Notes under the pieces: model-generated
Seen by the model: the letters and a program-made list of their open reading frames with translations, nothing else
Databases searched by the model: none
What the model was told of the DNA's origin: nothing
In this document: positions 1-32,000 of the stretch, piece by piece
Layout: each line of letters opens with the position of its first letter
Position numbering within the stretch: position 1 is the first letter of the stretch
Assembly: GCF_000007145.1 (NCBI RefSeq)
Contig: NC_003902.1
Location: 1,147,436-1,179,435, forward strand
Length of the DNA stretch: 32,000 nt
Direction: 5' to 3'
Source: Xanthomonas campestris pv. campestris str. ATCC 33913
GTDB lineage: Bacteria; Pseudomonadota; Gammaproteobacteria; Xanthomonadales; Xanthomonadaceae
Translations under genes and position numbers: made by a program

Positions 1-5
1 CGCTG

Positions 6-1037
6 ATGGGTGCCCTGATGCTGCCGGACCTGAGCGCCGCACCGATGCAGGACCGCTACGGCCGGCCGCTGCGCGACCTGCGCTTGTCGGTGATCGAGGC
101 CTGCAATTTTCGCTGTGGCTACTGCATGCCCGCCGACCGCGTGCCGGACGATTACGGGCTGGACGCTGACCAGCGGCTGAGCTTTGACCAGTTGGAAACC
201 CTGGTGCGCGCCTTCGTGGCGGTAGGCGTGACCAAGCTGCGCCTGACCGGCGGCGAGCCGTTGTTGCGCAAGAACCTGCCGGTGCTGATCCAGCGCCTGG
301 CGGCGATCGAGGGCATCGAGGACCTGGCGCTGACCACCAATGGAGCGCTGCTGGCGCGCCAGGCCGTGGCCCTGCGCCAGGCCGGGCTGCGCCGCATCAC
401 CGTGAGCATGGATGCGCTGGAGCCTGCGCTGTTCCGCCAGATGAGTGGCGGGCGTGGGGAGATCGACCAGGTGCTGGCCGGCATTGCCGCGGCCGAGCAG
501 GCCGGGTTCAAGCGCCTGAAGATCAATTGCGTGGTGCAGCGCGACGTCAACGAAGACCAGGTGCTGCCGTTGGTCGAGCACTTCCGTGGCACCGGGCATG
601 TGTTGCGTTTCATCGAATTCATGGATGTGGGCAGCTGCAATGGCTGGCGGCCCGAGGCGGTGGTGACCTCCGCGCAGTTGCGCGACCGGATCCATGCGCG
701 GTGGCCGTTGGCGCCGCTGGATGCCAACTACACCGGCGAAGTGGCGCAGCGGCACGCATTTGCCGACGGGCTGGGCGAGGTGGGCTTTGTCAGTTCGGTC
801 AGCGTGCCGTTTTGCGGCGATTGCCAGCGCGCGCGCGTCTCTGCCGATGGGCACCTGTACACCTGCCTGTTTGCCAGCCAGGGGCATGACCTCAAGCCGG
901 CACTGGCCGAGGGCGAGCAGGGCCTGGCCACGCATCTGCGCCAGCGCTGGAGCGTGCGTGCGGACCGCTATAGCGAAGTGCGCGCGTCCACCTCCCGGCG
1001 TCGCAAGCCGGTCGAGATGTTCCTGATCGGCGGGTGA
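6..1037 (+). CDS. moaA: GTP 3',8-cyclase MoaA (radical-SAM, molybdenum cofactor biosynthesis)
   Basis: 343-aa ORF with the radical-SAM motif 'CNFRCGYC' near the N-terminus, a second Cys cluster 'CGDCQRARVSADGHLYTC', and a C-terminal GG. It is followed by moaC/moaD/moaE. The start could be ATG 6, 18 or 42. Confidence 0.93.
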   Translation: MGALMLPDLSAAPMQDRYGRPLRDLRLSVIEACNFRCGYCMPADRVPDDYGLDADQRLSFDQLETLVRAFVAVGVTKLRLTGGEPLLRKNLPVLIQRLAAIEGIEDLALTTNGALLARQAVALRQAGLRRITVSMDALEPALFRQMSGGRGEIDQVLAGIAAAEQAGFKRLKINCVVQRDVNEDQVLPLVEHFRGTGHVLRFIEFMDVGSCNGWRPEAVVTSAQLRDRIHARWPLAPLDANYTGEVAQRHAFADGLGEVGFVSSVSVPFCGDCQRARVSADGHLYTCLFASQGHDLKPALAEGEQGLATHLRQRWSVRADRYSEVRASTSRRRKPVEMFLIGG

Positions 1038-1052
1038 GCGCTGCTGACGCAG

Positions 1053-1406
1053 TTGCGCGACATGGAGCTGCGTCTGCTCGATCCACAGGTACGTGGCTCA
1101 GCGGCCGAACTGGAGACGTTGCTGGATCCCGCGTTCGTCGAGTTCGGTGCCTCGGGCCGGTGCTACACGCGCGGGGAGGTCATCGCCGCATTGACCACCA
1201 GTGCGGCGGCTGCCGATTACGTGACCGACGACTTCAGCTGCGTGCTGCTGGCCCCACAGCTGGCGCAGCTGCGCTATCGCACCCGCGTGCACGCCGACGG
1301 CGTGGTGCGGTGTGCCCTGCGCAGTTCGCTATGGCGCCTGGATGGTGCGCGCTGGCGGATGCTGTTCCATCAAGCCACCCCGTTCACCGACAATCCCGCA
1401 TCCTGA
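1053..1406 (+). CDS. small NTF2-fold protein (DUF4440/SnoaL-like) embedded in the moa operon
   Basis: 117-aa ORF filling the gap between moaA and moaC in the same orientation. The sequence ('LLDPAFVEFGASGRCYTRGEVIAAL ... WRLDGARWRMLFHQATP') resembles DUF4440-type proteins. The family assignment is from memory only. Confidence 0.6.
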   Translation: MRDMELRLLDPQVRGSAAELETLLDPAFVEFGASGRCYTRGEVIAALTTSAAAADYVTDDFSCVLLAPQLAQLRYRTRVHADGVVRCALRSSLWRLDGARWRMLFHQATPFTDNPAS

Positions 1407-1430
1407 CGTTCTGTTCCCGTGTCGTTTCCC

Positions 1431-1928
1431 ATGCCAGCAAAGACCACTTCCGCACGTCTCACCCACCTGGACGACGCCGGGCTGCCCACCATGGTGGACG
1501 TCTCGGACAAGCAAGTCACCGCACGCAGTGCCACCGCGGAGAGCCGCGTGCACTTTCCAGCGGCCGTGGCAGCGCAACTGCGCGCCAACGGCTTGCGCAG
1601 CGCCAAGGGCGGCATCGTGGAGACGGCGGTGATCGCCGGCACCATGGCGGTCAAGCGCACGCACGAGCTGATTCCGTTCTGCCATCCGCTGCCCATCGAT
1701 GGCTGCCGCTTCGAGATCGATTGGGCGGGCGCGCAGGTGCTGCAGATCGTCTGCACGGTGCGCTGCGTACACCGCACGGGCGTGGAGATGGAAGCACTGA
1801 CCGGTGCCAGCGTGGCGGCGTTGACGGTCTACGACATGTGCAAGGCGCTCTCGCACACCATGCGGATCGGCCCAACCAAATTGTTGTCCAAACGCGGCGG
1901 CAAGCGCGATATCGGAGCTGCACGATGA
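1431..1928 (+). CDS. moaC: cyclic pyranopterin monophosphate synthase MoaC
   Basis: Translation contains 'MVDVSDK', '[19 protein letters not shown]' and '[24 protein letters not shown]', typical of MoaC. The ORF opens at GTG 1419; ATG 1431 is preferred. Confidence 0.92.
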
Positions 1929-2170
1929 GCGCCACCATCACCGTGCTGTATTTCGCCAGCTTGCGCGAGGCTGCCGGCATCGCCAGCGAGCAGGTGCATT
2001 CGGGTGCAGCCGATTTGCGCGGCGTGTATGCGGAACTGGATGCACGGCACGGGCTGCGCTGGACGCCGGCGCAGTTACGCGTGGCCGTGGACGGCGCATT
2101 CGCGCGCTGGGACGACCCGCTGCGCGATGGCAGCGAAGTGGTCTTCATTCCGCCGGTCTCTGGAGGTTGA
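1925..2170 (+). CDS. moaD: molybdopterin synthase sulfur-carrier subunit MoaD
   Basis: 81-aa product '[18 protein letters not shown]...[10 protein letters not shown]' has a ubiquitin-like fold signature and a C-terminal GG. ATG 1925 overlaps the moaC stop (ATGA). It lies inside the spurious 378-aa ORF 1034..2170. Confidence 0.9.
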
Positions 2171-2172
2171 GC

Positions 2173-2610
2173 ATGCATGAGCAGATCAGGCCGAGCTTCG
2201 CGCTGTCAGACGCGCCCCTGCAGGTGGAAGCGTTGCGGCAGGCACTGGAGCACCCGCGCGCTGGTGCGTTTGCGAGCTTCGAGGGTTGGGTGCGCAACCA
2301 TAACGATGGCCGCAGCGTTGCCGGGCTGCGCTACGAAGCCTATGCCGCGCTCGCTCAGGCCGAAGGGCAGCGTGTGCTAGACGAGGCGATGACGCGGTTC
2401 TCCATCCTGCAGGCGCAGTGCGTGCATCGCGTGGGCGAGCTGGGCATCGGCGAAATGGCGGTGTGGGTTGGCGTCAGCGCGGCGCACCGTGGCGCCGCAT
2501 TCGAGGCGTGCCGCTTCATCATCGACGAGGTCAAGGCGCGCGTGCCGATCTGGAAGCACGAGCACTACCTGGAAGGCGATGCGGGCTGGCTGCATCCGGA
2601 GTCGCAGTAA
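2173..2610 (+). CDS. moaE: molybdopterin synthase catalytic subunit MoaE
   Basis: Translation contains 'FEGWVRNHNDGR', 'LRYEAY' and 'PIWKHEHY', typical of MoaE. GGAGG at 2162-2166 precedes ATG 2173; the ORF track opens at TTG 2167. Confidence 0.92.
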   Translation: MHEQIRPSFALSDAPLQVEALRQALEHPRAGAFASFEGWVRNHNDGRSVAGLRYEAYAALAQAEGQRVLDEAMTRFSILQAQCVHRVGELGIGEMAVWVGVSAAHRGAAFEACRFIIDEVKARVPIWKHEHYLEGDAGWLHPESQ

Positions 2611-2744
2611 GGCAATGCCTCACCTGCGGTGCATCTGCCAGGCGAGCGCGGCTGGTGTTTGAATCGACAGGTGCCCGCGCGGGTGGGTTCCTCTGCGGCA
2701 CCGCAATTCTGTCGCGCCCTCTGCGGGCCGCGCCAAGACTCACC

Positions 2745-2773
2745 TTGTTAAAGCCGCGCGCGACAGCTAGAAT
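2745..2773 (+). promoter_or_regulatory. candidate sigma-70 promoter for tRNA-Ser
   Basis: TTGTTA (2745-2750), a 17-nt spacer, then TAGAAT (2768-2773), about 38 nt upstream of the tRNA 5' end. Confidence 0.35.
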
Positions 2774-2810
2774 TCCGCTTCTGTCGACGGCCAGGCCGCC
2801 CGACAGGCAC

Positions 2811-2903
2811 GGAGAGGTGTCCGAGTGGTTGAAGGAGCACGCCTGGAAAGTGTGTAAGCGTCTAAACCGCGCTTCGGGGGTTCGAATCCCCCTCTCTCCG
2901 CCA
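2811..2903 (+). tRNA. tRNA-Ser (anticodon GGA), long variable arm, encoded CCA
   Basis: The acceptor GGAGAGG pairs with TCTCTCC, followed by discriminator G and CCA. The D-arm is 'GTCCGAGTGGTTGAAGGAGC', the anticodon loop is 'CTGGAAA', and the T-arm is GGGGG-TTCGAAT-CCCCC. Confidence 0.93.
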
Positions 2904-2977
2904 GTTTCATGATGTCTGCGTTGCGCGCTTGTGCACGTTGCCGACATCCAGGGCCACGCCGGTGGCCCACGTCTTAT

Positions 2978-3090
2978 GGTGGCCCCGTCGGTCCCTCGCG
3001 ACGCTAGATCGAAAATCCCGCCAGGGCCGGAAGGCAGCAACGGTATCGATTGATGCGGGCGCCGAGGTCAACCGGCGGGGACACCACCCC
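2978..3090 (+). ncRNA. ffs: signal recognition particle RNA (4.5S-type, small bacterial SRP RNA)
   Basis: The domain IV core 'CCAGGGCCGGAAGGCAGCAACGG' matches the conserved CAGG-NCC-GGAA-GGN-AGCA pattern around the GGAA tetraloop. The termini pair as a long rod: 5' GGTGG/CCCCGTCGGT with 3' ACCGGCGGGG/CCACC. It sits directly upstream of dnaX, a common position for this gene. The ends are approximate (+/-5 nt). Confidence 0.75.
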
Positions 3091-3258
3091 ACTCAGGTCC
3101 GATGCCGCAGCGACAGCTGGCGCTGCGCGCGCGTCACGCTGCCGGCACTGTGCCGCTGTCGATCCGACCGGTGCGTGTCTGCGGCCGACGGCCCTTCGCT
3201 GAACGATCAAGAGTGCGCGGCGTGGCACAATATCGGTTCAACGTTCGCTGGTTTCCCG

Positions 3259-5220
3259 ATGTCCTATCTCGTTCTCGCCCGTAAGTGGCGCCCGAAGCGT
3301 TTTGCCGAACTCGTTGGCCAGGAACACGTGGTCCGCGCGCTCAGCAATGCGCTCGACAGTGGCCGCGTGCACCACGCGTTCCTGTTCACCGGCACCCGCG
3401 GCGTGGGCAAGACCACCATCGCGCGCATTTTCGCCAAATCGCTGAACTGCGAGACGGGCACCAGTGCCGATCCGTGCGGCACGTGCCCGGCCTGTCTGGA
3501 CATCGATGCCGGGCGTTATATCGACCTGCTGGAGATCGACGCCGCATCCAACACCGGCGTGGACGATGTGCGCGAAGTGATTGAAAACGCGCAGTACATG
3601 CCCTCGCGCGGCAAGTTCAAGGTCTACCTGATCGACGAGGTGCACATGCTCTCCAAGGCAGCGTTCAATGCGCTGCTGAAGACGCTGGAAGAGCCGCCGG
3701 AACACGTGAAATTCCTGCTGGCCACCACCGACCCGCAAAAGCTGCCGGTGACGGTGCTGTCGCGCTGCCTGCAGTTCAACCTCAAGCGGCTGGACGAAGA
3801 CCAGATCCAGGGCCAGATGACCCGCATCCTGGCAGCCGAGGAAATCGAGTCGGACCCGTCGGCGATCGTGCAGTTATCCAAGGCGGCCGATGGCTCGCTG
3901 CGTGACGGGCTGTCCTTGCTCGACCAGGCCATCGCCTATGCCGGCGGTGCGCTGCGCGAAGACGTGGTGCGCACCATGCTGGGCACGGTCGACCGCACCC
4001 AGGTCGGCGCGATGTTGCAGGCGCTGTCCGATGGGGACGGCGCGCAGTTGTTGAAGGTGGTTGCCGCGTTGGCGGAATTCTCGCCGGACTGGAGCGGCGT
4101 GCTGGAGGCGCTGGCGGAGGCACTGCATCGCATCCAGGTGCAGCAGCTGGTGCCGTCGGTGGCGTTCGTGGGCGATGGCATCGACCCGACCGGCTTTGCC
4201 GCGCAGCTGCGGCCGGAAGTGGTGCAGCTCTGGTACCAGATGGCGCTCAACGGGCGCCGCGATCTGTACCTGGCGCCGAGTCCGCGCGCCGGGTTTGAAA
4301 TGGCCGTGCTGCGCATGCTCGCCTTCCGGCCGGCTGCCGCGGTGCCGGCCGGCAGCGGCGACGATGGACGTGGCGCCAGCGCCGGCGGCCACACGCGTGG
4401 AACGGCCACCGGCGTGCAGGCGGCGCCTGCGGCCGCCGCACCTGCACGGGCGGCGACGTCGGCCAAGGCAGCCGACGTCAGCCCGGCCCCCGTGGTGTCC
4501 GCACCGCCCGTCGCTGCCGCGCCATCGCCGGTGGTGGTGTTGCCCACGGCCGCGGCCGAACCTGCGCCGTCAGCGCCGCCTGCGCGCACGGATGACACAC
4601 CGCCGTGGGCGGTGGACGACGCACCGGTGCGTGCACAGGCTGCACCGCAACGTGCCACTGCCGAGGTGCCTGCTGCTGTGCCGTTAATGGCGCCGGAAGC
4701 GGCCATGGCGCTGCCTGCGACCGTGGCCGACGACGCGGCGCCTGCTGCCATGGATGCGGTGGTGCCTGTGGCCCCGCCGTCTGCGCCCGCGCCGGTGACA
4801 CCGCCGGCCGCTACGTTCGACGACGGACACATCGCCGATGCCGAGCAATGGCTGGAGCTGGTCACGCGCAGCGGTCTGAATGGCCCCTCGCGCCAGCTCG
4901 CTGCCAATGCGGCTTTCATCGGCCATCGCGACGGCGTGCTGCGCCTGGCGCTGGCGCCGGGCTTTGAATATCTCAACTCCGAACGTTCCATCGCCAATCT
5001 TGCGCAGGCGCTGGCGCCAGAGTTGGGCAACACGCCGCGCATCGTGATCGAGACCGGCAGCGCCGATGTCGAGACCCTGCACGAGCGCGCCAATCGCCAG
5101 AAAGGCGAGCGCCAGAGTGCGGCCGAAACCGCCTTCATGAATGACCCGAATGTGCAGCAGCTGATTCAGCAGCAGGGCGCGCGGGTCGTTCCCGATTCCA
5201 TCCGCCCTTACGACGAGTAA
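3259..5220 (+). CDS. dnaX: DNA polymerase III subunits gamma/tau
   Basis: 'MSYLVLARKWRPKRFAELVGQEHV', Walker A 'GTRGVGKTT', a Zn module 'CETGTSADPCGTCPAC', 'LKTLEEPP' and 'SRC'. A long Ala/Pro-rich linker spans roughly 4330-4800. ATG 3259 is chosen because the upstream part of ORF 2929..5220 covers ffs. Confidence 0.95.
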   Translation: MSYLVLARKWRPKRFAELVGQEHVVRALSNALDSGRVHHAFLFTGTRGVGKTTIARIFAKSLNCETGTSADPCGTCPACLDIDAGRYIDLLEIDAASNTGVDDVREVIENAQYMPSRGKFKVYLIDEVHMLSKAAFNALLKTLEEPPEHVKFLLATTDPQKLPVTVLSRCLQFNLKRLDEDQIQGQMTRILAAEEIESDPSAIVQLSKAADGSLRDGLSLLDQAIAYAGGALREDVVRTMLGTVDRTQVGAMLQALSDGDGAQLLKVVAALAEFSPDWSGVLEALAEALHRIQVQQLVPSVAFVGDGIDPTGFAAQLRPEVVQLWYQMALNGRRDLYLAPSPRAGFEMAVLRMLAFRPAAAVPAGSGDDGRGASAGGHTRGTATGVQAAPAAAAPARAATSAKAADVSPAPVVSAPPVAAAPSPVVVLPTAAAEPAPSAPPARTDDTPPWAVDDAPVRAQAAPQRATAEVPAAVPLMAPEAAMALPATVADDAAPAAMDAVVPVAPPSAPAPVTPPAATFDDGHIADAEQWLELVTRSGLNGPSRQLAANAAFIGHRDGVLRLALAPGFEYLNSERSIANLAQALAPELGNTPRIVIETGSADVETLHERANRQKGERQSAAETAFMNDPNVQQLIQQQGARVVPDSIRPYDE

Positions 5221-5226
5221 CCCCGC

Positions 5227-5547
5227 ATGCGTGGAAATATTGCCCAACTGATGCAGCAGGCGCAGAAGATGCAGGAAAACCTGCAGCGCGCCCAGGAAGA
5301 ACTGGCCAAGCTGGAAGTCACCGGCAGCGCCGGCGGCGGCATGGTCAGCGTAACGCTCACCGGTGCCAAGGAATGCCGCAAGGTGCGCATCGACCCGAGC
5401 ATCCTCTCCGACCAGGAGATGGCCGAGGATCTGATCGCCGCCGCCTTCAACGACGCCTCCAACAAGATCGATGCCGAATCCAAGGAGCGCATGGGCTCGG
5501 CCACGGCCGGCATGCAGTTGCCGCCTGGCATGAAGCTGCCGTTCTGA
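5227..5547 (+). CDS. ybaB: nucleoid-associated protein YbaB/EbfC
   Basis: 106-aa protein '[46 protein letters not shown]...' in the conserved dnaX-ybaB-recR order. Confidence 0.93.
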
Positions 5548-5553
5548 GAGGCT

Positions 5554-5637
5554 GGGAATCGGGAGTAGGGAATCGGGAATCGTGAAGCAACCTGCACCTT
5601 TGCTCTTGCGATTCCCCAATCCCCATTCCCGATTCCC
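5554..5637. repeat. REP-like imperfect palindrome built from GGGAATC-type heptads (copy 1)
   Basis: The left arm 'GGGAATCGGGAGTAGGGAATCGGGAATCGTGAAGC' faces the right arm 'GCTCTTGCGATTCCCCAATCCCCATTCCCGATTCCC'. The element fills the whole ybaB-recR spacer. Confidence 0.8.
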
Positions 5638-5643
5638 GAGCAC

Positions 5644-6237
5644 ATGTCCTCCCTTCTAGAACAACTGATCGAAGCCTTCCGGGTGCTGCCCGGTGTGGGT
5701 CAGAAGTCGGCGCAGCGCATGGCGTACCACGTGCTCGAGCGTGAGCGCGAGGGTGGGCGGCGGCTGGCGGCGGCGTTGGCCAATGCGGTGGAGAAGGTGG
5801 GCCATTGCGTGCAATGCCGCGACTTCACCGAGTCGGAGGTGTGCGCGATCTGCGCCAATTCCGGCCGTGATCGGCAGCAGCTGTGCGTGGTGGAATCGCC
5901 CGCCGATCGCCTGGCGATCGAGCACGCCACCGGCTACCGCGGGGTGTATTTCATCCTGCAGGGGCGTTTGTCGCCGCTGGATGGTATCGGCCCGCGTGAG
6001 TTGGGGCTGGACCGCCTGGCCGAGCGTCTGGCAGCGGGCGAGGTCACCGAAATGATCATCGCCACCAACGCCACCGTCGAGGGCGAGGCCACCGCGCATT
6101 ACCTGGCGCAACTGGCCCGCCAACACAGCGTGCGCCCCAGCCGGCTTGCACAAGGCATGCCGCTGGGCGGCGAGCTGGAGTACGTGGATCGCGGCACGCT
6201 GTCGCATGCCTTCGGCACGCGTAGTGAGGTGCTTTAA
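5644..6237 (+). CDS. recR: recombination protein RecR
   Basis: '[24 protein letters not shown]' (HhH), a Cys4 Zn finger '[16 protein letters not shown]', and a Toprim region. Confidence 0.95.
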
Positions 6238-6242
6238 GCGCC

Positions 6243-6337
6243 GGGAATCGTAAGTCGTGAATGGGGAATCGGAGAAGCAAAGTCAGAAGCCCGCGCGGTA
6301 AGCTCTTGCGATTCCCCAATCCCGATTCTCGATTCCC
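6243..6337. repeat. REP-like imperfect palindrome built from GGGAATC-type heptads (copy 2)
   Basis: 'GGGAATCGTAAGTCGTGAATGGGGAATCGGAGAAGC ... GCTCTTGCGATTCCCCAATCCCGATTCTCGATTCCC'. It shares the 'CTCTTGCGATTCCCCAATCCC' core with copy 1 and fills the recR-HIT spacer. Confidence 0.8.
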
Positions 6338-6342
6338 TTCCT

Positions 6343-6693
6343 ATGACCGACACCATTTTCGGCAAGATCATTCGTCGCGAAATTCCCGCCACCATCGTCT
6401 ATGAAGACGACGAGGTGCTGGGATTCGAGGACATCGCACCGCAGGCGCCGGTGCATGTGCTCTTCATTCCCAAGTTGCATGCGATCCCGACCCTGGACGA
6501 TGTACCGCCGGAGCAGGCGCTGCTGGTCGGCAAGTTGGCGCTGGCGGCCGCGGCATATGCGCGCGAAAAAGGGCTAGCGCAGGACGGTTACCGCATTGTC
6601 ATGAACTGCCGCGAGCATGCTGGGCAGACCGTATTCCATATCCATCTGCATCTGCTGGCCGGTGCGCCGCTGGGGCGTTTCGGTACGCCGTGA
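6343..6693 (+). CDS. histidine triad (HIT) nucleotide-binding protein
   Basis: 116-aa protein 'IFGKIIRREIPA', 'PQAPVHVLFIPK', and the HIT motif 'HIHLHLL'. Confidence 0.9.
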   Translation: MTDTIFGKIIRREIPATIVYEDDEVLGFEDIAPQAPVHVLFIPKLHAIPTLDDVPPEQALLVGKLALAAAAYAREKGLAQDGYRIVMNCREHAGQTVFHIHLHLLAGAPLGRFGTP

Positions 6694-6741
6694 TCGATGT
6701 GGTTAGGCCCAGAGGATCCTGCTGCGTCGGACGCCACATAC

Positions 6742-6773
6742 AAAAACGCCGCTCCCTGTGAGCGGCGTTTTTG
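6742..6773. terminator. bidirectional rho-independent terminator between convergent HIT and slp genes
   Basis: 'AAAAACGCCGCTC-CCTGT-GAGCGGCGTTTTT': a GC-rich stem flanked by an A-run and a T-run. Confidence 0.8.
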
Positions 6774-6794
6774 TGTCATCTCAGCAGTGGCTGG

Positions 6795-7331
6795 TTACCA
6801 CCAACCGCGGCCCCAACCGCCACCCCAGCGCGGGCCCCACGGACCCCACGGGTCGCCCCAGGGGCCGTACGGGTAGGCCGGCACCACATCGACCTCGCGC
6901 ACCTGCGGCCACAGGTAGACGACATCGGCGGCCACTTTGGGCAGCTTGTAGTCGTACTCGCCGATCTTGGTGGTTTCGTAGCCTTCGATCTTGCCGATGA
7001 AGGTCACTTCGCGGCCTGGCTCGAACACCGCCGGGTCGTAGAAGCCCGCGCGGCAGGCGAGGAAGCGGCCATCGCTGGCATCCACCGCATTGCGGTCCGG
7101 GCGGCCGCTGGCGTTGAGCGGGCGCGAGATCAGCTCGAAGCAGGTCTGGCCCTGGGCCGGTTTGGTCTGGATGATCTTGCCGCCCCAGCGCACCGAGGTG
7201 CCGACCTGTGCACTGGCGGTCGAGTCGCTCGGGCTGACCGTGGGGAACTGGCCCTGCAACGGCTTGGGCGCCGTGGCACAGGCAGCGAGCCCGAGGACAG
7301 CGATGACTGGAAGAAGAAAACGGGTACTCAT
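6795..7331 (-). CDS. outer-membrane lipoprotein, Slp family, with a Gly/Trp/Pro-rich C-terminal tail
   Basis: Signal peptide plus lipobox 'VLGLAAC'. The Slp-like core is 'VRWGGKIIQ...GRFLACRAGFYDP'. The start ATG overlaps the stop of the upstream transglutaminase gene (ATGA at 7328-7331). Confidence 0.8.
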   Translation of the reverse strand: MSTRFLLPVIAVLGLAACATAPKPLQGQFPTVSPSDSTASAQVGTSVRWGGKIIQTKPAQGQTCFELISRPLNASGRPDRNAVDASDGRFLACRAGFYDPAVFEPGREVTFIGKIEGYETTKIGEYDYKLPKVAADVVYLWPQVREVDVVPAYPYGPWGDPWGPWGPRWGGGWGRGWW

Positions 7332-9277
7332 GAGGAAGCTCCGGTTCGCGGGCGATGCTGCTGCAGATCTTTGATGAGAGAGGCGCTGTCCGAATCAGCT
7401 CCAGCGTAGCGCGCCGCAGCGAAACGTTGGCTGAGTGCCAACAGTGTCGTGTGGGGATCGTGCTGTGCCACACGTTGCGCCCAGGTGGTGGCCGGTTCGT
7501 GCGGTTCGCGGGCCAGGCCGAGCTTGCGGTAACGGCGCCCGAGCCGGTGCCAGGCGCGCAGCAGGGGGTCGCGTTCGCGTTCGCCGCGCGCCAGCAGCCA
7601 CCCCATCCAGGCCAGTGCGCTGACCGCGAATACGCCGAAGATGGCCGCGAGCTGGTTGGTGTCCAGGCGGTCGATGCCGAACGGTTGCAGCAGCCGCTGC
7701 TGGCGGTCGGCGTCGAAGGACAGCACCAGCTCGTTCCAGCCGCGACGCAACCAGTCGCTGACCTCGCCCAGCCTGTCCCAGGTGCCCAGCTGGCCACCAC
7801 CGCCGCCACCGGCCTGCAGGCGATCCTCCAGCGTGTCATAGATGCGTTCCGGTGCCACGGCGGCGGTGGGATCCACGCGCACCCAGCCACGGCCGGCCAG
7901 CCACACCTCGCTCCACGCATGCGCGTCCATGCGCCGCACGACCCAGTAATTGCCCAGCCCGTTGTAGGTGCCGCCGGCATAGCCGGTGACCACGCGCGCC
8001 GGGATGCCGGCCGCGCGCATCAGCACCACAAACGACGAGCTGAAGTGTTCGCAAAAACCGGCCTTCTGCTGGAACAGAAACTCATCGACGCTGTTGCGCC
8101 CGAGCAGCGGGGTGTCGAGCGTGTAGGCGAATTCGCGCGTGATCCATTGCAGCGCGCGCTGCACCACTGCGGCATCGTCACGACCCGCTTCGGCACGCCA
8201 CTGGCGGGCCAGGGCGATGGTGCGTGGATTGAAGCCGGGTGGCAGCGCCAATGCGCGTGCGCGCAGCGGCGCCGGTAGATCGGTGTCGAAGCGTGCCGGC
8301 GGCGCGGACTGTAGGTCCCAGCGGGTGAGTGCACTCAACGGGCGCTGCGCGAACAATTCGTAATCGGGCGACAGCTCGGCGTTCGCAACGCCTTGCACCG
8401 GCAGATCCAGCGCGACCAGCTGGCGGCGGTCGGTGGGCTCGTAGTCCAGGCGGTAGCGATACGTTGCCGGCCCGGCAGCGAAGGCGGCTGGTTGCGCGCG
8501 GCCGGTCCAGCGCGCGCGCTGCCAGGTGCGGCCATCGAAATCCCACATGACCGGGCCGCGCCAGTACCGCTGCTCCGGTGGCGGCGCCTTGCCGGTGAAT
8601 TGCACGCGCAGGGCGGGGCTGTCATCGGCCATCAGGTCGATCCACTCACCCGGCGACATGTTGTCCGACAGGCCGGGCCGCGACAGCGCCCGCTCCGGCA
8701 CGCCCCATAGCGGCGAGCTCAAACGTGGCAGCAGCCAGAACGTGGCCAGGGCCAGCGGCACGCCAATGGCCACCAGCTTGCCGATGCTGCGCAATTGCAG
8801 GCGCAGCCCTGGCGTGCCGGTGCGGTGTTCCTCGTCGGCCAGGCGCTGCATGCACAACAGCGCACTCAGCACCGCGAGCAACGCCAGGCCCATGGTGGCC
8901 GGGCCCTGGTCCAGCAGGAATGCGGCAAACGGTGCGAACAACGCAAAGCCGAGCAGGCTGCGCGCATCGCGCAGGGTGCGTAATTCGGAGGCCTTGATCG
9001 CCAGCATCGCCGCCAGGACCGCGCAGCCGGTGTCGCGCCCGAAGCGCATGCCGATCTGCCAGTACACCGCGGCCAGCATCGCGATGACCAACAGCAACCG
9101 GACCGGTGCCATCAGGCTGCCACGCCAGCTCATCACGCCGACCAGCAGCGCGGCGACGGCGATGGTGCCGGCGAGCAGGCCGGGCAACTGCAGCAGCAGC
9201 GGCGCCAGCGCCAGCCAGGTGGTGGCCAGTACCCAGCCGCGGCTGGCCTGGGTGATCGGGGCGGTAGGCTCAGTCAT
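7328..9277 (-). CDS. membrane transglutaminase-like protein (DUF3488-type N-terminal TM region plus transglutaminase core)
   Basis: Multiple N-terminal TM helices. The catalytic triad context is 'GFCEHFSSSF' (Cys), 'DAHAWSEVW' (His) and 'WVRVDPT' (Asp). ATG 9277 is chosen ('MTEPTAPITQ'), overlapping the DUF58 stop by 8 nt. Confidence 0.85.
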   Translation of the reverse strand: MTEPTAPITQASRGWVLATTWLALAPLLLQLPGLLAGTIAVAALLVGVMSWRGSLMAPVRLLLVIAMLAAVYWQIGMRFGRDTGCAVLAAMLAIKASELRTLRDARSLLGFALFAPFAAFLLDQGPATMGLALLAVLSALLCMQRLADEEHRTGTPGLRLQLRSIGKLVAIGVPLALATFWLLPRLSSPLWGVPERALSRPGLSDNMSPGEWIDLMADDSPALRVQFTGKAPPPEQRYWRGPVMWDFDGRTWQRARWTGRAQPAAFAAGPATYRYRLDYEPTDRRQLVALDLPVQGVANAELSPDYELFAQRPLSALTRWDLQSAPPARFDTDLPAPLRARALALPPGFNPRTIALARQWRAEAGRDDAAVVQRALQWITREFAYTLDTPLLGRNSVDEFLFQQKAGFCEHFSSSFVVLMRAAGIPARVVTGYAGGTYNGLGNYWVVRRMDAHAWSEVWLAGRGWVRVDPTAAVAPERIYDTLEDRLQAGGGGGGQLGTWDRLGEVSDWLRRGWNELVLSFDADRQQRLLQPFGIDRLDTNQLAAIFGVFAVSALAWMGWLLARGERERDPLLRAWHRLGRRYRKLGLAREPHEPATTWAQRVAQHDPHTTLLALSQRFAAARYAGADSDSASLIKDLQQHRPRTGASS

Positions 9278-10205
9278 GCGGTAGTAGCGCCAACGCACGC
9301 AGGCACAGATGATGGTGCGACGGGCCCTGTGCAGGACCAAGCGGTGGCTGGCCCGGCAACAGCAGCCGGTAGCGGCGGCCATCGCGTTCGGCAAGGTTGA
9401 CCCAGCGCGTCAGCCGCGCGATGCGGCGTTCGTAGGGCAGGGCGCTGAGGCTGCGCCAGTCGAGGGTGACTTCCACACCCAGCGGCTGCTCGTATTCGCG
9501 CACCAGCAGCGCATCGCGGCGCGCAGAGTGCTTCCACGAAATCGTGCGCGGTGCGTCGCCGGCCCGGTACGGACGCAGTTGGTGCAGTTCCTCGCCTTGT
9601 GCATGCAGACGGGTCTGATTGGGCGAGCCGGCGCCATCGGGCAGCGCGGGGCCGTGCGCTTCCGGGGCCGGGTACGCCAGCAGCGGTGTTTCCGGCCAGA
9701 CCCATGACCAGGCGCGCACCAGCCCCAGCGGTTGAGTGCTGGACAGCCGAATGCGCTCGATGTCCTGCCAGCCGCGACGCACGGTGGGCACCAGCAGATC
9801 CACGTCCGCGTTGTCGTAGTCGGTGAGCGAGCAAAAACCGCTGTGCTCCAGATGATCCAGGCGCAATCCGCGGCGGGCGCGGGTGTCGCGGCGTGCCAAC
9901 GACACCCGCATGCGCAGCGGCTCACCGGCCACCACCGGTTCGGCGGAGACCGCTTCGATCCGCAGTGCCGACAATTGCAGGTGCGCCACGATGCTGCTGG
10001 CGATGCCGGCGGTGGCCAGCAGCAGCGCCAGCAACAACGCCGGGTTGTTGTTGTAGTTCAGCGCGCCGAGCAGCATGGCCATCAGCAAGGCCGCCAGAAA
10101 CAGGCCAAATCGCGTGGGCAGCACATAGATCCGGCGCCGATCCAGCACGATCGGCACAGCTTCCGGCCCGCGCGGGCGGGCCAGCAGGCTGAGCCGTCGG
10201 CCCAT
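9270..10205 (-). CDS. DUF58 domain protein (MoxR-associated, vWA-like)
   Basis: 'LRPYRAGDAPRTISWKHSARRDALLVREYEQ' is the typical DUF58 motif, and there are two N-terminal TM helices. ATG 10205 ('MGRRLSLL') is chosen, 25 nt after the moxR stop. Confidence 0.8.
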   Translation of the reverse strand: MGRRLSLLARPRGPEAVPIVLDRRRIYVLPTRFGLFLAALLMAMLLGALNYNNNPALLLALLLATAGIASSIVAHLQLSALRIEAVSAEPVVAGEPLRMRVSLARRDTRARRGLRLDHLEHSGFCSLTDYDNADVDLLVPTVRRGWQDIERIRLSSTQPLGLVRAWSWVWPETPLLAYPAPEAHGPALPDGAGSPNQTRLHAQGEELHQLRPYRAGDAPRTISWKHSARRDALLVREYEQPLGVEVTLDWRSLSALPYERRIARLTRWVNLAERDGRRYRLLLPGQPPLGPAQGPSHHHLCLRALALLPHD

Positions 10206-10230
10206 GCCACGCAGGTGCGCACGCACGTGC

Positions 10231-11184
10231 TCAGTCCACCGGTACGCTGTGCAGCAACGCCTTGGCCAGCGCCGGCCCGGACGATGATTCGGCTTCCGGC
10301 ACCAGGCGGTGCCCGGCGACCGCCACGAACAACGCCTGCACATCCTCCGGCAGCACATGCTCTCGCCCCAGCAGCAGGGCGTAGGCCTTGGCTGCGCGCA
10401 ACAGCGCAATCCCCGCACGCGGCGACAGGCCCACGCGCACGCCGGCGTGCTGACGGCTACGCAGCAGCAGCGCCTGCACATAGGTGATCAAGGCGTCGCT
10501 GGTGTGGATGTGGTTGACCCCCGCGCGCAACGCCACGACATCGGCATCGCTCAACTGCGGTGCGGCCTGGGCGATCAACTCGCGACGATCCACGCCCGAC
10601 AGCAGCGCCCGTTCGGCATCGGCACTGGGGTAGCCCAGGCTGAGCCGCAGCAGGAAGCGGTCCAGTTGCGAATCCGGTAGCGGGAAGGTGCCCGACAGAT
10701 CAACCGGGTTTTGCGTGGCGATCACGAAGAACGGCTCCGGCAGCGCATGTGTCACCCCGTCCAGGGTGACCTGCTGCTCGGCCATCGCTTCCAGTAGCGA
10801 GCTCTGCGTGCGCGGCGGCGCGCGGTTGATCTCGTCGGCCAGCAGCACGTCGGTGAACACCGGGCCGGGATGAAACTGGAACTGGCGCGAGGCCGCGTCG
10901 TAGACCGACACGCCCAGCACATCGGCCGGCAATAGGTCAGAGGTGAACTGCACGCGCTGGAACCCCAGGCCCAGGCTGGACGCCATGGCGTGGGCGAGGG
11001 TGGTCTTGCCCAGGCCGGGCAGGTCCTCGATCAACAGATGTCCCCCGGACAGCAGTGCCACGAACGCCAGGCGCACTTCCTGCGCCTTGCCCAGCAACAG
11101 CGAATTGACCTGGTCCTGTGCGCGCCGCAGCGATTGGCGCAGCGCATCGGTTAGCATTTCCGTGGAACGCAGCGGTGTCGACAT
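10231..11184 (-). CDS. MoxR-family AAA+ ATPase
   Basis: Walker A 'DLPGLGKTT' and Walker B 'LLADEINRAPP', followed by 'FFVIATQNP'. ATG 11184 ('MSTPLRSTEML') is chosen. Confidence 0.9.
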   Translation of the reverse strand: MSTPLRSTEMLTDALRQSLRRAQDQVNSLLLGKAQEVRLAFVALLSGGHLLIEDLPGLGKTTLAHAMASSLGLGFQRVQFTSDLLPADVLGVSVYDAASRQFQFHPGPVFTDVLLADEINRAPPRTQSSLLEAMAEQQVTLDGVTHALPEPFFVIATQNPVDLSGTFPLPDSQLDRFLLRLSLGYPSADAERALLSGVDRRELIAQAAPQLSDADVVALRAGVNHIHTSDALITYVQALLLRSRQHAGVRVGLSPRAGIALLRAAKAYALLLGREHVLPEDVQALFVAVAGHRLVPEAESSSGPALAKALLHSVPVD

Positions 11185-11208
11185 CACAAATCCGTAGGTG
11201 GAAGAAGA

Positions 11209-13065
11209 GTGCACAGGGCAATGCCAGGGGACCAACGCGCACATCGCACCTTCGTGATCCTGTGGACACTGGCGACGGCCGTCAAGCTATTGATTGCCGC
11301 GCGTCTGCCGCTGTTCGTGGACGAGGCGTTTTACTGGCAGGAAGGCCAGCATCTGGCAGCGGCGTACTCGGATCTGCCGGGCATGACCGCGTGGCTGACG
11401 CGCCTGGGCGTGGAACTTGGCGGGCACCATTTACTGGCGCTGCGGTTGCCGTTTCTGGCCATCGCTGCGCTGCTGCCGTGGCTGGTTGCGCACATCGCCA
11501 CGCGCTGGTTCGGCTCCACGCTGGGCTGGCAGGCCGGCAGTCTGACCTTGCTAATGCCGCTGTCGGCCACGCTCGGCATCCTGGCGGTGCCCGATGTGCC
11601 CATGGCATTGGCAGCGGTGCTGTGCATGGATGCGGGCGCGCGGCTGTTGCGCGAGGTCGATGCCACCAGCGCGCTGGAGCTCGCCATCGGCCTGGTCATC
11701 GGTGCACTGAGCCACTACCGCTTTGTCGGTGTGATCGGAGTGGGATGCATTGCATTGCTGTGCATTCCGCAGGGGCGTGCGGTCTTGCGCGACCCACGCA
11801 TCTGGATGGCGCTGACGGTAGGTGCCATGAGCTGGCTGCCGCTGCTGTTCTGGAACACCGACCATGACGAGGCGGGCCTGCGCTTTCAGCTGGTAGACCG
11901 GCATCCGTGGACGTTCCAGATCACCGGGCTGTGGTTTTTGCTGATCCAGGCCGCGCTGGTGACGCCACTGCTGGCCTGGGCGATGGTCAAGGTCAGCCTG
12001 GCCGGCACCCGTGCCGGGAGTGGCGGCTCGCGTGCGCAGTGGCGCTACTTCGGCCTGCTGGGCGGTATTTCCACGCTGGCGATCTTCGTGCTGGGGTTCT
12101 TCAGCGATGCCGAGCGGATCAGCTTCCACTGGCCGTTGCCGGGCTATCTCGCCCTGCTGGTCGCCGCGCCGGTGATCCTGATGCGCTGGCCGCGCCCGCT
12201 GCGGCGTGCCACCTGGCTGATCGCGCTGCTCGGCATGCTGGGCGCCTACAGCTATTACCTGGCGGTGTCGGTGCCGGCAATCCGCGCGCAAGCGGCGGGC
12301 GAAAAATACTACCCGCGCAATTTTGCCGGCTGGAAAGACCTGGCGCGTGCGGTCAAGACTGAACTGGCGCAGCTGCCGCCCGGCACCCGCGTGCTGGCGG
12401 AAAACTTCAAGGTAGGCGCCGAGCTCGGCTTCCAATTGCACGATGCACAGATCGAAGTGCTGCAGGCTGATCTGAACGACAAGCATGGCCGCTCGGCGCA
12501 ACTGGCCCAGTGGGGGCTGCTCAGCCATGGCGAACGCAGCGGCCCGCGCCTGCTGGTGCTCTCGCCCAGCGATCAGCGCTACCGCGATCTGCTCACGCGT
12601 TACCACGCCATCTGCGCCATGGTCGGGCCGCTGCCGCCGCCCAAGGTGGTCTCCACTGACCACGGCTATCAGCGCTTCCTGCTGTTCGCGCTGCCGGCGC
12701 AACGCCAGCCCGGCCCCTGCATCGCGCCTGCGATGGCGTGGATCGATACGCCGCTGCCTGGCGTTGCCGCCACGACCACCATGCAGGTGCGTGGCTGGGC
12801 CTTCAAGGACGGCGTGGGCCTGTCGCGCGTCGAGCTGCTGGTCGATGGTCGCCCCGCTGGACGCGCCGACTACGGTGCCACCCTGGATGTGCGCCCGTAT
12901 TGGAAAATCTCTAACGACCCGCAACATCCCCGCGTCGGCTTTACTGCCACGTTGGACACGCGCGCGCTGACGCCCGGCACGCATTGGTTGGGCTTGCGCC
13001 TGCACGGCCACGACGGCAGCGTCGAGGACTGGTGGGAGCAGCCATTCACCGTTCCCGTCCCCTGA
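11209..13065 (+). CDS. GT-C fold membrane glycosyltransferase, family 39/ArnT-PMT-like, with a soluble C-terminal domain
   Basis: 618 aa. The N-terminal 'RLPLFVDEAFYWQEGQHL..YSDLPGMTAW' resembles the DEAYYW motif of PMT_2/ArnT-like enzymes. About 10 TM segments are followed by a roughly 230-aa non-membrane tail. Candidate starts are GTG 11209 (AGGTGG 8 nt upstream) and ATG 11221. Confidence 0.75.
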   Translation: MHRAMPGDQRAHRTFVILWTLATAVKLLIAARLPLFVDEAFYWQEGQHLAAAYSDLPGMTAWLTRLGVELGGHHLLALRLPFLAIAALLPWLVAHIATRWFGSTLGWQAGSLTLLMPLSATLGILAVPDVPMALAAVLCMDAGARLLREVDATSALELAIGLVIGALSHYRFVGVIGVGCIALLCIPQGRAVLRDPRIWMALTVGAMSWLPLLFWNTDHDEAGLRFQLVDRHPWTFQITGLWFLLIQAALVTPLLAWAMVKVSLAGTRAGSGGSRAQWRYFGLLGGISTLAIFVLGFFSDAERISFHWPLPGYLALLVAAPVILMRWPRPLRRATWLIALLGMLGAYSYYLAVSVPAIRAQAAGEKYYPRNFAGWKDLARAVKTELAQLPPGTRVLAENFKVGAELGFQLHDAQIEVLQADLNDKHGRSAQLAQWGLLSHGERSGPRLLVLSPSDQRYRDLLTRYHAICAMVGPLPPPKVVSTDHGYQRFLLFALPAQRQPGPCIAPAMAWIDTPLPGVAATTTMQVRGWAFKDGVGLSRVELLVDGRPAGRADYGATLDVRPYWKISNDPQHPRVGFTATLDTRALTPGTHWLGLRLHGHDGSVEDWWEQPFTVPVP

Positions 13066-13084
13066 CCGGAGACTGGCCTACGTG

Positions 13085-14065
13085 ATGAGTACCGATTGTC
13101 CCGACACCTTTGCCGGGATCCGCATCGCCGTGCTGGTGCCATGCCACAACGAGGCCGCCACCATTGCCGCAGTGGTCGGTGATTTTGCCGTGGCGTTGCC
13201 GCGGGCGGCCATCCATGTGCTGGACAACAACTCCAGCGATGCCACCGCGGCGATCGCCGTAGCGGCCTGTGCGCAGGTGCGGCGCGTGGCGCTGCAGGGC
13301 AAGGGCAATGTGGTGCGCCGCGGTTTTGCCGATGTGGACGCCGACATCTATGTGCTGGTCGATGGCGACGCGACGTACGACGCGGCTGCCGCGCCAGCGC
13401 TGGTGCGCAAGTTGCTCAGCGAGCAACTGGACATGGTGGTCGGCGCGCGGCGCGATCAACAGCAGGCCGCGTACCGGCCCGGACATCGGCTGGGCAATGT
13501 GCTGCTGACACGCTGCGCAGGCCTGCTGTGCGGCCGCAGTTTCGAAGACATGTTGTCGGGTTGCCGGGTGTTTTCGCGCCGCTAAGTCAAATCCTTTGCC
13601 GCGCATGCGCATGGGTTCGAAACCGAAACCGAACTGGCGGTGCACGCGTTGCAATTGCGCATGCCGGTCGCCGAAGTCGACACTGCCTACGGTGTGCGGC
13701 CGGAGGGCTCGCAGAGCAAGTTGAATACCTGGCGCGACGGGTGGCGGATCCTTACCACCATCGTGAAGTTGTTCAAGGCCGAGCGTCCGCTGCTGTTCTT
13801 TTCGATCGGCTTCCTGTTCAGTGCCGCGCTGTCGATCGTGCTGGCCGTACCGTTGTTGCAGACCTATCTGGAAACGGGCCTGGTGCCGCGCTTTCCAACC
13901 GCGATCCTGTGCGTAGCCCTGATGCTGCTCGGTTTCCTGTTGCTGGCGTGCGGGCTGATTCTGGACACGGTGACCCGTGGTCGTGTCGAGTCCAAGCATC
14001 TGGCCTATCTCGCCGAACCGAGCGTGGCAGCGCTTGCATCCAGACATGCGCAGGAGCGGGCGTGA
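13085..14065 (+). pseudogene. family-2 glycosyltransferase (polyprenyl-phosphate sugar synthase type, GtrB/ArnC-like) interrupted by an in-frame TAA at 13583-13585
   Basis: ORFs 13082..13585 and 13640..14065 are in the same frame. Reading through the TAA gives a continuous GT2 sequence: 'VLVPCHNEA...LDNNSSD...VDGDATYD...DMLSGCRVFSRR*VKSFAAHAHGFETETELAVHALQLRMPVAEV...', followed by two C-terminal TM helices. Confidence 0.8.
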
Positions 14066-15891
14066 TGCGGGCAAGTGCAGCAACAGCGAAAGCGACGCGC
14101 CGCCAACGCCTGCTCGCCTGGGCGGATCGTCGCTTCGGTTTCCATTCTCTGCGGCATAGTGCCGCCGCCGTACTTGCCATCGTGCTGCTCGGTGCACTGA
14201 TGTCGCTCGGCCTCGGCCAGGACGCCAACTGGGACTTGCGCAACTATCACCTGTACATCGGCGATGCCTGATTGCACGGGCGACTGACGACCGACCTCGC
14301 GCTGGCGCAGATGCAAAGCTACTTCAGCCCGCTGCTGGATGCGATGCATGCCGCCTTGATGTTGCACCTTCCCGCGCCACTGGTTGGCGTGCTGCTCGGT
14401 GCACTGCATGCGCTGGTGTTCGTGCCGGTGGCCGCGGTTGCCTGGCGGGGGCTTTCGGTGCATCCGCGGCGTGCGCAATGGACACCGCTGCTGGTGGCCG
14501 CAGGATTCAGCAGCGCCGTGTTTCTGTCCGAACTCGGCGGCACCATGGGCGATACCGCCACGGCCTTGCCCGTGTTGGGCCTTGGCGCTGGTTCTGCAGG
14601 CACAGGCACGTGCGCGGCAGGGCAAAACCGCCCTCCATCTATGGCGTACAGGCGCGTTGCTGGGTCTGGCGGTGCGCTCAAGTTGACCAATGCGCTCTAC
14701 GCCCTCGCGCTGGTGCCGGCGCTGATGTGCGATGGCGCGCGCCTGCGGGCACGGCTGCTGGCGCTGGGCATCGTGATCGTCGTCGCGGGCGGTGTATTCG
14801 CGCTGGTGGCCGGGCCGTGGTACTGGCAGGTCTGGCAACACCTGGGCAACCCGTTATTCCCGCAGTTCAATGGGCTGTTTAAATCCCCGTTGGCCGCGCC
14901 GGTGTCGATCGCCGACACGCGCTGGCTGCCGCGCAATCTTGGCGAACACCTGCTCTGGCCGCTGCTGTTTACGTTGAAGCCGCAACGTATCGGCGACCTG
15001 GGATTGGTGCAGGCACTGTGGGCCGTGCTGTATGCGCTGGTGCTGATCGTGGCTGCGCGCGCTGTGCTGCGTCGCCGGGTTGCTGGGGTTGGGCTGGATC
15101 GCTCGGCCACTGTGGTGCTGGTGTTCGTGGCCACGGCCTATGTGTTGTGGCAGGCCATCTTCAGCATCCACCGCTATCTGGTCGTGCTGGAATTGCTGGC
15201 GCCGGTGGTGCTGTGGATCTGTTGCCGGCATGCGTTTGCGCAACGTGCCGATCACAAGGCTGCGTGGTTGATCGGGCTGTGCGCGCTGGTGGCCGTGGTC
15301 GGCTGGAAGGATTGGGGGCACGAGCCCTGGGCGCGCGCGGGGTTTGAGGTCACGCAACCGCAGATCATCGATCCGGCACGGGTAACGGTCTTGCTGGTCG
15401 GCGATGAGCCGCAGTCATGGCGCGTCACGCTGTTGCCGCAGCAGTCCCGTTACATCGGGGTCGCAACCAACATCAGCGAGACCGATGCGTATCGGGCGCG
15501 CGTGCGCACCCTGGTGGCCGAGCGCCCACAGATTTACGCGATGCTGGGTGCGGCGCGCGACAAACAGCAGGCGCGGGTGGATCGCATGAATCGCTGGGCG
15601 CATCAGTTCGGGTGGGCAGCGCAGCCGGACTGCGCACGCCTGCGTTGGCTGATCGCGCGCGGTCTGCGCGCCGAGCTGGCTGCTTCCACGCCCGGCCGCT
15701 GCCTGTTGGTCGTGCCCAAGGCCAGGGCGCTGGATATCGCGGCGGCCGATCAGGCCATTCGCGAGATGGCGCAGCAGCGCCTGGGTGCGTACGGGCTGAC
15801 GCTGGACCCGGCGCAGTGCCGCACGTTGCTCTCACGCATTGGGCAAACCGTCTATCCGTATCAGTTTTGCACGCTGCGCCAGGCGGGCTGA
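14065..15891 (+). pseudogene. polytopic membrane protein, probable second GT-C-type glycosyltransferase (possibly GT87/DUF2029-like), interrupted by an in-frame TGA at 14269-14271
   Basis: ATG 14065 overlaps the GT2 stop (TGATG). 'GQDANWDLRNYHLYIGDA*LHGRLTTDLALAQMQSYFSPLLD' is continuous in one frame across the TGA. The rest is multi-TM plus a soluble C-terminus. Region ~14578-14680 reads better in the +1 frame. The family name is uncertain. Confidence 0.65.
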
Positions 15892-15898
15892 GGCAGCT

Positions 15899-16477
15899 TC
15901 AAGGCAGCGAAAATCCCGCCTGCCGCAGCAACCGCGCCACTGCGATCAGCGGCAGGCCGACCAGGGCGGTGGGGTCGTTGCTACGGATTGCGTCGAACAA
16001 GGTGATGCCCAGGCCCTCGCATTTGAAGCTGCCGGCACACTCCAGCGCCGGTTCGGCTGCCAGGTAGCGTTCGATCTCCTGCGGCTGCAGGGGCCGCACC
16101 TGGACGTCGGTAAGGTCCAGCGCTTGCGCGGCAAACCCGTCCGGGCCGATCAGGCTGACCGCGGTCTGGAAACGCACCATGCGGCCGGACATGCGCGTCA
16201 GCTGCGCGCGCGCCTGCTCCAGCGTGCCCGGCTTGCCGAGCGCCTGGCCGTCCAGGTCGGCGACCTGGTCCGAGCCGATCACCCAGGCCTCGGGGAAGCG
16301 CACCGCCACGGCGCGCGCCTTCTCGCCGGCCAGCCGGGTCGCAAGCGCCTGCGGCGTTTCGCCGGGCAGGGCGTGCTCGTCCACCTCGGGGCGGGCGGTG
16401 TCGAAGTCCAGGTGCAGGCGGCCCAGCAGCTCGCGGCGGTAGGCAGACGTGGAGGCCAGGATCAGGCGTGGCATCAT
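15899..16477 (-). CDS. maf: Maf-family nucleoside triphosphate pyrophosphatase (YceF-like)
   Basis: 'RLILASTSAYRRELLGRL', 'VIGSDQV' and 'GKP' motifs, 192 aa. It is divergent from yceD, as in many proteobacteria. Confidence 0.9.
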   Translation of the reverse strand: MMPRLILASTSAYRRELLGRLHLDFDTARPEVDEHALPGETPQALATRLAGEKARAVAVRFPEAWVIGSDQVADLDGQALGKPGTLEQARAQLTRMSGRMVRFQTAVSLIGPDGFAAQALDLTDVQVRPLQPQEIERYLAAEPALECAGSFKCEGLGITLFDAIRSNDPTALVGLPLIAVARLLRQAGFSLP

Positions 16478-16549
16478 GGGCGCACTGCGAGGGAGGGCAG
16501 AGGAGTCTGCCGGCCCCGGCGCCGGGCCACAATCCCAGCGGCGGCAGAT

Positions 16550-16578
16550 TTGACATGGCCCCGGCGGGTCTTTAACAT
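16550..16578 (+). promoter_or_regulatory. candidate sigma-70 promoter for yceD-rpmF(-fabH)
   Basis: TTGACA (16550-16555), a 17-nt spacer, then TAACAT (16573-16578). The predicted start site would lie only a few nt before ATG 16589, giving a very short leader. Confidence 0.4.
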
Positions 16579-16588
16579 TCTGCGGCTT

Positions 16589-17098
16589 ATGTCCGCGAAC
16601 GTGCCCGAAATGCTGGATGCTTGGCGGATGGTCGCAGCGCGCAGGCGCTTCGACGGCCGCATCCCGCTATCTGCGATGACCCGTCTTCAGGGAAGCCTGG
16701 TTGATACCGAAGGCGAATGTGTCTATTCGCTTCAGTTCGATCAGGACGATCTGTTGAAGGTCGCCTATGTCGAACTCAGCATCGATGTCGCGCTGCCGCT
16801 GGAATGCCAGCGCAGCCTGCAGCGTTTTCTGTATCCGGTGCAGATCAGGCAGCGACTCGGCTTGATCCGCGACGAGGCCGATGAGGCCGCGTTGCCGCCC
16901 GACTACGAAGCCTTGCTGGTGCCCGACGACGGCATGCTGCGGGCAGTGGACCTGGTGGAGGACGAGCTGGTGCTGGCGGTTCCCGTGGTGCCGATGGCGC
17001 CGGGGAGCGAGGCAGTCGAGGCCGAGTGGGTTCCGACCCAGGAAGAGCAAGACAAGGCCAGTCCGTTCGCGGCGCTGGCGGCGTTGAAGAAACAGTAA
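16589..17098 (+). CDS. yceD: DUF177 protein YceD (large-subunit ribosome/23S rRNA accumulation protein)
   Basis: 169-aa acidic protein 'MSANVPEMLDAWRMVAARRRFDGRIPL...' directly upstream of rpmF. The long upstream part of ORF 15839..17098 is antisense to maf and is rejected. Confidence 0.85.
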   Translation: MSANVPEMLDAWRMVAARRRFDGRIPLSAMTRLQGSLVDTEGECVYSLQFDQDDLLKVAYVELSIDVALPLECQRSLQRFLYPVQIRQRLGLIRDEADEAALPPDYEALLVPDDGMLRAVDLVEDELVLAVPVVPMAPGSEAVEAEWVPTQEEQDKASPFAALAALKKQ

Positions 17099-17194
17099 CC
17101 GCCGCTGTTAAGGGCGGAAACACAGGTCGGCGCGGGCGTACAGTCCTGTTCGACTCAACAGAAAAGTTATCGAACTTAAGTTTGGAGCAATCCC

Positions 17195-17389
17195 ATGGCT
17201 GTGCAGAAATCCCGAGTCACCCCGTCCCGCCGCGGCCAGCGTCGTTCGCACGATGCCCTGACCGCCAAGCAGCTGTCGACCGACCCGACCAGCGGCGAGA
17301 TCCATCTGCGCCATCACATCACCGCTGACGGTTACTACCGCGGCAAGAAGGTGATCACGACCAAGTCGTCGGCCGTCCAAGAAGATTGA
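17195..17389 (+). CDS. rpmF: 50S ribosomal protein L32
   Basis: '[22 protein letters not shown]', 64 aa, with GGAG upstream. Confidence 0.95.
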
Positions 17390-17396
17390 TCCGTGG

Positions 17397-17461
17397 CACC
17401 CGCCGCAGTTTTGCAGGCGGGTGACCCTCGATACTTCCGGAGCCGCCAATCACCGCGGCTC
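17397..17461 (+). promoter_or_regulatory. two stem-loops in the rpmF-fabH spacer (possible attenuator or processing structures)
   Basis: CACCCGCC (17397-17404) pairs with GGCGGGTG (17416-17423). GAGCCGC (17440-17446) pairs with GCGGCTC (17455-17461). Neither is followed by a clear U-tract. Confidence 0.35.
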
Positions 17462-17478
17462 TTGCACCAAGGAACAGT

Positions 17479-18456
17479 ATGAGCAAGCGGATCTACTCCA
17501 GAATCGCGGGCACGGGTAGTTATTTGCCCGAAAAGGTGTTGACCAACGACGATATGTCCAAGATCGTCGACACCAGCGATGAATGGATCCGCTCGCGTAC
17601 CGGCATCCGTGAACGTCACATCGTTGCCGACGACCAGACCACCAGCGACCTGGCGTACTTCGCCTCGCTGAAGGCGATGGAAGCAGCCGGTGTCACTGCC
17701 GACGAGATCGACCTGATCGTTGTCGGCACCACCACCCCGGACCTGATTTTCCCGTCCACTGCGTGCCTGTTGCAGGCGCGGCTGGGCAATGTCGGCTGCG
17801 GTGCCTTCGACGTCAACGCGGCCTGCTCGGGCTTCGTCTACGCGCTCAGCGTGGCCGACAAGTTCGTTCGCAGTGGCGACGCCAAGACCGTGCTGGTCGT
17901 TGGCGCCGAAACGCTGACCCGGATCGTCGACTGGACCGATCGCACCACCTGCGTGCTGTTTGGCGACGGTGCGGGCGCGGTCGTGCTCAAGGCCGACGAA
18001 GACACCGGCATCCTCAGCACCCATCTGCATGCCGACGGCAGCAAGAAGGAATTGCTGTGGGATCCGGTCGGTGTGTCTGTTGGCTTCGGCGAAGGCAAGA
18101 ACGGCGGTGGCGCGTTGCTGATGAAGGGTAACGACGTGTTCAAGTACGCCGTCAAGGCGCTGGACTCGGTGGTCGATGAAACCCTCGCCGCCAATGGCCT
18201 GGACACGCACGACCTGGACTGGTTGATCCCGCATCAGGCCAATCTGCGCATTATCGAAGCCACCGCCAAGCGGCTGGATCTGCCGATGGAGCAGGTGGTG
18301 GTCACCGTCGACCGGCATGGCAATACCTCGTCGGCCTCGGTGCCGCTCGCGCTGGACGAAGCGGTTCGCTCCGGTCGCGTGCAGCGTGGCCAGTTGCTGC
18401 TGCTGGAAGCCTTCGGGGGCGGATTTACCTGGGGCTCGGCGCTGCTGCGCTACTGA
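17479..18456 (+). CDS. fabH: 3-oxoacyl-ACP synthase III (KAS III)
   Basis: Active-site context '[11 protein letters not shown]' (Cys), 'PHQANLRI' (His) and 'HGNTSSAS' (Asn), 325 aa. Confidence 0.95.
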
Positions 18457-18466
18457 TCTGCGCAGG

Positions 18467-18496
18467 CACTGCCGCGTTTGCCGGCGGTGTCTTTTT
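18467..18496 (+). terminator. rho-independent terminator after fabH
   Basis: CACTGCCG (18467-18474) pairs with CGGCGGTG (18482-18489) with one mismatch, followed by 'TCTTTTT'. Confidence 0.6.
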
Positions 18497-18499
18497 GCG

Positions 18500-18960
18500 T
18501 TTGAGGTTCTGTTGGTGCAAAGAGCCTTGCCATTGCGGGCTGATGTGTCAGTGAGTCTCCCTGACGCAGTGCAGCCGCCGCACAGTCTTGATCGACACAC
18601 GCAACGTTCTCGCACGCCACTAGGGCCTGGATGTCCTGCCTCCACCGCCGCAGCGTGGCGGTGATGCGGTCCCTGCGGGGAATGTAGCCGGCGCAGCGCG
18701 CTGCAGGCTCAGGCGGTCAAGCTGTTGCGGGTGATGGCCTGCGGGCAGGCGGGGTAGAGCGTTGTCAGGGGCACGCCACTGATGCTCAGCGACAGCGCGT
18801 TCGTGTGCGGACTGCCTGCGCCCAGGTGGTCAAGTAACCGCGCGTTTCGCGCATCTGACCCGCCTCTCTTCCACGCCCAGCTGACGCGCCAGCGCGCCGC
18901 CCGGCGATCTACGCGACCACCGCGTTGAAGCTGTCGATGCCGTGCCTGGACTGGCTCCTC
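18500..18960 (-). pseudogene. probable decayed gene remnant (multiple frames, unknown family)
   Basis: No intact ORF, but protein-like stretches appear in different minus-strand frames: 'GALARQLGVEERRVRCAKRAV' (HTH-like), 'LDHLGAGSPHTNALSLSISGVPLTTLYPA' and 'GYIPRRDRITATLRRWRQDIQALVACENVACVD'. The boundaries and even the strand are tentative. Confidence 0.25.
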
Positions 18961-19100
18961 AACGGCGACATTGACCTGCTCAGACCCTGCCGGCAGACGC
19001 CTGTGCGATGCGGGCGTTGGCGCCTTGCATACGCGTCAGTACAGACGGCCGGGCGATTTCGCACGTATTATCCCGGCTCGATTTTTGTAGGCAGCAACGC

Positions 19101-20045
19101 GTGACCGAATCTACGCTCGCTTTCGTGTTTCCCGGCCAGGGCTCGCAGTCCCTGGGCATGCTGGCTGAACTTGCCGAACTGCATCCGCAGATCCGCGAGA
19201 CCTTCGTCGAGGCCTCCGATGGCGCCGGCGTCGATCTGTGGGCCCTGTCGCAGGGCGGCCCGGAAGAGATGCTCAACCGCACCGAATACACCCAGCCGGC
19301 GTTGCTGGCCGCCGGTGTGGCGGTGTGGCGCCTGTGGAACGCGCAGCGCGGCGAACGACCGGCGGTGCTGGCCGGCCATAGCCTTGGCGAGTACACCGCA
19401 CTGGTCGCTGCCGGCGCCTTGTCGCTGCACGATGGTGCCCATCTGGTGCGGCTGCGCGGGCAGTTCATGCAGGCAGCGGCGCCCGCCGGTGTCGGCGCGA
19501 TGGCCGCGGTGCTGGGCGCCGAGGATGCGCTGGTGCGCGAGGTCTGTGTCGAGGCCTCGGGCAGCCAGGTGGTGGTGCCGGCCAACTTCAATTCGCCCGG
19601 TCAGATTGTGATCGGTGGCGATGCGGCGGCGGTGGATCGCGCGCTGGCGTTGCTGGCCGAGCGTGGCGTGCGCAAGGCGGTCAAGCTGGCGGTGAGCGTG
19701 CCGTCGCACACTCCGCTGATGCGCGAGGCGGCCAACCAGTTGGGTGAGGCGATGGCCGGGTTGACCTGGCACACGCCGCAGATTCCGGTGGTGCAGAATG
19801 TCGACGCGCAGGTGCACGCCGGCCACGAGGCGATCCGCCAGGCCCTGGTCGAGCAGCTGTATCTGCCGGTGCAGTGGACCGGCTGCGTGCAGGCGCTGGC
19901 CGCGCAGGGCATCAGCCGGATCGCCGAATGCGGCCCGGGCAAGGTGCTGAGCGGGCTGATCAAACGTATCGACAAAAGCCTGGATGCCCGTTCGCTCGCG
20001 ACCCCGGCCGATTACGCCGGCGCGCTGGATGCGTGGGCGCACTGA
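19101..20045 (+). CDS. fabD: malonyl-CoA:ACP transacylase
   Basis: A GTG start gives 'VTESTLAFVFPGQGSQSLGML'. The active site is 'GHSLGEYTALV'. 314 aa. Confidence 0.93.
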   Translation: MTESTLAFVFPGQGSQSLGMLAELAELHPQIRETFVEASDGAGVDLWALSQGGPEEMLNRTEYTQPALLAAGVAVWRLWNAQRGERPAVLAGHSLGEYTALVAAGALSLHDGAHLVRLRGQFMQAAAPAGVGAMAAVLGAEDALVREVCVEASGSQVVVPANFNSPGQIVIGGDAAAVDRALALLAERGVRKAVKLAVSVPSHTPLMREAANQLGEAMAGLTWHTPQIPVVQNVDAQVHAGHEAIRQALVEQLYLPVQWTGCVQALAAQGISRIAECGPGKVLSGLIKRIDKSLDARSLATPADYAGALDAWAH

Positions 20046-20123
20046 GTTGACCGATTTGCCGGTGATGCCGGCCCTCGACGCTCGCAACTGCGGTTGTGAC
20101 GTCCCCTCTTGAGGAACAGCAAC

Positions 20124-20867
20124 ATGAGCAAGCCATTGCAGGGCGAGATCGCTCTGGTCACCGGCGCCAGCCGCGGCATCGGCGCGGCCATCGCCGATAC
20201 GCTGGCCGCCCAGGGTGCCACGGTCATCGGCACGGCCACCTCCGCCTCCGGGGCCGCTGCCATCGGCGAGCGCCTGGCTGCCAACGGCGGCCACGGCCGG
20301 GAGCTCAATGTCACCGATGCGGCCGCGGTCGATGCCTTGATCGATGCGATCGGCAAGGAGTTCGGTGCGGTCTCGATCCTGGTCAACAACGCCGGCATCA
20401 CCCGCGACAACCTGCTGATGCGGATGAAGGACGACGATTGGCAGGCGATCATCGACACCAACCTGACCAGTGTCTTCCGGACCTCCAAGGCGGTGATGCG
20501 CGGCATGATGAAAGCGCGCAAGGGTCGCATCATCAACATCGCCTCGGTGGTGGGTGTGACCGGTAATCCGGGCCAGACCAACTACGCGGCGGCCAAGGCC
20601 GGCATCATTGCGTTTTCCAAGTCGCTGGCCAAGGAAATCGGCTCGCGCGGGATCACTGTCAATGTGGTCGCGCCCGGCTTCATCGATACCGATATGACCA
20701 AGGCGCTGCCGGAAGATGCCAAGACAGCGTTGCTGCAGCAGATCGCGCTGGGCCATCTGGGGCAGCCGGACGACATCGCCAATGCGGTGGCATTCCTGGC
20801 TGGCCCGCCCGCCCGTTACATCACTGGTGAGACCCTGCACGTCAACGGCGGCATGTACATGCCGTGA
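20124..20867 (+). CDS. fabG: 3-oxoacyl-ACP reductase
   Basis: 'ALVTGASRGIGAAIA', 'NNAGI' and 'YAAAKAG' SDR motifs. GAGGAA lies upstream of ATG 20124. Confidence 0.95.
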   Translation: MSKPLQGEIALVTGASRGIGAAIADTLAAQGATVIGTATSASGAAAIGERLAANGGHGRELNVTDAAAVDALIDAIGKEFGAVSILVNNAGITRDNLLMRMKDDDWQAIIDTNLTSVFRTSKAVMRGMMKARKGRIINIASVVGVTGNPGQTNYAAAKAGIIAFSKSLAKEIGSRGITVNVVAPGFIDTDMTKALPEDAKTALLQQIALGHLGQPDDIANAVAFLAGPPARYITGETLHVNGGMYMP

Positions 20868-20959
20868 GCGTGCGGCGCCGGGAGGCGCTAAGTGGCTGAT
20901 CGGCCGGGATTTGTGATGCAATGCAAGGCCCGGTCGCTTCCACTACACTATCCAACGCG

Positions 20960-20988
20960 GCCATCGCAGCGGCGATGGCGTTTTTTTT
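20960..20988 (+). terminator. canonical intrinsic terminator between fabG and acpP
   Basis: 'GCCATCGC-AGCG-GCGATGGC', then G plus T8 (20981-20988). It ends only 34 nt before the acpP start codon. Confidence 0.7.
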
Positions 20989-21022
20989 GTACCACCACTA
21001 CTCCATCTGGAGCGATATCTCA

Positions 21023-21262
21023 ATGAGCACCATCGAAGAACGCGTCAAGAAAATCGTCGTCGAACAACTCGGCGTCAAGGAAGAGGAAGTCACCACCAGC
21101 GCATCGTTCGTCGATGACCTGGGTGCCGACTCGCTGGACACCGTCGAGCTGGTGATGGCGCTGGAAGAAGAGTTCGAGTGCGAAATCCCGGACGAAGAAG
21201 CTGAGAAGATCACGTCGGTCCAGCAGGCGATCGACTACGTCAAGGCTCACGTCAAGAGCTGA
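21023..21262 (+). CDS. acpP: acyl carrier protein
   Basis: '[18 protein letters not shown]...[20 protein letters not shown]', 79 aa. The phosphopantetheine attachment site is the Ser in 'DSLD'. Confidence 0.97.
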
Positions 21263-21321
21263 TGCGTTGTTCCTGACAGCGGTGGCGGGCATTTGGCTGC
21301 TGCTGCGTCAGACATCCCATG

Positions 21322-21348
21322 GGGCCGCTGATGCGGCCCTGTGTTTTT
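21322..21348 (+). terminator. rho-independent terminator/attenuator after acpP
   Basis: GGGCCGC-TGAT-GCGGCCC followed by 'TGTGTTTTT'. Confidence 0.65.
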
Positions 21349-21402
21349 GAGCGTCAACCGTAAACCGCAAGCACCGTCCGTCGTGTGGTGAGGAGATCTG
21401 CA

Positions 21403-22638
<1,236 letters not shown>

Positions 22639-22799
22639 GCCATTGGTCCTGCGCCGCAATGGCGCAGGGTCGCGATGGGCTGCAACGCGTCGCGCGTTCG
22701 GCCCGTTGTGTCTTCTGCTGATTTACCGTGCGGTGTGCGGCGCGCTGGTTGTCACCGGCGCGCAGCGCCGCATCCGTCCCTCCACGCCAAGCCAGGCCG

Positions 22800-24155
22800 A
22801 TGACGCTGACCCGACCACTGCACGCGGACATCGACCTGCTGGCGCTGCATCGCCTGGCACCGCAGCGGTATCCCGCGTTGCTGGAATCCAGCGCGTCGGG
22901 CACCGCGCACGGGCGTTGGGATGTGTTGCTGCTGGCGCAGGGCGCGCAGCTGCGTCTGGACCCGGACGGCTGCACCCGCAATGGTGACGGCCAACTGCTG
23001 GAAGGCGGCTTTCTCGACGCCCTGGATGCAGCCTGGCAGGCCGAGCGGCTGCCGCACGAGGGCGAAAGTTCTTGGCCGTTTCGCGGTGGCTGGGCGGTGC
23101 TGCTGGACTATGAGGTGGCCGCACAGGTCGAGCCGATCCTGCGCCTGCCCATGCGCAGCGACGCCGCGCCCGCGGCATTGGCCCTGCGGGCGCCGGCGGC
23201 AGTGCTGCGCGACCGCATGGACGGGCGCTGCTTCGCCGTGGCCGAGCCGGGGCGCGAAGACCTGCTGCAGCAGATTGACGACGACATCACCGCCTGCGCC
23301 AGCCTGCCAGCCTTGCCTGCCTGGGCAGCGCCGACGGTGGTGCAGGAAGACCCGCCTGAGCAATTCACCGATGCGGTGCTGCGGGTGCTGGACTATTTGC
23401 GTGCCGGCGATGTGTTCCAGGCCAATATCTCGCGCGCCTGGCAGGCGCAGTTCGATCGGCCCGTCGACCCTGCCGCCTTGCATGCGCGGCTGCGTGCGGC
23501 CAATCCGGCGCCGTTTTCCGGCCTGTTTGTGGCGGCCGGGCGCGCGATGGTGAGTTCTTCGCCGGAGCGGTTGGTGTCGGTGCACGGGCGAGTAGTGCAG
23601 ACCCGGCCGATTGCCGGGACCCGTGCACGCTTTGCCGGTGACGATGATGCCGCGCGCATCCGCGAGCTGGTCGGTCACCCGAAGGAACGCGCCGAACACG
23701 TGATGCTGATCGACCTGGAGCGCAACGACCTGGGCCGCATCTGCGCGCCGGGCAGCGTGGAGGTGGACGAACTGATGGGCGTAGAGAGCTATGCGCACGT
23801 GCATCACATCGTCAGCAATGTCCGCGGCCGGTTGCGGCAGGGCGTCACCCCTGGCGAGGTGATTGCGGCGGTATTTCCGGGCGGCACCATCACCGGCTGC
23901 CCGAAGGTGCGCTGCATGCAGATCATTGCCGAGCTGGAACAGACCGCGCGTGGCGCCTATACCGGCGCGTTCGGTTGGCTCAACCGCGACGGCGACATGG
24001 ATCTGAACATCCTGATCCGCACCGCCGAAGTGGCCGGCAGCCAGGTACGGTTCCGCACCGGTGCTGGCATCGTGGTGGACTCGGACCCGCAGCGGGAACT
24101 GGACGAAACCCGTGCCAAGGCGCGCGGGCTGCTGCGTGCGCTGGACCCGGCATGA
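22800..24155 (+). CDS. pabB: aminodeoxychorismate synthase component I (chorismate-utilising enzyme, PIAGT type)
   Basis: Chorismate-binding domain with 'PIAGTRAR', 'ERAEHVMLIDLERNDLGR', 'FPGGTITGCPKVRCMQIIAELE' and 'GAYTGAFGW'. It occupies the slot after fabF where E. coli has pabC. Telling it apart from TrpE or isochorismate synthase needs a search. Confidence 0.75.
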   Translation: MTLTRPLHADIDLLALHRLAPQRYPALLESSASGTAHGRWDVLLLAQGAQLRLDPDGCTRNGDGQLLEGGFLDALDAAWQAERLPHEGESSWPFRGGWAVLLDYEVAAQVEPILRLPMRSDAAPAALALRAPAAVLRDRMDGRCFAVAEPGREDLLQQIDDDITACASLPALPAWAAPTVVQEDPPEQFTDAVLRVLDYLRAGDVFQANISRAWQAQFDRPVDPAALHARLRAANPAPFSGLFVAAGRAMVSSSPERLVSVHGRVVQTRPIAGTRARFAGDDDAARIRELVGHPKERAEHVMLIDLERNDLGRICAPGSVEVDELMGVESYAHVHHIVSNVRGRLRQGVTPGEVIAAVFPGGTITGCPKVRCMQIIAELEQTARGAYTGAFGWLNRDGDMDLNILIRTAEVAGSQVRFRTGAGIVVDSDPQRELDETRAKARGLLRALDPA

Positions 24156-24215
24156 GTACTTCAACGGCACATCACCGGCGCGCGGTATCCTGCGCGGCGC
24201 TGGAGCAATGACGAG

Positions 24216-25274
24216 GTGGGTGTGGCGGTGACTGGCAAACGCGGATGTCTGGCCGTGCTGGGGACGGTGCTGTTGCTTGCGGCGCTGCTGGCGATCGCGG
24301 CCGTGGTGGCGTGGCGGCACTACGTGCATTTTGCCGAGACGCCGGTCACTGCGAGCACGCCCAGCGTGGTCATCGCGCCCGGCGATTCGCTCAAAGCGAC
24401 GCTGCGCAAGCTGCGCGAGGCCGGGGTGCAGCAGGGCAGTGATCTCGAATGGCAGTTGCTGGCCCGCCAGGTGGATGCGGCCGGCAAGCTCAAGGTGGGC
24501 GAATACGCGCTGACGCCGGCGTTGCCGCCGCGTGCGCTGTTATTGCGCATGCGCCAGGGCCGGGTGATCCAGTACCGCTTCACCCTGGTGGAAGGCTGGA
24601 ACTTCCGTCAACTGCGCGCGGCCCTGGGCACGGCCACGCCGCTGCAGCAGACCATCGCGGGCCTGGACGATGCCGCACTGATGGCGCGGCTGGGCGTTGC
24701 CGGCCAGCATCCGGAAGGGCGCTTCCTACCGGAAACGTATCTGTACCAGCGCGGCGACAGTGACCTGGACGTGCTCAAGCGCGCGCATGCGGCAATGGAC
24801 AAGGCGCTGGCGCAGGCCTGGGAACAGCGCGCCCCGCAACTGCCGCTGAGCTCGCCCGAGCAGGCGTTGATCCTGGCCTCCATCATCGAGAAGGAAACCG
24901 CACTGGGCACCGAGCGGCCGCAGATCGCGGGCGTGTTCGTGCGCCGCCTGCAGATGGGCATGAAGCTGCAGACCGACCCGACCGTGATCTATGGCATCGG
25001 CAGCAGCTACGACGGCAACATCCGTCGCCGCGATCTCATCACCGACACGCCGTACAACACCTATACCCGCACCGGCCTGACGCCCACGCCGATCGCGATG
25101 CCGGGCCGCGAAGCGCTGCTGGCGGCGGTACGCCCGGCGCCGGGCAACGCGCTGTACTTCGTCGCGGTGGGCGATGGCAGCGGTGCGCATACGTTTTCGG
25201 CCACGCTGGACGAACACAATGCGGCGGTGGCGCGCTATCTGCAGCGCCGCCGTCAGCCGGAGCCCACGCCATGA
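24216..25274 (+). CDS. mltG: endolytic murein transglycosylase MltG (YceG family)
   Basis: One N-terminal TM helix and a YceG domain with 'ASIIEKET', 'LQTDPTVIYG' and 'YNTYTRTGLTPTPIAMPG'. The GTG start is uncertain (24216, 24222 or 24228). Confidence 0.9.
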   Translation: MGVAVTGKRGCLAVLGTVLLLAALLAIAAVVAWRHYVHFAETPVTASTPSVVIAPGDSLKATLRKLREAGVQQGSDLEWQLLARQVDAAGKLKVGEYALTPALPPRALLLRMRQGRVIQYRFTLVEGWNFRQLRAALGTATPLQQTIAGLDDAALMARLGVAGQHPEGRFLPETYLYQRGDSDLDVLKRAHAAMDKALAQAWEQRAPQLPLSSPEQALILASIIEKETALGTERPQIAGVFVRRLQMGMKLQTDPTVIYGIGSSYDGNIRRRDLITDTPYNTYTRTGLTPTPIAMPGREALLAAVRPAPGNALYFVAVGDGSGAHTFSATLDEHNAAVARYLQRRRQPEPTP

Positions 25275-26230
25275 CGCCTACGTTTTCACCCTGGCAACAA
25301 CGCGCCTACGACCAGACCCTGGCCGCGCTGGATGCCGGCCGGCTCGGGCATGGCCTGCTGATCTGCGGCCCGGACGGGCTGGGCAAGCGCGCGGTGGCGC
25401 TGGCGCTGGCCGAGCACGTGCTGGCCAGTGCGCCGGATCCGGCAGTGGCGCAGCGCACCCGTCAGCTGATCGCCGCCGGCACGCATCCGGATCTGCAGCT
25501 GGTGTCGTTCATTGCCAACCGCACCGGCGACAAGCTGCGCACCGAGATCGTCATTGAACAGGTGCGCGAGATCTCGCAGAAACTGTCGCTGACGCCGCAG
25601 TACGGCATCGCGCAGGTGGTAATCGTCGACCCGGCCGATGCGATCAACCGCGCCGCCTGCAATGCCTTGCTCAAGACGCTGGAAGAACCCTCGCCAGGCC
25701 GCTACCTGTGGTTGATCAGTGCGCAGCCGGCGCGCTTGCCGGCCACCATCCGCAGCCGCTGCCAGCGCCTGGAATTCAAGCTGCCGCCGGCCCACGAAGC
25801 GCTGGCCTGGCTGCTGACCCAAGGCGTTAGCGAGCGTGCGGCGCAGGAGGCGCTGGAGGCCGCGCGCGGCCATCCCGGGCTTGCCGCCCAGTGGCTGCGC
25901 GAAGACGGCCTGGCCGTGCGCCGCGCCGTGGCGCAGGACCTGGAGCAGATCGCCAGTGGCCGCGTCGGCGCTGTGGACGTGGCGCAGCGCTGGACCAACG
26001 ATGGCCAGGCCGATCAGCGTCTGCGGCATGCCGCCGACCTGGCGTTGGCGCAGGCATCGGCCGGCTTGACCGATCCATCACGGTTGCACAAGCTGGCGAC
26101 CTGGTTCGACGCCGCCAATCGCACCCGTGATTTGTTGCGCACCACCGTCCGCGCCGATCTGGCGGTGGCGGAATTGTTGCTGGCCTGGCGCGAGGGAGAG
26201 CGCCAGGCCCGTTCTAGGGGAACTCGATGA
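25271..26230 (+). CDS. holB: DNA polymerase III delta' subunit
   Basis: 'GHGLLICGPDGLGKRAVA', 'LKTLEEPSP' and 'SRCQRLEF'. The ATG overlaps the mltG stop (ATGA). Confidence 0.9.
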   Translation: MTPTFSPWQQRAYDQTLAALDAGRLGHGLLICGPDGLGKRAVALALAEHVLASAPDPAVAQRTRQLIAAGTHPDLQLVSFIANRTGDKLRTEIVIEQVREISQKLSLTPQYGIAQVVIVDPADAINRAACNALLKTLEEPSPGRYLWLISAQPARLPATIRSRCQRLEFKLPPAHEALAWLLTQGVSERAAQEALEAARGHPGLAAQWLREDGLAVRRAVAQDLEQIASGRVGAVDVAQRWTNDGQADQRLRHAADLALAQASAGLTDPSRLHKLATWFDAANRTRDLLRTTVRADLAVAELLLAWREGERQARSRGTR

Positions 26231-26580
26231 GTGCAATGAATGCACGCCAAGGCATTTTGTCGCTGGCGTTGAAGGACAAGGCCGCGCTGTACAGCGCCTA
26301 CATGCCGTTCGTGAAAAGTGGCGGCATCTTCGTGCCGACGCCCAAGCGCTACATGCTGGGCGATGAGGTGTTTCTGCTTTTGACGCTGCCTGATTCAAGC
26401 GAGCGTCTCCCGGTCGCCGGCAAGGTGGTGTGGACCACGCCTGCGGGCGCGCAGGGCAACCGCGCGGCCGGCATCGGCGTGCAGTTCCCGGACGGCCCGG
26501 AAGGCGAGGCGGTGCGCAACAAGATCGAAACACTGCTGGCCGGTTTGACCACCTCCGACAAGCCGACCCACACGATGTAA
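26227..26580 (+). CDS. pilZ: type IV pilus assembly protein PilZ (non-canonical PilZ domain)
   Basis: 117 aa, 'MSAMNARQGILSLALKDKAALYSAYMPFVKSGGIFVPT...'. The ATG overlaps the holB stop (ATGA). It lacks an evident RxxxR / DxSxxG c-di-GMP motif pair, as I recall for the xanthomonad PilZ orthologue. Confidence 0.85.
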   Translation: MSAMNARQGILSLALKDKAALYSAYMPFVKSGGIFVPTPKRYMLGDEVFLLLTLPDSSERLPVAGKVVWTTPAGAQGNRAAGIGVQFPDGPEGEAVRNKIETLLAGLTTSDKPTHTM

Positions 26581-26585
26581 GGCAG

Positions 26586-26619
26586 GCAATCGCCGCGGCC
26601 GATGGCGCGCGGCGATTGC
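26586..26619 (+). terminator. 12-bp perfect stem-loop after pilZ (no U-tract)
   Basis: GCAATCGCCGCG (26586-26597) pairs with CGCGGCGATTGC (26608-26619) around a 10-nt loop. The following sequence is not T-rich, so function as an intrinsic terminator is uncertain. Confidence 0.35.
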
Positions 26620-26711
26620 AAGACTGGGCCACAGGTGCGCTGCATGCGTGTGGTGATCGTGGGGCGGCGGCACGGCGGTTTCAGTGCGTTGCGCCACGCG
26701 GTAAACAACTA

Positions 26712-26739
26712 TTGACGATCTCCGCCGCTGCCCTATAAT
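26712..26739 (+). promoter_or_regulatory. strong sigma-70-like promoter for tRNA-Val
   Basis: TTGACG (26712-26717), a 16-nt spacer, then TATAAT (26734-26739), about 18 nt upstream of the tRNA 5' end. Confidence 0.6.
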
Positions 26740-26756
26740 GTGCGGCTCGCGTCACC

Positions 26757-26831
26757 GGGCGGTTAGCTCAGCGGTAGAGCATTGCCTTCACACGGCAAGG
26801 GTCACAGGTTCGATCCCTGTACCGCCCACCA
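26757..26831 (+). tRNA. tRNA-Val (anticodon CAC), encoded CCA
   Basis: The acceptor GGGCGGT pairs with ACCGCCC, followed by A-CCA. The D-arm is GCTC-AGCGGTA-GAGC, the anticodon stem-loop is TTGCC-TTCACAC-GGCAA, and the T-arm is ACAGG-TTCGATC-CCTGT. Confidence 0.93.
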
Positions 26832-26848
26832 TATTTGTAGTGTTTACG

Positions 26849-26877
26849 AAAAAAACCGGCCAATGGCCGGTTTTTTT
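26849..26877 (+). terminator. rho-independent terminator after tRNA-Val
   Basis: A7-CCGGCC-AAT-GGCCGG-T7. Confidence 0.8.
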
Positions 26878-26923
26878 CGTAAATGCGAGGTAAGTGCAGT
26901 GGGCCATGGACAGGGGGGGTTCT

Positions 26924-27799
26924 ATGTTCCAGATCGTGCAAGTTCCAAGTGGTGCTGCTGACTTGCCAGAGCAGATGGGAACCAAAGCGAAGTTCTGGTT
27001 TGACGACAGTCGTCGTCTCTTTAAGGAGGGGCGACCTGGGACTGGGGAAAACTGGGCAGAGGTGATTGCAGCCGAGCTAGCGGCCCTCCTCGGTTTGCCG
27101 CACGCTACGTATAGCTTGGCAGAGTATGAAGGCCGACGAGGTGTGGTTACCGAATCCTTTGTTCCATCTGGCGCGCGGCTCATCCTTGGCAATGAGCTGA
27201 TTGGCTTCGCAGCCCGTGAGACGGTGAGTAGGCACACTAGGGGCCAAGCACACACCATTGGCCGCCTGAGCAGCCTCCTGAATAGACCGCAGGTTGCGCT
27301 TCCAAGCGGATGGGTCTCACCGACGTCCTTTTTCAACGCGGCAGATGTGATGTCTGGATATCTTCTGCTCGATGCTTTGATCGCAAATCAGGATAGGCAT
27401 GAGGAGAACTGGGGCCTCATCAACTCACACGGTGCAATCTACCTCGCGCCGACGTTTGATCACGCTTCAAGTCTAGGTAGGAATGAGACAGATCAAAGGC
27501 GAATACAGAAGTTGGACGCAAACCATCCTGATCATGGTGTTCTTGGATATGCAAGGAGAGCAAAGGTGCCCATTTACGACGGCATGGGCCCATTGCAATC
27601 AGGTGAAGCTTTTTTTGCATTTGCCAGATCATGCCCAGATAAAGGAGCTTACTGGCTAAATCGACTCCATGAGCTGGATCCGAGTAGTTTCTTGGCACTG
27701 CTAAATAGAATTCCTGTAGGTTGGATTACAGATCCAGCCCGCCGCTTTGCTGCCGAGCTCCTCAAGGTCAACAGAGACCGACTTTTGGACGAAAAATGA
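26924..27799 (+). CDS. HipA-family Ser/Thr protein kinase core (HipT-like; lacks the HipA N-terminal subdomain)
   Basis: The catalytic loop 'DALIANQDRHEENWGL' fits the D-x-H-x-x-N pattern of HipA_C. The Mg-binding segment is 'LAPTFDHASSLG', and the Gly-rich loop equivalent is 'EQMGTKAKFWF'. ATG 26924 is preceded by AGGGGGG. The ORF opens at 26894. Confidence 0.8.
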   Translation: MFQIVQVPSGAADLPEQMGTKAKFWFDDSRRLFKEGRPGTGENWAEVIAAELAALLGLPHATYSLAEYEGRRGVVTESFVPSGARLILGNELIGFAARETVSRHTRGQAHTIGRLSSLLNRPQVALPSGWVSPTSFFNAADVMSGYLLLDALIANQDRHEENWGLINSHGAIYLAPTFDHASSLGRNETDQRRIQKLDANHPDHGVLGYARRAKVPIYDGMGPLQSGEAFFAFARSCPDKGAYWLNRLHELDPSSFLALLNRIPVGWITDPARRFAAELLKVNRDRLLDEK

Positions 27800-28530
27800 A
27801 ATCCCTCTACCTCGCCATTCAACAACATGAAAGTCGTCGCTGGTCTCCTGTAGCTAAGGTTACAAAGAACGGAGGTGTCTATCGTCTGGTGTATACGAAG
27901 GGCGCATGGGAGGTGCCGGGCTTCAGCGGATTTGCGCGCATGGAAGATCTGTATCAAGAGTACCGCTCTGCGGAAATTTTTCCGATCTTGAAAAATCGGA
28001 CTTTGCCTCGGTCGCGGCCTGAGTATCAAAATTATATTTTATGGCTTGGTCTCTCACCAGAAGAGCATGACGAACTTGACGAGTTGGCGAGATCTGGCGG
28101 TATTCGTGCTACAGACCAAATCGAGCTGATTCCTGCGCCAGAGAGGAAAGAAGACGGAAGCTTTGAGGCTTTCTTTTTTGTGCGTGGCATCAGTTACATT
28201 CCGGGAACCGCTGATATCGACTTGAAAATCGGTGATCGCCTCTTTGTCATGAAGGACTTTCAGAACGAGCAGGATTCCGCGGCATTGCTTTTGCGCACTG
28301 GAGATCCGGTGTCAGTAGTTGGGTACGCTCCGAGGTACTACAGTCACGACCTTTCCCGTTTAGCGGAACTTTGCCCGCCTCAGGATCTTTTGGTGACAGT
28401 TGAGCGGCTTAATAATAATGCTCCTGCTGCTTATAAGGTGCTTTGTAAGGTCGTGGCACCTTGGCCGGCGGGCTTCGATTTTTTCGGCTCCCATGTGTTT
28501 GATGAAGTGCCGAAAGCTCCGGTGTCTTAG
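27796..28530 (+). CDS. HipS-like (HipA N-subdomain-like) domain fused to a HIRAN domain; putative partner/antitoxin of the upstream kinase
   Basis: The ATG overlaps the kinase stop (ATGA at 27796-27799). The N-terminal ~115 aa 'LYLAIQQHESRRWSPVAKVTKNGGVYRLVYTKGA...IFPILKNRTLPRSRPEYQNYILWLGLSPEEHDELDELARSGGIRATDQIELIP' follows the HipA N-terminal pattern (..pfF.NLLPEg..r..l...lGls..d.f.lL...G.D..Ga..l.p). The C-terminal 'FFVRGISY...LKIGDRLFVMKDFQNEQDSAALLLRTGDPVSVVGYAPRYYSHDLSRL' follows the HIRAN pattern. Both assignments are from memory. Confidence 0.7.
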   Translation: MKSLYLAIQQHESRRWSPVAKVTKNGGVYRLVYTKGAWEVPGFSGFARMEDLYQEYRSAEIFPILKNRTLPRSRPEYQNYILWLGLSPEEHDELDELARSGGIRATDQIELIPAPERKEDGSFEAFFFVRGISYIPGTADIDLKIGDRLFVMKDFQNEQDSAALLLRTGDPVSVVGYAPRYYSHDLSRLAELCPPQDLLVTVERLNNNAPAAYKVLCKVVAPWPAGFDFFGSHVFDEVPKAPVS

Positions 28531-28927
28531 ATGGTTTGAGCCTTTACTGATTATGCTCTTATGGTGTCCTTGGCTTTAGTAGATTTCGTCTACGGAATTA
28601 AGTCCGGAGGCTGGGATGGGTAGCAACGATGAGCTATCTCCGAAGACTCATGCGTTCGTTCAGGCGTTCGTTGCAGGAATTTAGTCAGCGAGCCGCGGTG
28701 GTGGTCGCGTCGGCGCGTTGCATGCACACGCAACGTACACCCGCGTAAGAAGTTTTTCACCTGCCGGTAGCGGTGGTGCGCGGAAGGTAGCGCGCAGATG
28801 CGGCGGCGGTGCGGATGGGGTGGGGGCGAAGCGCTGCGATGGGAACGATCGGTTCACTTGCAGGCAGCCCCCGACAGTCCGGCCGCAGCGCAGCGACCCT
28901 GACGCGCTACTCGACGGAGACAGACCC

Positions 28928-29152
28928 ATGCGTACGCAAAGTCGAATGATGGTGGCTGGAACACGCCGGTTTCCGGTGTATGAGGTGCGCGTCAGCGAGC
29001 AGGGTGCGGTGACGCGCCATTACACGGTCGGCGAGCTGGGCGGGTGCTTCGGCGATCTGGCCGCTGCAGCCGCGTCGGCACAGAGCCTGCTGGACACGGC
29101 CGATCTGGTGATGCCGCCTGCGCCCGGCGATCTGCAGCTGGCGTTGCGCTGA
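28928..29152 (+). CDS. hypothetical small protein (74 aa)
   Basis: GGAG lies 8 nt upstream of ATG 28928. The high-GC ORF reads 'MRTQSRMMVAGTRRFPVYEVRVSEQGAVTRHYTVGELGG...'. I recognise no family. The longer 144-aa version from 28718 looks non-coding. Confidence 0.35.
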   Translation: MRTQSRMMVAGTRRFPVYEVRVSEQGAVTRHYTVGELGGCFGDLAAAAASAQSLLDTADLVMPPAPGDLQLALR

Positions 29153-29359
29153 CGCTGCGCCTCCTTCGGCGGCCAGCCGCCGTGCGGTCGCTGTAGCGGT
29201 GTGCTGTGCGTTCGACGCGTGCACTGCGGCGTGCGTCACCTTTTTGCCAGGCTGGTGAATCCCAACCGGCCGCAATGGGATTGCGGTGGCGTCTGCTTAT
29301 TGCAGGGCCGTGGGAGAACCGCCATCCTGCTCGGCCCTGGATTCAACGAAGGAGTGGCG

Positions 29360-29689
29360 ATGAAGACGCTGCTTGGAACTGCATTGGCTGCGAGCCTGCT
29401 CCTGCTGGCCGGTTGCGCCAAAGACATGGGCGAGGAATTCGTGGGCAAATGGGTCAACGCCAAGGCGCCGAAGAACGTGCTGAGCATCGAGCACAACGGC
29501 GAAAGCTTCATCATTCGCGATACCCGGCCCGAGCTGTTCGGCAACGGGGTGAAGACCAAGAACTATCCGGCGGTACTGCGTGGCGATGTGCTGCAGGTTT
29601 CCAATGGCGTGGGCACGATCAACTACGCCATCGATCAGTCGACCGGCAACCTGAGCACCGGCGAATCCGAGTACACACCGGTCAAGTAG
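29360..29689 (+). CDS. small secreted lipoprotein (109 aa)
   Basis: GGAG precedes ATG 29360. The signal peptide and lipobox are 'MKTLLGTALAASLLLLAGC'. Confidence 0.7.
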   Translation: MKTLLGTALAASLLLLAGCAKDMGEEFVGKWVNAKAPKNVLSIEHNGESFIIRDTRPELFGNGVKTKNYPAVLRGDVLQVSNGVGTINYAIDQSTGNLSTGESEYTPVK

Positions 29690-29785
29690 TGCGTGCCTGC
29701 GGGCGCAGGTGCAGCGTCAGTCGCAAAAGCCGTGCCGCGGCGATCTGTTCTAGCGCTAGTACTCAAGCGCGCGTGCGTGCGCCGG

Positions 29786-31387
29786 TCACTGCGAAGAAGC
29801 GAGCTCCTGTGCCTGCATCCAGCGCCAGAGGGTGGTGCGCGAGACGCCCAACGCTTTGGCTGCGGACGCGCGGTTGCCCTGCGCACGTTCCAGTGCCGCA
29901 CGTACCAATGTCGCGGTGAGGTGCGCGCGCGAGCTGGCTGCGTCGGCGGATGTGGAATCGTAGCCCGCTGGCGTGCTGGCATCGGCCAGCTCCGGAGCCC
30001 AGGCCTCGAGCTGGGCCAGACTCACCTGGCCCTGTGCTTGCGCCTTCCAATGAATGCACAGACGCTCGACCAGGTTACGTAGCTCACGCACGTTGCCGGG
30101 CCAGGCGTGCTGTTGCAGTCGCTGCAGCGCAGCGGGCGAGAGTGGCAATGCCGTCTCGCTGCCGTGTTGCGCGTAGTGCGTGAGTAACAAGGCGATGTCG
30201 TCGGGGCGATTCCGCAGCGGCGGCAGGTCGATGCGCAACGCGGCCAGGCGATAGAACAGGTCGCGGCGGAAGCGCCCCTGGTCGACGAGTGTCTGCAGCG
30301 GCTGCAGGCTGGCCGCCACCACGCGCACATCGACCGGTACCGGCACGGTGGCGCCAACGCGCAGCACCTCGCGTTCTTCCAGTACACGCAGCAGGCGGGT
30401 CTGCAGCGGCAGTGGGAGCTCGCCGATTTCATCGAGAAACAGGGTGCCGTCCTGCGCGGCTTCGATCAGCCCTGTGTGGCCGCCGCGCCGCGCGCCGGTG
30501 AAGGCGCCATCGCTGTAGCCGAACAGTTCCGCTTCCAGCAGCGACTCGGTGATCGCGCCGCAGTTGATCGCCACAAACCGGCCCCGGCGGCGGCTGCCGG
30601 CGTGCAGCTGCCGCGCAACCAGCTCCTTGCCGGTGCCGGTCTCTCCGCTGATCAACACGGTGCTGGCGTGCGGCGCGTACAGCTGCACCAGTGCGCGCAC
30701 CTGCACCATGGCGGTGTCTTCGCCGAGCAGTGCGGCCGGTTGGTTGCGCGTGCGGCGTGTGGCATTGCGTAGAGCGGGGGCTGCGCTGCTGGGCGCGGTG
30801 GCCAGGGCGATCGCCTGGTCGAGCGCCAGGCGGACCGAGTCGGCCGAGTACAACAACACGCCGGGCAGGCCGGCCTGTTCGGCGAAGTCGATCGCCATGC
30901 CGGTCCCGACGATCACCTGGATGCCGCTGGCACGCAGGTCGGCGATGCAGTCGCGGGCGTCCTCGGCAGTGACGAAGCGGCGGTGGGCGATGTCCAGCGC
31001 GAAGCTGTCCTGGAACGGCTGAAATGACGGCACGTCGGTGGCATGGGTCACCACGCCGATGCGCGGTGCGATGCGGCGCGCGCGCGCCAGTGCTTCCATC
31101 AGGTCGAAGCCGGTGGCCTGGATCGGCGCCAGCGGCAGCGGTAGCCGGCTGCGCAGGTAAGCGGCGTTGGAGCCGCCAGCCACCAGCACATCGCAGCGCT
31201 CGCGGCGCAGGCGCTGGCCGATGACCTCGACCGCCTCGGCAAAGCCGAGGTTGATCTGCTCAATGTGTGCGCGCTGGTCGAACTCGGGAATGACATCGGC
31301 CAGCAGGCCGGTCAGGCGCGACACGCTGACCGTCCAGATCACCGGCAGGGTGCCATCCGCAGGAGCGACGAAGGAGGAGTGAGGCAT
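29786..31387 (-). CDS. prpR: sigma-54-dependent propionate catabolism regulator PrpR
   Basis: PrpR_N-type N-terminal domain. The AAA+ sigma-54 activation domain has 'SGETGTGKELVA' and 'ELFGYSDGAFTGA'. The C-terminal Fis-type HTH is 'AAKALGVSRTTLWRWM'. The gene is divergent from prpB. ATG 31387 ('MPHSSFVAP') is chosen. Confidence 0.9.
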   Translation of the reverse strand: MPHSSFVAPADGTLPVIWTVSVSRLTGLLADVIPEFDQRAHIEQINLGFAEAVEVIGQRLRRERCDVLVAGGSNAAYLRSRLPLPLAPIQATGFDLMEALARARRIAPRIGVVTHATDVPSFQPFQDSFALDIAHRRFVTAEDARDCIADLRASGIQVIVGTGMAIDFAEQAGLPGVLLYSADSVRLALDQAIALATAPSSAAPALRNATRRTRNQPAALLGEDTAMVQVRALVQLYAPHASTVLISGETGTGKELVARQLHAGSRRRGRFVAINCGAITESLLEAELFGYSDGAFTGARRGGHTGLIEAAQDGTLFLDEIGELPLPLQTRLLRVLEEREVLRVGATVPVPVDVRVVAASLQPLQTLVDQGRFRRDLFYRLAALRIDLPPLRNRPDDIALLLTHYAQHGSETALPLSPAALQRLQQHAWPGNVRELRNLVERLCIHWKAQAQGQVSLAQLEAWAPELADASTPAGYDSTSADAASSRAHLTATLVRAALERAQGNRASAAKALGVSRTTLWRWMQAQELASSQ

Positions 31388-31398
31388 GATTCGCTGAC

Positions 31399-31477
31399 GT
31401 TTCAGTGATGTTGCATAGTGCTCCGACTGTTTCATTGATGCAACGCTGCGAGCGGGCACGGTCAATCACATCAATGG
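31399..31477. promoter_or_regulatory. candidate PrpR enhancer (UAS) repeats
   Basis: The related motif CA(G/T)TGATG occurs at 31403-31410 (+), 31433-31440 (+) and as its reverse complement CATCAATG at 31469-31476. There are also direct repeats GTTTCAGTGATG / GTTTCATTGATG and an inverted GTTGCA...TGCAAC. Confidence 0.35.
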
Positions 31478-31485
31478 CTTACGGT

Positions 31486-31501
31486 TGGCACGCCCCTTGC
31501 G
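31486..31501 (+). promoter_or_regulatory. sigma-54 (-24/-12) promoter of the prp operon
   Basis: 'TGGCAC-GCCCC-TTGC' matches TGGCAC-N5-TTGC exactly. It lies 32 nt upstream of the prpB ATG and next to a sigma-54 activator gene. Confidence 0.8.
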
Positions 31502-31532
31502 CTACTGCAGTCATCCCATTTCAGGAATCGCC

Positions 31533-32000
31533 ATGACGTCCTTGCCCCTGTCTTCCGCTGGCGCCCGGTTCCGTGCAGCCCTGGCCGCCGAATCGCCGCT
31601 GCAGGTGATCGGCGCCATCAACGCCAACCACGCGTTGCTGGCGCAACGCGCCGGCTATCAAGCCATCTATCTTTCCGGCGGCGGGGTGGCGGCCGGGTCG
31701 CTGGGCTTGCCGGATCTGGGCATCAACACCCTGGAAGACGTGCTGATCGATGTGCGCCGCATCACCGATGTCTGCGAACTTCCGCTACTGGTGGATGTGG
31801 ACACCGGCTTTGGGCCGAGCGCGTTCAATATCGAACGCACCATCAAGTCGCTGATCAAGGCGGGCGCGGCCGGCTGCCATATCGAAGATCAGGTCGGCGC
31901 CAAGCGCTGCGGCCATCGCCCGGGCAAGGAGATCGTCAGCCAGGGCGAGATGGTGGATCGGGTCAAGGCAGCGGCCGATGCCAAGACCGATCCGGCGTTC
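31533..32000 (+). CDS. prpB: 2-methylisocitrate lyase (3'-truncated by the window end)
   Basis: Hand translation from ATG 31533 gives '[63 protein letters not shown]...VDVDTGFG...[18 protein letters not shown]', which carries the PEP-mutase/isocitrate-lyase signature K(R)CGH. It is absent from the ORF track because there is no stop in the window. Confidence 0.9.

Follow-up and report, generated by a model that had tools for sequence, protein, structure and literature searches.

Directly downstream of a tRNA-Val gene in Xanthomonas campestris pv. campestris ATCC 33913 there is a 1.85 kb islet that carries two genes on the + strand, hipI followed by hipN. All positions refer to the window, i.e. 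the whole stretch of 32,000 nucleotides that was analysed. The features of the locus are:

26712..26739, + strand: sigma-70-like promoter of tRNA-Val, TTGACG-16-TATAAT (11/12 matches)
26757..26831, + strand: tRNA-Val(CAC), the integration target (ARAGORN; Rfam tRNA, 70 bits)
26832..26899, + strand: att-derived left end of the foreign element, TATTTGTAG ... hairpin ... GTAAGTGCAG
26924..27799, + strand: hipI, a 291-aa short HipA-family Ser/Thr kinase core without N-subdomain-1
27796..28530, + strand: hipN, ATG start, 244 aa, putative antitoxin or regulator
27796..28146, + strand: N-domain of HipN, residues 1-117, with a HipA N-subdomain-1 / HipS-like fold (Foldseek)
28165..28461, + strand: HIRAN domain of HipN, residues 124-222 (PF08797, 43.5 bits, cut-off 24.7)
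28531..28684, + strand: AT-rich non-coding tail of the islet (alignment to empty sites)

The composition of the islet (26832-28684) departs strongly from its surroundings. Its GC is 0.512, compared with 0.668 +/- 0.020 (minimum 0.615) in 529 windows of the same size from the rest of the 32,000 nt, which corresponds to z = -7.9. Further, GC3 is 0.51 in hipI and hipN, against 0.82-0.85 in pilZ, holB, yceG and prpR. In an alignment to four empty-site strains the islet begins with the first base after tRNA-Val(CAC) and ends at about 28684/28685, and the native sequence starts again at about 28685 (GTCAGCG...). From the end of the tRNA to a conserved anchor there are 1898 bp with the islet and 93-101 bp in the empty sites. 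An earlier note, made from the sequence alone, had described an AT-rich islet of about 1.85 kb right after the tRNA; its coordinates were accurate, as the empty-site alignment gives the same borders.

The left-end block of the islet (26832..26899) is absent from the empty sites. It contains a perfect 41-nt palindromic, terminator-like hairpin (26843-26883) with 20-nt arms that are 100% complementary. The hairpin had been taken for the terminator of tRNA-Val, a reading that is rejected here: the empty-site strains carry another terminator, GGCCACCcttgcGGTGGCC, and the hairpin is part of the foreign DNA, not of tRNA-Val. The displaced native terminator was also sought in the window, and GGCCACCcttgcGGTGGCC is not found anywhere in it. 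The promoter of tRNA-Val, on the other side of the tRNA, is native DNA that is kept in the empty-site strains. It is the sole consensus promoter detected near the module; the stretch between the hairpin and hipI holds none.

Beyond hipI and hipN the islet contains no third gene. Its antisense and other small ORFs have no Pfam match, and the absence of an HTH gene, also claimed earlier, is upheld. Rfam finds no RNA family in the islet apart from the tRNA, and the non-coding tail has no match in the other loci. The islet has neither an integrase nor an attR copy, i.e. a second tRNA 3' end.

The open reading frame of hipI opens at a GTG at 26894 (301 aa), with another start at ATG 26906 (297 aa). 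The ATG at 26924 (291 aa) is preceded by a G-rich, Shine-Dalgarno-like run and agrees with the N-termini of homologues in an alignment. The Pfam model HipA_C matches residues 53-196 (in the numbering of the 301-aa GTG-start ORF) with 28.2 bits, slightly below the cut-off of 30.5; the same model is matched by 48/48 aligned members of the HipI family. There is no Pfam match of HipI to Couple_hipA, and an NCBIfam search gave no useful match. The Gly-rich loop near the N terminus is intact (G19-T-K-A-K23). In the alignment of 48 sequences the catalytic D157-R-H159-E-E-N162 and D179 are invariant, the latter within the Mg-binding motif F178-D179-H-A-S-S, and the predicted D-x-H-x-x-N motif thus aligns. 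The PADLOC model PDC-M03A covers nearly the full length (E 2e-102, 340.7 bits). Judged by its sequence HipI is a kinase of the HipA family, reduced to a short core in which the catalytic residues are intact; as the earlier note had proposed, it lacks the N-subdomain.

When the HipI family profile is compared with the PDB, it reaches CtkA (JHP940, Helicobacter pylori, PDB 3akj) with E 9e-12 over about 250 residues, and neither HipA nor HipT. By sequence profile CtkA is the closest solved structure, and the DRHEEN and FDHASS motifs of HipI align to DRHNGN and FDCGS in CtkA. A CtkA fragment also matches the PDC-M03A models (E 3.9e-32). In the literature CtkA is described as a Ser/Thr kinase, more precisely a pro-inflammatory one that acts on host cells, and no HipN-like partner has been reported for it. 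It is likewise a variable cargo gene of a mobile element, the tfs3 ICE.

The start codon of hipN overlaps the stop codon of hipI by 4 nt (ATGA, 27796-27799), as had been noticed before, and from this overlap the two genes are likely to be translationally coupled. HipN is matched over nearly its full length by PDC-M03B (E 2.5e-80, 267.6 bits). From the predicted structures HipN has two domains, the first with a HipA N-subdomain-1/HipS-like fold and the second a HIRAN domain.

The first of these domains is seen in the fold rather than in the sequence of HipN itself. Couple_hipA gives no Pfam match in the HipN of the islet and weak matches in 10/43 of its relatives, and a HipN profile run against PDB sequences finds the HIRAN protein 3k2y only, not the HipS-like domain. 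An hhalign comparison with the single HipA sequence is collinear over HipA residues 12-109 but statistically weak. As Foldseek with the model of full-length HipN gave HIRAN matches only, the N-domain was modelled alone. The AF2 model of residues 1-117 has a pLDDT of 92.5, and its sole convincing Foldseek match is E. coli HipA (3tpd), with prob 0.99, TMq 0.62, 113 columns and E 0.047. The predicted fold thereby bears out the HipS-like domain of the earlier note, although HipS chains were not retrieved with this model. Nor was a counterpart of the Trp65 plug of HipS identified in HipN.

The HIRAN domain, on the other hand, is found both by Pfam and by structure. In the model of full-length HipN this part has the same fold as the HIRAN domains of HLTF (4s0n, 4xzf) and of Lactobacillus plantarum lp_0118 (3k2y); in Foldseek the match to HLTF HIRAN 4s0n/4xzg has an E of about 2e-4 and that to 3k2y a TMt of 0.73. 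An hhalign comparison with the single HLTF sequence is collinear but weak (E 0.013). N157 and D160 hardly vary, and R130-G131 and G176-Y177 are conserved as well; HipN thus keeps the N-x-x-D motif of HLTF-type HIRAN domains (N157...D160) and their G-Y/H position. The residues of the 3'-OH pocket of HLTF are R-Y-Y, N-x-Y-D, H-x-x-K and N-A-F. Compared with this pocket the stacking Tyr, i.e. the Tyr of NPYD, is Gln in HipN, and the equivalent of Phe142 is Pro (NNNAP). Most bacterial HIRAN domains lack this Phe142 of HLTF, as noted by Gerdes et al. 2021 (PMC8262856). [quoted passage not shown]

The islet is almost certainly a hipIN module, a pair listed by PADLOC under the name PDC-M03. The hipIN organisation was described by Gerdes et al. 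2021, mBio (PMC8262856), which is the phylogenomic survey with HIRAN-containing neighbours that the earlier note mentioned. As in the islet, the kinase of hipIN is short, lacks N-subdomain-1 and has a Gly-rich loop near the N terminus; it comes first, the HipS-like and HIRAN protein comes second, and there is no HTH gene. The 291 aa of HipI fall within the short-core size of hipIN, about 280-320 aa. In PDC-M03 a HipA-like kinase (A) is paired with a HIRAN protein (B), and both models are matched here by adjacent genes; PDC-M03 is a PADLOC candidate predicted from genomic context, not a validated system. Our literature search yielded no experimental work on hipIN or on PDC-M03. The gene order and the missing HipB, which had been considered unusual, are what defines hipIN. 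The earlier novelty claim was therefore overstated, since this organisation is already published and catalogued. With its known architecture the islet bears out what had already been predicted in print, and it adds no new kind of system. What is new here is the integration hotspot, the homology of the left end to a repeat in another strain, the conservation of the islet above its flanks and the purifying selection.

The set of Gerdes et al. 2021 (PMC8262856) included only 14 hipIN modules, and the accessible part of its supplement text has no Xanthomonas entry. In that survey the placement of the kinase in a HipI subclade of main clade XI belongs to the definition of hipIN. The family is large, with hundreds of clusters at 50% identity. 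HipI is encoded directly upstream of HipN in 50/56 genome loci; at these 50 junctions a 4-nt overlap is seen in 17 and the genes overlap or abut in 27. Orphan HipN genes exist as well (loci L022 and L039).

Compared with the classical systems the islet differs in several ways. In hipBA, HipA is full-length at about 440 aa, carries N-subdomain-1 in cis and is preceded by HipB, while the islet has a kinase of 291 aa and no HipB. The hipBST system (E. coli O127:H6, Legionella, Haemophilus), made up of the kinase HipT, the antitoxin HipS and the repressor HipB, likewise has the kinase core and the N-subdomain-1-like protein on separate polypeptides. However, its order is hipB-hipS-hipT; in the islet the order is reversed with the kinase first, there are two genes instead of three and HipB is missing, and the HipS-like module is fused to HIRAN. 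The HipL proteins (Gerdes et al. 2021, PMC8262856) are natural fusions with the same three domains, kinase, HipS-like and HIRAN, in the same order in one polypeptide, where the islet has two overlapping genes.

The content of the pilZ-tRNA-Val-prpR site varies between strains of X. campestris: it is empty, or filled by a prophage, by Helicase+DUF2290, by hipIN or by a hipIN disrupted by an IS. This site is an integration hotspot, and the proposal that the islet is foreign and polymorphic is supported by the comparison of loci. In one of the strains (locus L017) a block homologous to the left end of the islet occurs twice, in both cases attached to a duplicate of the 3' half of the tRNA, and this left-end-like, att-derived repeat precedes Helicase+DUF2290, a validated anti-phage system in the same slot. 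The phage regions of L017 and L069 show no homology in tblastx, so these are different phages. The best reading of the islet is that it is the remnant of a tRNA-integrated element whose right part has been deleted; despite the missing integrase and attR, this reading rests on the homology of the left end to the att repeat in L017.

Between X. campestris strains the islet is 99.6-100% identical, while the flanks differ by 2-4%. An ancient, vertically inherited hipIN resident is rejected, given that within X. campestris the conservation of the islet far exceeds that of the flanking DNA. Between species the synonymous divergence of the islet is higher than that of the flanks, which a weaker codon bias could also explain. 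X. fragariae and X. sp. NCPPB 1128 carry orthologous pairs at this site too. In general hipIN has lower GC than its flanks (22/24 loci). It adjoins a phage capsid gene in S. terrae and GmrSD_N/PIN_8 genes in Paraburkholderia, has the integrase as its neighbour in PM2-like Vibrio prophages and is also found on plasmids. Some pairs lie between housekeeping genes, e.g. in X. arboricola. No relative was found in the viral contigs that were scanned.

With no integrase, attR or detected promoter, and with an IS-disrupted copy in one strain, the islet might be taken for a decaying, non-functional leftover of a deleted prophage or island. We find this highly improbable. Both ORFs are intact and the catalytic residues invariant, 460 indexed blocks of the assembly collection contain exactly this HipN sequence, and the orthologous pairs at the same site also speak against decay. 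Further, dN/dS is 0.05 for hipI and 0.08 for hipN, which indicates that both genes are under purifying selection.

Taken as a whole, the locus is probably best explained as a hipIN module for DNA-end-triggered abortive infection, the sole surviving cargo of an element integrated at tRNA-Val(CAC). DNA-end sensing and abortive infection were already proposed for hipIN by Gerdes et al. 2021 (PMC8262856). According to this explanation an element would have integrated into the 3' end of tRNA-Val(CAC), with hipIN as the only cargo left. By analogy with HipT/HipS, HipI would be a toxin that is neutralised by HipN and that arrests growth by phosphorylating a factor essential for translation, most likely an aminoacyl-tRNA synthetase. 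The HIRAN domain, by analogy with that of HLTF, would bind free DNA 3' ends, probably single-stranded; candidate ligands are phage genome ends or replication intermediates. Binding of a DNA end would then release or rearrange HipN, upon which HipI would fire and the infection be aborted. The full mechanism of HipI and HipN is built on analogy, and we give it slightly less than an even chance. [quoted passage not shown]

It is also conceivable, if fairly unlikely, that hipIN is an addiction (post-segregational killing) toxin-antitoxin pair that stabilises its mobile element and does not sense phage. HipN would then be a labile antitoxin, and HIRAN only a DNA tether or a stand-in for the autoregulation by HipB. 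The compact, bicistronic and overlapping genes and their carriage on plasmids, prophages and in ICE-like contexts agree with addiction, and hipIN is the last surviving piece of a deleted element, as expected of an addictive module. However, the PADLOC candidate was built from defence-island context, a validated anti-phage system occupies the same slot in another strain, and the HIRAN domain of HLTF binds DNA ends rather than operators. Addiction and defence are not mutually exclusive roles for hipIN.

The HipS-like domain need not inhibit, because E. coli HipA shows activity even though it carries its N-subdomain. HipN could be an N-subdomain in trans that completes HipI and brings it to DNA 3' ends, where the kinase would phosphorylate DNA-bound host or phage proteins as a DNA-damage or replication signal, and not act as a toxin. 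The N-domain of HipN superposes on the N-subdomain of an active HipA, the natural HipL fusions exist, the model of full-length HipN is rigid (pTM 0.87), and in eukaryotes HIRAN domains bring enzymes to stalled forks. We nevertheless regard such a signalling role as improbable: in HipBST, the only split system that has been tested, the antitoxin is the HipS module (according to literature cited in PMC8262856), and a polymorphic, low-GC islet in a hotspot agrees better with a conflict system than with a housekeeping signalling kinase.

[quoted passage not shown] CtkA of H. pylori would then belong to the same family of conflict systems and not be primarily a host-directed effector. A HIRAN domain that gates a Hip kinase would, if shown, link the DNA-end reader of eukaryotic replication forks to bacterial immunity. 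X. campestris provides a natural test bed, as close relatives differ in the content of one tRNA-Val site.

The islet is set apart by its base composition. Its GC (26832-28684) is 0.512, against 0.668 +/- 0.020, with a minimum of 0.615, in the 529 windows of islet size outside it in the 32-kb window (z = -7.9); no other dip there is as deep, and the drop begins at the first base past the tRNA, just where the earlier note had placed the break. GC3 is 0.51 in both hipI and hipN, and 0.82-0.85 in pilZ, holB, yceG and prpR. The features concerned are:

26712-26739, near-consensus promoter (TTGACG-16-TATAAT) ahead of tRNA-Val(CAC)
26757-26831, + strand, tRNA-Val(CAC) (ARAGORN, Rfam)
26924-27799, + strand, hipI, 291 aa from the ATG at 26924; the ORF opens earlier, at GTG 26894
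27796-28530, + strand, hipN, ATG start, 244 aa

Public annotations give hipI 291 or 297 aa; the ATG is supported by a G-rich ribosome-binding stretch 5' of it and by the N terminus MFQIVQVP, which matches homologues (MYPVIQVP and similar). The start of hipN overlaps the stop of hipI in ATGA. As had been noted from the sequence, these are the only two genes and no HTH (HipB) gene is present: the remaining ORFs of the islet have no Pfam match, and Rfam finds no family in the region except the tRNA. About 40 nt separate hipI from a palindromic hairpin, and no sigma-70-like promoter was detected between them (26843-26923). Expression may come from read-through from the strong tRNA-Val promoter, or from a non-consensus promoter.

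The first product, HipI, is a short Hip kinase and apparently active. It has no N-subdomain-1 and scores 28.2 bits (E 1.8e-6) against Pfam HipA_C, slightly below the 30.5-bit cut-off; all 48 relatives in our alignment match HipA_C, 23 of them match HipA_2, and the PADLOC HipA-like kinase model PDC-M03A is matched over the full length (E 2e-102). The expected D-x-H-x-x-N motif aligns: D157-R-H159-E-E-N162 and F178-D179-H-A-S-S are invariant or nearly so in the 48 sequences, and Thr20 of the Gly-rich loop (residues 19-23, GTKAK) is nearly invariant. The family comprises at least 1916 proteins at E <= 0.001 in a word-indexed search. Against PDB sequences its profile reached neither HipA nor HipT; the closest solved structure was H. 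pylori CtkA (JHP940, 3akj; E 9e-12 over ~250 residues), where DRHEEN aligns with DRHNGN and FDHASS with FDCGS. A 231-residue CtkA fragment also matches the PDC-M03A models (E 3.9e-32). CtkA has been described as a host-directed pro-inflammatory kinase, and its gene is variable cargo of the tfs3 ICE, in a slot where it alternates with a Fic-family gene; CtkA and HipI may be members of one family of conflict-system kinases.

An AlphaFold2 model of full-length HipN, computed from 43 homologues, has high confidence (pLDDT 92.1, pTM 0.87). That the protein ends in a HIRAN domain was borne out: residues 124-222 match Pfam HIRAN with 43.5 bits, the whole protein matches PADLOC PDC-M03B (E 2.5e-80), and the C-terminal half of the model retrieves HLTF HIRAN structures (E ~2e-4) and L. 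plantarum lp_0118 (TM 0.73 on target). Relatives show little or no variation at N157 and D160 (QNEQD), R130-G131 and G176-Y177, which line up, in an alignment with weak statistics, with the HLTF motifs NPYD, RYY and GH, whose residue roles are known from the literature. The equivalent of HLTF Phe142 is a proline (NNNAP); most bacterial HIRAN domains have no such Phe, which has been read as favouring binding of ssDNA (Gerdes et al., PMC8262856).

The N-terminal half resisted assignment by sequence. Couple_hipA has no match in HipN of the window and only weak ones in 10 of 43 relatives (best E 5.8e-4), the HipN profile retrieved neither HipS nor HipA from PDB sequences, and hhalign against HipA residues 12-109 was collinear, but with weak statistics. 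Residues 1-117 were therefore modelled separately (pLDDT 92.5), and Foldseek returned a single convincing match, E. coli HipA (3tpd; prob 0.99, TM 0.62 on query, 113 columns, rmsd 3.6 A, E 0.047), with all others at prob <= 0.21 and TM <= 0.26. It is the predicted fold, and not sequence statistics, that supports the HipS-like N-domain proposed earlier.

The earlier note also held the architecture to be unusual. In fact it had been described, as hipIN (Gerdes et al. 2021, mBio, PMC8262856) and as PADLOC candidate defence system PDC-M03. The pair in the window agrees with hipIN in all structural features tested and with both PDC-M03 profiles, and differs from hipBA and hipBST: there is no HipB, the kinase gene comes first, and the HipS-like domain is fused to HIRAN. 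The fold of this domain is carried in cis in HipA and supplied as antitoxin HipS in HipBST, while here it lies on the separate HipN. Since the 14 hipIN modules of Gerdes et al. have no Xanthomonas entry in the searched text of the supplement, the pair is a new member of a described family, and not a new architecture. In later papers HipI/HIRAN pairs still figure only as genes with a predicted antitoxin or defence role, and a literature search found no experimental study of hipIN or PDC-M03.

The two genes occur as a unit. At E <= 1e-30 HipN relatives form 535 clusters at 50% identity, mostly ~245 aa long, and a HipI relative lies directly 5' on the same strand in 50 of 56 loci encoding one; among the other six, two are cut at contig ends and at least two are true orphans. 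Of these 50 pairs, 27 have genes that overlap or abut, including 17 with a 4-nt overlap, and nearly all the rest are separated by less than 30 nt; the overlapping arrangement suggests translational coupling. Compared with the X. fragariae orthologues, dN/dS is 0.05 (hipI) and 0.08 (hipN), so both genes are under purifying selection; this selection, together with the conservation, speaks against the pair being a dead relic.

In 22 of 24 hipIN loci GC is below that of the surroundings, and in 7 of the 24 loci scanned for tRNA genes (L019 to L072) such a gene lies 5' of the pair within the 8-kb flank, sometimes ~0.1-0.6 kb away. Several contexts of the pair are mobile: in Paraburkholderia its neighbours are GmrSD_N, PIN_8 and the gene of a giant ddrB-ParB protein, in Vibrio it adjoins the integrase of 14-kb PM2-like prophages, and it is carried by cyanobacterial and actinobacterial plasmids. 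In X. arboricola (locus L079, 7001-8661) it lies among ordinary genes, flanked by a gene for an aldehyde dehydrogenase and by the pga operon; this is a second, diverged hipIN (47% identity to HipI) at an unrelated locus, also with a 4-nt overlap. The orphans (L022, 5920-7643; L039, 1238-2710) argue that a kinase may not always be needed for HipN to act. Judged by eye, one has a PP2C-type Ser/Thr phosphatase-like protein directly 5', and the other lies 3' of a small antitoxin/PIN (VapBC-like) pair.

Across X. campestris strains the pilZ-tRNA-Val-prpR locus does vary, between tRNA-Val and two small conserved ORFs 5' of prpR. Loci L009-L018 were fetched from other assemblies with the exact PilZ protein as anchor (pilZ at 6001-6354). 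The states are:

empty: L010, L012, L014, L015
prophage (DUF4224, Lambda_tail_I and HDPD genes): L009, L011, L016, L018
UvrD-like helicase and DUF2290 protein, then phage capsid genes: L017
intact hipIN: L001-L008
disrupted hipIN: L013

In X. campestris the tRNA-Val(CAC) site 3' of pilZ is an integration hotspot with at least five states. In L013 (7229-7516) an IS, its interior masked as N and recognised by its terminal inverted repeats GATACGCCCAGGGTTTCC, has acted together with a deletion, so that hipI has lost its 3' part and hipN its 5' part. The two small ORFs (approximately 28930-29154 and 29360-29689, transferred from 74-aa and 109-aa genes called in L001) are native, kept in empty-site strains and have no Pfam match; the second has a lipoprotein-like signal at its start (MKTLLGTALAASLLLLAGC). 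Outside the window, L001 has a ParD/ParE toxin-antitoxin pair (18723-19279) in the propionate cluster, 3' of prpR-prpB-prpC-acnD, with the aconitase gene and prpF on either side.

The stretch between the tRNA end and a conserved anchor measures 1898 bp in the occupied site and 93-101 bp in the empty one. In strain alignments the left junction coincides exactly with the tRNA 3' end, and the right one falls at ~28684/28685. The islet replaces ~55 bp of native spacer. Lost with this spacer is the native terminator (GGCCACCcttgcGGTGGCC), no copy of which occurs anywhere in the window; the perfect 41-nt palindrome at 26843-26883, previously taken for the terminator of the tRNA, is therefore foreign DNA. 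The entire left-end block (26832-26899) has a homologous counterpart in L017. There (6531-6870) a 55-nt hairpin block joined to the tRNA-Val 3' half is present in two tandem copies ~60 nt apart, the second followed by the helicase and DUF2290 genes. As each copy joins a tRNA 3' half, the doubling is an att-site signature, and successive integrations seem to have left it as their scar. The L017 gene pair matches the PADLOC Helicase and DUF2290 models (E 3.5e-289 and 8.4e-63), a combination that is a validated anti-phage system. Because the left-end block is common to both, hipIN and Helicase+DUF2290 are alternative cargos of one slot, each preceded by this att-derived sequence. Neither an integrase nor a second tRNA 3' end is present in the window, and the native terminator is missing. 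The simplest reading is of an element that integrated into the tRNA and whose part beyond hipN, attR included, was subsequently lost.

Among X. campestris strains the islet is 99.6-100% identical even where the flanks show 2-4% difference from the window (L003 and L013, the latter found via PilZ and so not picked for its hipN being conserved), as would follow from a recent spread within the species. At the same pilZ-tRNA-Val site X. fragariae has the pair at 84-85% protein identity and X. sp. NCPPB 1128 at 77-78%. Between X. campestris and X. fragariae pS is higher for hipI (0.69) and hipN (0.61) than for pilZ (0.44) and holB (0.41), which fits separate arrivals at a common hotspot, although weaker codon bias could contribute. 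Stenotrophomonas terrae also has the pair at this site (46-53% identity); there a 469-aa protein (L069, 5685-7094) is encoded between the tRNA-Val hairpin and hipIN, with a phage capsid gene just 3'. It has no Pfam match and weak similarity to PADLOC HEC-07 (E 5e-6), and the locus is possibly a three-gene variant or has a neighbouring defence gene.

HipA phosphorylates GltX and HipT phosphorylates TrpS. By analogy, HipI would stop growth by phosphorylating a translation factor. We further infer that the HipN N-domain would keep HipI inactive, and that HIRAN would sense free DNA 3' ends of phage or other invading DNA, lifting the inhibition; the same DNA-end-sensing hypothesis was proposed by Gerdes et al. 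(PMC8262856). HipN could instead have a targeting role, or the pair could be a plain addiction module of its carrier element. The genomic context, with a defence system in the same hotspot in L017, strengthens the defence reading. The locus offers a well-delimited, naturally polymorphic case of a still uncharacterised family of candidate defence or toxin-antitoxin systems.

What the first reader, a model, noticed from the sequence alone, without database searches (positions are those of the whole stretch)
27796..28530. Partner protein fuses a HipS-like domain to a HIRAN domain, suggesting a DNA-structure-gated kinase inhibitor
Residues ~1-115 follow the HipA N-terminal pattern ('VAKVTKNGGVYRLVYTKGA', 'IFPILKNRTLPRS...LWLGLSPEEHDELDELARSGGIRATDQIELIP'). 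In HipBST that part is supplied in trans by HipS and acts as the antitoxin. Residues ~125-230 ('LKIGDRLFVMKDFQNEQDSAALLLRTGDPVSVVGYAPRYYSHDL') follow the HIRAN pattern. In HLTF/Rad5-type proteins HIRAN binds 3'-OH ssDNA ends at stalled forks. A fusion of this kind implies that kinase inhibition could be released or enforced when the HIRAN moiety engages free DNA 3' ends, for example at damaged forks or on phage DNA. This is inference from domain logic only.
Basis: inference. Interest (0 to 1): 0.75.

Follow-up and report, generated by a model that had tools for sequence, protein, structure and literature searches.

The report
HipA-like kinase with HipS-HIRAN partner
The gene really does encode a protein that joins a HipS-like kinase-binding domain to a HIRAN DNA-end-binding domain, next to a short HipA-type kinase. 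This two-gene module was already described by bioinformatics in 2021 as "hipIN" and is listed as a candidate phage-defence system, so it is an ordinary member of a known, experimentally untested family.

Summary
Window 27796-28530 (+) encodes a 244-aa protein. Residues 124-222 are a HIRAN domain (Pfam E 2.8e-11; structural matches to HLTF, lp_0118 and Rad5). A high-confidence model of residues 1-118 has one real match in the PDB: HipS of Legionella (7VKB chain B, TM 0.69/0.78). 14 of 37 family members also hit Pfam Couple_hipA.

The gene overlaps (ATGA) an upstream 291-aa kinase gene. That kinase lacks HipA N-subdomain-1 but keeps the catalytic and Mg-binding Asp residues. The kinase precedes the HIRAN gene in 54 of 60 related loci.

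Gerdes, Baerentsen and Brodersen (mBio 2021) defined this pair as hipIN (HipI kinase plus HipN = HipS-like + HIRAN). They also proposed the same idea: DNA-end sensing activates the kinase and causes abortive infection. PADLOC lists the pair as candidate system PDC-M03 (E 1e-80 and 1e-102).

I found no experimental test in the searchable literature. The DNA-gating mechanism remains inference. The 3'-OH-binding Asp is conserved, but one of the two base-pinching tyrosines is not.

The locus is a low-GC two-gene islet beside tRNA-Val in Xanthomonas campestris. Sibling strains carry decayed alleles.

Novelty: new member of a known kind. Interest is about 0.3.

The parts
26757..26831 (+). tRNA-Val (anticodon CAC). 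The islet begins just downstream of it.
   Evidence: ARAGORN; Rfam tRNA, 70 bits. A sigma-70-like promoter at 26712-26739 matches 11 of 12 positions.
26843..26883 (.). Perfect 20-bp inverted repeat with A/T-rich outer ends (TTTACGAAAAAAACCGGCCA / TGGCCGGTTTTTTTCGTAAA). It looks like a bidirectional terminator between the tRNA and the kinase gene.
   Evidence: the repeat finder pair I1, 100% complementary, 1 nt between the arms; sequence.
26924..27799 (+). HipI-type short HipA-superfamily Ser/Thr kinase, 291 aa. It has a Gly-rich loop (EQMGTKAK), a catalytic loop (NQDRHEEN, D157) and a Mg-binding FDH motif (D179). It has no N-subdomain-1.
   Evidence: The ORF opens at GTG 26894, but ATG 26924 follows the AGGGGGGG run and matches the 290-291 aa homologs. 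PADLOC PDC-M03A, E 2.1e-102. Pfam HipA_C, 28.2 bits, which is below the cut-off. The family profile hits CtkA 3AKJ at 2e-11 and HipT_Lp at 2e-3. hhalign maps D157/N162/D179 to HipA D309/N314/D332.
27796..28530 (+). HipN-type partner, 244 aa. Its start overlaps the kinase stop (ATGA).
   Evidence: PADLOC PDC-M03B, E 2.5e-80. Full-length AF2 model: pLDDT 92.1, pTM 0.87.
27796..28149 (+). HipS-like domain (aa 1-118): five strands and three main helices, with invariant residues Y33, F62, P63, N67, R68, R74, L97, G102, T106, D107 and P115.
   Evidence: Foldseek match to 7vkb_B = HipS_Lp, TM 0.69/0.78. 14 of 37 family members hit Couple_hipA. hhalign aligns FPILKNR with the HipA FNFFDNL motif. Conservation.
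28165..28461 (+). HIRAN domain (aa 124-222), with D160 at the position of the 3'-OH-binding D94 of HLTF.
   Evidence: Pfam PF08797, E 2.8e-11. Foldseek matches to HLTF 4S0N/4XZF/4XZG, lp_0118 3K2Y and Rad5 6L8O. Profile hit to 3K2Y. hhalign mapping to HLTF. Residue roles from PMC5773155.
26850..28650 (.). Low-GC islet (about 0.47-0.55, against about 0.65-0.73 in the flanks) that holds only the two genes. It has no integrase and no repeat of the tRNA 3' end.
   Evidence: Composition profile. The tRNA 3' end occurs only once in the window. The same chromosomal slot is occupied in X. fragariae and Xanthomonas sp. NCPPB 1128.

Best explanation
This is a hipIN-type two-gene conflict module, also listed as PADLOC candidate PDC-M03. 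It sits in a small horizontally acquired islet next to tRNA-Val in Xanthomonas campestris.

Shown here: gene 1 is a short HipA-superfamily kinase (HipI type) with intact catalytic and Mg-binding aspartates but without HipA's N-subdomain-1. Gene 2 (HipN type) overlaps the kinase stop codon (ATGA), an arrangement compatible with translational coupling. It supplies the missing subdomain in trans as a HipS-like fold, and the predicted model packs that fold rigidly against a HIRAN domain. The pair is inherited as a unit across Proteobacteria, plasmids and temperate phages.

Inferred by analogy with HipS-HipT (7VKB, 7AB5): the HipS-like domain docks beside the kinase Gly-rich loop and keeps it in an ATP-incompetent state. 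The HIRAN domain monitors free DNA 3'-OH ends, such as linear phage genomes, replication intermediates or degraded DNA. Engagement of an end changes or releases the HipS-like contact. The freed kinase then phosphorylates an essential host factor, most likely in translation as for HipA/GltX and HipT/TrpS. This stops growth and aborts the infection.
For: Domain identities. Kinase motifs: and the A4 invariants.

Conserved pairing: the kinase lies immediately upstream on the same strand in 54 of 60 HipN-anchored loci. All 3 kinase-anchored loci are followed by a HipN homolog. Identity of the two proteins to the window pair co-varies across loci (Pearson r 0.91, Spearman 0.54). No third gene is conserved next to the pair.

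Conflict-system context: PADLOC PDC-M03A/B. Neighbours include Thoeris, GmrSD+PIN, and RM type I, AriA and PbeA. The pair lies beside the integrase in a Vibrio prophage-like element and in C. difficile phage phiCDKH02. It also occurs on plasmids.

Toxin-like behaviour of the kinase: X. campestris alleles exist with a frameshifted kinase and intact HipN, and with an IS3 element that removes the kinase catalytic end together with the HipN N-terminus. No listed allele has an intact kinase with a broken HipN.

HIRAN pocket: D160 aligns with HLTF D94, which reads the 3'-OH, and is at least 90% conserved. Y134 aligns with Y72.

The same model is proposed in PMC8262856. The HipS inhibition mechanism comes from PMC9325769 and PMC10627512.
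Against: Nothing here shows binding, inhibition, toxicity, DNA binding or phage defence, and I found no experimental paper on HipI, HipN or PDC-M03.

The HipS-like assignment of this particular protein rests on one PDB chain at Foldseek E 1.2e-2. Its own sequence does not hit Couple_hipA, and hhalign against the HipA N-terminus is weak.

The position of HLTF Y93 is not conserved, and the hhalign match to HLTF has low probability.

In HipA the same subdomain is present in cis in an active kinase, so a HipS-like fold is not inhibitory by itself.

In the window itself the islet has no defence-gene neighbours. The neighbour scan had no control set. The allele argument uses only 15 of 33 listed cluster members.
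Confidence: 0.5

Rival explanations
1. It is a plain type II toxin-antitoxin (addiction) module. HipN is a labile antitoxin that simply sequesters the kinase. The HIRAN domain serves DNA binding for operon autoregulation, taking the place of HipB's HTH, or it stabilises the protein. It does not sense DNA ends.
For: Tight two-gene unit with overlapping genes and mobile, patchy contexts. Decay alleles lose the kinase first or lose both genes together. No HTH regulator accompanies the pair, so some DNA-binding function for autoregulation would be expected.
Against: Characterised HIRAN domains recognise 3' ends, not specific sequences (PMC5773155). The 3'-OH-binding Asp is conserved, which is not expected for an operator-binding role. 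No inverted-repeat operator was seen apart from the terminator hairpin after the tRNA.
Confidence: 0.2
2. It is a split kinase rather than a toxin and its inhibitor. HipN is an obligate structural or targeting subunit that completes the HipA fold. The assembled complex is the active enzyme. HIRAN recruits it to DNA 3' ends, where it phosphorylates DNA-associated phage or host replication or repair proteins.
For: In HipA the homologous N-subdomain-1 is part of an active kinase. HipL proteins carry the kinase, the HipS-like domain and HIRAN in one chain (PMC8262856), so the HipS-like domain cannot be a purely removable inhibitor there. The pTM of 0.87 suggests that the HipS-like and HIRAN domains form one rigid body. 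The two genes overlap and their sequences co-vary across loci.
Against: Both characterised HipS proteins inhibit their kinase. Orphan HipN genes occur without a kinase (L008, L025, L060). Natural alleles that break the kinase but keep HipN fit toxin logic.
Confidence: 0.2
3. It has a housekeeping DNA-repair or replication-fork role, analogous to HLTF/Rad5 HIRAN proteins, with the kinase as a damage-signalling enzyme.
For: HIRAN is known from fork-remodelling proteins.
Against: The locus is a low-GC islet that varies and is often inactivated within one species. It is patchily distributed, is carried on plasmids and prophages, and lies next to defence genes. No repair genes are linked to it.
Confidence: 0.05

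Closest known systems
hipIN modules: HipI kinase + HipN putative antitoxin (Gerdes, Baerentsen, Brodersen, mBio 2021, PMC8262856)
   Same: The kinase is short (291 aa, within the stated 279-321 range), lacks N-subdomain-1 and has its Gly-rich loop near the N-terminus with a Thr beside it. [quoted passage not shown] The gene order is kinase first. The proposed function is also the same: DNA-end sensing leading to abortive infection.
   Different: Nothing architectural differs. That paper had only 14 hipIN modules, and no Xanthomonas entry appears in the supplementary text that is held. Here the N-domain family has 1,466 representatives at 50% identity. Placement in the HipI subclade of their tree was not tested.
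PADLOC candidate defence system PDC-M03 (PADLOC-DB v2.0.0)
   Same: Both proteins match its A and B models almost end to end (E 2.1e-102 and 2.5e-80).
   Different: PDC-M03 is a candidate only. I found no experimental validation.
HipBST (E. coli O127:H6; L. pneumophila Lpg2368-2370)
   Same: The HipA fold is split: a short kinase plus a separate HipS-like protein. The N-domain model superposes on HipS_Lp. In those systems HipS inhibits the kinase by acting on its Gly-rich loop.
   Different: There is no HipB/HTH third gene. The gene order is reversed, with the kinase first. The HipS-like domain is fused to HIRAN. Its sequence is too diverged for a Couple_hipA hit. HipS Trp65 is not obviously present. 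If HipS W65 corresponds to HipA L64, the matching position would be the invariant R68. That correspondence is my inference and was not verified.
HipL kinases (PMC8262856)
   Same: They use the same three domains: kinase core, HipS-like domain and HIRAN.
   Different: HipL has all three in one polypeptide. Here they are split over two genes. No HipL-type architecture appeared among the best 150 N-domain hits.
HLTF / Rad5 HIRAN and lp_0118 (3K2Y)
   Same: The fold is the same, and the 3'-OH-binding Asp is conserved.
   Different: There is no helicase or RING domain. The Y93 equivalent is not conserved, and the F142 region could not be aligned.
CtkA (JHP0940) of Helicobacter pylori, PDB 3AKJ
   Same: It is the closest solved structure to the kinase by sequence profile (E 2e-11 over most of its length).
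   Different: CtkA is described as a kinase translocated into host cells. Whether it has a HipN-like partner was not examined.

Membership tests
hipIN (HipI/HipN) module | Short HipA-homologous kinase (279-321 aa) that lacks N-subdomain-1 and has its Gly-rich loop near the N-terminus | tested here: met
   The kinase is 291 aa. The Gly-rich loop G19-T20-K21-x-K23 is invariant or nearly invariant. There is no Couple_hipA or HipA_N hit. Homologs are 290-310 aa.
hipIN (HipI/HipN) module | Conserved Hip kinase core motifs (catalytic Asp, Mg-binding Asp) | tested here: met
   D157/N162/D179 align with HipA D309/N314/D332 and with the motifs of HipT_Lp and CtkA. All are invariant in alignment A4. The activation-loop motif was not mapped.
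hipIN (HipI/HipN) module | Downstream gene whose N-terminal domain is HipS-like | tested here: met
   Foldseek match to 7vkb_B (HipS_Lp), prob 1.00, TM 0.69/0.78. 14 of 37 family members hit Couple_hipA. The window sequence itself is below detection.
hipIN (HipI/HipN) module | C-terminal HIRAN domain in the same protein | tested here: met
   Pfam HIRAN, 43.5 bits against a cut-off of 24.7. Foldseek matches to HLTF, lp_0118 and Rad5.
hipIN (HipI/HipN) module | [quoted passage not shown] | not tested
   The reference HipI sequences (Table S1) are not held as text, so no tree was built.
hipIN (HipI/HipN) module | HipN neutralises HipI (toxin-antitoxin behaviour) | not testable with these tools
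   There is only indirect support: allele decay patterns and conserved synteny.
PADLOC PDC-M03 | Adjacent genes that match the PDC-M03A and PDC-M03B HMMs | tested here: met
   E 2.1e-102 (aa 11-299 of the 301-aa ORF) and E 2.5e-80 (aa 1-237). The genes overlap by 4 nt.
HipBST tripartite TA | Three genes, hipB-hipS-hipT, with an HTH HipB | tested here: not met
   No HTH gene is present. The order is kinase then HipS-like gene. tRNA-Val lies upstream and small unannotated ORFs lie downstream.
HIRAN domain (PF08797), 3'-end-binding type as in HLTF | Asp that reads the 3'-OH (D94) and two aromatic residues that pinch the terminal bases (Y72, Y93) | tested here: inconclusive
   D160 = D94 is conserved. 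Y134 = Y72 (His in the family consensus). Q159 = Y93 is variable. The alignment has low hhalign probability but agrees with the 3K2Y alignment.

The most novel reading that the evidence does not exclude
HipI/HipN is a bacterial protein kinase activated by DNA ends. The HIRAN pocket captures a free 3'-OH end. Because HIRAN and the HipS-like domain form one rigid body (pTM 0.87), this movement withdraws an invariant HipN residue (candidate R68, in the FPxxxNR motif that aligns with the HipA/HipS loop next to the kinase Gly-rich loop). That would switch the kinase on. This would be a minimal prokaryotic counterpart of the logic of DNA-end-activated kinases. The natural X. campestris alleles (intact, kinase-frameshifted, IS-disrupted) would serve as ready-made controls.
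Probability: 0.3. Interest if true: 0.7.

Novelty: new member of a known kind. Interest (0 to 1): 0.3.

Why it matters
A kinase whose inhibitor is wired to a domain that reads DNA 3' ends would be a compact way for a cell to turn "foreign or broken DNA is present" into a shutdown of growth. If confirmed, it would add a new sensing principle to Hip-type toxin-antitoxin and anti-phage systems. That hypothesis has been in print since 2021 and the family is already in PADLOC, so this window adds no new concept. It does add three practical things:
- structural-prediction support for both domains;
- evidence that the family is far larger than the 14 modules first reported;
- a tractable host (X. campestris, including reference strains ATCC 33913 and 8004) with natural intact and broken alleles for a first experimental test.

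Tried and rejected
- Sequence-only detection of the HipS-like half failed for this protein. It had no Pfam or NCBIfam hit. The family profile found no HipS or HipA chain in the PDB. hhalign against the E. coli HipA N-terminus gave only E 0.15.
- Foldseek with the full-length model returned only HIRAN structures in its top 50. The N-domain had to be modelled separately.
- Foldseek of the N-domain against viral structures (BFVD) gave nothing meaningful.
A 15-sequence alignment worked.
- I looked for island boundaries. There is no repeat of the tRNA-Val 3' end and no convincing direct repeats. No integrase lies nearby. No RNA family other than the tRNA was found.
- The consensus scan found no promoter directly upstream of the kinase gene.
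- Literature searches for experimental work on HipI, HipN, HipL or PDC-M03 gave only the 2021 paper and incidental mentions. Several apparent 'HIRAN' hits were the surname Hirano.
- I could not obtain HipS sequences to map Trp65 residue by residue, so the R68 correspondence is only a lead.
- An apparent HipS-only partner in L070 turned out to be a frameshifted HipN.
- The PADLOC scan of 125 neighbouring ORFs lacked a control set, so it is used only as anecdote.
Full report
**What is at the coordinates.**
- Window 27796-28530 (+) is an open reading frame of 244 codons.
- Its ATG overlaps the stop codon of an upstream ORF on the same strand (ATGA at 27796-27799).
- The upstream ORF opens at GTG 26894. 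ATG 26924 is preceded by an AGGGGGGG run and gives 291 aa, which matches the length of the homologs (290-291 aa). It is also the exact protein recorded on 235 X. campestris contigs.
- The 244-aa protein is identical to NCBI 'HIRAN domain-containing protein [Xanthomonas campestris]', recorded on 255 contigs.
- Reference-strain entries (AAM40326, AAY50263) annotate a 269-aa form from TTG 27721. All homologs begin at the MKxL start, so 27796 is the better start.

**Setting.**
- The two genes lie directly after tRNA-Val(CAC) at 26757-26831 and a perfect 20-bp hairpin at 26843-26883.
- GC drops from about 0.65-0.73 to about 0.47-0.55 between roughly 26850 and 28650.
- There is no second copy of the tRNA 3' end in the window. 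No integrase is nearby. No other Rfam family is present.
- The only sigma-70-like promoter in the region is the tRNA promoter at 26712-26739.
- The flanks are core genes: the fab cluster, pabB-like, mltG/YceG, holB and pilZ upstream, and prpR and prpB downstream.
- X. fragariae and Xanthomonas sp. NCPPB 1128 carry the pair in the same slot, at 79% and 73% nucleotide identity.

**C-terminal half.**
- Pfam HIRAN matches aa 124-222 (E 2.8e-11, 43.5 bits, cut-off 24.7).
- A profile of 43 family members hits the bacterial HIRAN structure 3K2Y.
- The AlphaFold2 model of the whole protein is confident (pLDDT 92.1, pTM 0.87).
- Its best PDB matches are the HLTF HIRAN domain (4S0N, 4XZF, 4XZG, 5BNH, 6KCS), lp_0118 (3K2Y) and Rad5 (6L8O).
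- I verified the HLTF HIRAN sequence against the PDB and aligned it to the family profile.
- D160 falls on HLTF D94 and is at least 90% conserved. Y134 falls on Y72. Y177 falls on H110 and R180 on K113. Q159 falls on Y93, and that column is variable.
- In HLTF, D94 reads the 3'-OH, and Y72 and Y93 pinch the two terminal bases (PMC5773155).
- The pocket is therefore partly conserved. The hhalign probability is low, but the register agrees with the independent HMMER alignment to 3K2Y.

**N-terminal half.**
- By sequence alone the window protein is not recognisable. It has no Pfam or NCBIfam hit. The family profile finds no HipS or HipA chain in the PDB.
- Residues 1-118 are as conserved as the HIRAN half, with invariant Y33, F62, P63, N67, R68, R74, L97, G102, T106, D107 and P115.
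- Modelled alone with the family alignment, they give a confident fold (pLDDT 91.3).
- Foldseek against the PDB returns one real match, 7vkb_B (probability 1.00, TM 0.69 on the query and 0.78 on the target, rmsd 3.0 Å, 13% identity, E 1.2e-2). Everything else has probability 0.12 or less.
- 7VKB is the HipT-HipS complex of Legionella pneumophila, and HipS_Lp is the 102-residue chain (PMC9325769).
- Scanning the 37 family N-domains one by one, 14 hit Pfam Couple_hipA, the HipA N-terminal domain (best E 1.2e-4). No other family is hit more than once.
- hhalign against the N-terminus of E. coli HipA is weak (E 0.15). It does place FPILKNR on the FNFFDNL signature.
- Taken together, the HipS-like assignment is sound at family level. 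For this protein it rests on the fold.

**The kinase.**
- The upstream protein matches PADLOC PDC-M03A (E 2.1e-102). It matches Pfam HipA_C only weakly (28.2 bits, cut-off 30.5).
- A 38-member profile hits H. pylori CtkA (3AKJ, E 2e-11, most of the length) and HipT_Lp (E 2e-3).
- hhalign against E. coli HipA aligns D157, N162 and D179 with D309, N314 and D332.
- These residues and the Gly-rich loop G19-T20-K21-x-K23 are invariant or nearly invariant in the family.
- There is no N-subdomain-1. This is the situation of HipT, where the missing subdomain is supplied by HipS.

**The pair as a unit.**
- In 60 loci that encode a HipN homolog, 54 have the kinase homolog immediately upstream on the same strand.
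- Two of the six exceptions are cut by contig ends. In one, the HipN gene is truncated and lies next to a transposase-like gene. In three, HipN is an orphan: after a PP2C phosphatase gene, after a VapBC-like pair, and after a 1,527-aa helicase-nuclease gene.
- Three kinase-anchored loci all have a HipN homolog downstream. One of these is frameshifted.
- Identity of the kinase and of HipN to the window pair co-varies across loci (Pearson 0.91, Spearman 0.54).
- No third gene is conserved next to the pair.
- The N-domain profile finds 1,466 cluster representatives (E ≤ 1e-3) among 1.84 billion proteins. Nearly all of the best 150 are 240-270 aa with the domain at the N-terminus. The longer ones still carry HIRAN.

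**Context elsewhere.**
- Homologous pairs lie beside Thoeris genes and beside GmrSD and PIN genes.
- They occur on cyanobacterial and actinobacterial plasmids.
- They lie next to the integrase in a 14-kb Vibrio prophage-like element and in C. difficile phage phiCDKH02.
- Among 125 neighbouring ORFs from 18 loci, some match PADLOC models for type I RM, AriA, PbeA and mad2. This scan had no control set.
- An independent paper reports that HipA-domain and HIRAN-domain gene pairs cluster with diDNase genes in Gram-positive islands, and notes that PADLOC predicts them as defence genes (PMC11706625).

**Variation within X. campestris.**
- The window carries the intact allele.
- A sibling assembly (GCA_020813085.1) is 99.8% identical over 14 kb. 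It lacks one base at window 27586, which truncates the kinase to 244 aa, while HipN stays intact at the protein level.
- Another lineage (CP062066.1, CP067005.1) has an IS3-family transposase gene in place of the segment from kinase residue 178, just before the Mg-binding FDH, to HipN residue 48. This leaves a 177-aa stub (88 contigs) and a 196-aa stub (55 contigs).
- Among the listed variants, none has an intact kinase with a broken HipN. Only 15 of 33 cluster members were listed, so this is suggestive only.
- The pattern fits a costly or toxic kinase whose partner cannot be lost first.

**What is already known.**
- Gerdes, Baerentsen and Brodersen (mBio 2021, PMC8262856) defined hipIN modules. 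[quoted passage not shown] They also defined HipL, a single-chain fusion of kinase, HipS-like domain and HIRAN.
- They proposed that HipN's HipS-like domain neutralises HipI.
- They also proposed that the HIRAN domains recognise DNA ends of invading phages or replication intermediates, which activates the kinase and causes abortive infection.
- Their data set held 14 hipIN modules, and no Xanthomonas entry appears in the supplementary text that is held.
- PADLOC-DB lists the pair as candidate PDC-M03.
- I found no experimental study of HipI, HipN, HipL or PDC-M03.

**Mechanism, and how much of it is shown.**

Shown:
- the domain identities;
- the intact catalytic residues;
- the gene overlap and conserved synteny;
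- mobility;
- the decay pattern.

Inferred from HipBST:
- HipS binds where HipA's N-subdomain-1 sits and blocks the Gly-rich loop. It does this by a loop-to-helix shift in Legionella and by insertion of Trp65 in E. coli O127.
- HipN's N-domain probably does the same to HipI.

Inferred from HLTF:
- the HIRAN domain binds a free 3'-OH end.

Inferred from the rigid two-domain model (pTM 0.87):
- DNA binding could be transmitted to the kinase contact.

Unknown:
- the target of the kinase;
- the trigger;
- whether HipN is released, degraded or rearranged.

A serious alternative is that HipN is a constitutive targeting subunit of a split kinase rather than a removable inhibitor. HipA and HipL both carry this subdomain in cis.

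**Verdict.** It rediscovers a published, still uncharacterised family. The window holds an ordinary, intact member in a small islet at tRNA-Val.

Noticed in passing
window 27586 (kinase gene); L063/L064: Sibling X. campestris assemblies that are 99.8% identical over 14 kb lack one base here (context catgGGCcc). This frameshifts the kinase to a 244/250-aa product, while HipN stays intact at the protein level. It could be real pseudogenisation of a toxic kinase. A sequencing error is less likely, because the 244-aa form is recorded on about 20 contigs.
   Followed up: partly
L067/L068 (X. campestris pv. campestris CP062066.1, CP067005.1), corresponding to window ~27455-27940: An IS3-family transposase gene (381 aa, HTH_Tnp_1 + rve) replaces the segment from kinase residue 178 to HipN residue 48. 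This leaves a 177-aa kinase stub (88 contigs) and a 196-aa HipN stub (55 contigs). Both genes were inactivated in a single event.
   Followed up: partly
window 26712-26923: A strong sigma-70-like promoter (TTGACG-16-TATAAT) drives tRNA-Val. A perfect 20-bp hairpin follows the tRNA, and the kinase start lies only about 40 nt after the hairpin. No promoter of its own was detected. The pair may depend on read-through from the tRNA promoter or on a non-consensus promoter.
   Followed up: no
window 27721-27795 and 26894-26923: Start-codon issues. Reference annotations give HipN 269 aa from TTG 27721, and mechanical ORF calling gives the kinase 301 aa from GTG 26894. Homolog alignments and the G-rich ribosome-binding site favour ATG 27796 (244 aa) and ATG 26924 (291 aa).
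   Followed up: yes
window 28530-29990: Between HipN and prpR, X. campestris has about 1.4 kb of high-GC DNA that X. fragariae lacks at this position. It holds two small ORFs without Pfam hits: a 74-aa ORF at about 28928-29152, and a 109-aa ORF at 29360-29689 that has a lipoprotein-like signal (MKTLLGTALAASLLLLAGC).
   Followed up: partly
L061 (Vibrio phage 10N.286.55.A12_PE001, 10953-12646); L062 (Clostridioides phage phiCDKH02): hipIN-like pairs sit as accessory cargo right next to the integrase in a 14-kb PM2-like (Vinavirales) Vibrio element and in a C. difficile temperate phage. This fits a role in prophage-encoded exclusion or defence.
   Followed up: partly
L008 5920-7643; L060 1678-6838; L025 1238-2710: Orphan HipN homologs occur without a kinase. 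One follows a PP2C-family phosphatase gene (Pfam PP2C_2, E 5.8e-15). One follows a 1,527-aa helicase + MTES_1575 nuclease protein. One follows a VapBC-like pair. The phosphatase pairing is odd for a protein thought to control a kinase. All three come from metagenome-assembled genomes (MAGs).
   Followed up: partly
kinase, window 26924-27799: The closest solved structure by sequence profile is CtkA (JHP0940) of H. pylori (3AKJ, E 2e-11), not HipA or HipT. A HipN homolog also occurs in a Helicobacter cetorum MAG (L050). Whether CtkA itself has or once had a HipN-like partner was not checked.
   Followed up: no
HipN residue R68 (window 27997-27999): The invariant Arg in the FPxxxNR motif aligns with HipA L64. 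If HipS Trp65 corresponds to that position, R68 would be the counterpart of the residue that HipS wedges beside the kinase Gly-rich loop. I could not obtain HipS sequences to verify this.
   Followed up: no
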